64,000 nt of DNA, taken from assembly GCA_964188305.1 (NCBI GenBank), contig OZ076885.1; one strand, given 5' to 3'. This DNA comes from Podarcis bocagei. Its lineage: Eukaryota. Shown piece by piece: positions 1-64,000 of the stretch. A program made the position numbers and the translations under genes. The notes beneath the pieces were generated by a model. It did not search any database. It had not been told where the DNA came from and saw only the letters and a program-made list of their open reading frames with translations. The number at the start of each line of letters is the position of its first letter. The first letter of the stretch is position 1.

Positions 1-2580
1 AAATTACCTTTATAACATCTATGCAGCCAGAGTTAATCACTTTTTTAAAAACCCATTAATTTTGGTGGGGGAGACTTAAGCATGTGTTTAATTCCACCAC
101 TGAAATCAATGGGACTTATTACGAGCATTATTCCTTGGCTGGATGGATCACACTTACCATAAGGACAGTTGCTTGTTGCATTCAGTACTGTATAGTTCGG
201 GGGGGGGGGGTGCACGTTAATTTCTGGGTCCTAGTGCCAAGTCTAGTGCCAACAGTTCCTGGATTAACTATTTATTGTTCTTTAGAAAAATGTACATATT
301 TCAAAGAGTTCTGTCCCACTTTCCCCATATACATTGTTGCACAAGCCTCTGTGCCACAAAAGCCCGTGGAAATGGTAGGATTAGCCTGTAACCACCTGTT
401 AGTTTACAGTTTGTTATAATATAGTATGCAAAGAAATTTGGTTTGCAGAAGAGAGGGAGAAAGACAGAACACTGGTTTAAACACTTGTGTACTTTATGTA
501 TTGTTATTGTTTCTGTTCATTCATGTCTGATATAGAGGACCATCTCCTGAGAGTCCATACTAGGTGTCATGCAAGAGGCTTAGGCCTCTTACCGTATGTG
601 AGATGAATCAATGGGGTGGCATACTGTAGTGATGTTTAGAGAGAGAGGGGGAGGGAATGAAATGGATAACTGGGCTTTCTAGAATTGTTGGATTGGCTAT
701 ATCCAATCCAACTGAAATTCAGGCACATAGGAACCCTAAGGCTTTGAAAAAATGCTGATTATTACTCTTTAGCTTTTCCGTGAGACTTGGTTCTTACATA
801 TACAGCAAAGCAGATAATTTATAAAATCCTTTCCAGAGGAATATAGTACTTTTACACTATATTTAGACGCTTGCATGTATGCTTGTCCATTTACAAATCA
901 TCTCCACCCTCAGCAACAAACATAACTAGCATGTCAGAGAGAAGGCAACTTTATATGCAGGGGATTGCTTTATGGTATTTAAGAGCATTTAGACAAGTGG
1001 ATCCCTCACACACAACCTGAAGTAGTGCAGTCCAAAACTAGGTTTAGCTTCTGACTTTGAGACCCAAGCAATGTGCCAAAAATAAATTTTAAAAATGGAG
1101 TTTTCTGTTTTTTGTTTGTTTGTTTGTTTGGAAATGCACTTAACCAGGCAGTCTCCTTACATTTTGCTTACTGTGTAAGCATCACAGATACCTAGAAGTT
1201 GTTTCAAACATGCCATAATGGTTTTCTCCTATGAAATGAAAGCTGACTTGGGGGGGGGGGTGAAATTACCAATGGAGCAGCAGCAGAATCAATCCAGTGC
1301 TTCACATTTGTGTGGGAGTCTTACACCTGAGATGGAGCTGGGATAATTTGTCTGGAAGGAAAAAGAAGGTTGATCAGTGGAATACGCTGGGATTTAAATC
1401 TAGGTCATTACTCAGCCCTTAGTCAAAAAACAAAACAAAACGGTAACTTTCAACAGTGCTGCAGTTGCCATCATGTGTGCTAAAGCTTACAAGTCCTAAA
1501 TCCAGGTGTTGCTTATACGGTATTTCTCCAGAAAGCAGGGTAGGAAACTCAAAGCTGAAATTTTCAGAAGGGTTTGGCTGCCAAAATCAGTCAAGCTAAG
1601 GTGAATTATTAATACAGAAGAAATTCTATTATATCTAGGTGATGAAACTGGGGTGAATTCCAAAGGCGCAGACTTAATAGCATTGCACTCAAGGTCAGTG
1701 GTTAATGACTGTAAATCTGGAGTGGCTTGATTAGTAATTTCTTACTTCAAATACTCATCATGCATAATGGAATTGGGGTCTACTGCCATCAATTGTTGGA
1801 GATCTGGAACTAGGGTGAGATGTTCACATTTCAGAGAATTAAAATTTGCTGACTGAATCCTCCTTAAAATAGCTAAATAAAAAGTTATTTTAAGAAGCTT
1901 CAGCCCCGCTCCCCAGTTCCTGTGGCTGCAGTTATTTTGCTTGACATCACATACACACATGCCTTTTTGTGTGTGGTTTAAAATATTAAACCTAGATTAT
2001 TCAGTCTGCTTGGACAGATTTCACTATGGAGGATATCTGCATAGCCTTCTGATACAAGAGGCGACACACATTCCCTTCCAATCAATAAATGTGATTTAGC
2101 TTAGCTGTGTAGTTGCATGCATGGCTAGATCTGTTTTATATAAAGGCAACAGTTTTGCTGCCTCCCAATCCAGTCCTGATAACATTAGGGACGCTTTCAC
2201 AATGTTTGTGTGCAGAATTTCTTATTTCTAGTCACCTAGCTTGTGTGTTTTTTTAATGTTTCATTTCCTCAAATGCAAACTATATGTAAGTTGATATGTA
2301 AGGGCCACTGGTTTGTCCATCCTGATATCTGCCTAAGTCAAAGAAACTGGAAAATTGAGGATAGGTTAACAAAAAGGGAGCAATGTTTTATTTATCATTA
2401 AATTTCTATCCTGCCTCAAAGGCGAACAGAGCCAGCCATACACAGTTAAAAACATTGAACATTTTTAAACTTTTGAAAATACATCTAAGCAAAGCAAGTA
2501 AGTTCTAAGATGCCCAAAACCATCACATCTGAGCACTAAATACCTGGATGAACAGGAATGTCTTTAGATTTAGACTGAGA

Positions 2581-2722
2581 CTATGTACACACCATACATT
2601 TAAATCACATCTCTCCCAGCCCTGCGAAGCTGTGGTTTATGCCTCACAGAGAAGAACCCTTAACAAAATACAGTTTCCAGGATTCTTGGTAGGGAATGCT
2701 TTAAATGTATAGTGTGTATGTA
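2581..2722. mobile_element. Degenerate palindromic MITE (acaccatacatttaaa...tttaaatgtatagtgt family)
   Basis: Inverted termini 'acaccatacatttaaa' and 'tttaaatgtatagtgt'; related pieces near 11340-11425 and 53090-53315. Confidence 0.5.
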
Positions 2723-3044
2723 TGTGGGGACAATGCATGTTGCCAAAGAGGGAGTCCCATAATTGGGGCATAACCATGGAGAAATATAGGCAATTTCTAC
2801 TCTAGTCTCTAGCCCTTAAAGTGGCTTTCAGATTAAAATCACAATATAAGAATAAGAACAATGATATTCACTTGATTACTGAAACACAGGGGAATTTAAA
2901 AAGTCATCCACCTTGAATTGAACCTCTTTTAGGAGTCAATTCTGCAATCTGGGTGCTGCGACCAAGACGGACTGCTCTTGTGATCTGCCAAGCACGTTTC
3001 TGAATGTAGTGGAACATAAAGCATGGCCTCAGATGCATTGCCTG

Positions 3045-3470
3045 GGCAAGTTCACTCTGAATTGTGCCCAGAAATTAACTGGAAGCCAGCACAAATGGGG
3101 AAAAAAGTGATATACCAGGAACCACTTGGATTGCTGCTTTTTGCAGGATCTGAAGACTCCAAACAATCTTCAAATATAGACCCACATACAGTAGTCCAAT
3201 CTGGATGTGACCAGAGCATAAGTGACAATGACCAGATCTGCAAGACTGGGGAAAGGAAGGAGCTGATAAACATCTCCAGAACATCCACCAGGACTTCCAG
3301 GAGCAAACACAAGGTCCAGGCATAAACCATCCAGCACAAACCATAGCTCCAAAGCTAGGTAATCTCTCCTACACTGAAGTGATGAACAGCACCAATGAAT
3401 TGATTGGATGAAGTCAACATGCAATCCATCAATGTGGCCAGGCAACAGTTCAGGACCTAGGAAAGGAAGC
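3045..3470 (-). mobile_element. L2-clade LINE fragment (RT C-terminal region), degenerate
   Basis: Minus-strand frames give ALVTSRLDYC, GLYLKIVWSLQILQKAA and WLPVNFWAQFRV, matching L2 motifs (SRLDYCN..GLP..LQ.VQN.AA..HWLP), with frameshifts. Confidence 0.7.
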
Positions 3471-3519
3471 AAGCTAAGATCTTCAACGTACAGAATACCT
3501 GTTATGAACATACCATATG

Positions 3520-3908
3520 TTTTATGTAAGGAACAGCTCTCCCCATATGAAGTGCAATGGACCCTGTGATCATCAACAGAGCCCTGCTTTGGGTGCCTCC
3601 TCTATGAGAGGTCTGGAGGGTGGCAACACAATAACAGGCTTTTCTGTGGTGGCTCCCTGCTTATGGAATGCCCTCCCCAGAGAGGCTCACCTGGTGCCTT
3701 GTTACATATCTTGTTACGTTCCACTTCTCCCAGGCCTTTGGCTAATTAAACAATCTATGGGCTTTTAAATGGTGTGTGTGTGTATGGTGGGTGTTCTTTT
3801 GGTTTGTTGCCTTGCTATGTGGTTATGTATGTTTATATTATAAATCACCCTGTGATTCTCGGATGAAGGGTGGTATAGCAATTTAATAAATAAAATTAAA
3901 ATAATAAT
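3520..3908 (+). mobile_element. L2-clade LINE 3' end
   Basis: GFSVVAPCLWNALPRE (L2 ORF2 C-terminal motif), then a 3'UTR ending in a taataaataa-type tail. Confidence 0.7.
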
Positions 3909-5005
3909 TGTATCCTTTTTGTGAAGAATTGCATTGACCACCACTTCTGAAGAGTGAATCAGTGCTTAAGAGAGGGTCTCTCCATTTACTGAAACTCATT
4001 GCTGGACTCTAACACAAAGATGGGAAAATATAAACTCCAGCATGGATTAGTACTTTGACAAAACCTGCCCTCTAGTTTCTTGGAACTTTTCTTGCTCCAC
4101 AAAAGAGATGTATTCTGCTTCATTCCTGGCACTTCCAAATCTATTCCAAATTTCAGTGCGTGCAGGATTTTGAGTTTCACATAATATTAGTTTATGCTAC
4201 TTGTGCATATTGTTGGCTACATTCAAGTAAGAATTTCCAAAACAACCACCATTCATTCATACTAATAAACTGAAATGAGATGCTAAAATGCTTCTATTTT
4301 ACTTTATATGGAAAGTGTTGAGTGATTCTCCCTCTCCTTCCCCATTCCCTGCAAGCTAAAGTAGTTCAAGATCCTGTTTGCAGTTTTTAAATCACTGAAG
4401 TCAATAAACTTTTGCCTGCTGTTCACAATAAATAGGCTTGCCCATACGCTGAGTTCTGTAATGAATCATTGCTTACAGTACTAAATGGTTCTGTCAAAGA
4501 AGTATGCCCATCATTGCTGATACTGTATGGAATCTTGAGCAACAAAAGCTTGTGCTGTGCAGCTAATGGAAATTATTCATAAGTGTCCCCTGTTGATCAG
4601 ATGTTTGGAAGTGTAGGACTTCTTGTTTAGTCTCTCTGCCACTGTGAAATCCAGATGGCTATACTCTCTGCAGCATCGCTTTAGCCATGAAGCTGCAGCT
4701 GTCCATGAATGTGTAGCAATATAAATGTTTTAGTGATGAGCTGATTGCTGTGAATTCACTCTTGGTAACTCCAAATGCCCTAAAACTCTGTCAGAATGCA
4801 TTTTATTTTGGAGAATAAATATGTTGCTGCACTATTTGCTGGCTGGTAATAGTGCCCTTAAAGTTTGTGATTGTTGCCAGTCTCCCAAGATGGGGAAAAA
4901 TGGAAGGGGAAGCAAAACACAGTAGAAAGTGGACAGCACAAGCAAGTGTATAAAAGAAGTTGTCATCAGTAGGAGATCTGGAGGGGTGCATTACATACAG
5001 TGGTA

Positions 5006-5979
5006 CAGTGGTACCCCGCAAGACGAACGCCTCGCGAGACGAAAAACTCGCAAAACGAAAGGTTTTTTCATTTTCGAGTTGCCTCGCAAGACAAATTTCC
5101 CTATGGGCTTGCTTCGCAAAACGAAGCTTGCCCCGGGGACAGCGGGTCTTCTCTTTTGAAGCAAGGGGCGGCGGGGAGATCGCTTCTCCCCACCGCCCCT
5201 TGCTTCAAAAGAGGTCCGGGGGCAGCGGGAAGCGCTCCCGCTGCCCCCGAACCTCTTTTGAAGCAAGCGGCTGCGGGGAGATCGCTTCTCTCTGCAGCCG
5301 CTTGCTTCAAAAGAGGTCCCGGACCTCTTTTGAAGCAAGCGGCTGCGGGGAGATCGCTTCTCCCGGTGCTCCGAAGCCGGGCGGGGGGGGGGGGCGGGAA
5401 CACCTGCCCCAGCCGCCGGGCTCCGGAGCGCTGCTGCGAAGCCGGGCGGGGGGGGAACACCTGCCCCAGCCGCCGGGCTTCGTAGCGCTGCTGCGAAGCC
5501 GGGGGGGGACACCTGCCCCAGCCGCCTGGCTTCGTAACGCTGCTGCGAAGCCGGGCGGGGGGGCGGGAACACCTTCTGAAGGCGGGCGGGGGGCGAAAGT
5601 CTTTGTCCCCCCTGCCTGCCTTCCCAGGGGCTTTTAAATCACCCCGGACAGCGGAGAAGTCCTCCGCTGTCCCGGGGCGATTTTAAAATGCCGCCCGCCA
5701 GCATTTTAAGATCGCCCGGACAGCGGAGAAGTCCTCCGCTGTCCCAGGGTTTTTTAAAATGCTGGGGGTGGGAACAAAAGGCCTTGTCCCCCCCCCCCAG
5801 CCTTCAGAAGAGGTCCGGGGACAGACTGTCCCCGGACCTGGTCTGAAGGCGGTTTCCCTAGGAACGCATTAATTGATTTTCAATGCATTCCTATGGGAAA
5901 CCGTGCATCGCAAGACGAAAAAACCGCAAGACGAAGAGACTTGCGGAACGAATTAATTTCGTCTTGCGAGGCACCACTG
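5006..5979. mobile_element. Young GC/CpG-rich non-autonomous Tc1/mariner (Tigger/pogo-like) element
   Basis: TIRs cagtggtaccccgcaagacgaa / ttcgtcttgcgaggcaccactg; TA TSD at 5004-5005 and 5980-5981; internal palindromes and about 55-bp tandem repeats; no transposase-like ORF. Confidence 0.9.
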
Positions 5980-6190
5980 TACCTTGGTTTTCAAACTTAA
6001 TTCATTCCAGGAGTCCGTTCGACTCTCGAAACCGTTCGAAAACCAAGGTGCGGCTTTCAATTGGCTGTTGGAGCTTCCTGCACTCACGCGGAAGCCGCGT
6101 TGGATGTTCAGCTTCTGAAAAACATTCACAAACCGAAACACTTACTTCTGGGTTTGCAGTGTTTGGGAGCCAATTTGTTTGGAAGCCAAG

Positions 6191-6397
6191 CAGTGGCAAA
6201 GCTGCATGCTCCACTACTGGGGGCAGAGAGCAGATGGAGGCATGGTGCGCACCCCAGGGGCGTGGTATGCCACCCGTGGGGGTGTGGCACCTGGCACTTG
6301 GGGGGGCATGGCACGTGTCAGGGGGGAGCCGCAATGGCATCCTACAGTGGTGCTGGGGGCGGTCCGCTCGCTCTGCACTCCTGTTCCTCCACCAGTG
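6191..6397. mobile_element. Degenerate hAT-type MITE nested in the 4998-6430 element
   Basis: Termini cagtggcaaag / ctccaccagtg; diverged 8-bp TSD aagccaag (6183-6190) / gagccaaa (6398-6405); host sequence resumes after it. Confidence 0.7.
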
Positions 6398-7919
6398 GAG
6401 CCAAACCGTTCGAGTACCAAGGTACCACTGTATTTGTTTGGGTCAAAGAATGACAAAGGGCACTCTAAGATCTTTGCTCAACTCGGGGGGAAAGGCATTT
6501 ACACAGATTCGAGCAAATGCTTAGTTTTATAAGGCTGCACTGCTGAGGGAGCATCAAAAAAGAACAGGCATAACTGTCACAAAGAAAAAAGAAGCTGTTA
6601 TCACATGTTGGGTGAACAATATGCCCAGTGACATGGGCCAGATGGTATTTTTCAGGGAATGTTAGTTCTGGGCTTCCATATCACTCTGGGCTTTACTGAA
6701 CACATAGCCTATAGGCCCTGGAGCATTCAATAAATAATAAATTCAAATGTGTAAGCATCTAGGAAAAATGTGAATGAACAGCATAATTTTTAAAGGAGAA
6801 ATCAGGCTAGATCATTTTGAAAATGTGCAGCTGGAAAGTACTGCTGGCACGTGTGGATTTAAGTGCTGTCTAGCCCAGTCCTGTGCACTAGTTTCTTGCT
6901 TTATTTATTCACAGACGTTGCATTGCTCTTTACAAAGTGGTTTATAATGTAACGAGTACAAAAGTAATAATCAGTGAAAGCCAATAAAATAGCAAAACCA
7001 CAACAATGCAGCTGAATATATCCGAGCTCTGAAAGATTCACAGATAAGCCAGAAATTATCGGATGAAATTATTTTTACAATACAGAATAAAATGTTCACA
7101 TAAAAAGGGTAACCACAATGATTGTTTATGGGATTTTTTCGCCACCCATAATGCCATATATATTTAACTCGTGCTTTAGGTTTAACAAATGTACATTGGG
7201 GGATGGGAAATATGACATCTGACATTTTATCCCCTACACGTATCTTTAGTCTTTATTTACCTCCTGCTTAGATTTTTATAAGGTCACCCAGATGCCAGTG
7301 TGATGTGTGACCTTATAAATTATTATTATATACATATTTAATAAAAAACCTCAACTATATTAAATGCCAAAGCCATGTATCACAGAATAGTTCTATTAGA
7401 GATTTCCCACCACCACCCTAAAAAGAATGATTGAGTGTGAAAATTGTGAACATGAGTAAGATAAACAGCGTAGTCATGCAAAGTTTATTAGAAGGGGAAG
7501 GAGGGGTTGGAGCAAGAAAGCAATATTTCAAAAACATCTCTATTTTGAGAGCATGGGCAAACCCCCTTCTGCCCCCCCCCCCCAGCTCTCCTTAGAAGAA
7601 AAGGGGATATTCCTTTCCAAAGCCATCTATTGGAGTGTTATAGAGTATGGTCAAAGTCACATGTGCATTTATGTCACTTGGTCACTTATATCTCCATGAC
7701 TTCTACTGCAGAGAGGAGCCCAAAATTTAATTCCCTCTTTTTCTCCAGTGTGATTGTGGTGATGTTGTTCCTTGTAAATTCCTCATCTTTTGGCTCTTTC
7801 CGCAGTTGGGTTTGGCAAAATAACAGCTCAGTCAGAGTCAGTGCAGTGGCAGTGTCACATTTCGTGTGCTTTCTGTGTGACTCCAAACAGCACACTGCTC
7901 GTAAACAATTGGTACAAGA

Positions 7920-8088
7920 CAGTGGCGTAGCGTGGGTTGTCAGCACCCGGGGCCAGGCAAGTAATTTGCGCCCCCTAACCCGTGGATTTGCGCCCCCTAA
8001 CCCGTGGATTTGCGCCCCCTAACCCTAACCCCCAGATGTTGCGCCCGGTGCGGCCGGCCCCCCCTGCACCCCCCACGCTACGCCACTG
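7920..8088. mobile_element. Young hAT MITE with internal 22-bp tandem repeat containing CCCTAA
   Basis: Perfect 17-bp TIR cagtggcgtagcgtggg; perfect 8-bp TSD gtacaaga (7912-7919, 8089-8096); CpGs intact. Confidence 0.93.
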
Positions 8089-8589
8089 GTACAAGAGGGC
8101 ATTGGTATTTGTTCCTGATATACTGATCTTTATTTACTGCTTGTAAAAAAAAAGGGGGGGTTACATGTATCTCTGCCTGTAGTCTGAAGTGCAACAGTTG
8201 ATTGTACTGCCTAAGTCTGCATATGCTGGTGAGGCCTCAGATGTCAAAGTTAAAACAAGATTTCATTTTTGCCCCTTTATTTGTTTACCTGCGTACATTA
8301 TGACCTATATAGCCACTATAATCTGCATCCTGATTTTATGCATCTTTATATTATTTCCTTTTCTGAAGGAAAAAGATACCTGTTTCTTTTCCCTCAAAAA
8401 ATATGTTGCTCAATCTCAGGCTTCTTAATGAAAGGATGTTGCTATTTTTGCTGGAGGTTTTAATTTAGATCAGCACCCTTCCCTTGGATTTAGTTACACT
8501 TGTAAAGAAGCTAAAGGCCTTGTCCATGTGAGAGGTTGCCACACCTATGATGACTACCTTTGTTTATTGCCTCTCTGATATGGCCCAGT

Positions 8590-9130
8590 TTCCAGCAATT
8601 GTCATGACGCTCATATAGTCAACTACTCCCTGATAATAACATATGTTATTGGCATTCCGTGTCTGGGCTACTATGCAAGGCATAGAATTATTACCTCTAG
8701 GAAGTAATTAAGTTGGCATGCTTATTTGAATGACTTGATCTTTGTTTGGAGTGGTCTCCATCATAGAGCTTCTCCTTGATCTGAGCACTTGGCTCATTTA
8801 CTTCTGCTTTGCAAGGTTTTGAGTTCTCTGTCATAGATGGATTGCCTTTCTAGACCATGACCCTCTTAGCCCGCCCAGTATCTTCCATCTGTAAAATAGT
8901 TTTCTAGAGTATCTTCTAATGCTGAATTCATGTGTTATATAAATAGGTTGTACAGATGACAACGAATGGTCTGTCTCTGAGATCATCTGATTGAGTCAAG
9001 TGGTTTTTAGTTTTTGCATATGGCGGTCTGGATTGTGGGAGGTTGGTCTTTGTCAGCCTTGTATCGTATAGGTTTTTTCCCATGGTGGTGGTAGACTTTT
9101 GAGTACTTGTAGCTGTGTTTTCTGTTGGCT
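8590..9130 (-). mobile_element. Possible highly decayed L1/Tx1 ORF2 fragment (end of endonuclease and linker)
   Basis: Weak minus-strand peptide resemblance: NLYDTR, PQSR, QSDD, LENYF, YWAAKRVMV*KG versus L.D.WR, SRID, SDH, W.A.K.V.RG. Confidence 0.35.
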
Positions 9131-9417
9131 CCTCCAATGTATGGCTGGATTCCATTGTTGTTTTGCACACACACCCTTGATGCAATCTACAAATCAGCTC
9201 CTACCTAACTCAACAGAAGCTTTCTGTGTATATCAGTTGATGTGGTCAATAACAAATTGCATTATTGCAATGTTGTGGCAGAAGAGAAATTTTCATTTCA
9301 GGTGGCTCAGCAACCATATGCGTGAATTGAGTCAAATGGGACTTACTCCCTGGCAAGTTGTTATCGGATTGCAGCCTTAGTTAGTTTACTTTTTAACAGG
9401 TAAATAATTGAGATAAT

Positions 9418-9595
9418 CAGTGCTTTTTTTCTTTAAAAAAATTTGTTGTGGGGTACTCATTTTGTATTCAAGAAAATCACCATTTTATAGTTCAGTTTGG
9501 GAAAAATAAATACACTAAATGGACACAAGTACAAAGATTCACAAAATGTTTAAGGGTATGCATACCCCTGCATACCCCCAGAAAAAAACACACTG
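9418..9595. mobile_element. hAT MITE
   Basis: TIRs cagtgctttttttct / agaaaaaaacacactg; 8-bp TSD gagataat (9410-9417) / gagataac (9596-9603). Confidence 0.8.
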
Positions 9596-9639
9596 GAGAT
9601 AACCATTAAAAGAATGCAATAGCAATTGTGTTCCTAAGG

Positions 9640-9787
9640 CATTCATTATCTTCTGGATATCGCAGGTGGGCCAAGTGTTGTTGTGTTCAGAACAGGTCCA
9701 TCTTGCAGGCTTCCTACAGACATTTGGTTGGCCTCTGTGATAGATGGGCCATGGGCCTAATCCTGCAGGCTAGTTCTATGTTCTTAT
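9640..9787 (+). mobile_element. CR1 LINE 3'UTR remnant
   Basis: Ends in tagatgggccatgggcctaatcc...ttctatgttcttat, the squamate CR1 hairpin and tail. Confidence 0.55.
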
Positions 9788-12700
9788 ATTTTTATTCAGA
9801 GGCATACTTTATGACAGGTTTGGGCAGACTTCAGGCTTGACAGTTCTACTTTATTTTTTTGCTAAAACCTCAATATCTACCAACTAGAGCCAGGTGCAAA
9901 AGCCATAGTTAGGATTAAAGAATGGGGTGCCTCCGAGAACACTCTGAGCATATGATTTGGTTTACATTGCAAAAACTGAACTGATCTCACAGTCCTTTCA
10001 CCCAAAAATCAACTCCTGGGTGTCAATTTTGCTTTATTATAATTAAGACTAATAATTGCTATTTATATAGCAGGAATACCATGAAAGTCTTAGAATCATA
10101 GTAGTAATTTTGTAGATCCCTCTTTAATGTTACTTGTCTGTTATATACCCTTATTGCTGGTGTAGTGCACATTCTCTGTGACTGTGCAATAAACACTCTG
10201 ATGCTCTTCATGAAAATCAAGTGTATCATTGGTGCCTGAACTGCCTGTTTACATGTAACCCAGTCCAGAACCCATGGAATTCTGTATGTAACCCATGGAA
10301 TTTCAGCCTCTGTAGTTTGTTACCTTATTGTTTTATTATTAGTTTATATAGAGGTCAGTTTGCCACAATATACACATAGAAAACAATGTGCTACCCAGTT
10401 GCTTCATTTTATTTCTTCTCTGCGAAGGCTTGAATTTCTGTGGTCTGTGAAGGATATTTGATGCTGTATGAATGTTTTTGCAATCCTCATTCTGGTAATC
10501 AATGAGATGTAAAATTGCAGCAGTTCCATGCTGCCTAGAGCCTATGCTGACAAACCTCATTTGGTTTGTCAGAAGGCATAAACCACTCATTAGACCACAT
10601 CATTAGCTCAGTTTCCTTCTAATGTGAAGGAAAAGTGAACCAGGCCAGCTCTTAAGGTGATGATTTTTTTTCTTGCTTTTGTAACTTTAGAATAGCTGCA
10701 GTGATAGTGTAACCTGAATCTCAACATGGTCAGGAGCATCTGAATTAAAAACTGTCCCTTTGAGGAAAGAGTAATGTCCTGAATTTGGAAGCTATTGACC
10801 GGAACTTGAATAGTTTGCACCGAAAATGCTTTAGGATTATACCCTATTCTCCAAAGTTTGGAATGCTTTTTAACCCATTTTGTAACTTTACAACACATTT
10901 CAAGGTTGAAGCCTGCCATGGCTCCAGCCCAGACCACCACAACAGAGGATTTTACTTGTGAGTAAGGAAGAGATCTTTATTGAGACAAAGAAGAGATACA
11001 AGTTCAGCCATGGGTATCAAGTCACAGCTAGGCTAGAGGCAGTGATGAAAGTGTAGTCCAAGATCAGGACAAGGTGCTTAAAACTGCACAGCAGCAATGG
11101 AGCTCTCCCAACAGGTTGGCACATCCACTCACCAAGCTTCTAAAGATGGAGCAAGGCAAGATTACTCATTACACTCTCATGTCTTGCAGGACTGTTAAAC
11201 ATGCAGGTGTTCACTATTTTGGGGGGACATATCTGTTGCAGTGGGTCCTGGGTGAACAGGATGTGCCCTCCTCTTCTGACTACAGTTCATCTACCCCTAA
11301 CAGTTGGTGGCTTCTAGGGTGCTATAAACTGTAGCTCTGTGAAGTCAGGACCATTAATGAACCTCAGTTTGCAGGATTGTTAAAGTGGTACAATGTTGCT
11401 TTAAATGTACATTGTGGGTGTGACCTAGAAGGTTAAAAAATGACATGAGGTAAAACTGAGCTCCTCCCATATGGCTGGTGCTTCTCAAATTATGCGCATG
11501 GCTCCCATGACACAAATGTAACATATGGCGTATTCCTACCCCCCTCACTGCATCTCTGAAAAGTATCTAGTGTGCCCTGTCGAAAGCCTGGTTGTGACTA
11601 ACCATGCACAATGAATAATTGTACTAAGAAATGCCAGCATAGCCTCCATAAGTTGTAATTTTTGGTCAAATGATTCATAAGTCATTACAAATGAAGAATA
11701 ATATTTGGATATTATAACTGATCATTTCATGAAAACACATCAACCGGGACAAATGGCTGAATTCATTGCATAAATACTTTGATTACTTTGCTCAGACTAC
11801 TGAAGCAAAATGACACAGAAAGATGTTCAGGCATATGGAGATGCTGGGCAGGATTCAGCTGTCACAAGGGCTTCCCCTTGCACAATGGGGACCCCCCCCC
11901 CATCTTTACACCTCCTGAATTGGCTCTAGAGAGGCCATGAGATCCCCTGGAATAGTGTGAAGGGGAGAAGAGGGGGAATCAGTTGGTCTGGCAAGCCAAA
12001 ATGCACCGTTCACCCTGATGCACCGTTCACCTTAGTGTGGTATTAAATTCCATTGAAGTTAATGGTCATAGGTAACTTAGGCTCATTAATTTTAATGGGT
12101 TTACACTGGGCAAGACTTAGTTGAATACAACCTTTTTAGCTCTTAAGCACCCTGCAAATTTTTATAGTATTTATAGACCATTTCTCAAACCGTTTTTATT
12201 TCTTCCAGCCCCTTAGCCTGTCATTTCTTTTGTATAAGAGCAGTATTCCGTGCTGTTTGTAGTGCAACATTGCAGTGACCAAGATCTAAGTTTTGTTTTC
12301 TTAATGGCTTCTGCTTCACCTCTCCTTTGCACTGAAAGAGGAAAGTTCATCATGTATATTTCTAAATGAAACCTTGATTCTACTGTTGTTGAAGACCTAC
12401 TGAAATGGACCTAGTCATGTTTGGTGATGCTTTATTTTTAGGAGGTGTTAAAAGGCCATAGTCCTTTATACACATCCATAAACTGCTCATCTGACCACAT
12501 TATTAGCTCAGTTTCTTCCAAAAGTTAAATGGAACCAGGCTAGTGGTTAAGGTGATGTTTAATTTGGTTTAGGATCTTCAGACACAACATGAGAATGGTG
12601 GGGGAAAGTATTTTTTATAGCAATATGTTTGTATTTTACCACCACTAAAATACCTATTTTACTCTTATATAGATGTGCACTGTGCTCCACAGTAAAGCAG

Positions 12701-15445
12701 TTACTGCGTATATAGTGTGAGGGGAAAGCCTAAGTGTATTACAGATCAATCCTATGGATCTTCACCAACTGCACTGATGTAAAGAAGCAGTTTTTGTTAC
12801 AGCCTGTGGTATATAAAGCATCCCCATATTAATTTCTATAAAATACTGAAACCTCTTTAATTTGCTCAAAGTTTAATGACAATTAGGATATAACTGTTAT
12901 GTCTCAAACATACAAGATTTGCATAAGGAACCTTCATGTCCCTAAGGCTCCCCTTGTCTGGCATCTGACAAAGTCATAGTCAGAGTATAGAAAAAACAGA
13001 TGTTGTTTCACTGAACTACGACCCTACATCAGGATTCTTGGGCTTTTGGGTGTCAGATATGCCACAATACCTCACCTTTGTCTCACACCATTGGAATCAA
13101 GTAATAGTCTTGTGTGGGACAACTGGTAAAGCAGTAGTAATCCAGTCCTACTGCCAACATGAAGGGACCAGTTGGGACCATGCCCCAGCTTTGTGACTCC
13201 CATAAGATGCTGTGTGTAAAACAAAAAATTCAATACCTTCAGCACTGTTGTATTTCTACTCATAGACTGGTGGAATTTTCAGAATTATGTTTCTACTGTT
13301 GCCCTCTATTGGACAAGCTGTTAAAAAACTGTATTACTTGTCTTGAGAAAATTATGCTGTGACATTTGTTCTACAGACTTTAATGGGAGTAGGTCTGGTC
13401 ATATCCATTTGGATACTATAGACACAGAGAATTCAGAAGTCATGTTAATGAAAGTCATATTTCTTCCACTATTGGTGTTGGTTTAACATTACCCTAAAAC
13501 CACTAGAGTTTTTTGAGACCCAGAGAAGAGTCTATGTTAGAGAATCCCATGTATGAAACTAGCTCAGTTCAGATTAGATGGGCACCAATGATCTGCCATG
13601 ACAACTTTTCTCCTTTGAAAATAATAAAGCAGTTCCCAATAAGGATGGAGGAGGAATTTGGTAGGCTTTTTACAGCAGATTGACTCAGTCCAATGGGCCA
13701 GAATTGGCTTGCAGATGGAAATGCAACACCCAGTCAGAGTTTGCAATGCCATTTTGGTGTGCAAAAATTGCTCTCAAAATTATGGGTTGCATCTGACAAA
13801 GTCATTATTCCCTCTGGACAACTTGCAACCACGCAATGGAACTTACCCTCCCTCTCTCCCCTCCAGGGGCACGTGGGGAGAGGAGAGGGAAGGGAAGTTC
13901 CATGGTGGGAACAGAAGTCATTCTCCATTGAACAATCTGAATTTGGGGTGAAATGTGTACAATTATGCAGTTAATAATGCATGCAGTTTAAATGCAAACT
14001 TTCCAAAATCAGTTCCAGGCTTCAAACACAGAGCAGGCCTATTTGTTAGTGCCAGCAAAAATGAAACAGGACAGACCTAAGCTGATCTGTCCATCTCGAG
14101 TTTTCAGTAAGACGACTGCAAGCTGGGTTTAATGAGACAAAAATTGCAGTCATTTTGCACCCCCATTTTTTTCTCAGAAGCTCCATGGCCTCTATATTTC
14201 TCATACTCAGACGACAGTTTTCTCCTGGTAAACCATGAGTTGCAGACCATTGAGTTCTGTTTGACTCCCACCTCCTTTCGGTAGGTTTTACTTGTGAAGA
14301 GCTATCTCACTGATTGAAAGGCCACCACAGCTATTGAGGTCGCTTGTCACGAGGGGGCTCTGCTATGGGTTCCATAGCAGCTTCCTCTTTTCTTGAATGA
14401 ATGCAGCAGTCATTCAGTGTCCCTGCTGCCCACGTAATACTGAATGAAATATTCTCTTCATATTTTAAACAGATTGAGACTATGAAGAAAGACTGGCAGT
14501 TTGTAACAAGAGGGTTGGCTTCTATTTTGCTGGCCCCAAGAAAGAAGTCCTTTGTCTGTGTAACTCAAGCAGATAGACTAACCACTAGAGCACCTGCATT
14601 ATTGGCCAGGAACGGAGAAGGGCAGAAGATGGACTAGGTATTCTGGTAGGTTTATTTTCCATCTCTTAACTATTTATGTGAAATCCATTTTTGCTTTGCA
14701 AAAAATGCAGTGTCTAGGAATGTTCTTTGTGAAGGAATGTTTATGATCATACATTGAATCCTTGAGCGAGATTTTTTGGCTTCAGAGCCTTTTACCACAA
14801 CTTCAGAAGAAGATAGCGGAAGTCCAGTTTTGCAGACAAATCCTCTGTGTGAACAGAATTGGAAGTAAGCCCCACGGAGTTTCTGGCTGGACAGGAATAT
14901 GGCACATTATGAAATGGCACAAGAAGATGAAGCGGCTATTTCATTTTTCTTCATAGTTGTGCGACTCTTCAGCAATTGAAGTTCTGGTGGTGGTAACAGC
15001 ACCAGGCTCATCTCTGCTAGGAATGCACAATCTGCTTCTTTTTTAAAAAAAGAAGTCCTACATTTTTATCCAACTGTGTTTAGCAGTTGGGGAGGGGGAA
15101 CACTCAGTGCAGGCTTAAATGAACCCTCTTGTTTATGACTTATTTTCAAATGAAGGCTAATTTTTTATGATAACACTTATGTTTAAATTATAAGGATGTG
15201 TAGTACTGTATATAAAGAGGGCTTTAGGATCATGGTGGTTAAAAAATGTAATACAAAAACCTCTTAATTTGTGCAGTTTCCACCACCTGAATTATCATTC
15301 TTGGTGATTTTAGCTCTTGGGATAGTGATTCTTTGTGGTTGTCAATGTGAGCTCAGTTTTTGAGTTTCTAGGATTAGAGATCCTGTTGGAATGCAGAAAG
15401 CTGCTGAAAGAAGGCAAAAACAATAAAAATAAAATGGAGGCATAT

Positions 15446-15447
<2 letters not shown>

Positions 15448-15480
<33 letters not shown>
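15448..15480. repeat. (GAT)11 microsatellite
   Basis: Direct reading. Confidence 0.95.
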
Positions 15481-18305
15481 AGGATGGATTTCTCTAAAGA
15501 TCCTGTTATAAGTGAAACAAAGAATACATAAATATTGCCATAATGTGTTAGAAAATCCAACATTTTATTTTGTGAAATTATTTTTCTTTGTTTCTTCCTC
15601 TTACTTGTTTTCAAATCAGCCAGTCAGAACTGAGGAGTTAGTAAGGCAGATGCAAAGCTGTCCCATAAATTCACTAGGTTAAACATGCCGGACCACAAAC
15701 CACTCCTTAATACTCCTCACTCATTGCTCCCCCTTTCACTAGTGAACTTCACAGTGTTGTACAAAGACAAGCATAGCAGGAGTGAGAAAACCCCAAGAAG
15801 CAAAAAAAAGTTGTGTCTTCTCTCCAACCTATTAATGTGAATTTTAGCAGTCCATCTCAGAAACCCATTGTGAATGTCCAGGTATTTTAATAGCATAGAG
15901 GTGCCTCAATTCTTAAAGTAACCATTAATTGTGATAATAGCCACAATCCAACAGAAAAACACACTGGCATGCAACACCATCCCAAGTCAGTAGAGACCCA
16001 TCTTTCCCTACATGCCACCTTTGTAGCGGGCTGTTTTTCTGATGGGGAACCTCATTGACTAGTGATTCAGGGCAGAGCTTTCTTGGTGGTGGCAACCCAT
16101 CTGTGGATTTTCCTCTTCCTCAGGGCTTTTGGAAGAGGTGGATGTGTTTTCGGCCATGGGTGTTGCCTTCTGCTGTAGTGCTGTGATGGCATGAATTTAA
16201 AACCATTATTTTAAATAATGGTTAAGATTGTAAACGTTTTTTATTATTATTGAACCCATTGAATGGTATTTTGTAAACCTCTCATGTCCTAACCAGTGAA
16301 GGGTACTTTTTCTAGTCTAGTCTAGTCCTGTCACTGAATGTGAATTCAGATGACAGAAACCTCAGTCTGTGTGTTTACGGGCAGGGAAGTTCTCTGAAGC
16401 CTATGATCATTCAGTTGTACACAACATTACTAATTCTCTGTGTCAGCTATGGAGGAAATGTAGCACTTTCAAACTTCTGAGCAGGTACCATGTAGTTAGT
16501 AAATCTGAGTACCAGCCCTTGAAGAAAAAGAAAAAGTGTGTGTGTGTAATTTTCTGCTCAAGGAAACACACATCTGGGATTCTTCTGTTATTGTTGGAAG
16601 TAGCAAATGTGAGCAGGACTGAGGTGAAAGGGCTATTTGAGATGAACTGTGACTGCCTCAGTTCTCTTTTCAGCAACTCAAGCAGAGGTAATGGCACAGT
16701 CAAGCATTCCTGTGCTGAACACCTGCACTATCCCAGCAACCACTGTGTGACTTACCAATTTGCCTTTCAACATCTAATCTCAGTTTATCCACTTTCCCTT
16801 CACTCCCATCAGCCACCTGTGCTGCCCAATACTCTGGCCAATATTGATGACCTATTTGGTCTTGCGGTGGGGGGGAAGGGGCACAAAAACAGAGCCCCAA
16901 TCACTAGTGCTCCCCCCATTCTGAACTTTCTTAATAGGCGAACAGTGCTTCTGTGCACAATCCACCCCCCCCCCCACGTATCTCCCAGCTCATGCACTGG
17001 ACTTGTCTCCAAGCCCTTGTCTTTATGTGGAAACGCATTTGCATATGCTAATAAACTTCTCTTGCTGAAGACCCAAAATACAAGTCTACTTCCATTGCCA
17101 TTGCTTTTCTTTTGCACTGGATTTATTATGGTTGTTGCTGCTGCTGTTAATCAGTGACTACGTAGAAAGGCATTGCTAGGCTAGGCTTCATTGTAAGGAG
17201 AAGAAACAGACAGACAGATAGGGGGAAAGGAATGGTCCCTGACCCTGGGACACTGAAGTACGGACTCAATTAGTTAATTGAGTTAAAGCGCCCACCACAC
17301 GTTCTATACATGAAAGTTAACACCATGAACTCTGAACAATTGTGCAGCTTATCTCCTAAGCCACAGAAAGCAGACTAACCTCTTTGAATTTGCTCAGCAG
17401 CGCTGTAGCTGAGCTCTTATATAAGCCAAAACCAGCTGGGAGAACTGCAGAATGGCAAGACTTAAATTTCAAACCATCAGAAAACCTATAGTTATGGGAA
17501 AGATGCAGGGGCGGGGGAGAACCCCCACCAGTCACGGTTTGTTCACAGATGAAACTCAGAGCGGTTTCATCAATAAAGCATCTGCCACCAATCGTACTGA
17601 ACAGATGGCAGCAGAGGGAGGGGAGAAGGTCCATACACCTGTATAGATAAAGGTTTCCTCATTATTTACATGTGATATTAGCTGCATCCTTTGTGGGGAT
17701 TACATTATGTGTTTACAGTATTGATTTCCTTGCTCTTAGCAGCCGTAGGTTAATGTTTTCCTGAACCAACCTCTAGTGTAGAACAGGTCTGGCAAATGTG
17801 CTGAGTCCAGCAGGAATTTTTAATGGGGGGAAATGCGCAATCCTAACAGCAGGAAGAGAAATGGGGAGCTGTTATGATCCACTACTGTGGTAACCTCCCT
17901 GTATGGAAAAAGGCTGTATAATAATAATAAAATGATGTCATTGTCACTGTACATCTTAGTTTGGATTTAAATGTGAATGTCGCTTTGATCATGGTTCCCC
18001 TCCCCAAACATATATTCCACATTTCAGTTTCTATGCATTGCATGGTGTTCAGAGCAGGAATATTTCAGGAGAGTATAGAGAGTACAGTGTTTACTTCATA
18101 GATGTTCATTGTGTATCTGAAAGGAGTTTCTAACTCCTTTAATCAAGGGTAGGATAATTGGCAGTACCCTTGTATATACAGAGCTACTGCCATTCTGAGT
18201 CTCAAAATTCTAGATTTCTCCCCAAAACCTCATTCTGTTCTGTGAACTGCCTTGAGACCTTTGGCTATAGGGTGATATATAAAGTCTAATTCTAATAATA
18301 ATAAA

Positions 18306-18306
<1 letters not shown>

Positions 18307-18350
<44 letters not shown>
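18307..18350. repeat. (AAGT)11 microsatellite, probably expanded from a LINE tail
   Basis: Direct reading; preceded by an L2-like 3' end (ctgtgaactgccttgag...taataataaat). Confidence 0.9.
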
Positions 18351-18353
<3 letters not shown>

Positions 18354-18689
18354 TATTTTCTCCATGTGAGAAAACTGAGAAACAAGAGAGGAGGAAGGAA
18401 TAGCAGATCTCTTTCCCACTGCTGCTATGAATGCTGCTGCGGCTGCAGTGGAGAGCAGGAGAAGGGGAAGACAGTACCTGAATTCTCCTTTCCCTGTTAT
18501 GGGGGCAACAGCAGCAGTAAAAGGAAACACCCTCTTGTTTGGGGCTTTCCATAGGTTTGATCCAAAAGATGCAGCTGGTTACATATTGCTGTGGCCTGGT
18601 TGTTGAGTGGAGCACCTGAACACACAAACATTGCACTTGTGCTGAGAGAACTGCATTGCCTTATGGTCAGTCACCAAGCCATACTCAAG

Positions 18690-18970
18690 GTCTTCATAAC
18701 CTAAAGTCATGAGAAATTTGAGACTGGGCTACCTGAAAGATCACCTGCCCCTGTGTAGATCTGTAAGCTCACATAGATAATCTGTGGAAATTCTACTTGT
18801 GGCTCAGTACCCTACAGAAAATCATAGGTCAGTGACCCCAAAACTGGTATTTTCTGCTGTTGACCTCATACTGCGGAATGCCGTTCCCTCTGTCATGCAT
18901 CAAGCACCAATTGTCATTTACTTCAAATGTCTTGGGAAGACTTATCTTTTTGCCCAGGCTTTCCCTGACC
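18690..18970 (+). mobile_element. L2 LINE 3' fragment
   Basis: ctgggctacctgaaagatcacctg (LGYLKDHL) and gaagacttatctttttgcccaggctttc (KTYLFAQAF). Confidence 0.6.
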
Positions 18971-19614
18971 CCATAAGATCAGCATTGTTTCATGCATCTT
19001 AATTTCAGCTATTGTATCAGCTATTATTCTAATTTGACTCTTGCTTTCTTCCATTTTATTTTAAATATCTGGCTTGGTACTAACCCCATTTTCTGCATTA
19101 TGCAATGAAGCACATTAATAACCATATGTGGTAAAAACAAAACAACTAAACCTGTTCATGCATGCTTAGCTTTCAATTTATTCAGCAACATTATCCCAGA
19201 TTGATCATAAAGCTCACCTCTCTCACGTGTGAATTGGGTAATATATTATCATATGCATTTACATACAGTGGGGAAAGCCTCCCTGTTCCTTTGTTCTTCA
19301 AAATGAATACTAATCTATTGTGGAAAGTTGAGATAAACAAGAAATGATTTTCTAGTTAGTTGCTTCATTATGACTAACGCACACTGTTAGCCTTAATATG
19401 AAGTACTAAGTAGGATTTGGACCATTGAATTAAATACTGTGCAGCCACATAATGCAGCCAGCGCATCCTGCCAATGCACACCAAAGCAAGAGATCACTCA
19501 CATTTCTCTAATTCAGAATCTTCGATGAACCATAATTCCCCAACTCCCAGCTTTCATTAAAAAGGAGTGTTTCTACCATTTGTAGAACCTAAGATATGAG
19601 GCCAAATTCCTTTT

Positions 19615-19636
19615 TGTGTGTGTGTGTGTGTGTGTG
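19615..19636. repeat. (TG)11 microsatellite
   Basis: Direct reading. Confidence 0.9.
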
Positions 19637-20921
19637 AGAAACTAGCCTACTCCCACCTTTCAGTGGTTTTGAACCAACGAATGAAGCCATAGCAGTGACT
19701 AACATTTAGGGAAGCAGAGCTAACCAATTAGACAAAGAGAAAGCTCAAGTGGAACTTCCATTATCTAGACTCTTGGCTTATTGCTAATCCTTTTCTTCTA
19801 GTCTTTCCTAGTGGAGAAGTGATTGCTGCCCCATTGAAACCAAAGCAGGTATCCAGCATTTTAGTGTAGCAGTGATTGAGGAATAGTGTGTCAACTCAAC
19901 AACAGGTAGTAGCAAAGGTAGGGGCTTGTGATCTTTTTAATTTGGGATTAGAAACAAAAACAAACAAAAAAAGGTTCTCTTCTGAGTTTGTAAATCTTTT
20001 GAAAATTATTCTCTTAATGCCAAGGCAAATAAAGTTCATCATTATTGCATCCATACTGCAGGGGGCAGGATTGTGGCTAAACAAGTGTGGATCATAGAAG
20101 CCCTGCAAAATAACATAGTGTTGTTATACCCATTTTGGTGAAGGGAGATGGAAAGTAATATATGACAACGCTGAAGTCCAGTACTGTTAACCTGGCTTTT
20201 GGGGGGGGGATGAGGGATGCAGTGAGGAAGGCACTGTAAAATTGCTTCTAGAAGTAATGAAATTAATTAAGGACTGGATGAAGTGAAAGGAGCCAGGGAA
20301 AGGACTGAAAGTCTCCAAAGTGAGTGGAAAGGTGTTTTCGGGATGTAGCTCCACCAGTAGATGGACACTAGGTCTACCAATTTAGATCTGCCAGAGGGGT
20401 GACTCTGCAATACTTTTACACACAGTGTGCAGTGTGTGAGTGACTGTACAAAGTAGGGCACTCCTACCTTGTTACGTTATAAAACAACCTCCCTGAGGGA
20501 GACTAGTCAGTTTTCTTCATTGCTGGAATACTGCCAGTGACTGAGAAAGCATTTCTAGTTTGGTTTTCAATTATATTTTTTAAATGGGTTTTGTTCTGTT
20601 TTTCTGGGTTTTATTATGAAATAGCTTGTTTCTTCCAGTATTTTATGGCCCTGGATTTGTATACTTAGCATTTGAATTGAGCATGTTAATTGTTTTCAAT
20701 TAAATGTTGTAAGCTGCCTTGAGCATTTTGTATGAAAAAGCATCTGATACACAGAGCAAATCTTCTTCTTCTTCTTTGGTGATCACTCATAGCCAAGTAA
20801 GATTGTCTACCATGAACATGATCTTAACCACAGTGGGGACATAGGTTTGTGGGCGGGAGTTGATCACAGTGAGGGTTTGCCAAGCGTGACTTCCTCTTAG
20901 CACACTTCTCCCTTTCGTCTT

Positions 20922-22066
20922 TTTTTTTTTAAGAATAATTTTTTATTAACCGACCAATCACATCAAATCAAACCAAATTACATAAATTCCAAATTACACA
21001 GCCGAAATTTAAATTTTTGTTGGGGGTACCCATATTTCAAGTTCTGAAGGGGATCCAATCAGCTTCTTGCTTCTTACTGCTGTTTTAATGTCCACAGATC
21101 TAACCTTATGATGTTCACAGTACTATCCAGTTGTTTCTTCTTGTTTTTCCACATCTCTTGTTGTTATTTTCATATATTTTTCCTTTCTCTTTGTGACCTC
21201 TGATAGTCTCCACAAGCTGGTTAGACAGTTTGTAATCCTGCGTGGATATTATTATTTTTTATCCAGTAGCCATATCCAGACGTTTTCCATGTAACATCAC
21301 TTCCATACATCAAAACAGTCTTAGCGTCATTAATCTTCACCAATCTGCCTCCTTTCTCAAAACCTCTGAGGAGATTCACCAGGAATGCAGTCTGAAAACA
21401 AGTCCGTTCCTTCTCTCGGCTATAAATCCTTTGGCAAGATGGCGACTCCGAATTAATTGCTGCGCCATTCCAAAAGCTCTTATTGCTTCTCGATCTCTAT
21501 AAAGCATACTTTTGGTTAAAGTTTATCTCCACACAGACCTTGATCATCCTGCTTGGGTCAGTTCAACCGACGATTCTAATGAGGAGGGGTTCTTGTAAAT
21601 CACATAGAAGGAAAGTAAAAAAGGTCCCCCCCCCATTCAGTCCCATTGTCAACATACCCAGCCTTTGGTGTATCTTCATCGTAAAATAGTCCTGTTTCTC
21701 CAACCTGTTGTCTTCTTTCGCAGAGGTCACTTAAATTACCAGACTTCACTCCCCTTCTTCACTTGAAATATGTGCATTTGCTTCTTTTGTAATTAATTAT
21801 TCCAAATTGCTGCAGCTAGTGCGCGATGAGAGACAGCGTCCAGGAGAGCCGAGGTCCACACGGGGGCATTCTGCCTAGGGCCCTCACCCCCTTCTTTCGA
21901 ATTAGGGGGTGATTTATGGGCACAGCAGGCAAGGGCAGTGTTCCCCATTTCCTTGGGGCAACAAGGGAGGCTGCCTACTCCCATAACAGCCTCTTAATTA
22001 CCCCGTGTGGGTCAGAGAGATGGTATTGTCGGCCATCTTCCAATGCGCCCCCTAGTGGCCCCCCAT
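20922..22066 (-). mobile_element. 5'-intact non-autonomous L1-type retroelement (about 1.15 kb)
   Basis: 16-bp TSD ttctccctttcgtctt (20906-20921, 22067-22082); AATAAA and poly(A) at the 3' end; G-rich 5' end with gaagatggccg as in L1 5'UTRs; no long ORF. Confidence 0.8.
22030..22060 (-). promoter_or_regulatory. CTCF consensus (GGCCACTAGGGGGCGC) next to a YY1 motif (AAGATGGCCG) at the retroelement 5' end
   Basis: Plus strand reads cggccatcttc caat gcgccccctagtggcc. Motif match only; no binding evidence. Confidence 0.6.
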
Positions 22067-22688
22067 TTCTCCCTTTCGTCTTGTGTTCAAACGTCTTCAA
22101 AATCCATGACACCTTTGGTAAAGGCTGTTCTCTGATTGGAGTGCTCACAGGCCAGTGTTTCCCAGTTGTCAGTGTTTATACTATATTTTTTAATATTTGC
22201 CTTGAGAGAGTCTTTGAACCTCTTTTGTTGATCACCAGCATTACGCTTTCCATTTTTTTAAGTTCAGAGTAGAGTAGTTGCTTTGGAAGACAATAATCAG
22301 GCATCCTCACAAATGACCAGTCCAACGAAGTTGATGTTGAAGAATCATTGCTTTGACACTGGCGATCTTTGCTTCTTCCAGTACACTGGCATTAGTTCTC
22401 CCGTCTTCCCAAGTGATGTGTAAGTCCAACTCACCATGACAAGGTGATGATCCAGTGAGTGAGACAGAGCAAATAAATAAACAGTGTCTCCACTTACGCT
22501 CCCAGTGGCAGGGCTCTCTGACATTTGGAGTTACAACTCTGGTTTCAAGATCACATAATGATCCTTTTAAGTGGACAGGAGTTCATGTAGTTATCAGGTT
22601 CTTACCCTGCCTTTCCATGTCTTCCATTCCCCCATATCTTATGATGATAGAGCAATAGCTGTGCTGTCTTAGTGCCCATCCTATAAAT

Positions 22689-22873
22689 CAGGGGTTGTCA
22701 ACCTGGTCCCTACAGCCCACTAGTGGGCATTTCAGGATTCTAGGGGGGCAGTAGGGGGTTCTACAGCACAAGCTGAATCCTCCTTCTATTGGGCACTGGT
22801 GGGCGGTAAGAAATGTTACCATCAAGAAAGATCCATTAGTGGGCAGTAGGTATAAAAAGGTTGACTATCCCTG
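22689..22873. mobile_element. hAT (Buster/Charlie-like) MITE
   Basis: TIRs caggggttgtcaacct / aggttgactatccctg; perfect 8-bp TSD ctataaat (22681-22688, 22874-22881). Confidence 0.88.
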
Positions 22874-22967
22874 CTATAAATAAAGACTGGACAAAGTTAT
22901 ATAGAGAAAAATGCATGAAAAAGAGTGTGGAAACAAAGAGACACTCGGATTGTGTACTTTCCCCACA

Positions 22968-22970
<3 letters not shown>

Positions 22971-23010
<40 letters not shown>
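22971..23010. repeat. (TA)20 microsatellite at the 3' end of the Penelope-like element
   Basis: Direct reading. Confidence 0.95.
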
Positions 23011-23013
<3 letters not shown>

Positions 23014-23826
23014 TTTCGTAGATTTTCACGGGTACAGGAATGCAGGTTTTGGTGTCTTCGGGTGTCTTCCCGTGTAAGAGTTGGGGTGTCTAGGCGACGT
23101 TTCGACGAGGTCTCACTCGTCATCTTCAGGCTGGTGCTTTCGGCTTCTTGTTACTGGAACAGAGCAGGATCTCAGTGTTTGAGTTCCTATAAATACTGTT
23201 GAGGGGGTGTGGTGTATAGCCTCCAACGTTCTGGGCAGAGAGGAAGTTCCCAGGTTAGTGTGCCTTTTCTTCTTTTGTTCATTAATTACTTGAGGGATAT
23301 CTTGAGTGATTTCTTGAGTGATATTCTGAGTACCACTTAGGAGGGTCATTAGGTGTGGATTAGTTGCTAAAGCTTTCGTGTCTTGACCTCTTGAGCTTGT
23401 GAAGAGTTTTTTCTGAGAAGATGGCTGTACTGCACTTAGTTGTGCTCTGGCTTGGCTTCGTGTATAGGGGCGAGCTGTGGTTTTGTGCCCTGTGCCAGCC
23501 AGATCTGTGTAGGGATTGCAGGGGGGTGCAGCATCCGGAGGTGCCACTATGGTTTGGCTACTGGATGGTGTCTGTAATTTATCTGTGGAGAGGGTCTGGG
23601 TTTGGGTCTGGTGTGGTTGATTGGAGATGGCGTTCTGTGTGCCTCTGGTTCTGGTGTCGGTTTTTGTGGGGAGGGCTATTTTCCAGATGTCTGGCAGGCG
23701 GGACGTATCGTCACGCTTGTTCATGTTGTGAGGGTGTTTCTCTATCTCGATGGCTTCCATGATTATTCTCTTGTGGTGGTGTTCCATGTTAAAGAGCAAT
23801 TTGGAATCTGAAAAATTAATTTCGTG
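23011..23826 (-). mobile_element. 5'-truncated Penelope-like retroelement (Poseidon/Neptune type): GIY-YIG endonuclease C-terminus plus pLTR
   Basis: ORF 23113..23850(-) contains HEINFSDSKLL..HHKRIIMEAIEIEKHPHNMNKRDD..LPDIW, a PLE GIY-YIG C-terminal signature. The frame is uninterrupted and ends PEDDE* inside a hammerhead motif. Flanked by (TA)n. Confidence 0.88.
23092..23133 (-). ncRNA. Minimal type I hammerhead ribozyme in the PLE pLTR
   Basis: Minus strand reads agc-CUGAAGA-u-GACGAG-ugagac-CUCGUC-GAAA-CGUC-gccu: conserved core boxes, 6-bp stem II, palindromic ACGU in place of stem III, GUC cleavage triplet, weak stem I. Confidence 0.75.
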
Positions 23827-23842
23827 TCTTGCTTCACTGACC

Positions 23843-23884
23843 TGCTTCACTGACCTGGGGGGAAACTAGGAAGATGGCACATGG

Positions 23885-23940
<56 letters not shown>

Positions 23941-23982
23941 CCATGTGCCATCTTCCTAGTTTCCCCCCAGGTCAGTGAAGCA
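23843..23982. repeat. Perfect 140-bp palindrome: 46-bp unique arms around (TA)24
   Basis: tgcttcactgacctggggggaaactaggaagatggcacatggcaaa, then (TA)24 at 23889-23936, then its exact reverse complement. Confidence 0.95.
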
Positions 23983-25597
23983 AGAGAAATTCCTCTCATT
24001 TCAATTTGCCTCTACCACTGTGTTCCCCCTCCCTTCAAAAAAACAAAACAACAAACCACAAACCTATTGAAAAACCTGTGCCTTTTGTTGCGTAGACAGA
24101 GTGAAAACTGGTCTCTGAATATCATTTCTCTCCACTCTGCATGATGCAAGATCTGCCGGTGAGTCAGTGATGCGGCACAATCTCTCCCCCTCTCCTCCTC
24201 CAATGCCAACTACTCAGAAACTGCACGACTACTTGAAAGCGTTAGTGAAGTAGAGCACAGGATATTCCCCAAGACAATGAAAAGATTTATTTAGGAGCTA
24301 TCTGTTCAAACAGAGAGTTTGACAAAAGACCCATGTCCATTTCCACAAGGGACCGTGATTTGTAGATAGGGAATTCAAAGCCCAAGCACACTCCTAATAT
24401 GGGTACCAAAGGCTGGAGGGTGTGTGTGAGATGTGGTTCTAATCCCAAGTAAATAGAAGATGCCCAGCACTTCTTTTATTGGCCAAGCACAATCTGATTG
24501 TATTTATTTTATTACAAAAAGAGAACATTGGGATGTCCAGTTAAGAGATGAAAAAGAAGCCTTTTTTTCTTTTCTTTAAAAAAATAAAAATCTCCGTTAT
24601 AGACTTTCACAAAGAAAAAGAAGTGGAGGGGGGGGAATGAAATCCCTCTAGAATAAATATAGACTATGAAAGCACTGTTGAGGTTGCTAAGCAGCAGTGG
24701 CCAGAGGAACAGAAAGCAAGTGAGGCTTTGAAACAGAACCAGTGACTTGTGGGTTAACTGGAGTCATTGCTTACTCTGTTGTCTTTTGTTGCTAGTAATA
24801 GATGAAGGATGCAGCTTTCTTCAGCTGGTTGGGAGGGTATTTTAGGCAATTAACTTTGAAAGGCAGGTTTTTGTACCTCTCTTCTTGTTCAACACAGAGG
24901 AATCTGATGTTATAAATATGATAGTTTACTTTTCCCATTGATGTGTGTTTTGGCTTTGTTATTTTACATCTGTCAACTGAACAGCATTAACTGCCGACAT
25001 ACCATAATGTACCTTTGCACTTTGGGGTAGAATCCTTTAATGAAATAATTATTTTTTTTCTGGTTGATTGGGAACACCTTTGTCATAGGGAAAATCAGCT
25101 GCTTACCAGCCCTTGCACACATTCCAGTCCCCAGATCTCGCCTGGGCAAATGAAGCATAGTCGTTTTCTTGCCTGCTGAATGTTGGTGCCATGGAACACA
25201 ATCCAAAAGATAAGAATTGTTCATTTGACCTTCCCTGATGTAATAAAATGTATACATTGTCATCAGTAAGGTTGAGCCTCCAAATTTGCAGTTCAGTCTC
25301 TGAAAACTCTAGGGATCCTGTATGGTTTCCCTGGCCCCTTAAGTACTCTGTTCTTGGATACATTTGCTATTTGTATTGTGATGTTATAATGAGGGCTGTC
25401 TAGCACATTTTCAAGATGAGTACAGCCCAAACACACCTTATAAAAATGTCCCTGTGTGAAAAAAATAAGTGGAAAACAACCCAAGAAGCCTTGAAGACCA
25501 CCAGTGTATCACCATCCAAGTATCTTGTGGCTTTTGAAAGAGGACACGATAGAGATTTGTAAAATTAGTCAAAGAGTACTGAAAGTAGCATAATATT

Positions 25598-25937
25598 CGC
25601 ATAATATTAGAACACAGTCTTCCAATGAAGGTCAATTCAGGACTGATGAAAGGAAGTATTTCTTCACACCAGAACATAGTTAAATTATAGGATTCAGCAT
25701 CACAAGATGTAGTGATGGCCACCAGCTTGGATAGCTTTAAAAGGGGATTAGAGAAATTAATGAGAAATAAGGCTATCGGTGGTTACTAGGCAGCAGGCCT
25801 CTGAATATCAGTTGCTGGAGAACATGAGTGGGAGAGAGATACTGCACTGAAGTCCAGCCTGAAGCCTACCCATAGACATCTGGTTGGTCACGGGGAACAG
25901 AATGCCAGACTAGATGGATCTTTAGACTGGTCCAACC
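25598..25937 (+). mobile_element. CR1 LINE 3' fragment
   Basis: ttcaggactgatgaaaggaagtatttcttcaca (FRTDERKYFFT), caagatgtagtgatggcc, tttaaaaggggattagagaaatt, then a CR1 3'UTR. Confidence 0.8.
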
Positions 25938-25970
25938 ATAATTTGTAAATGTTATTTAAAGTACTGTGGG

Positions 25971-27146
25971 GATGGAGGGTGTGGGAGAGGTACAAAGATT
26001 TAATAGAACAACAAACACCCTGGTGGCTATCACCAATCGAAGCTTCGTTATTCAAAGTGGCTGGGGAAAGGGGGAAGTGGCCTACATACAGAGATTTACT
26101 GAGAGACCAAGAAGGGAAATGGAAATTAAAAGATTATGGAGAAATTAAAGACCATTTTCAGAGTTGGCTACATAATAGACAATTATATGATATGTACAAG
26201 GAAGATAATAAAAAAGGGTTTAGCTACATGACCTCCAGATTTCAAAATGAGGTTATAGAAGAAGAAGTGAAGCTGCTGAAGAAAGCATATACTGTAGTAT
26301 TCTTCTAGAATGGGAAATAAAAGATGAGGAGGTCAAATCAGTTACGATCAAATGGGCACAAGATATAGGACATAATATACAATTTGACGATTGGGAAAAG
26401 TTGTGGAAGGTGGATTTGAAATTTACAGATTGTTCTCACTTGAAAGAAAATTCTATGAAAATGATGTATAGATGGTATATTACACCAGTACAAATGGCAA
26501 AGATGTACAAAACCAGGTTAAATATATGTTGGAAATGTAAAGAAGAAGAAGGTACTTTATATCATATGTAGTGGGAATGTAGAGAAGTTAAAAATTTTGG
26601 GGAGATGATATATAATGAATTGAAAAAAAAATGTTTAAAATGACATTTGTAAAGAAGCCAGAAGCGTTTTTGCTAGGGATTTTAGGACAAGACCTGCCAA
26701 GAAAAACAAAGAATTTTTTATGTATGCAACAACAGCAGCAGGAGTCTTGTTAGCACAAGGATGGAAGAATGAGGAAACCCCAACGAAAGAACAATGGCAA
26801 GAAAAACTGATGAGTTATGCGGAGTTGGCAAAGTTGACATATAAATTATCTGAGAAGGACAACCGTGACTTTTTACAAACTATCTAAAAAAAACCCACCA
26901 AAATGATTTGGGCTCCTTGGCAGGTTTTGAATAAACACCCACAAATTTATTAGCAGAATATATGACAGAGAAGGCAATGATATGTACAATTTTTAACATG
27001 CAGAGAATAAAATGAGCAAACAAATCAGAGAGGGGAGCTTAGGGGGTGGGGGAGGGAGGGAAGAGTGGGGAAAGGAGGGGAATGTAATGGGTTATTTTGA
27101 TCTGTTTTGTTAAAATGGTTTAATAAAAATATATTTTTTAAAAAAT
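25971..27146 (+). mobile_element. 5'-truncated L1 LINE (ORF2 C-terminus with CCHC zinc knuckle, plus 3'UTR)
   Basis: KWAQDIG..WEKLW..KMMYRWYITP..CWKCKEEEGTLYHM*WEC with stops and frameshifts; G-rich 3'UTR; AATAAA and A-rich tail; 13-bp TSD aaagtactgtggg (25958-25970, 27147-27159) at a TTT|AAAG site. Confidence 0.92.
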
Positions 27147-27721
27147 AAAGTACTGTGGGTGTTTTCACTTGAAGCTAGGTAATATTCAGCTAGTCCTAGC
27201 ACTAACTTCAATGGGACTTACTCCCATGTAAGTGCATATAGCAGGGGTAGAGCCAGCCCAGTACCCTACACAGGTTGCTGCACTCAGGCTCCCAGTTAAC
27301 ACTATGCTAGCTACCCCAGCATATAGAATTTCAATTTTATTTCTCAGGGTGCTTTTGGAAACATTTGACAAACTGGCTTGCCTTCTTCATATTTCATTAA
27401 TGTGACTTTTAATACCTGCTAAAGGACAAGCATTACAGGCTGTGTGAGAAGGAGAGGAAAGGAAAGCTACTATCAAGATGGTGGTGGGGACCCTAAAGTA
27501 GAATATTAAAAGAGAAAGTTACTGTAAGTTTGTTTTTTGTTGGGGTTTTTTGCCTTCCATGGTTAGAAGTACAAAAAGCAGAGGATAAAATATGATATCA
27601 CAGAAAATAGGAGCCTTTGATTCTCTCTCACCTCCGTTCCCACAGCCTGCTAAGAGACCCAGGAAGATAGTTATATCTATTTCCCCACCCAAAGTGAAAA
27701 GTGGAACAAAAATGCTGAACT

Positions 27722-28255
27722 TCATACAAATGATGATGGGGTGCAAATTGGCTGCAGCAACTCAGGAAAGAGAGCTTGAAGTCACCTTAGAATATCAGCT
27801 CAGTGTGTGGCATCAGGGGGGGCGGGGAAGGCGACTTTATTAGGAGAGGGACTGATTTTTTTTTAAAAAAGGAAGTAAGTTAATACTCCCATATAAATCT
27901 AGGACCACTTTAGAATACTGTGTGCAGTTCTTGCAGCTCAATTTCTTATTTTGTTTTGTTAAAGATACTGTAGATTTGGACAAAGAAAATGCATTAATTT
28001 ATGGAACTCATTGCCACAAGCTGTGATCATAGTTGTTTGCTTTGAAATGTCTATTAACGGCTGCTAACTGCACTAGCTAAAAGTGAATCCTCCCTGTTCT
28101 GAGGAAGTGTACCTCGTACATATTACCAGATCCTAGAGACTAGAGCAGGAAATGTCTGCCTCCCCTGTTTCATACCTGTGTGACTTTCTTTGATCTCTGC
28201 TTACTGTAGAGTGCCAGCTGGCCTCTTGATCTGATGCAGCAAGGCAGTTCTTATC
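27722..28255 (+). mobile_element. Old, internally deleted CR1 fragment
   Basis: ATQERELEV, RTTLEYCVQF-like and INLWNSLPQ motifs; ends gatgcagcaaggcagttcttat. Confidence 0.6.
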
Positions 28256-28398
28256 CCAGCAATAGCAACCTGCCTGTTAATTTGAAAAGTATGTATCACA
28301 CTGTATTTCATGCAATGAGAAGGAGCATAAAAGATGCATGCAAACTGTCTGGGATGATGGAATTGAATGGCTCAAGCTACACGTCACATGAGAAGGCA

Positions 28399-28534
28399 CA
28401 GGACTGCGGTGGGGAATCTGAGGCCCTGCAGGTGTTGTTGGACTCCGGTTCCTAAAGTCAGTGTAGCCAGTTGAAAAGAACAATGGGAGTTGTAGTCCAG
28501 TAACATCTGGGTGGAAACCTCCCCCACCCCCATG
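28399..28534. mobile_element. Degenerate palindromic hAT-like MITE (ggactacaactccc family)
   Basis: gttgttggact...tgggagttgtagtccagtaacatctgg; same family as 62204-62341. Confidence 0.5.
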
Positions 28535-29849
28535 TCCTAGGATATGGCTGATGCTTCAGCAAAGCTCTTTTCTGTACCAGTAAGTCAACAGTGTGCAGGA
28601 GGAGGAGTGGAGGGTGGCTAGCTGAAATGCTTGCATAGATAGAAGGACTGGGCGTGAGATGTTGAATCCCACCCTATATATTCAGTGTGATTTTCAGCAA
28701 GTCAGTTACTGCCTGCCCTCCTGGAGCTGTCATCATCACCTCATAATGAATAGCTGGGACTCCCAGTTGTAGTTAAAGCTGGAGGAGAGATAATTACAGT
28801 GCCATGGCATTTCTCCAAGACTGCATGTGGCAGAAGAATCGAGGGCTATAGGCCTCTACTGTGTCTGTGGACTAGTATGGCTTGTAGCTCTTTGTTTCAC
28901 TCTCCCTTTAGTGTGCATTTTCTTTGATATTTTTAATGTTTGGGGGCTTATTTATTTTTTATGTCCTCCATTTTGAGAACGCCTTTGAGTTGAGAGGTCT
29001 GAGCAGTCGTCAGTGAAAAGGCCCAGTGTTCAGTCCTATGTTTTAATGGTGAGGTGCTCCATTTACAAGCATTTGATAGGGAGAAAATATATGTCATCAT
29101 CTTGAATCATCATCATCATCATCATTTGTTACATTTGTAGACTTCCCCACCCTTCTATAAAAGTTCTCAGAGCAGTGAGAACTTGGCAATAAAATACAAA
29201 ATAAAACATCAGCAATGAAAAAACATGAAAACAACAACCAAGCCTCCTGCTGATTAATATTCTATTCTATTCTACCTTGTGGGGGTATTGTTTTTAACTA
29301 TTTATTTTGTGCTTTTATCCTGTATTTTTATCTTGTGAATTGCCCTGTATATAAATCTAATAAAAAAATAAGAATAACCAGTGGCAGCAGAATGCATAGA
29401 CACAAAACAACAAACAAAAGCACTGTCAGCACGACAGGTCAAATGGAACAGATGTATTTTCAGTAGGGGACAAAGGATGCCAGCAAGTAGAATAAACATA
29501 CCTCCAACTGGGGGAAATTTCATCATTGGGGAGCCATGAACCCTTTCTGGGCCTCCAACATTTCTGCATGGCTAGAAATGGCTTCTTCGTGGCCCAACTC
29601 CATCTTGCCACATTTTGGAAAAAAATGTCAGGCTGTCTTCATGTAAAAACAGGCCATAAAGTCCCCTGCTATTTCAATGAGTGCTAAGGATTGCAGTCTT
29701 AATTTTATTTGAGAAATTTCATTTTAAAGTTCATTTCTGTGATGTTCTTTGTATTAGGAAGCAGGGCTGGAAACTGTTGTATGCTAACAATACACACTTT
29801 ATTGTGCTTTAATACAAGTATGGGTCATTTTACTTAACCTTCCAGCTTG

Positions 29850-30330
29850 TTCTCTCCCACACACTCTCTTTGTACCCAGATTGGTGCCCAGAAAGAAGTG
29901 AATGCTGACGTAGGTTTCAAAGTACTGGAATAAAACATTCATTGTGGCTTCAGCTAAGAGTCTGACTGCTACATTCTGAACCAGTTGCAGTTTCCAGATG
30001 AGCCTACCATGCAGCCTTACATCAAACTCATTGCAGGAACCTAACCTTGACATTTTTGTAGGATAGTTCATGGTGACTAGGTTGTGTGTGCCTAAAGGAT
30101 GACTTGGTTAGCACACTACCAGAGGTTTTTCTATATCAAATAATATGGGAGACAAGACAGAAGCATGCAGCTCCCTATGAGGAAAGGAGCAGAAATGCCC
30201 AAGACCATCACTTGAATCATCTCATCAGGTTGACTGAGCCATCTCAAAGTGGTGTCCCCAGTTACCAACCCTGGCAGGAGATCCAAAATAATACCATGCT
30301 TTATGGGCATGAAAAACCATACAGGGTGAT
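29850..30330 (-). mobile_element. L2 LINE RT fragment, degenerate
   Basis: Minus-strand peptides IKHGIILDLLPGL..GDTTLRW..QVMVLG and WKLQLVQNVAVRLL. Confidence 0.6.
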
Positions 30331-30957
30331 TCAAACAATAGTTGGCCCGAGGCAGGTTCATTCCCCAAAGCAGGCTAAAAGCTTAACTGGAAGAGTTCCA
30401 GATCATCAGCGTCATCCAAGAATCCCTGGTGTTGAGCTGCCATGGTACACTTAAGGACCTTGCTTACAAATGAGTGTTGATAATTATGTAACATGTCGGG
30501 ATTAGAGAACGTTTTTCAGAAGCAGTCTTACAACTGCAATTCCTAAGCCACCTGAAGACTATTTCTTCTCTTAAATAGGCAGACATGCTGGCTGGGACTG
30601 GTGGGAGTTGTGGTCAACAGAGGTAGGGGAAGGCTCTTTGAGCCAGGGATGACATGAATAAAGCATGCAAGGGAGTTGCCACAGTTCTATAACTTAAAAT
30701 TCTTCAGCCAAGCCACTGTCACTGTTTGCTAGAAATCCCTTCAGAACCATCAGTTTCTGGGGGTGAACCAAACCAGTTGTCCAACACCCAAGTAGAGGCT
30801 TATTGACATTCTGATTCTGAAACTCGCAAGATAGTGAGTTGCCTAGAATTTGGCAAGGAGGTTGTTAGCATATCCCCCATTTAGTCATCAGTATCATTCT
30901 ACTCAACAGAAAACACCAAATGAGGACTATGACCTACCACATGCATTGGATCTAAAA

Positions 30958-31233
30958 CATAGTTCTTCAGGCCTGGATAGCTCAGTTGGTTAGACCATGG
31001 TGCTGAGAACACCAAGGTTGCAGGTTCAATCCCTGTATGGACCAGCTGCATATTCCTGCACTGCAGAGGGTTGGACTAGATGATCCCCAGGGTCCCTTCC
31101 AACTCTACAGTTCTATGATTCTAACCTTGGGTACCAGAGGTTGTTGGACTGCAAGTCGCATCTTGTTTCGTGGTCAGGAATGATGGAAGTTGCAGTCCAA
31201 CAACATATGGAGACCCAAGGTTGAAGCAGGCTG
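30958..31233. mobile_element. Palindromic hAT-like MITE interrupted by a SINE
   Basis: catagttcttca | SINE | accttgggtaccagaggttgttggact...agtccaacaacatatggagacccaaggttgaagcaggctg; cttcaaccttggg pairs with cccaaggttgaag once the SINE is removed. Confidence 0.7.
30970..31123 (+). mobile_element. tRNA-derived SINE with CR1-type tail (Squam3-like)
   Basis: Pol III A box tagctcagttgg, B box ggttcaatccc, and CR1 3' end gggttggactagatgatccccagggtcccttccaactct...ttctatgattcta. Confidence 0.88.
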
Positions 31234-32505
31234 GTTTAAAACAGCCTGGCACAACCCCCAGGTTGACATGGCAACAGCAGCAACTTATGAGGCAATTCAC
31301 TGGTGAACTAACAGCTTCTGCCACTAAATCGGGGATGCGATTTCTCATTGCAAATCTATGTTCATGAGCTTGCTTTCAAGTATGGATTACTGGATGAGGA
31401 CATTAGTGCAGAAACAGAGCTTCATTATGCACATTGTAGTTCTCTGTATTTTCTAACATGCCCCACACGTGAGATTCACTCAGCCCTGTTAAATTCAAGA
31501 TGGGAAACTACAGTTGGATAGATTTTTGTTGCTTCAATCCCAAAATAACCTCTTTCTACCTCAATCCTTTATTATAGGTAACCATGCTATGATTGATTTC
31601 TTAAAAACAAATTAAACATACATGGATGCAACTCCTAAAATGAATACCTTGTGTAACTTTTTGAAATAAATGATATATTTAAATGTCCTGTTTATTTATT
31701 AGGGGAAAAATATATTATAGGATGCATCCCTTCTGTTTGTTAACTAGTTTGTGTTCATTTGGAAATGCATAGATTGGTGTCTTGATTTAATTCAGTGTAT
31801 TGCTTTCTGTATTTTTCATCACAAGCCTATCTAAGCACACATAGATTAAATATGCATTCAATATTTACTATCTAAGAAAATCCTTAAAATAAAATATATC
31901 AAAGCAGAATAATAATCTCCTATGTCATCCAGGGACACTGAAACTTTATTGATCTACAAAATTAAATGAACACCCCAACCTTAAGTATACAGCTTGAAAG
32001 AAAATGGGATGGAAATAACTGTGATCTACTTTCAAGTGGGCTAAATATAATAATTAGCATAAGCGATGAAGTAGAGAGCTGGTGCTGACATAACATTTTG
32101 ATGGATTTTCTCCTTGGTTTTCTGTGTGTCTGAAGCAGGGACACACAGCTGACTGCAGCAGCCACTTCTGTGACTAGAACAAAGGCATCTTGACATTTTT
32201 CTAGTCACAGAAAAAGGCAAGTAATATAGATTTGTCTGCATCACCCTAGGAGGTGGGGAGCATGTTGACTGTGATGATACTCCTCAAAAACAACAACGTG
32301 CTATTGACCAAGTGAAAAAACAAAACAAATGTTTTTAAAAAATTCTTTCTAGAGAAATAATATGAAAAAACGAACGAACGATAGAGTACAAATAAGTAGA
32401 ATGGAAAGTTCACCATTTTAAAAAGTCAACTGCTCACTCATTCTTCTGCTACATGTTGCAACAAATGTACAGAGTACCTCAACTATTCAGGAAAAAAAGT
32501 TATAC

Positions 32506-32630
32506 CAGTGGTAGACAACATGATGCCCTCCAGATGTTACTGGACTACAACTCCCATCATCTCCCAACAATGTCTAGAGTTAAAGGAGTTGCCCAACAAC
32601 ATCTGGAGAGCAGAATCTTGGCTGCCCCTG
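32506..32630. mobile_element. Palindromic hAT-like MITE (ggactacaactccc family)
   Basis: cagtggtagacaa...ttggctgcccctg; ctccagatgtt / aacatctggag; diverged TSD agttatac / ccttatac. Confidence 0.6.
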
Positions 32631-32682
32631 CCTTATACCAGGTCAAAAACAATATTAAATTCAATTGTCATGTTTTAATATA

Positions 32683-32924
32683 CAGTGGTACCTCGGGTTA
32701 CATACGCTTCAGGTTACATACGCTTCGGGTTACAGACTCCGCTAACCCAGAAATAGTGCTTTGGGTTAAGAACTTTGCTTCAGGATATGAACAGAAATCC
32801 TGCTCCAGCGGCGCGGCAGCAGCAGGAGGCCCCATTAGCTAAAGTGGTGCTTCAGCTTAAGAACAGTTTCAGGTTAAGTACGGACCTCTAGAATGAATTA
32901 AGTACTTAACCCGAGGTACCACTG
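32683..32924. mobile_element. Tc1/mariner-type MITE, about 240-bp family, copy 1
   Basis: TIR cagtggtacctcgggtta / taacccgaggtaccactg; TA on both sides. Confidence 0.93.
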
Positions 32925-33341
32925 TAACGGTTTAAGGCTGCAATCCAATACACAATGGAGCTCATGTTTGAGTAGGTGTGTATACGATTATGCAGATAGA
33001 GATATGAATATGAATGCTACAGGCTGCTTATAATACATTCTATATTTGTGTTCTATGGAGTTCTATAAAGTTATTCAGGCAGCCCAGATATATCCCTAGC
33101 AGTAAATACCACAGATTAAAGACAGAAGCCTTATTTCTCTTTACATTTCTCACATTCTACTTCCAAGGCATTACAGAGCTTAATGTTAGCGTGAAATAAA
33201 ATGGAACTTTTGAGAGGGAAAAAGCTTGCAACAACTCAGAGCTGTTTTATTCTTTATGGAATTCCCCTACGGAGAACTCGTGAAAACCCTCTCCTATTTC
33301 CTGAGCCAATATTCATCAGATTGCTTGGAACATTTTGTAGA

Positions 33342-33342
33342 T

Positions 33343-33390
<48 letters not shown>
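33342..33390. repeat. (TTTC)n microsatellite
   Basis: Direct reading. Confidence 0.93.
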
Positions 33391-33391
<1 letters not shown>

Positions 33392-34235
33392 TAAAATTAT
33401 ACAGTACCAAATGTACTTTTAAAACATATGTGCTTCAAACTGTCCTGTTTAAAATGTTTTGAGCTGGGTTTTTAAACTGCTGCTGTTTTTAGTTACTTTA
33501 TTGTGTGTGTTTTTGTTTTGTTTTGTTTTTTAAAGGTTTTAATGATCTTTTGTAGACTGCCTCAGGAGGGCCTCAGAAAGGCAGCAGCACATAAGCAGTT
33601 TAAATAAATAAATAACCAACTTTCTGAAACATTTTACATCAATTGAAACATCTGAACTGCCATCAGTATATCAAATGTGGTTGGAATAGGTTTAGAATTT
33701 AAGGAGAAATAACCTCTGGCTGACTTTTGATGATACCCTGGGACTAGTGGTATAACAGATATTGACCCAAAAGTTCAAAATATGACTATTTAAGGACAAT
33801 CAAGAGTAGAATAAACACATACATACACCATACAGATCCAGGTACATTCTTGATTTCTGGCAACTGAAAATATTCAAACCAACCTAACATCAAAGAGCAA
33901 GTACAGTCCAGAAGATTCATCTCCTGAAAGACAGAAGTGCATCGCCTTGGAAATAAAACTTATTGCACAGACTAGGCAAAGTGGGTGGTTGTTTTTTTTG
34001 TTTGTTTGTTTAGGATAGAGTAAAAGACCAGACAAACTGAGCTCTATGACTGTGAATCTAACTGCAGGGATGGTGGTGCTGTGCTGTACCAGTTCTTTAT
34101 GATCAAATAGGCAAGACCACCAGGGCTACAGGTGAGAAAAATGGCATATCTGGTTAGACCCTTAGGGTATATCAGTACTATGTACAGTTTGCATCAGTGC
34201 TATGCCGAGAGTACAAATTGCCACCAGTAGAACTG

Positions 34236-34459
34236 GTGGGATTCACCTAATGAACCCAGTCAGTAGAAGCTCTTCACGAGAGTTTTCACTTGCACAATGA
34301 AGATTTACCCCCCTCTCCCCGCACCCCTGAAATTGGCTGGGGGGTGGGTGGGAGACCCCTACAACAGCTGAGGAGCAGAGGGGGAATTTTTCCATCTGGC
34401 AAGCTGATATGCTTGTGCAGATAGAACATTTGTACTACTTCACGGTTGAATTCCACCCT
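34236..34459. mobile_element. Old TIR element (ggtgggattca...tgaattccacc); related copy near 11845-12050
   Basis: Inverted termini; both loci share internal blocks cttgcacaatg, cctgaa(a)ttggct and tctggcaagc. Confidence 0.5.
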
Positions 34460-36355
34460 GATAATCTTGTGTGGAAACAGTGAATTTATTTGATTTGTCT
34501 ACAAAGCTCAGACATTTTATACAAAATGCTCCAAAAACAAAACAGTGGTTGTACTATTTTGTTATCATGTAATCCAGAAAAGTAGGGCAGCTTTTGAATA
34601 TACCGGGGGGGGGGGAATCTTTTGTGGCAGTTATTATGTGGACATGCTGGAAATGCTTGTTTGCATGTTGTTTTAAATAAGGATGAATTTGATGCTACTT
34701 AGATCAATGAGGTAATAGCTCTTGTCAGCCATATAGAAGATATATGATGCTGTGAAGCTTGTCCCTAAACCTCTGCCAATACATTATGACCTAAAACTTT
34801 CCCTCCTATTGTGTATATAAGATTCTAAGCAAACAGTGCTATTAACACTAATTGAATGATTGGATATGTGATGTTGGCAGGAATCCACAAGCAACTGTGC
34901 TGAGACCCCAGATTCATTTTATTTGCTGATCTTTATTAAGCCATAAAATGGGCCAAATCTCCAGAGCTGAAAAGGCTTAAACTGTACATTTAGAGCAGGC
35001 AAAACAATTTTGAGCTCGGCTGGCTTCTTGTAAATGAGATTTCTAACACAGATCACAGTGGACAGAAGTATCCCTATAAAAAGTGGGTTTAAAAAAGAAA
35101 AGTGGGGGGTGGAGGTGGAGAAGCCAGATGACCCTGAACTCTGTTAGCAATAATGAATGCAAAGTACATGAAAGCTGTGCTCTCCTTCAAGGTCACAAAG
35201 TGAAAACACCAATTACTTATTTAAATCTTGTTGCTAATGAGTACGATTAGAGTACTTTTTTTAACAGGGGAAAATGGTTGGGGCTCATATGCAAGTTAAG
35301 AGAAAAATCTCTTGTTTAGCTATCTCTTCTTTTTTAAAGTATAAATGATTTGCAGAATGCTGCCAAAGTACTCAGTTGCAATTAACCTTATAAACTCATG
35401 TTTCTGCAGAGATATGTTATGTTCCCAGAAATACAATTGCTTGACATAAAAGGGAGAGGATGTTTATGGGCATTTCCCCTGTTTTCTTTGAATGGGTTTT
35501 GGGAGATTTTCATTTTTCATATACTTTGGAGTCATATAGGCAAACACCCCAGGGCACTGTGATGCTGTTTGTCTGTTAAGCGTGAGCTGTATTAACTTTG
35601 TTGGGACTGATATATCCCTAATACATTGATAGACTAATGAGTTAGTTGGAATCACATTCAGCAGTGTGGCTGGGAAGTAAAGTGTTTGGCACAAAGACTC
35701 TCACCTGACTTTAGTGGGTGGGTGCTTTTAGCTAAGCTAATTTTACCTATGCTAATTTCATACCAGTAAAGATTCTGTCTCTGTTGACTACTTTGTAGCA
35801 TCATTAATTGTTTTCCCAGCGCCACTATCCCACTTTTGGTCCTGCTAGTGTTTAGCTTTCGCTGGGTCAGGATTGCTCTGACACAATGATATTGTTGTGC
35901 ATGACTTTATGAACATTTACTATCAATTTGGTTGTGATCCCATAGCTCTGTCCAGCAGGCGTATCTCAGGCTAGCATCGCATTGTTTGCCTCATTGATTT
36001 TTCTCAAACTAGCTGACAAGCAGCCTAATACAAAATGCCAAAAGAAAAGAACTGCACACATATATATTTAGTAGTGTGTGTGTATTAAACTCCCATCCTC
36101 TAGAACTCTATATAATCTATGCAGATGTTGTGTAAATCATTCATCCAAAGTTGAAGTATGCTACTGAATACAGTACTTATTGTACAGTAGTATTGGACAA
36201 AATGAATGCTGAAGTAGCAGTCATTGTGCCAGGATTTTGGCATGGTGGCTGGTTTGGGGTGTCTAGAAATGGGGTCAGTTTTTTTGTTTTTTAAAATTAT
36301 TCTCCCCCCCCCCCTGATTTTGGTTGATTGATTAATTTATCCAGGGTAAATATGC

Positions 36356-36485
36356 NNNNNNNNNNNNNNNNNNNNNNNNNNNNNNNNNNNNNNNNNNNNN
36401 NNNNNNNNNNNNNNNNNNNNNNNNNNNNNNNNNNNNNNNNNNNNNNNNNNNNNNNNNNNNNNNNNNNNNNNNNNNNNNNNNNNNN
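36356..36485. other. Assembly gap (130 N)
   Basis: Run of N. Confidence 1.
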
Positions 36486-37574
36486 AATAATAAAAATCTA
36501 GTCTATTAATCCAAAAATAAAAGCAGGAGTGGATAAGATGTTATGGAAAGGGACAATCCCTAAGGTATTCTGGACCTAAGCCATTTAGGACTTTAAAGCC
36601 ATTTACAGCCTGATGCTGCCACAGTCAGATTCTGACAAATGCAGGACATTCTCCAATTTTAGTACAGTACAGCATTTAAAATCAAACGATGCTTATAGTC
36701 CTCGTAGCAATATTGCTAATACTGGTTTTGCTGGTGCCTGGCAAATGGACACATGAGCTTTTAGCCTAATAAAATTATATATCATACTCTTTCTGCATGA
36801 TTCTGATTTTGACATCGTTCTAAGGATATATCGTTCAAAAGTTAATTGGAATCTTTCATAGTTATGTGAGTTCTGTATAAAAAAGCAATATAGTATAATG
36901 CCTGTGCTGAAATCAGCAATAGCATGCATTCATAACATGTTCATTTTATAAGCTTGCCTCTTTTCCTAGATTACTTGAAACTGACTTTCCCATGCATGAA
37001 ACAGGCATTACATCTGTCTATATGTGGATCTTTCCAAAGTTATATATAGAGGTGACTCGGGGAGAGGCTTATGCCTGTACCAGTAGCTGCTTAATAACTT
37101 AGGAGGCAGGATGATGGCACTGTCTTGTCTAGTTACCTTCACTTCCCAATCCCCATATGAAGGCAAAGTGAAAAGAATGACACAAGATAATTAAGCATTT
37201 CAGTTTTCAAATGCTCTTTACTAGAAAAGCTAATTGCTTATTTCATAACCTTCAGTCCACCTCCCCCACCCGCCAAATGCCATTCACATATGGTCTTCTC
37301 CATAAGCTCATTTTCTATTTAAACGTGATCTTATTTATGAAAGTTAAAAGGAGAATTGATTAACCTTCTGTTGGCTTTCTCTGCCATCTCTGAGGTTTAT
37401 ACCCTTGATCTCCTTTGAAATATTCTAATAGCTCCCCCTCCCCAACAGTTTAGATCTGTCCTTCCTTGACTTGGGAACGCCATCATATTTGTGTCCAATT
37501 AAAAAGCTATCCGAGAACAGAGAAACACTTTGCTTAAATTTTATTGGTTTTCAGCAAAGCATTACAGTATATAT

Positions 37575-37577
37575 CTA

Positions 37578-37621
<44 letters not shown>

Positions 37622-37644
37622 CATCCATCCATCCATCCATCCAT
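37575..37644. repeat. Compound (CTAT)n(CCAT)n microsatellite
   Basis: Direct reading. Confidence 0.93.
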
Positions 37645-38204
37645 AATTGCTGAGTGACCATCATTTGACATTCCCCCATTTCTACTGAAAAAACTGCATT
37701 TTTGTATCTGAGACTGCTATCCTATTCATGTTTATATACCTTTTCCTTCACATAGTACTTAATATTCTACCTTCCCCATTCATTGTATACTCTTATCTCA
37801 GATCCTTCTAAGTCCGTCTCATAGAAATAGTCCACACATTTTCTTACCTAGTGATTCCTTCTACATCTTGTTATTTTAAAGAGAAACTGAGCTATCTTTG
37901 GAGGGTTTTATCTTCAAAAAAGGAGAGCTTCCCTGTAAAACCACAGGGAGATTGTGCAGTTCCTTTCTTGCTGATCCAAATGAAAGCTAGACAAGGATTA
38001 GTAGGTTCATGATTTTGGCCCCTACAAATATCACAAGCAAAATATTGGCAGTTGAGAAGAGGAGCTAAATGGGCTGGCAGAGGAGTTTGCACTTTTGCAC
38101 TGGAAAGGGAAACCTCAGGAGACACATTGACCAGAGGGTCAAACCTTCAGGAAAAAGCCCCTGTCCCTCAAGAGTCTGAAATCTTGTCTCATGGTCTCAT
38201 TACC

Positions 38205-38804
38205 ATCCTAGGAGTTTATCTCAGTGAAGACCTTACTTGGAAAATCAATACAACCCAGGTGGTTAAGAAAGCCCAACAAAGACTCCATCTCCTCAGAGTA
38301 TTGCGAAAGAACGATGTCAATCAACATTTGATGATCTCCTTCTACCGGTCCACAATAGAAAGTGTCCTTTCATACTGCATCACAGTGTGGTACGCTGGTT
38401 TGACATCAACTGATAGGAAGTACCTACAGAGGGTGGTGTATACAGCACAAGATATTATGGGCTATCCTGTGAATCCACTGGATGACATTGCAGAAGAACG
38501 CTGCTTCAGGAGAGTGAGGAAAATTCTCAGGGATGATTCACACCCTGGCTGGCACTTTCTTGATCTCCTGCCCTCAGGCAGAAGATATACAAACATGATT
38601 AGTCCCACCAACAGGGTAAAGAACAGCTTCTATCTGTGGGCTGTTGGGCTGCTGAATGAAAAGATAACAACAGGGCAGCTGACTTTTGGATTTGGTGGGT
38701 GTGCGTCAGTAAACGAGGGGAATTAAGACTAAGAGAGCTGAGTGTGGGGTGCTCATGTAATCTCACTGTATACAAGTGACAATAAAATATTTAAATTTAA
38801 ATTC
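38205..38804 (+). mobile_element. Rex1/Babar-clade LINE, 3' fragment (RT end plus DUF1891-like region)
   Basis: LGVYLSEDLTW..KKAQQRLHLLRVLRK..FYRSTIESVLSYCITVWY..LQRVV..DDSHPG..LLPSGRRY..TNRVKNSFY in one open frame; 3' end gacaataaa with a short repeat tail. Confidence 0.9.
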
Positions 38805-40554
38805 AGTTTAATGGTGGAGACAGAAGTTGTGCTTGCATTTCCTATGTGCACCACTTATATCCTCTTGTGAGTCCTTGCCCCTCTTCCAATGTACAGCACT
38901 AAATGAGTTGTGAAGGATGCTGCCATCTGAATCCATCCTTTATTTGCTGAATGCATCATTAATTCCAAATGCACATCCCTTGCAGAATTAAGTGCTGCAT
39001 GTGGTTCATTGGGAGACTCATCCTCCAGAAACTTGGTCTCTTCTTTTAAGTTTCATTTATTTCATTTCAGCTTTTTTCTGATTAACACCAAAGTTATGGT
39101 ACCTCAGGAAGGGGAAAAAAAAACAAAACAAGCTTGTTTGCCTGGCCATTTTTCAAGTCCTAACCCTTTTGAGTTTTGTTTTGTTTTGTTTTTAACTTAA
39201 TTGGCTAAAGGTGTTCTTGCAATTTGCCTCAAAAAGATTTGTGCTGCAATTTACTATGGTAGTGGTACAAGGATCATTTGCAGTTGATTGCTCTTGTGTA
39301 TTAGCCCTTTCCATTCATTGAAATAGCATAATAGCCAATACATAAAGCTTTTTAGCCCATTGCCTTCTCCCCAGACTTGGGTGGCCCCACCATCCCAGAG
39401 CAGTTGTAATTCACAGAAATATGACCACTACTTCACTGATGGAGCAAGAATTCAACCACTGTGCATCTCCTGGACACCATTGATGTGCCTGGAGACCCTG
39501 GCACACACATTGCCCTGAGAACTGATCTTTCATTACATAGCATCTGCTGGCCCTTCTCTTTGATCTTGAATTTTGAGCTTGATTCTGATGGAACTACCAC
39601 AGAGTTTAGCAAGTTGCCCTGAAATGCCAGGGGTTCCTTCTCCAACACCAAGGCACACTAGGTTGTTCAAAACTATTGATAAGGGTGATTCCAACCCTTT
39701 GGCTTCAACCTTTTGGGTTGGTGCATAATTTAGATGCATACTGTAACAATAAGGATGAAGGCATGCAAAAGTTTATTGTATCTCCTCTGATTTTACTTGA
39801 GCATATAAAGTATTTCCAGTCACCTATAAGATCATTTTAAGCCATTTTAGGAATTGTCAGTACCCTTTCAACACATGACATGGACAAGTGGCTTGATTTT
39901 CAGATCAAAGTTAAAATCTGCTGTAAATTCAATAAGAAACAAATTAGAGCATGTTGTTTAAGCCTTGAAAGTTTGATGCATAGTGCACTGAGAAAACCAG
40001 TATAATGACTGCAGTTACATTTTACAGTGTATATCTATACCACACACATGTAGCAAGCAAATGAAACATCTTTTTTCTTCTGTCAACTCCCTAAAAACAC
40101 ATTGGAGTCCTCTGCAGTGTTTTGTGCTTCATCCTGTGGCATGAAGGAATAAGGATATATTCTTTGTGATGTTTGAAGAGGACAGCATGGGGAGGTACAC
40201 TCATATATTTGAAGTGTGCCAAAGCTTTCCTCTTTCCTCCTCCTCACAGCATCAGTTCTGATCCAACAGTGATGTGACTCCTCCTCAGTCGTTCTCTTGG
40301 TATTTAGCTGCTGAGATCAAGATTTGGGCTATAGATGCAAAGAACTGAAATGTTCATTGTAGTTTGTATGAAAGAAGAAGTTGAATTGTACTGACTCTCT
40401 TTCTTCAGGCAGAGTCAGGTGATGAAGATCCATGTTTGCATCTTCTTTAAAGAAGTGAGTTCCCTGTTTGGGTTGGGGGGAAGGCAGCCTTTATTCACAT
40501 ATATAGATAGAAACATTTAGAATGAGCCAATTGAGTGGTTGGTCATTAAATATA

Positions 40555-40796
40555 CAGTGGTACCTCAGGTTATATATGCTTCATGTTACATCTGCTTCAG
40601 GTTACAGACTCCACTAACCCAGAAATAGTACCTCAGGTTAAGAACTTTGCTTCAGGATGAGAACAGAAATTATGCTCCGGTGGTGTGGCGGCAGCAGGAG
40701 GCCCCATTAGCTAAAGTGGTGCTTCAAGTTAAGAACAGTTTCAGGTTAAGAACGGACCTCCAGAATGAATTAAGTAGTTAACCTGAGGTACCACTG
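40555..40796. mobile_element. Tc1/mariner-type MITE, about 240-bp family, copy 2
   Basis: TIR cagtggtacctcaggtta / taacctgaggtaccactg; TA TSD; more CpG decay than copy 3. Confidence 0.93.
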
Positions 40797-41302
40797 TATG
40801 TCAGGTTCAGAAGGGGCAGAAGTCCAGATGACATTATCCAAGACTGCAGTAGACACTGGCTGATTTAGGGCAATGGATGCAAGTTAAATTTTGGGATGTT
40901 ATTAGAAGGTTCACACAGAATTCATACAGAAATAAATTATAATCTATTTTCTTATTTCAGAGGTAGCTTTTAACAGGTGTGGGAATTTCATGTCAGAGGA
41001 AAAGGCTTATTTTTATTTTTGCTTTCAGTAGTAACCTTTGTCTAGTAGCATCCATTTGGCTCCAACCTACATGTTGGCAGGAATCTGAATAGTCCTTCCA
41101 CAGGTGTTTCTCTTCCTTTTAAGTTGATAATCTTCTCTTCATTCTTCACTCATTTCTGAATGGAGAAAAAAAATAACAATAATTGAGCTATTTCAGAGTG
41201 TCACTATCTTCATTATGGATGTTAGATCATTTTCCTCAATATTTTCAGTAATAGGGCTGAGGACTTATTTCAATGAAACAGGTTTCTAGACCACACAGAG
41301 TG

Positions 41303-41540
41303 CATAGCTGTCAAGCGTCCCTTATTTGGTGGGACAGTCCCTTATCCCATTGCCATGTCCCGCTGCTGTCCCTTATTGATGAGGCTTTGTTTGGCTGCTG
41401 GCTGGGCTTTCTGCCTTTGGCTCGGAGGGGCTCAGAAGTTGAACATACCTGTGCCCGGAAAATCCCTTATTTTGGCTGCTGATCCCTTATTTGCGAGGCA
41501 GCTGGTCCCTTATTTTCAAATCTGTAAGTTGACAGGTATG
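41303..41540. mobile_element. Non-autonomous TIR element with a 9-bp TSD (superfamily uncertain)
   Basis: TIR catagctgtcaa / ttgacaggtatg; direct repeat cacagagtg at 41294-41302 and 41541-41549; six internal tcccttat motifs. Confidence 0.82.
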
Positions 41541-41788
41541 CACAGAGTGGGGCAGAGAGGAGGAAGGATTTTTATTTGAAAATCATACTTAAAATCTTGG
41601 AACGGCTCTGAATTTTGCCTGTGAACACATTTGAACAAAAGTACAGCATTTTAGGTTATGTTTGAAAATATGACATACACCCTACCAAAAATGTTTTATT
41701 TTGTTTCTGTTAGCTGTTGTTCAGTCATCACTCCATTTGTCTTCTATACCTCTTCTAAAACCTTTATTTTCTTTCTCCATTCCACACA

Positions 41789-41918
41789 TAATTCTATAAA
41801 TTACTATCATATCATCTCTTACTTGCCTTTTTTCTAAATTAAAAGTCCCAAATGCCACAACCTTTATTCATAGGGGAGCCCCTGTATCCCCTTGATCATT
41901 CTGGTTGTCCTTTGCTCC
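41789..41918 (-). mobile_element. CR1 ORF2 fragment
   Basis: Minus strand reads TTRMIKGIQGLPYE*RLWHLGLLI*KK, matching the CR1 motif ATKMI.GLE.L.YEERL..LGLFSLEK. Confidence 0.65.
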
Positions 41919-42763
41919 ATAATCCAAAATTTTAAGGGGAGAATAGCTTCTCATCTGGCCAGTGCAAGGGGCTTTGCTAATAGCGCTTTCAGATTCATTC
42001 ACACAGTTTATAAGTACTCCCAAGCTTAGAAGAAAAGCAGCCAACTGGAATATGGCCGTAAACTGTTAATGAATTTATGAAAGGTGTGCCTGTTTACCTC
42101 ATTAGAGAGGTGTGAATTCTCCTTTCTTTCGGGGGCATTTTTCAGTTCCCATCTTCTGCAAAAATCTTCAGGAAAAACAACACCCTCCCCCTTTTGAACC
42201 AGCCCTGTAGAAGCCATAGCCGCTGAAATGACTAAAGCATGACCTTTTTCTTTCGCTGGGATTTTTGTACAATTGGGTTGGCAGCCCTGTATATCTTTAA
42301 TGGCCATGCTACCTAGAGCTGCCGTTGTTGCTATTAGCAGCAGGTATTCTGCTCTCATACCAGTTACCGGTTTTATTCTTTTGTTTTTCACCTCAGATGG
42401 TGCCTTTCTTTTGGCTGTTTAATGGCAACTTTGCTACAGAACTCTATGGGGCAACCTATCCCCAAACACTTCTTTAGCCCTGTGCAGAGACATCTAAGAG
42501 CTTTTCTCCCTGAGTTCCCAGCAGGAGTTTCCTACTTGCTTTGTATGTTCCAGCTAACACAAATGTACTTAGGTCCTGACTCCATTGCTAGGAGCCAGTC
42601 TAATGAGCTGTCACATGGAGACACTAATGGCAAGGCAGACTGATGTCCTTTGCCTGTTTGCATGATCCCACCTTTACAGTCCACATAATGTTGCAGGTTT
42701 TAGACTCTAGTATATTTGTTATATTTTAAAGTATATTATATATGTTGTTTGCATGCAAAGGTA

Positions 42764-43399
42764 CCGTATCTTTCCGTGTATAACACACCCTTGTGTATAA
42801 GATGCCCCCTCTTTTGGGGGACTAAAAATTGAGAAAATGGGGGGAAATTGCACAGACTCATTGAGCTTTGGGGGGGAGGGGAGTTGCCAAAAATCGCTTA
42901 CCCACAAAGCTACCAAATGTCTGAACACTTGCTGAGAGCAAGCACCAATCGCCTGCCCTATTGCCGCAGCTGCCAATAGCTAGGGGACCTTGCTACACCC
43001 ACCAATAACCCACAAAAAGACCACTGACAATCTCCTACTCACTGCAGCCACCAATCGCCCATCCCAACTCTCCACTATCCGTGTATAAGACAAGCCCCAA
43101 TTTTTAGCATAATTTTTAAATAAAACAACAATGCCTTATACAGTGGTACCTCGGGTTACATACGCTTCAGGTTACATACGCTTCAGGTTACAGACTCCGC
43201 TAACCCAGAAATAGTGCTTCAGGTTAAGAACTTTGCTCCAGGATGAGAACAGAAATTGTGCTCCGGCGGTGCAGCAGCAGCAGGAGGCCCCATTAGCTTA
43301 AGTGGTGCTTCAGGTTAAGAACAGTTTCAGGTTAAGTACGGACCTCCGGAATGAATTAAGTACTTAACCCGAGGTACCACTGTACACGGAAAGATACGG
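42764..43399. mobile_element. pogo/Tc2-like MITE whose right TIR is interrupted by MITE copy 3
   Basis: Left TIR ccgtatctttccgtgtataa; right TIR tta|TA|cacggaaagatacgg; TA at 42762-42763 and 43400-43401. Confidence 0.85.
43141..43382. mobile_element. Tc1/mariner-type MITE, about 240-bp family, copy 3
   Basis: Perfect TIR cagtggtacctcgggtta; TA TSD at 43139-43140 and 43383-43384. Confidence 0.93.
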
Positions 43400-45939
43400 T
43401 ATCTTCTTGCATGTGCTATCAGATCCATTGTGACGTAGCTTCATGACCACAACTTAATGAGCTCAAGGCTGCCATTTTTCAAATGCTCATGAGATCTGAA
43501 TAGGTTTTGTTACTTCCAAGCTGTGCATACACTGGTTTTTCTCCTCCTCTAATTGCCCTTTATTCATGTTACATTTAGCAAGTCGCTATGTGCTCAGACT
43601 GCTTCAGTCTGTGATTTGGGTTCCACTCTGCTATGTTTTCCCTATTCACTCATATGGCAAGTTTTCGGTGGGGAGGGAGAAACTAACTTTTTTACCATTT
43701 GGAAAATCTGCAGGAAAAGCTTTGCCATGCTTCTTGGTAACACTGGAAGCCTGTGGTAAGGTGTGTTTGTGCCATATGTGTTTTGGGTGTGTATCCATCC
43801 ATGTCACATCAGATGTACACTTCCTCAAACTGGCACAAAACAGATGTGGGAAGAAATGTGACATGAATGACCTTCCATTTCACCACAAACTTCCAATGCT
43901 AATTAATGGCAATAAATGAACTCGTGCTATATTTGAGTGCAGCTTCTGGCTGTGTAGAATATGCTCAATATTATTAATATTATCATTTATTAAATGTGTA
44001 TACCACCCTTCTGTTCTGCCCCTGAAGTATAGATTTAGACACTTCACTTCACTTTAATTGATGCAAACATCTCTTGTGGGATTCAAGTGTGTTTGGCATA
44101 AAATAGTTAAAATATTTTGGAATAAGGATGGTTGGCTATGAAAACAATCAGGACATGTGGATATTGTGATATTACATAATGCATCTTCATCTAAGCATGA
44201 CACATTGAAAACTGACTGAATTTCAGAAAGGCTTCCAGAATTTTCAGATCAGGATGTGGATTTGACAGATCTACATGAATGAGTAAAATTCTGAACCACT
44301 CTCAACTGACCATTTCATCTGCTAACTGTCTCAAAAGAGTTGTGTTCCTTTCCCATTATATAGGTAAAGCTCATGTAGTGGAATCATAAGTATTGTGTAG
44401 GAAACCAGAAATATAATAAACACCCTTTTTATATACCATGATAGCAGATATTCCAATATACTAGGGGTATGCAGTGACCACCAGATTCAACTTCTGTCTG
44501 TATTTGTAGTGTTTGGAAACAAAATGACCTGTTTCAGGGCTGCTGTGTGTCATTCCAATTCAATTTGTTATTCAGGTCCTAAATTGATGAGTTAAACCCC
44601 AAAAAGAGAACAGTGGTATGTGCCTCCTCATTTCTTACTACAGCTAGTTAGCCATCTCATAGTGGTTAGCCAACTGTGGAATGAGTCATGCAACCATTTT
44701 TTTGAAGTGATGGAAGCATCACAAAGTGACTCTCAACCTCAATATACAAGTAGTAAAATAGCCTTGTAAAAAGGATATTCCACATGACCAAATCACTACT
44801 TGTCACCCTCTGATAAGTTGCTGAATACATTTCAGAACTTAAAATCCAAATCCTTTTTGTGTTTAAACAATCAGGTCGCCTACTCCAGGGCTGCTGAAAA
44901 ACTGCACTTTGGGCATCTGTTGGATTTTCATATCAGGCAATCTATGCCGCCAAAGGCGTAGAAGTGGAATGCTCATATATCCAGGAATTGGGCAACAGTT
45001 TCCTCTCTTTGTGCCAAATCACTGATATGTGAAAAATAAGCCCTGAGGCCCAATTCAGAATCCTTTTCTGTTCAGCCTGCAGTGGGAACTCTGGAAGAAA
45101 GCTCATTTGAGATGAGCCATTTGACATCCAAATGGGAATTCTGCAAGACAGCTGAATTTTCCTTGAAAATTTCACACCATCCCTGGTTCCATGTCACATT
45201 TAGTGCTCAGGTTTCTGATTGCAGATGAGTCTTGTTTAAATCTTACACTGCTCCTTATGCTACACGACAACATCAGCACTGTGGTTTCAACATATAATTG
45301 TCTATGCTGAAACGATGTTTTAATGGTGAAACTAAAATCTGATATTATCACGATCATATTGTGATCATGGTGTTTGCTTTTATTAGTCTGGTTTAGCATT
45401 TTCTTTCACTATTGTTACGAATTTTGAAGTCTTTTCATTTCTTTCATTTTGGTGAAGCAGCACCCTCTCTGCATCTGTTGAATTGTGAAGAATGTGGATA
45501 CGTTAACTTAGAAAAGGTCTACCTTTCTAACATTATGACAAGCATTCGTAAATGCTTCAAATTCCCAAATGCCAGCACTTTTCAGATCTACTGAAATTCA
45601 AACTTTTAGGCTTCTGCACTACCAAGAATTTCGAAATTCTCTTGTTAAACAGCTCAATCTCCCATTTCCTATTTCTGCCTTTCCTTTAAATTCATTTCAT
45701 GTGTTGCATGAATAGGCTAGTCTTTCCAATGATCAAGACGTATGGCAGTTGTAGTCCGAAACATCTAGAGGCAACAGTTTAGGGAAATCTGGAATAAAGT
45801 GTTTACATGTGTGTTTCCTGAGCTCTGTACTAGTAATAGGAATCCTCCATTTAAAGTAACAGCTCTACCAAGATTCATGCAGTTTTTATGTGGTCAAAAA
45901 TGAGTTCCATATATGCAAATAAACAGCTTTTCATTGATC

Positions 45940-46130
45940 CACACTGAGACCAAGGTGACCATAGTGGCTAGGAGGGTGTATTTCCAGCTCCAGCACTTCA
46001 CCAGCTAAAGCTTTTCCTGCATAGGGATCCATACTTTGGCAACTTCCATATTAGACTGTTGCAATACTTTTTAGGTGGGGATTGCCTTTGAATATCATTC
46101 AGAACCTGCAAATAGTACAGAATGCTAGTC
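45940..46130 (+). mobile_element. L2 fragment
   Basis: ttagactgttgcaat (LDCCN) ... aacctgcaaatagtacagaatgct (NLQIVQNA). Confidence 0.55.
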
Positions 46131-47971
46131 ACAAAGTTTTAAGGACGTAGTTGAAGGGAAAATAAGCTATGATCTTCAAAAGACAATCTACCAGTGGTTG
46201 TAACTTTGTAAACCATATTAATATTTATGACAATTTTATGTCACTTTCCAGCACTTGCAAAAAAATATTTGCAAATCAAAATATAATGCAGGTTATCAAG
46301 TGATAAGTAGAATTGTCAAGTAGATAACCTAGCATGTGGGCATTCTGCAGGTTTACCGTAATTGCATCCATTTTACTTTATAATAAATAGGCTGAATTTG
46401 GTGGATGGATCCTTCAACTCTGACTGCAGCCTGCATTGCAATCCCAAGATTATCCACTCTCTCATCTATCACTGTGCCAACAGATTTAACATTTGCTTGG
46501 TTACACTGATTCCATTATACCAATATTAGTGGCTTTCCACTAATCACTGTTCTTGATCAAGTATTTTCTTTCTCATTACTATTTTATTTTTATAGTGATT
46601 CTTACATATTTGAATATGGACTTAATTTTTGCACGACAACTCAGTCATTAAGATATTGTCCATTCAATAATACTGGCTCCAGAGCAACTACATTGCATAA
46701 GTAATACTCATTATGGTATCTGTGTTTTCTGTCTCAAAAGTACTGTGCATTTCTTTAGGGGTGGCTATTTTTATGCCTTCAGAGCTGTATATATAACTGG
46801 TTTTGGCTACGCTATATGAAACTGTTTGCCCTATTGTTATACAACATTTGGAGAAGACATAAACTGCGTGTGAACATTTTATTGACAGGAAGATGTGCTA
46901 AGTTATGCACTGCAGAACTATGTGTCTGCAGGCTACCTAAGGCATATTTGTACTTCCTGCTGTTGCTTTGTGTCAGAAAGGACTGCTTGGCATATTTTGG
47001 AAAAAACGAGTTTTTGTTTCCCTACCATGTGAACCTATGGAAAACACTTTGCTGTATGGAAGGTGGTCATGTGTCTAAGCATAAACATTTTAATTTTTGT
47101 TGGATTGTGACCCCAATTGATGCAAACCCTTGGCTAACTTTGTAAAGGAGGCTCAAACCATACTGAAAAGGGGCTGAAAGTGCCTCTTTTACCTCTCTAA
47201 ATCAGTCTTTGAAAGACATTAGAACTCATTCTCAGGAATATTGAGTCTCAATCTTAATTATTTGAAAATGACTTTAAAGTGTTCCTTCGAAAGGTGCTGT
47301 ACCTAATAATAATAACCTCCTGCAATTTTATGAGCTGCATATCTTGGAGGCCTCTTTTCCTCCCACATATGCACATTTATTCATTTTAGGCCATATTTTA
47401 CTTATTTCATGTTTTAGTTTTACCACTAAATAACGATTCAGTATTGTGTATACATATATCAAAGAAGATTTATAAGATACATTATTCATGTTCCACACGA
47501 AGCACTTGAGTCTTTAATTATAAAATAAGCCTTTTGAAAAACATAGCCTATTTGCCCTTCAGCTATGTCTACCGTGCGGAGGCATACAGGGAAAGCAGCA
47601 ACATTGGAAAGTAGGTTGTAAAAACACTTCAGTAGCTGGGGAACCTAGATGTATACTGTGGGTCACATGGTGTTTGTTTCTACAATTTTAAATCATTCAG
47701 AATTGGCATCCCCATTTGTACTTTTCTAAGGGCATGTTTGCAGAGCACCAGCCATGTCTTCTTGGAAGTGTCTATGTGATTACAGCTTTGCCTCTTGTAC
47801 CGCCACAGCCAGTTTGGTATAAAAGGTGTGCCTTGCATCTTAGCTGTCTGAAGGATGAAGGCAAAGGGAGTCAGTTCTGGGAAGAACGAACACATAGCAA
47901 AATATGGATTGTAGCTATGGCAACAACTTTAAAGTTATTCGACACGGAAAAGTAAAAATGTACTGATGTGC

Positions 47972-48115
47972 ACATAAGAAGAGCCTTGTTGGAATGGTTT
48001 GAAGGACTGTCTAGTCCAGCATTCTGTTCTCACAGTAGCCAACCAAATCCCTATGGGAGTCTGCAGGCAGGATGTGAATGCAACAGTACTCTATTCCCAG
48101 TAAATGGTAGACAGT
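47972..48115 (-). mobile_element. CR1 3'UTR remnant
   Basis: acataagaagagcc...tctagtccagcattctgttctcacagtagccaacca is the reverse complement of the CR1 3'UTR seen at about 25870-25935. Confidence 0.7.
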
Positions 48116-49152
48116 GACACAGTGCTGATGACAAAACAAAAACAACAGTTCTAAACTTCAAAGACTGACAATTATCCAAAACCCTGACAGGACTAATACT
48201 ATACAGAAAACAGTCCTTGATTTTGTATTCCCCAAAGAGGTTTCTGTTTTCCTGCCTTGTTTGCAGGGCACTATATAATTTCCATGTGTTGGGCTTACCT
48301 TATTGTTTCAAGGTGGTCAAGGGCCCAATTTCATTCATTAAAACAGTTCTCTATTAAGTATTTATCATTCTGCAGTCTCTCCAACTACCTGTGCTTCCTG
48401 GTCTAAAAAAGACCCATAGGAAGAGGATGCCTTCCCCTTTGATGAAGAAAGGTGAGGAGGGTGGCTATCAAGTGCTTGAAACTGGCGCACTCCCTGATTT
48501 TGTTTGGAAGAAAAGTCATTAAAAAAAACTCAGTCTCCTTAGCTTTCTGACATTACAAGAAAGGAAAGCATAGACCACCAGAGAGGAGAATTGTAGAATG
48601 AAAAGGAGACACTTAAACATCACACACAAAAAATCCCAGCCACTTCAAAAGTATTCCTTCAGAATTTCTGTGAAATGTTCTAGACCCATTGATAATTTGC
48701 AAATACAATTCATTTTCTCTTTAAATGGTGGTTTTAAAAATCAGATTTTATTGACACAGCACTAATAATGAGATTGCCAATACTGTGCTTAAGAGCTGGA
48801 CTGCTCAAGGAACAGAATAAGTGTAAAATCCGCATATGAAAAAGAGGACCGCACCACTTCGAACCATAGGTGCTCTTCTGCTGACTGTACTGAAATTGCC
48901 CAGCAGACCAGAGTGGAAGCTTCTGACTCCAGGTCCGACCACAAGACTCCACCTACTAGTGACCCACTGATTGAATGGTTCAAAAACTAGGCTTTTGGCA
49001 GGCAATCCCACCCTGCAATGTAACCAGTCGGAGTGGCCCCACACATCCTGGCTGCCCGGGTGATTGTGACTGACCTTTGAGAGGCCACAATCACCACCCA
49101 GCCAGTATGGGATTAGAGGCCAATTTGCCATGAAAAGTGAGGAACCTCACTG

Positions 49153-49154
<2 letters not shown>

Positions 49155-49216
<62 letters not shown>
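49155..49216. repeat. (AG)31 microsatellite
   Basis: Direct reading. Confidence 0.95.
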
Positions 49217-49219
<3 letters not shown>

Positions 49220-51621
49220 GAATACATTCAAACCCATGGTCCATATTAAGAAGCTCTGTTGATATTATAAATGAGAAAGAAAACAGGTAGGTTACATAAA
49301 AATAAAGTAAAATGGTTTATTCTCTAATTAATCTGAAGAGGAATCTCAAAGAGGATTCCCCGTTCAAGTGTGGCCATGTGGTGCTTAGGTCCCCTTCTAG
49401 CATAGGTGCCGGGGCTAAGGGGCTCTGGGTGCCATAGCTCCCTCAACATTTTTAAGGAGGGGCCAGGTACACACAAGGTGCAGCACAGCTACATGTGCAT
49501 GGCGTGGGGTATGCATGTGCTACATCATCATGCCCCCCTGGTATACACACACTATGTCACCATGCCCTGCTATGTGAGCAAGTGACATGAGCATGCTGGC
49601 GGCATGATACCGCAGCACACACATGCTGGGGGACGTGATGACATAGTGCGCACCTCCCCCAGTGTGTGCGTATGACCTGGTGATGGCGCGCGGCCCTGGG
49701 TCACACTTCAAAGGCAGTGTTTTGACAATCGTAACACATTCTGTACAACAGCACATCATATCCAACATGTACACAGAGGGAAATGGCCTGCTGTTACCTT
49801 TCAACCACCCAGAAAGTAAAAGAGTCTTCCAAACTATTTCTGGAAAAACAGAGCCATGAGGAGAGAATTACTGCTCAGCACACAGAGGATGTTTGAAATA
49901 CGACAGCTAGGTTGCTATTTAATGAGGAGGCTAGGACGTTGCATCAGGTAATTGTGAAAAGGGGCAGTTTGTTCTACACAACAGTATCTTCCATGCTTTC
50001 TCCTTATCAAATTATATGGAGGGCTTAGTATGACAAACACACAAGAAATGGGTTAATTGTGTCAAGCATGCTGAGATCACAACACTAAACAAAAGAATTG
50101 CTTTTAAAAAAGTTGGGATTTTGCTTTAATGGCAAAGTGGACATACTATATGAGAAAAATAAAAAACAGCAACAAGATACCTTTATGTTAAGTTGGGAAC
50201 CATTTTTTGGACATTGCATAAAAGCATATTGTTTTTCCAATCAAAAGGTGGCCTTGGAATATTTTAAGATTTTATATGGTAGAGATGCTTTAGAATAAAT
50301 AGCATAAATAATTGACTTTATTTATACTTTTGATTTGTGTATGTCTGTGGTTTTTGTGTCTTTCTCCCTTTTATTCTGGTATTGTCAAAATAATATTTGA
50401 GAAAACGAAACAACAGGTGGAAACAAGCCAGAATCAATAAGCTGTAACTAGAACATCTGCAATATATATACACACACAAAACAGCAGAGGAGCAATGAGA
50501 AAGACAAAGTGATGGTGGATAAATGAAAACGACTTGTTTATCTTTAGGACAAGGACAAGCACCATGCATACTAGAAAGTGGCTTCAGACATAGTTATGTG
50601 AAGGTAAAAACAACAAAGAGACTTGCCGCTTCATAACGACTAACAGATTAATTGTTGCATTACAGTATATGCCACAATAAATCTGTTAAAGTGCTACCAG
50701 ACTCTTTGCTATTTCTGGTGCAACACACGCAATTATCCACCCTGAATTATGCACTCAAGTGTTCTGAAAGCAGCTTCAAACATTGCGCATCAGTCTGAAG
50801 CTTCCCACAGAGCACAGGCAGCAAGCATGGAACACACACCCTGCAATATATGAAAGGTCACAAACTTCCACTATTCAGGACAGGAGAAACTGCATATGGT
50901 TGGCTGCAAGAGAGAAATAAAACAAAGCAACTTTGGAGGGAAAAAGAAAGTAGAGATCTGAGAAAAGGTGGGTGGAATCTTGGTGGAAATGGAGTGGAAG
51001 TCAGGGAATTCCTAGCAAGTGTCCTCCTGTGCTTTTAAACAGGTCCATTAAAGGATGAAATTGTACCACAATGTACCAAAACCTGTTCTCTATTCCATCA
51101 CAAAAGAGGTTTCTGTTTTTCTTTGTCATTTGTGGGGCACTTTAGGATTTATTTTTTATTTTTTTAAAAAAGAGAATTTCTTTAACATTTTGATGGGTGT
51201 GGGATTCAACTTAGTTTACCTCAGTGTGTTTGTGGGCTTTTCTTATTCTTCCCATAAAACATCCCCCCCCCCCATAAAACACTTCTTCATAATTTGAAAA
51301 ACCCTGCGGGATTTCTTCTATATGTATTTTTTGTTTAAATATTGTTATTTTTAAAAAATCCCTCTCTTCAACCAAAAAGGCTCCCATAGCATAGCATTTT
51401 ACACATCACTACAAAAAAGCAGACATTACTTCACAACACCTTCCCATGTGCTTTAATTGAAGTGAAGGAAGTCAGAGAGGGTGGCTACCGAAGATCCGAG
51501 ATCGACGCACTCATCAATTTTGTTTTAAATGAAAGTATTTCCTTTCACCATTTTTTTTTAAAAATATAAATAAATAAATAAAAAGACAAAGCCTTTCTGC
51601 AGTGAATTCTTTAAAAGAGTT

Positions 51622-51622
<1 letters not shown>

Positions 51623-51652
<30 letters not shown>

Positions 51653-51654
51653 AA
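51623..51654. repeat. (AAG)10 microsatellite
   Basis: Direct reading. Confidence 0.93.
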
Positions 51655-54274
51655 TAAAAAAAACAGAGTGCTAGTAAAAATACGAGTCAAGATAGTCAAG
51701 GGGAGAATGGCAGAGCCAAAGGCAAAAGGTACCAGCCATTTGCCCATGCAGTTTGGAAGTGAAAGGAAAGGGTGGTGTAGAATAGAAGATACCAAGAGAC
51801 AGCTAAGCAGGAGAAAAGTTAAGCAAGCTTGAAAGTGGAAGCTAAATAGCCTGTGTTTCTCCAGTCTCTGCAATGCAGGAGATCTGTCTCTGCACTAAAA
51901 CAGGTAAGTTGCAGCAACACAAAAGAATAGGCCTGAATAGTTCCACACAACACTTTCCAGGATATATGAGAACGCCTCTCCCTCACTGTTTTTTTTCTAT
52001 GCTTGCACATACATAGATGAGACTCTTTGAAACAAGGAAAAAATTATTCTTTAACAAAGGGTTGCAAAGACTAAAAATGGCAAGAGCATCATTAGCAGCA
52101 TTGTTGGGCTACTTGGAACACATCATATTAAGGAGTAAAACTTGTATATCTTTTATTTAAAAATCTGCATAAATAATTAAACATGGCTTCTGGTATAAGT
52201 TGGCCTAAATAAAGGATTTGAATGTGTTTCACCACTTACTGATCAAGCTGAGTCTTCATTCCCCTTGATGAATACAATCTCATGCACCCAGCTAAATGAT
52301 ACACTGTGCTTATGTAGCCATGTTTTGATTAGGCACAGATGCATTTAATTAGCAGTTTGTTTGATCAATTAGAAAATGAACCCTAAAGTCACCTACTTGC
52401 GTAGATCTGCTTTGAACAAGAATTTTAATCTTAGTGATGACTCCTAAAGAAATGAAGGGGAAAGAATATAATTAAACCATTAGCACATGGGGGGAAAGCC
52501 TTTGCTAGGTGCGAAGCAAGGAAAGCAAAAAAGCTTTAAATGCTAAACATATAGATTTCCAAACAAAGCAGAGAGTCAAGTGGCTCATGGGGTGCGCAAT
52601 GGGATATGAAGCTCTAAACTGAACCCCCATCATTAGTTCTTTGAATATTCTCTCAATCAGTAATGACCGACTGTGAAATTTTCACAAGTGCTGGGAATTG
52701 ATTTTCTCTCCTCCTACTGAAATCAATGGTGAAATTCCCATTGACTTCACCACTGGAGCAGAGTTAGATCAATATTTGAGTGCTCTTGAAAATACCATCT
52801 GACGTAAACATCATTATTATGTGGCTACAGAATTTATGGTGTTGCACCTCCACTTTTCATAGGTATTTGAAATTATAAAGAAGTTCCAGATTACACCAAA
52901 TTGTTGTGATATTTATGTATGTAGGACTTTACATAGTACCAGTCTGACAGGTGCCAGTCCTAAGATGCACACAATATAAAATAGACTCACTGAAATGAGA
53001 TGTAGGAGAGACTTGGAGGCATTGGTAGACAGGAGAAGAATGAGTGATTACTTAATTTCCACGTACTTTAACTTAGTTACAATAGCAACTAAGAGACCCC
53101 CTATTCTCATCACAGAGCTACAATTTCCAGAATGGTTTAACACTCAAACCTGCTTCCCAGGCGATTCTGGAGATTGTAGCTCTCTCAGGGTAATACAATC
53201 ATGCCGACAACTCTCAACACCCTTAAAAAGTACAGTTCCCAGAATTCTTTAGGGGAAGCCATGACTGTTTACAGTGATACAATACTGCTTTAAATATATA
53301 GTGCACAAGGTGCCTTAGTTTGTACCAGAATTCACCATGATCAAGTTCCTTAAGTATCCTTAGTCACTTATTGGAATTCTCACCTCAGGGAGGCTCCCCT
53401 GGTACTACTAACTTCATTAATATATTTTCAGCACTAGGCGAAAAACATTTTACTCAAGTTCCCATACCTATTAACATCTGAGGATTTTTTTTTTTTACCC
53501 CATAATTTTGTAATTGTTTGTATAGAGTTGTATTACTATTCTTGTATTAAATGACAAAATATTTATCCTATAGTATACAGGATTTAACTATAGAAGGAAT
53601 TCCCTCCCCCCCTGTAGTGCCTTTCATGAGTTAAGTCCTCTTATTTTATTCTTCTTCTTTCCTCTGTAATTTGGGCTCGGGTGTGATTATCAATTTATAA
53701 CAGTAAAACCAAAGTGTGGCAAGATTAAATCAGCTGTGCAGATCCACACAAGTATTTTGCTGCAAAGCTGAGAATGAACCAGCTGGGCCCCGTCAGAAAA
53801 CCATTAAAAAATCATTCCTACCTGGACACTATTTTCTGAGGTGATGCTCACTTTTCCTTTGATAGCATTTAAGACCAGCATAGCTCCTCTTTCTCAACAA
53901 ACTTTCTGCAACCCTGAAACCTTGATGCTACTGAGTTTTTTGTTGGGCTTTTTTTTTCCTCGAGGAGGACAAATGTAATATTCCATACTGTTTGCCTGCA
54001 CTGTTGGAGCATTTTATTAAACTGGTGTTTTTATTTTCCCTGAACGTCAAACTGGCAGCCTCTAAAATTCCCTACTCACAGGCTGTCTGCAAAAAGTGCC
54101 CTTTACTGTCGACAAAGGTGTGTCTAGAATAAGCACTTTTTCATCCTCTGTTGGGAATGGTTTCCTGCTGCCAAGTTGAGGGAGCAGATGTACTTGGATC
54201 ACAGATAAAAATGTGGACAGAAGAGGAAATTCTATTTTAATGGAGGAATGTACAGTAGTTAAGGTAAAGAATAT

Positions 54275-54338
54275 TATGTATTTATTGATTCAGTTTATAT
54301 CCGCTGTTTATCCTGAAGGAGCCCAGGGTAGAAAATGC

Positions 54339-54389
<51 letters not shown>

Positions 54390-54853
54390 TCAAAACATTC
54401 TAGAAATAGTTTGAAACATTATTTCAGGGTTGCCAAGAACAGCATCTTTTGGCCATCAAATGTCTGGTTAAACAGGAATGTTCTTACCTTCTCCTGAAAG
54501 TCAATAATGAGGGAATTCCACAAACAGGGAAGCACCTTTGAAAAGGTCCTGTTATGGGTCAGTTATTGGTAGGGGCACCAAAAAGGTCTCTCCTGATTAT
54601 TTTAGGGTTCAAGATGGTTGATACAGAGGAAGGTCCTAATTTGATGTATTTGTGTCATAAGCCATTGGGTGTTTTATATGGTAATACTACCACCTTGAAT
54701 TAGGCCTAGTAGCTCACTGGCAGCCAGCACAGTGCTTTAAAGACCAGCAAAACAAGGTCCCATTGGGCTGCCCCACTTGCTAGCCTAGTATCCACATTTC
54801 TAGCGGCAGTCTTCAAGGGCAGCCCCCCATATAGCAAATTGCAGTAGTCCAGG
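54275..54853 (-). mobile_element. L2 LINE 3' portion with a (CAA)17 tract at 54338-54388 in its 3'UTR
   Basis: Minus strand reads LDYCNLLYGGLPLKT, then LHWL-like and FKVVV motifs, ending in an aataaatacata tail. Confidence 0.7.
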
Positions 54854-57449
54854 ACTGTTATGGAAGGGTTATTTTACTAATAGGTTTGAATGATATTGTA
54901 AATGGCTCCAGGGCTGAGGCTGGTAAGCACCCATAAAATGCATGTGCTCAGCCTTTGGGTCCTTTTCAGAAGATAACAGAGTTGTTCTGCCTAAGTTTCT
55001 GTAATTGCAGATAGTATTAATTTTCTGGCCAGGTCTAGTATAAAAACTTTCTGTCCATGCTCCAGGTTCTGAAGTGTTGTAAACCAAGATTTTGGCACAG
55101 CTACCCATGACCCCAGCCTTGTAGACCACTACTATTAATTAGAAAGACAGAGTACATTGTATTGCAGCGCCCTTTACCTTTAAGCTAGAGCATTAATATT
55201 GGCTACAATCCAGTGCACTCCAATCGCACTGAGCACAATAGAACTTATTTATAAGCAGACATGTATAGGATATTAAGATTTCACTGTTAGGCGAGCTCAA
55301 GTCCCCTGAAGCCTGTCATCATTTATTCTGGGACAAAATTACTAGACTGATTTCAAAGCCTGGTCTCCTAGGCCATCAATGCAGATGCTGCAAAATGCCC
55401 AGATATGAACCAAATATATTTGTCCATGAACCAAATATATTTGGAAGGGTTTTTATAAGTAGAAATGTTTATCTATGGGAGAGATATTGGGGGACTAGGA
55501 TATAAATAGATGCCATGATTCCGACTGCATTTTGCTCTTATAAATTTGCTCTGTCATCTCAATGACAATCCAAAGATGTACCCTCAGGTCTGAGGAATTA
55601 TTATGGATTTGGACTGAATGCAAAGGAGGATGCAGGATAAATCGACATGTTAAATTGTTTCTGAAAGCTGCAACCACTAAATCAAATACTAGGTTGCTAA
55701 GGGAGATATGTTTTTCTATTGTTCACTAACCTGTAGCAAGTAAATAAGATAATAAAGAGGAAAGGGAAGCCTTAGCCACAGATGGCCTAACAATTAAGTA
55801 GAGTGAGGTGGCTGCCTTGGACAGCTGATTTTGGGTGTCATGAAAGGGAACGATTTACGATTATTAAATTTTTACTGCCAGGAAGTGGTAGAGACAAGAG
55901 ATTTTCTTTATCAGGTGTCAAAATAAGTTGACTGGTCTTAGTAACAGGGAATTTGATGTGGAGGGGGCATTTTCTGTTCTGTCTCAGACAGCAACTTTTA
56001 CTGGGCCAGACTTCATCTTAGCAGATGTGTAACGTGATTAGAGTGGTGAATGTTTAATGCAAATAAAATATGTACATAAAAAGTAGCCTTTGCACATATC
56101 AAAACAATCCAAAAGAATTTCTTCCTTTATAGTTGGAAACTTTATTGTTAGAAATTTACAATATAGTCTTAGAAGGTTACTGGCTGTTCAACAGCATAAA
56201 AATAAAATTGCATTTCTTTGTATGGCATTGTTGTAGATGGAGCGTGTTGCTATTGTTGCTTAAATGAGTCAGTGAAATTATTGTGGTGGACAGGGGTTTG
56301 AGAAGTGGCTTTTCATTGCAGGATTCTTTTTCAGTTTCTCTTTCAATTTCAGATATACAATTCAACTGATTATTTTTTCCCCTCATCTGCTAATGAAAAA
56401 AAGATCTGCACTGATCAAAATTTGCCCCTTTATATCTCTTTGATGTGCAAGCACGTGGCATGTTTGCTCATCTTAGCATTTGTAGAGGCACAGTTGAGAG
56501 TTGTTGTTACTATTTTTAAGGAGGGAAAACCTGGAACCAAACTTCTTACCTGCATATAACTGTCTAGCGGTGTTTTATCTGCGCATTCCATAGCCAGCCT
56601 GCAGCTGTTGATCCTGTTGGAAGTAGGTCAGAGGAGTAACCCTTTGACTCAAAAATGCCAGTCATGTTCATTCCCCAGATATGACTCATGATCCCTGGAA
56701 GCAAATTCGACAAGCAAACTGAAGTAGAAGATGCTAGAGTTACAGGATGATTTTGGGGAATGAACATTTTAACTGAATAAACACTGTGATAAATTGGGGC
56801 ATCATTTGATTGCAGATTAATCATCTTAATTAATCAAAGCTAGCCATCTTGAGATGCATATGGAGTAGACAGCAGGAGAAAGAGCATATGTCCTGTGTGG
56901 GTTGCTGTAGCAAGTAAGGGTAGAACAAAAGGGGAACCAACACAAGGTTTTGTGCCTAATGATGTTCTCTTGCAGAGTGACCCCAAGTAATGCAAAGTAT
57001 TCTTTTTGCCTGTGTTTTTGCTGACCATGCTCTCCCCAGCATATCAACTCCAAAAAGTCCTGGGATATGTATATTCCTAGGAACCTAAAATCTCTATGAA
57101 CATATAAGCACCCTGCAAAACTACACATTCACAGGCATGCTGACAAGTTTGATTTATGTTCTGAGGGCAAGCAGAATCTCTTGGGGAAATGATAATTCAT
57201 AATTCACCCTAGCATTAAGGGCCAGATAATTATGAAATTTAAGAAGATCACTACTTTCTCCACAACCTTAGATTATTTGATAGCCCCCTTTTCAGGATAT
57301 TTTCAGGATATAGTGAAAGATTGACCCCTGACTTGGAACAGCTCCAGCCAAACTCCACATAGGCGTAATGTAAAGATAAGAGTGTTATAATTCCAGTCTC
57401 AAGCTGCTTCTTAGATTCTGACTCAGCCGAGGTCTTAATGACACCCTTA

Positions 57450-57822
57450 AAAAAGTAAAGGTAAAGGACCCCTGACCATTAAGTCCAGTCGTGAATGACT
57501 CTGGCCTTGCGGCGCTCATCTCACTTTAGAAGCCGAGGGAGCTGGCGTTTGTCCGCAGACAGTTTTTCTGGGTCATGTGGCCAGCATGACTAAGCCGCTT
57601 CTGGTGAAACCAGAGCAGCGCACAGAAACACCATTTATCTTCCCTCTGGAGTGGTACCTATTTATCTATTTGCACTTTGACGTGCTTTCGAACAGCTAGG
57701 TTGGCAAGAGATGGGGCCGAGCAACAGGAGCAAACCCTGTCACGGGGATTCGAACTGCCAACCTTCTGATCGGCAAGCCCAAGAGGCTCAGTGGTTTAGA
57801 CCACAGCACCACCCGTGTCCCT
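57450..57822 (-). mobile_element. Sauria SINE, full length
   Basis: Minus strand starts gggacacgggtggtgctgtggtctaaaccactgagcc; B box gttcgaatccc; core ggtcatgtggccagcatgact; (ACCTTT)n tail; 15-bp TSD ttaatgacaccctta (57435-57449, 57823-57837). Confidence 0.95.
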
Positions 57823-58437
57823 TTAATGACACCCTTAGCCACTGTTAAACTAGGATTTGGGAGGTAGGACCCTCAGTGCAGACTGACTGAAGATCCACCT
57901 ATATCCAAAGCCACCAAACATGAAATCTCTTGAAGAATTGCCATGCAATGTACACAAATCTCCACAGTCTTCTGGCACAGCTTCACTAGTCCTGCCAGGA
58001 AAATATTGAAGAATGATGAAGTGCCAGACTGCAGGCTAAAATGCTATTTCTTTACATTGATCAGGGAAGACATAAAACTGCATAATGTATATGACAACAG
58101 TGTCTCATACCGAATGCAAACGAACTGTGAAAAAGACACTGAATTAAAAGTGGAGACACCATATGTACTTTTCTTTGTTTATTTGTTTCTTACACAAGAA
58201 AATCATTGGTAAAAACTAATTAAAAAGAAAATAGCCCAATATAGGCAGGAGACCTGGTAAGAAGATAAAAATGATTCATTCCATGCCTGGAACTTGTTAG
58301 TCCAAGTTGGCTGTTACTTAGAAGTTCTTTATCATTCAAAACACCCTCCCTCTGTCTCTGGGCCTGCTTCCTAACTTTCCTTGGGAACTTTGATTCATGA
58401 GCATCTTCCTACTCATTGAATTAATGTACTTATAAAC

Positions 58438-58682
58438 CAGGGTTGCCATATTTCAGAAAGTGAAAATCCGGACGCAAAAGTTGTTGAGCTTTCTTTGCAA
58501 AATCTTAAAATATTTACGTGTTTGAGCTAGTTTTAAAGGAAATTTGCCAAAATCTAAACTTCTAACATGGGTTGCCATACATCTGGATTTTCCTGGACAT
58601 TTCAGCGATTTCTGCCCAGACACTGTTTCCAACTGCCGTATTCCATCTACGTCTGGGAAATTCAGGACATATGTCTGCTCTG
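58438..58682. mobile_element. hAT MITE (cagggttgccata family)
   Basis: Perfect 8-bp TSD ttataaac (58430-58437, 58683-58690); left TIR cagggttgccatat; right TIR decayed (atatgtctgctctg); internal (cc/ct)ggac motifs. Confidence 0.8.
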
Positions 58683-59452
58683 TTATAAACTACATTTACC
58701 TTGTGCCTCCTGGTCAACTGTTAGCTGAGCTCATCTTCACTCTTTAGCCCTTGTGAGTTTTATGTTATGACCTGTTAGGACAGGGCAAAGAACAAGAAAG
58801 GGTAGAAGGAAGAGAGCATGCAAAATTGCTGATTCACACTACAATTGATTCTACAGGAAATGGAGATGCTGTGCAATTCTTCTTACAACTGATCTGAAAA
58901 TGACTCATGCTCTAGGTTTCAATTCCCATAACTTCTTTTGGGGATTTTTGGGTTGCTAATATTGTTACAGACCTGACTCTCCCAGGAAACTCAAGCCCCA
59001 CTATTTTATTGACAAAATATTTGAGGGTTGGGGGTTGGGGTTCTGTTCGCTCACCCCTTGTGATGTTATTTTCCCCAAAACAGATAAGATATTGATTTTA
59101 ACATGTTATTCTAGGTTCATCAACATGACACCTACAAAATATCTCAATAAATATCTCTTCAAAAATCCACAGTGAATTAGAGACCATTGGCCCACCCTCT
59201 CCTACAATGAACATGGCTCCTTAAACATGGCAACGTTTCATTGGATGCTAGAAGTGGGCACACACTCTTCTGTTTTGAGTGGTGCAATGCCCATACTGTG
59301 TTATGCCACAGTCCCACATAACAACAGCAACAATGTAGTGCTATGCCATGCCCCATGACACTCAGTTTGTGACTGGTGCCTACAGCACTCTTTCTACATT
59401 CCAAATATGCCTCTTGCCCAAAATGTTTGATGACTCTGGTGTATATTATATC

Positions 59453-59590
59453 CAGTGCTATATTTTTTTGAAAAAGAGGTGCCAGAACTCATTATGAACG
59501 CCTCCCTTGTTCTCTTAGAATGGCAATGGCGGCCACCTGAGAGGTACCAGAACTGAGTTCTGGTGAGTCCAGCTGGGGGGGAAAGCCCTG
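59453..59590. mobile_element. hAT MITE
   Basis: cagtgcta...aagccctg; perfect 8-bp TSD attatatc (59445-59452, 59591-59598). Confidence 0.82.
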
Positions 59591-60359
59591 ATTATATCCC
59601 ATATTCTGTGATTTTGGTAACATTCTGTGGCTTTGGTAATGTTAACGTTTTGTAAATAATACCCATTGCCAGCTTTTAATCTGAAAACAATTCATATTGT
59701 CTTATAGCTTGTAATATTTCCTCATAAACCATGCAAAATATCACCCAACTGCTTTTCTTTTTCTTTTTGCATATATTGGTATGTGGAAAGGGAAGCCCTT
59801 ACCCCAGCAGTGCACCTTCTGGTATTTAAAACAATCTCTCACAGCAGGACGCAATAGCACTTGAAATGATTAAAACAAGCACTAAAATGTCATTATAGAT
59901 TAATGAAATCCTGTCATCAAGCAACACAGGCAGGGCACTTCTGTCAGACTCTAGAAGTTGCAATAAAAATGAAGAAAGTGAAGTTGAAGTTTTGGATAAG
60001 GGAAGGGAACTAGGGGAACTAAGATCAACAATGTTTCCGCTTCCCTTCCTCCTACCCCCACCCTCACCTACTAACACAGAATGTGCTGTTTTGTCTGAAA
60101 GAATATGTTGCCCAGTGTAGTGCCCCCGATGCAACATATTTATGGGATCCTGTTCTATCTGTTCTGGAGGAAGTTTCACTCATCTTAAAGGTACTCTGCT
60201 TGGGGAATACTTATGGATCCATTACTGACCCTTGCTTAGTTTCCCTGTCTGGACAGAAATAACCTGGTTTTAGTCGCCTATGCCCTGGAAATCTCTAGGT
60301 TGCCAGATTATTAACTGGGACCAGAAGATCTGAGCATTTTACACAGATTCTAGCCCAAG

Positions 60360-60530
60360 TGCACTGGCTGCCAATTACTTTCTGGGCTCAATTCAAAGCG
60401 CTAGTTGTGACCTCTGAAGCCACAGGACCCCAGGACCCAAAATACTGCCTTTCCACACATGAATTGGCCTAGACACTGCAGTCATCATCAAAGGCTTCTA
60501 CTTTATGCTTCTGCTGAAGCATAAAGATGG
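60360..60530 (+). mobile_element. L2 fragment
   Basis: HWLPITFWAQFKALVVTSEA. Confidence 0.6.
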
Positions 60531-60794
60531 CAATAGCTCAAGAATGAAATCATAGGTTTCATGTTTTAGTTATTGGATTGTTCCTGGAAAAAATATATCC
60601 TCATGAGCATATGTGTGAGCATATTGCACAAGTGAATGACTTCCATTTCAAACCTGTAATCTGCAGAACCAGACAGCTTCTACTCTCTTGTTAAAAAAGC
60701 AAGCAGTTCAGTTGCATAACATATCCTTGCAGCTTCATAGAATACAGCATATAACTCACATGAGCAATCTTTTGCCTGGAAAATGTGCAATGAA

Positions 60795-61198
60795 TAGGGA
60801 TGGGAGGAGCTATCTATTTTGGTTTCCTCAGTTTCTCATTTTTTCCTATCTTAAGTTCAGTTTTCCACATTTCTGCAGCAATTTGCACTTTTTTATATTT
60901 TTAAAAACATGAAAATCCATCAGCATTTGACAAATGTACATATTTTTGCAAGTGATTTCTCCTACTATAATGCATGTTTTATGTTATTTTCAACTAATAT
61001 ACTCATTTTTATGCATACTTTCCCCTAACAGATGCATTTGTGCTGACACTGGTTCATTGGGGAGCTATATCTCAAAAATCAGATATGTGTGCATTTCAAA
61101 GGATGGCGGTGTTTTGGTTCTCATGTGGTTTTGGAAAGTGTAAATTTTACGGATTCACCTTTAACTGCAAACTGCATCTAATTTCTCTCCCATTTCTA
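60795..61198. mobile_element. Old AT-rich TIR element (tagggatgggag...ctcccatttcta)
   Basis: Inverted termini and an internal tgca-rich pattern; no clear TSD. Confidence 0.5.
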
Positions 61199-62203
61199 AC
61201 CATGAGCAAGCCTGATGAATTCTGCCTGCTTCCCTGTTATGGCAGATAAAATGAATTTGCCACGGCACAACTGCAATTAGTGAAATGCATGTGTCTGTGT
61301 TATTTCTGGAGGGGTAATAATTCCGTGTTGAACTCTGAGCTCATAAATTGCTTGTCACTGTCACATAATGACAGGAAACTTTGGCGTCCCTAATTCTGCC
61401 CACCGCAAGATCTCCCTCCTTCCTTCTTTCTCAGCTGTTCTGCCAGAACATATGAGAATTCAAACAATGATGATTGGTTTCCATTGGTACAGAACTATTC
61501 TCCGGAACATTGAGGGAAGTGATAGTTCAAGGCTGCTCCTTTTCCTCTTTTCATCATTGCCTAGTGTTGTTTTACTTTGCTCATTGCAGAGAGAAACAGA
61601 TTATCCAGTGTGTGGGCTGGCAGCAGCCAGCAGGCTTTCTCATTTTTCCTGCAGTACAACCCAGTGGGGATCTCCAGCAATTTGAAACGTGTATGCATTC
61701 TGGCTGATCTGTCGTCATCGCCACCATTGCCCGCAGTGCATACCCATAAATTCCCAAGGCAGACATGCCATTACACACAATATGATTTGTACTGCAGCAG
61801 CAGCTGGTGAGATAGAGAGATCTCACAGGATGCTGCACAGGAGGAGAAATATTCCCGCACTGGATCAGTCCATTGGGCCATTAAACCTCATGCATTGCCT
61901 CTGGCAGTGGCCACTAGTGGAGGCTTCAAATGAAAACACCACAGAAAGTATTGGGCACATTGAAGAAGGTCAAAAAAGGGCAGCACTTGCTTGAACATGC
62001 CATTAACTATCAGCTTCCAAATTGCCATCCATTCACACATATGAACACATACACACATGTAGAGGACACCTGGTGTGTGTTTGAATGTTGCACTCTCAGG
62101 AATGCTGGTTTGTACTATGCTTGAAGGTGCCATTGCAGTTTAACCTTGGTATACTGATTGTACATAATAGGGCAATTTCACAGTACAGTAACATGTTCTA
62201 GAA

Positions 62204-62341
62204 CACCCTATCTCAACCTGTGGGTCCCCAGATGTTGTTGAACTACAACTCCCATCACCCCTAGCTAGCAAGGCCAGAGCTCAGGGATGATGGGAGTTGT
62301 AGTCCAACAACATCTGGGGACCCACAGGTTGAGAACCGCTG
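62204..62341. mobile_element. Palindromic hAT-like MITE
   Basis: Long arms tctcaacctgtgggtccccagatgttgttgaactacaactcccatca / tgatgggagttgtagtccaacaacatctggggacccacaggttgaga; TSD ttctagaa / atctagag. Confidence 0.88.
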
Positions 62342-63609
62342 ATCTAGAGGATCACTCTCTGAAGTATGTTACACCACACCCATTTTACTCTATTCCTCAT
62401 ATTGTATGCAACACATCAGCCGTATATCACAGCCAACCAGATGATCACATGGTGGACTATAAAAGAGGAAACACATCAAGCAAAGCACTGAGAGACAATG
62501 CATGGCTAGAGAACTGTGTACAGTCTGGGTGTATTAGATTGATCGGGCTACTTCAGTGTTTCGTAGGTCAGCTTAAATTGAAGCCACCAGACAAGGAAGC
62601 TTGAACTTCACCAACAAAGACCAACTGCCTTCTTTTTACACCCTTGAGGTTATATAAAGTGTTGGGCACATTATAATTGGATGCTACTTGCTGAGCAAAG
62701 TGTTTATTTTCTTAGTAGGTGGGAGACAGTGGATTGCACCTTTTACGAGGCCTTTATGGTAATATTATTATAGATAATCGTGCAGGAGAAACCACTCAAA
62801 TGCAGCAATTAATGTCCAATTTGCTTTTCAGCAGCCCAAGGCTGAACTGCTGTGGTTGTAATCCAGTTTAATGACTGCTTTAGGGGGGGGGGAATGTCAT
62901 CTGATAGATGTTTTGCTTTTATAATGGGCATCTTTGCAATCTTCCCAGTTGCCATCACTTAGCGCAACTAAATGAGCACATTAAAGGGAGGCAGAATGAT
63001 GCACAACTATGAAAAACTGTAGCGGAGCTGAGGAGTTATTTTTAGCAAGAAGATACTGATGACTAGTGGTGAGAGCAAGAGTTGCCTTCAGGAAAGTTAG
63101 GATTTAGAATTCATTATTGCCTGTGAATTATAGACAACATCTTTAGCCCTTCAGAACTGAGAGATTATTTTCTGCATGTTGCCTTGATTTCTAAGGCTAG
63201 TAAGGGAGGATTACTTCTTTGGGACATTGGCCTACTAATCAACAGTAGTGAGCACTCTCATTAAAGTGTACTGCTTCATAGCTAATTCCTTTCCTCCACT
63301 GATTTGATATTTTTGAGCATCCTTTATGCAGACAACGGTTTAGACCAGAGACAAGCATGCTGATGAATGAATAGCCTTTTGCCAATAGTTTATGTGAGCA
63401 CAGCTCAACTATTTTAGGTGGCACAAGCTCAAGCTTGCTTATACTGATAGCTCATGTACCTGGTGGGCTACAAAACTGCAACACTACAAAGCTCCAAATA
63501 ATCTGGGTTGTTCTGTGCTGGGCTGAACAACAGTAAGGCTCAAAAAGAAGTTATTATCTGGACAGAACTATCTGAAGCAGATTATCAAGCAGCAAAGGTA
63601 AACAAAGTA

Positions 63610-63843
63610 GAGTGGTACTTCAGGTTACAGATGCTTCAGGTTACAGATGCTTCAGGTTACAGACTCCACTAACCCAGAAATAGTACCTCGGGTTAAGAAA
63701 TTTGCTTCAGGATGAGAACAGAAATCACGCAGCGGGAGCAGTGGGAGTCCCCATTAGCTAAAGTGGTACCTCAGGTTAAGAACAGTTTCAGGTTAAGAAC
63801 GGACCTCCAGAACGAATTAAGTACTAAACCCGAGGTACCACTG
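63610..63843. mobile_element. Tc1/mariner-type MITE, about 240-bp family, copy 4
   Basis: Co-linear with copies 1-3; first base and right-hand TA are mutated. Confidence 0.88.
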
Positions 63844-64000
63844 GATCCATATCTACTACTACAGTGTTCAAAAATACAGTATGTTGCTACCACAGCTAAC
63901 CCACAAATTGTTACCGACTATGTTGCCATCTTACCAATGAAACAAGATGAATGCATATATCAACAGGAAACATATTGTTGCACAGGGACACTTGAAGATC

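What the first reader, a model, noticed from the sequence alone, without database searches (positions are those of the whole stretch)
22971..23985. Penelope-like insertion into (TA)n with a fold-back copy of host DNA at its 5' junction
Seen: left flank, (TA)20, PLE in antisense (23011-23826), tcttgcttcactgacc, a 46-bp inverted copy of the right flank, (TA)24, right flank. This gives a perfect 140-bp palindrome (23843-23982) plus a 13-nt tandem stutter (tgcttcactgacc at 23830-23842 and 23843-23855) whose outer copy matches the flank out to 23985. Known: PLEs use a GIY-YIG endonuclease and target-primed reverse transcription, some favour microsatellites, and (TA)n extrudes cruciforms. Inference: the left (TA)n primed cDNA. 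The other end was either hairpin-capped or snapped back on the self-complementary TA tract and then opened about 46-49 nt away (like P-nucleotides), or the RT switched onto the flank and slipped once. Either way it records how PLE 5' junctions are resolved, and here the inverted segment is host DNA, not the usual inverted pLTR. The identical arms imply a recent event.
Basis: partly seen in the sequence, partly recalled or inferred. Interest (0 to 1): 0.8.

Follow-up and report, generated by a model that had tools for sequence, protein, structure and literature searches.

The report
Penelope insertion with fold-back copy of flank
A young, 5'-truncated Penelope-like retrotransposon sits in a (TA)n microsatellite of a lizard genome, joined to the chromosome through an upside-down copy of 49 bases of neighbouring host DNA; this looks like a by-product of break repair that is well known in other systems but that I did not find reported for this element class.

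Summary
There is a perfect 140-bp palindrome (23843-23982) centred on (TA)24-25, a 13-nt tandem stutter, and a second (TA)20.5 tract at 22971-23011. Between them lies an antisense, 5'-truncated Poseidon/PAc-type Penelope-like element (PLE).

Contigs from three related taxa join the left flank directly to the right flank, with only about 41-49 letters between. Their site is therefore empty: short (TA)~9-13, one arm only, no PLE. The arm is single-copy, so it is neither a MITE nor an old palindrome.

New here:
- Other PLE copies match the window up to 23835, not 23826. The PLE and the inverted flank copy therefore overlap by a 9-nt microhomology.
- The PLE 3' end lies at nt 112 of the next ORF. 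That is the reverse-transcription start site published for Anolis PAc, and the 28 nt at 23012-23039 are the known "tail".

Best reading: one event. The left (TA)n 3' end primed cDNA. The reciprocal (TA)n 3' end snapped back on itself and copied 49 nt of flank, with one 13-nt slip. It then annealed to the cDNA end through the 9 nt.

Caveat: no independent data confirm the filled allele, and one near-identical sample seems to lack it. Earlier work in this scan reported a comparable PLE junction elsewhere in this genome. I rate this a new member of a known kind, of moderate interest.

The parts
22971..23011 (.). Left (TA)20.5 tract. This is the part of the target microsatellite whose + strand 3' end primed the PLE cDNA.
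   Evidence: TRF. The empty alleles carry one short TA tract here.
23012..23039 (-). 28-nt PLE 'tail', the stretch between the two alternative reverse-transcription start sites.
   Evidence: Other copies end at 23040 directly against (TA)n: 22, 23 and 6 contigs in X15, X17 and X13 (loose ends). Position 23012 is nt 112 from the ORF ATG at 23123-23121. PAc starts RT 111-118 nt into the ORF, and the tail is the stretch between its two start sites (PMC11167929).
23040..23835 (-). Body of the 5'-truncated PLE: C-terminal half of the GIY-YIG endonuclease domain, the pLTR region, and the first 84 nt of the next ORF.
   Evidence: Protein search and alignment A1: the block EAIEIEK-P-N-RDD-L is invariant. 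Very high summed contig depth shows a high-copy family, with many contigs >=99% alike.
23096..23130 (-). Hammerhead-like core (CUGAAGA, stem II, GAAAC-GUC). The next ORF's ATG lies at the start of stem II.
   Evidence: Read by eye. The layout matches the PAc description (ATG at stem II, cut 26 bp downstream). Rfam gave no hammerhead hit at E<=1. Also noted earlier as s1-354255.
23827..23835 (.). 9-nt microhomology (tcttgcttc), shared by the PLE's truncated 5' end and the reverse complement of flank 23977-23985.
   Evidence: Other PLE copies match the window up to 23835 and then diverge (loose end, 23 contigs in X2, agreement 1). That continuation translates in frame as SSLFQHMKEARHEINF, matching the endonuclease motif of homologues. 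The same 9 nt belong to the 16-nt match with the flank.
23836..23842 (.). The rest of the outer (stutter) copy of the flank. Together with 23830-23835 it forms the first 13-nt unit.
   Evidence: TRF: period 13, 2.2 copies, 100%. Exact match to the reverse complement of 23970-23976.
23843..23888 (.). Inverted copy of the 46 nt of host flank (left arm of the palindrome).
   Evidence: Exact reverse complement of 23937-23982. Absent from the empty alleles.
23889..23936 (.). (TA)24 centre of the palindrome: the right part of the target microsatellite plus its fold-back copy.
23937..23985 (.). Original host flank (right arm, template of the inverted copy). It is single-copy.
   Evidence: One contig per run covers it and continues into 24700. 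It is contiguous with the left flank in X17, X2 and X13 (tables 2, 3 and 8).

Best explanation
This is one insertion event of a PAc/Poseidon-type Penelope-like element into a (TA)n microsatellite.

1. The element's endonuclease cut the TA tract.
2. The + strand 3' end on the left primed reverse transcription at the element's usual internal start site. The cDNA runs 23012 to 23835 and stops inside the endonuclease coding region.
3. On the other side of the break, the - strand 3' end consisted of self-complementary (TA)n. It snapped back on itself and was extended, by the element's RT or by a host polymerase, copying 49 nt of its own flank. It slipped back once by 13 nt at a 2-nt 'ca' repeat.
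4. Its new 3' end (...gaagcaaga) annealed to the cDNA 3' end (...tcttgcttc) through 9 complementary bases.
5. Each end was then extended on the other and sealed.

The result is: L-(TA)20-PLE(antisense)-stutter-inverted flank-(TA)24-flank.

Shown: the anatomy, the empty site, the microhomology, and the PLE identity and start site. Inferred: that it was one event, which strand folded back, and which polymerase acted.

I give about 0.7 to an insertion-coupled fold-back of either polarity. The figure below is for the specific snap-back-of-the-reciprocal-end version.
For: - Anatomy is exact.
- Empty site in three related taxa. X17 record 21 and X2 record 30 join 22849-22956 to 23946-24700 with 41 and 49 letters between. 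X13 record 8 does the same by length and depth. This is too short to hold a second arm or the PLE.
- The arm is single-copy (table 2).
- There is a 9-nt microhomology exactly at the PLE/inverted-copy joint. The chance of this at a random joint is about 4^-9.
- The PLE 3' end at nt 112 of the ORF equals the PAc RT start site. The tail and the preference for AT-rich targets also match.
- PAc protein cleaves and extends both strands in vitro (PMC11167929), so a reciprocal 3' end is available for extension.
- Normal 5'-to-3' resection leaves exactly this - strand 3' overhang (established knowledge).
- Fold-back priming at a break, followed by capture by the other end through NHEJ or alt-EJ, is demonstrated in yeast for 2 to about 150 bp (PMC11724301).
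- Group II intron-type RTs perform snap-back DNA synthesis and MMEJ in vitro.
- L1 insertion sites show inverted duplications attributed to self-annealing of ends (PMC11702581).
Against: - The filled allele is seen only in this assembly. No contig from four runs covers 23839-23919.
- In X15, whose right flank has 0 differences in 755 nt, the contig runs unbroken through 23982/23983. A carrier's k-mer graph should branch there.
- The sequence cannot tell snap-back of the - strand end from a cDNA template switch onto the + strand.
- A single event cannot be proven without intermediate alleles.
- 49-62 nt lies in the upper part of the size range reported for such fold-back insertions.
Confidence: 0.5

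Rival explanations
1. Same single event, opposite polarity. The growing cDNA left the PLE RNA and annealed by the 9 nt to the + strand of the right flank, which was present as a displaced 5' flap. It copied that strand back to the break, slipping once, and then switched through the TA tract onto the - strand.
For: It yields an identical product and uses the same microhomology. RTs of this broad group are known for template jumping (discussion).
Against: It needs about 100 nt of the + strand 5' end to be single-stranded. That is opposite to normal resection polarity. It also needs two further switches (inference).
Confidence: 0.2
2. Two events. An ordinary PLE insertion into (TA)n came first. 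Later, a replication template-switch (quasi-palindrome correction) between the chance 9-nt inverted match in the PLE and the flank replaced PLE 5' sequence with an inverted copy of the flank.
For: Short template-switch mutations that perfect quasi-palindromes are an established mutation class (my own knowledge). Some 9-nt inverted match between roughly 800 nt of PLE and 100 nt of flank is not very unlikely (about 0.3 by my estimate).
Against: It requires a second rare event at the same joint within a very short time. The arms are identical and the insertion is absent from three related taxa. It still needs the extra slip.
Confidence: 0.1
3. Assembly artefact. The PLE and/or the palindrome were created by mis-assembly at the TA tracts or by chimeric reads.
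For: No independent data show the filled allele. X15 looks like a non-carrier, although its right flank is identical to the window. Published work warns that complex PLE insertions cause assembly problems (PMC8557442).
Against: - A TA-mediated mis-join cannot create the joint between the PLE and a single-copy flank in inverted orientation, with a 9-nt microhomology and a stutter.
- The flanks on both sides are collinear with the empty alleles.
- The PLE 3' end sits at the genuine RT start site.
Confidence: 0.12
4. The palindrome arose first in this lineage, by a PLE-independent fold-back at a broken (TA)n. The PLE later inserted beside it.
For: (TA)n-centred palindromes exist without PLEs: sub-threshold Rfam hits are to human (UA)n-looped hairpin families. 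Fold-back inversions need no retroelement.
Against: Three related taxa have one arm only. The PLE would have had to land exactly at the outer edge of the new arm with 9 nt of overlap.
Confidence: 0.05
5. The arms are terminal inverted repeats of a MITE or fold-back transposon, or the hairpin is a microRNA gene.
For: The hairpin scores 40-60 bits against several miRNA models.
Against: The arm is single-copy in four genomes and contiguous with unique flank. There is no other copy in the window. All miRNA hits are below gathering scores and are driven by the (UA)n hairpin shape.
Confidence: 0.01

Closest known systems
PAc (Poseidon of Anolis carolinensis) and the canonical EN+ Penelope-like insertion architecture (Frangieh et al. 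2024, PMC11167929; Craig et al. 2021, PMC8557442)
   Same: - C-terminus of a GIY-YIG endonuclease.
- Hammerhead-like motif with the ORF ATG at stem II.
- RT start about 112 nt into the ORF, and an optional tail of about 28-40 nt.
- AT-rich or (TA)n target.
- 5' truncation.
- An inverted repeat at the 5' side of the insertion.
   Different: The inverted segment next to the 5' end is host flank DNA, not an inverted 5'-truncated PLE copy or pLTR. The palindrome centre is the target microsatellite itself.
Local fold-back (snap-back) templated inverted insertions at double-strand breaks: SD-MMEJ and fold-back inversions (PMC11724301; PMC5728401; PMC2943611)
   Same: An inverted copy of the sequence right next to the break, seeded by self-complementary DNA at the end. 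The newly made strand is captured by the other end through microhomology. There are signs of iterative synthesis (the stutter).
   Different: The break was most likely made by a retrotransposon endonuclease. The capturing end is a cDNA. The seed is a long perfect (TA)n rather than a short imperfect inverted microhomology. The polymerase is unknown.
L1 insertion-site rearrangements: twin priming, and inverted duplications or fold-backs from self-annealing of ORF2p-generated ends (PMC11702581; Ostertag and Kazazian 2001, as cited)
   Same: The reciprocal 3' end of a retrotransposon-made break is extended, and an inversion is joined to the cDNA by microhomology.
   Different: In twin priming the inverted part is element cDNA. 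The L1 fold-backs described are mostly large, chromosome-scale events in cultured or cancer cells. Here a germline-fixed 49-nt copy closes a normal-looking insertion.
Earlier finding of this scan, s1-341794 (same genome, another chromosome piece)
   Same: A young 5'-truncated PLE whose 5' junction carries an inverted copy of host DNA.
   Different: There the copy is reported as 215 nt, including the far junction, with several switches. Here it is the near flank, folded about the TA tract. I did not re-examine that locus.

Membership tests
Penelope-like element, Poseidon/PAc type | C-terminal GIY-YIG endonuclease domain | tested here: met
   Only the C-terminal half is present because of 5' truncation. 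It aligns with 8 PLE-type proteins, with an invariant EAIEIEK..P..N.RDD..L block. phmmer gives E from 6e-13 to 1e-6 against proteins with that domain. Pfam finds nothing on the window fragment itself and only near-threshold GIY-YIG on homologues P0004 and P0003.
Penelope-like element, Poseidon/PAc type | PLE-type reverse transcriptase in the same ORF | not testable with these tools
   The copy is truncated downstream of the RT. Homologue P0013 (841 aa) carries RVT_1 upstream of the matching endonuclease region.
Penelope-like element, Poseidon/PAc type | Hammerhead ribozyme motif in the pLTR | tested here: inconclusive
   The CUGAAGA / stem II / GAAAC-GUC core is visible at 23130-23096 (-), with the ATG at stem II as described for PAc. 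No Rfam hammerhead model matched at E<=1.
Penelope-like element, Poseidon/PAc type | Internal RT start sites giving an optional tail, and AT-rich or (TA)n targets | tested here: met
   This copy ends at nt 112 of the ORF. Other copies end at nt 84 (position 23040) directly against (TA)n. These match the published positions.
Fold-back (snap-back) templated inverted insertion at a break | The inserted segment is an inverted copy of DNA immediately beside the break and is absent before the event | tested here: met
   Exact inverted copy of 23937-23985. Empty alleles in X17, X2 and X13 have one arm.
Fold-back (snap-back) templated inverted insertion at a break | Self-complementary seed at the end, and microhomology where the new strand is captured | tested here: met
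   (TA)n at the centre. 9-nt overlap at 23827-23835.
Fold-back (snap-back) templated inverted insertion at a break | Dependence on a particular polymerase or end-joining pathway | not testable with these tools
   Needs genetics or biochemistry.
MITE / fold-back transposon | Arms (TIRs) present at many loci | tested here: not met
   One contig per genome covers the arm, at single-copy depth, in four runs. There is no other copy in the window.
microRNA precursor families mir-4536, mir-3688, mir-3149, mir-1277, mir-568 | Score at or above the Rfam gathering threshold | tested here: not met
   42-60 bits against thresholds of 75-100. The matches are symmetric on both strands and driven by the (UA)n hairpin.
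L1-type twin priming | The inverted segment is element cDNA primed on the element RNA | tested here: not met
   The inverted segment is host flank.

The most novel reading that the evidence does not exclude
The dimeric PLE enzyme, which extends both cut strands, may itself carry out snap-back, DNA-templated synthesis on the reciprocal 3' end. If so, fold-back priming would be the general source of the inverted-repeat architecture typical of PLE insertions. The preference for self-complementary (TA)n would then be mechanistically linked to this step. This locus would be a trapped case in which the fold-back copied host DNA instead of element sequence.
Probability: 0.2. Interest if true: 0.65.

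Novelty: new member of a known kind. Interest (0 to 1): 0.4.

Why it matters
How Penelope-like elements finish integration is an open question: second-strand synthesis, 5' junction formation, and the origin of their inverted arrangements. The 2024 in vitro study lists these as steps still to be validated.

This locus is a clean natural product with a known before-state. It shows that the reciprocal side of a PLE-cut (TA)n can be extended on itself and then joined to the cDNA by a long microhomology.

It also shows a route by which retrotransposition into TA microsatellites creates perfect AT-rich palindromes, which are potential fragile or cruciform-forming sites.

It is one locus, unconfirmed outside the assembly, and the underlying repair chemistry is already known from other systems. 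Its value is therefore as a lead for a genome-wide census or a biochemical test, not as a discovery in itself.

Tried and rejected
- **Rfam.** No hammerhead hit at E<=1. Only sub-threshold miRNA-type hairpin hits, rejected as shape matches. The whole window at gathering thresholds gave only one tRNA-like hit.
- **Pfam.** Nothing on the window ORF.
- **BLAST of the PLE and both flanks against the window.** No other copy, so no paralogous empty site is available within the window.
- **Exact-protein look-up of the junction-spanning 245-aa ORF.** Not on record, so no second assembly of the junction.
- **Reads.** Only de Bruijn contigs were laid. They cannot span (TA)>=16, and the two arms collapse onto the same k-mers, so the palindrome itself could not be verified.
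- **X15.** It has no laid contigs on the unique parts of the left flank (22434-22700 and 22874-22956). The tool warns that holes prove nothing, and I could not explain this.
- **Hairpin-capping with P-nucleotide-like opening.** Considered and ranked low, because it explains neither the stutter nor the microhomology.
- **Not attempted.** I built no consensus of the element and did not re-examine the other loci noted by the scan.
Full report
**1. What is in the sequence**

Reading 22700-24300, the repeat finder and Tandem Repeats Finder give the following order:
- unique left flank ending ...ccccacactc;
- (TA)20.5 at 22971-23011;
- about 824 nt of non-repetitive sequence;
- a 13-nt unit tgcttcactgacc repeated 2.2 times at 23830-23857;
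- a perfect palindrome at 23843-23982, with 70-nt arms, 100% complementary and no spacer, whose centre is 48 nt of pure TA;
- unique right flank.

A script confirmed three exact relationships. Positions 23843-23888 are the exact reverse complement of 23937-23982. The 16 nt at 23827-23842 are the exact reverse complement of 23970-23985. That match stops at 16 nt.

The 46-nt arm occurs exactly twice in the window, against 0 in shuffles. In the whole 64 kb these are the only two (TA)>=8 tracts and the only perfect palindrome. As single-stranded DNA the region folds at -78.5 kcal/mol, z = -21.7.

**2. What the inserted element is**

The minus strand carries a 245-codon open frame at 23113-23850. 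Pfam does not recognise it. An exhaustive phmmer search found 54 relatives.

Aligned with eight of them, its first 50 or so residues are the C-terminal half of the GIY-YIG endonuclease domain of Penelope-like proteins. The block EAIEIEK-P-N-RDD-L is invariant. One relative of 841 aa has an RVT_1 domain upstream, and two others have near-threshold GIY-YIG hits.

The layout downstream matches what Frangieh et al. 2024 (PMC11167929) report for PAc, the Poseidon element of Anolis carolinensis:
- A hammerhead-like core (CUGAAGA, stem II, GAAAC-GUC) lies at 23130-23096.
- An ATG sits at the start of stem II (23123-23121).
- The presumptive cut is about 26 nt after the ATG.
- The element ends at 23012, which is nt 112 from that ATG. 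PAc starts reverse transcription 111-118 nt into the ORF.

The element is therefore a 5'-truncated, antisense Poseidon/PAc-type PLE. Its 3' end abuts the left TA tract. The + strand 3' end of that tract is thus the primer expected under target-primed reverse transcription.

**3. Evidence from other genomes**

Public runs holding the locus come from several closely related taxa, coded A to H. I laid Logan contigs from four of them on 22300-24700.

- In X17 (organism G), one 2032-nt contig aligns to 22849-22956 with its letters 1-108, and to 23946-24700 with its letters 150-906. Only 41 letters lie between.
- In X2 (organism B), a 1548-nt contig does the same with 49 letters between.
- In X13 (organism F, more distant), the contig covering 23949-24700 has 153 further letters to the left. 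Its depth and end position (table 3, place 22886, 37 letters from the end) show that it reaches 22849. This leaves about 45 letters between.

The window has 989 letters between those points. After subtracting the 14 + 9 flank letters that the tool had masked, these genomes carry roughly (TA)9 to (TA)13 and nothing else. There is no room for the PLE or for a second 46-nt arm.

In every run, bins 23920-24700 are covered by a single contig at single-copy depth. The arm is therefore unique host DNA, not a repeat.

**4. Two further points from the contigs**

First, many contigs from other copies of the element stop matching at 23040 and continue into TA repeats: 22 in X15, 23 in X17 and 6 in X13. 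The family therefore regularly sits in (TA)n and has two alternative 3' ends, 28 nt apart. This corresponds to the published "tail" between two RT start sites.

Second, contigs from other copies match the window up to 23835 and then continue differently (23 contigs in X2, full agreement). Joined to the window and translated, that continuation reads SSLFQHMKEARHEINF... in the element's frame. This aligns with SSLFQHIKTTGHEIDF... in homologues.

So the PLE extends to 23835, while the flank-derived inverted copy begins at 23827. The nine bases tcttgcttc belong to both. An overlap of 9 nt at a random joint has a probability of about 4^-9. It marks annealing between the cDNA 3' end and the sequence gaagcaaga of the flank.

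**5. Mechanism**

The product requires the following:
- a cDNA primed on the left;
- an inverted copy of the 49 nt that lie next to the TA tract on the right;
- one 13-nt re-copying, whose boundaries share the dinucleotide "ca";
- a 9-nt annealing between the cDNA end and the end of that copy.

I favour snap-back of the reciprocal end. After cleavage of both strands in the TA tract, the - strand 3' end on the right is (TA)n. It pairs with itself and is extended along its own strand for 49 nt, with one slip. Its new end then anneals to the cDNA end, and both ends are filled in.

Reasons for this preference:
- PAc protein cleaves and extends both strands in vitro.
- Normal 5'-to-3' resection exposes exactly this 3' strand (established knowledge).
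- The same scheme, with fold-back priming at one end and capture by the other through NHEJ or alt-EJ, has been demonstrated genetically in yeast for inverted insertions of 2 to about 150 bp (PMC11724301).
- Related RTs perform snap-back DNA synthesis and microhomology-mediated joining in vitro.
- Inverted duplications at L1 target sites are attributed to self-annealing of the ends (PMC11702581).

The mirror-image version has the cDNA switching onto the + strand of the flank. It gives the same sequence and cannot be excluded, but it needs the opposite strand to be single-stranded.

A covalently closed hairpin opened 49 nt away explains neither the stutter nor the microhomology.

A later, separate template-switch mutation is possible but less economical.

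A palindrome that existed before the insertion is contradicted by three empty alleles, though it is not strictly excluded for this lineage.

**6. Caveats**

No contig in any of the four runs covers 23839-23919, so nothing outside this assembly shows the filled allele. Part of this is technical. K-mer contigs cannot cross (TA)>=16, and the two arms share their k-mers.

X15 (organism D) deserves separate mention. Its right-flank contig has 0 differences in 755 nt, so it is conspecific with or very close to the source. That contig runs unbroken through 23982/23983, where a carrier's graph should fork towards the stutter. By my inference about assembler behaviour, this sample lacks the insertion. 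That fits a very recent, polymorphic or private insertion, but it also keeps the artefact reading alive.

Against an artefact:
- A mis-join through TA repeats cannot produce a joint between the PLE and an inverted single-copy flank with a 9-nt overlap and a stutter.
- Both flanks are collinear with the empty alleles.
- The PLE ends at a genuine RT start site.

I put the artefact at about 0.12.

X15 also shows no laid contigs on the unique parts of the left flank. I cannot explain this, and the tool says such holes prove nothing.

**7. Comparison with what is known, and novelty**

Already described for PLEs are (TA)n or AT-rich targeting, 5' truncation, the tail, and inverted element copies at the 5' side. 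Fold-back inverted insertions at breaks, and inverted duplications at L1 insertion sites, are also described.

In the papers I searched, I did not find a PLE junction whose inverted segment is host flank folded about the target microsatellite. This scan has reported one comparable PLE junction elsewhere in the same genome (s1-341794). It has also reported many head-to-head PLE pairs in (TA)n (s1-340162, s1-340173). I did not check those.

I therefore class this as a new member of a known kind. It is a well-documented natural example with its empty site, and it is useful as a lead on how PLE integration is completed.

Noticed in passing
window 23012-23040: Copies of this PLE family have two alternative 3' ends, 28 nt apart (23012 and 23040), both directly against (TA)n in other genomes. 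Measured from the ORF ATG at 23123, they lie at nt 112 and nt 84. The first agrees with the published PAc RT start site, and the interval agrees with the published tail.
   Followed up: partly
window 23096-23130 (-): A hammerhead-like core overlaps both the stop of the long frame and the ATG of the next ORF. No Rfam hammerhead model reports it, even at E<=1.
   Followed up: partly
window 23113-23700 (-): The reading frame stays open for about 190 codons beyond the endonuclease domain, through the pLTR, to ...HQPEDDE-stop. A 44%-identical relative (P0002) ends with the same residues. The pLTR may therefore encode a conserved C-terminal extension.
   Followed up: no
window 23856-23969: Sub-threshold Rfam matches (42-60 bits) are all to human miRNA precursor families whose hairpins have (UA)n loops: mir-4536, mir-3688, mir-3149, mir-1277, mir-568. 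Those annotated precursors may themselves be (TA)n-centred fold-back palindromes of flanking DNA, formed without any PLE.
   Followed up: no
window 22689-22873: A very high-copy repeat of about 185 nt lies just left of the target site. Contigs from other copies continue with GTCTAGAC on both sides, which suggests a MITE- or SINE-like element with a palindromic terminal or target motif. All single-copy contigs of the locus break at its edge (22849).
   Followed up: no
protein P0001: A 268-aa predicted protein joins an unrelated N-terminal part (residues 1-163, not identified) to a C-terminus that is 91% identical to this PLE's pLTR-encoded frame. This may be exonisation of a PLE fragment or a gene-model artefact.
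   Followed up: no
window 5151-5364 and 62197-62348: Two other imperfect hairpin-type inverted repeats: 80-nt arms at 84% complementarity, and 66-nt arms at 89%. They are unrelated to TA tracts.
   Followed up: no
window 30978-31036 (+): The only Rfam hit at gathering threshold in the window is a tRNA-like sequence of 34.5 bits. It could be a tRNA-derived SINE head.
   Followed up: no
window 22434-22700 and 22874-22956, run X15: The run whose right flank is identical to the window has no laid contigs on the unique left-flank segments that the other three runs cover. This is unexplained. It could be a filter, a structural difference, or a hole in the data.
   Followed up: no
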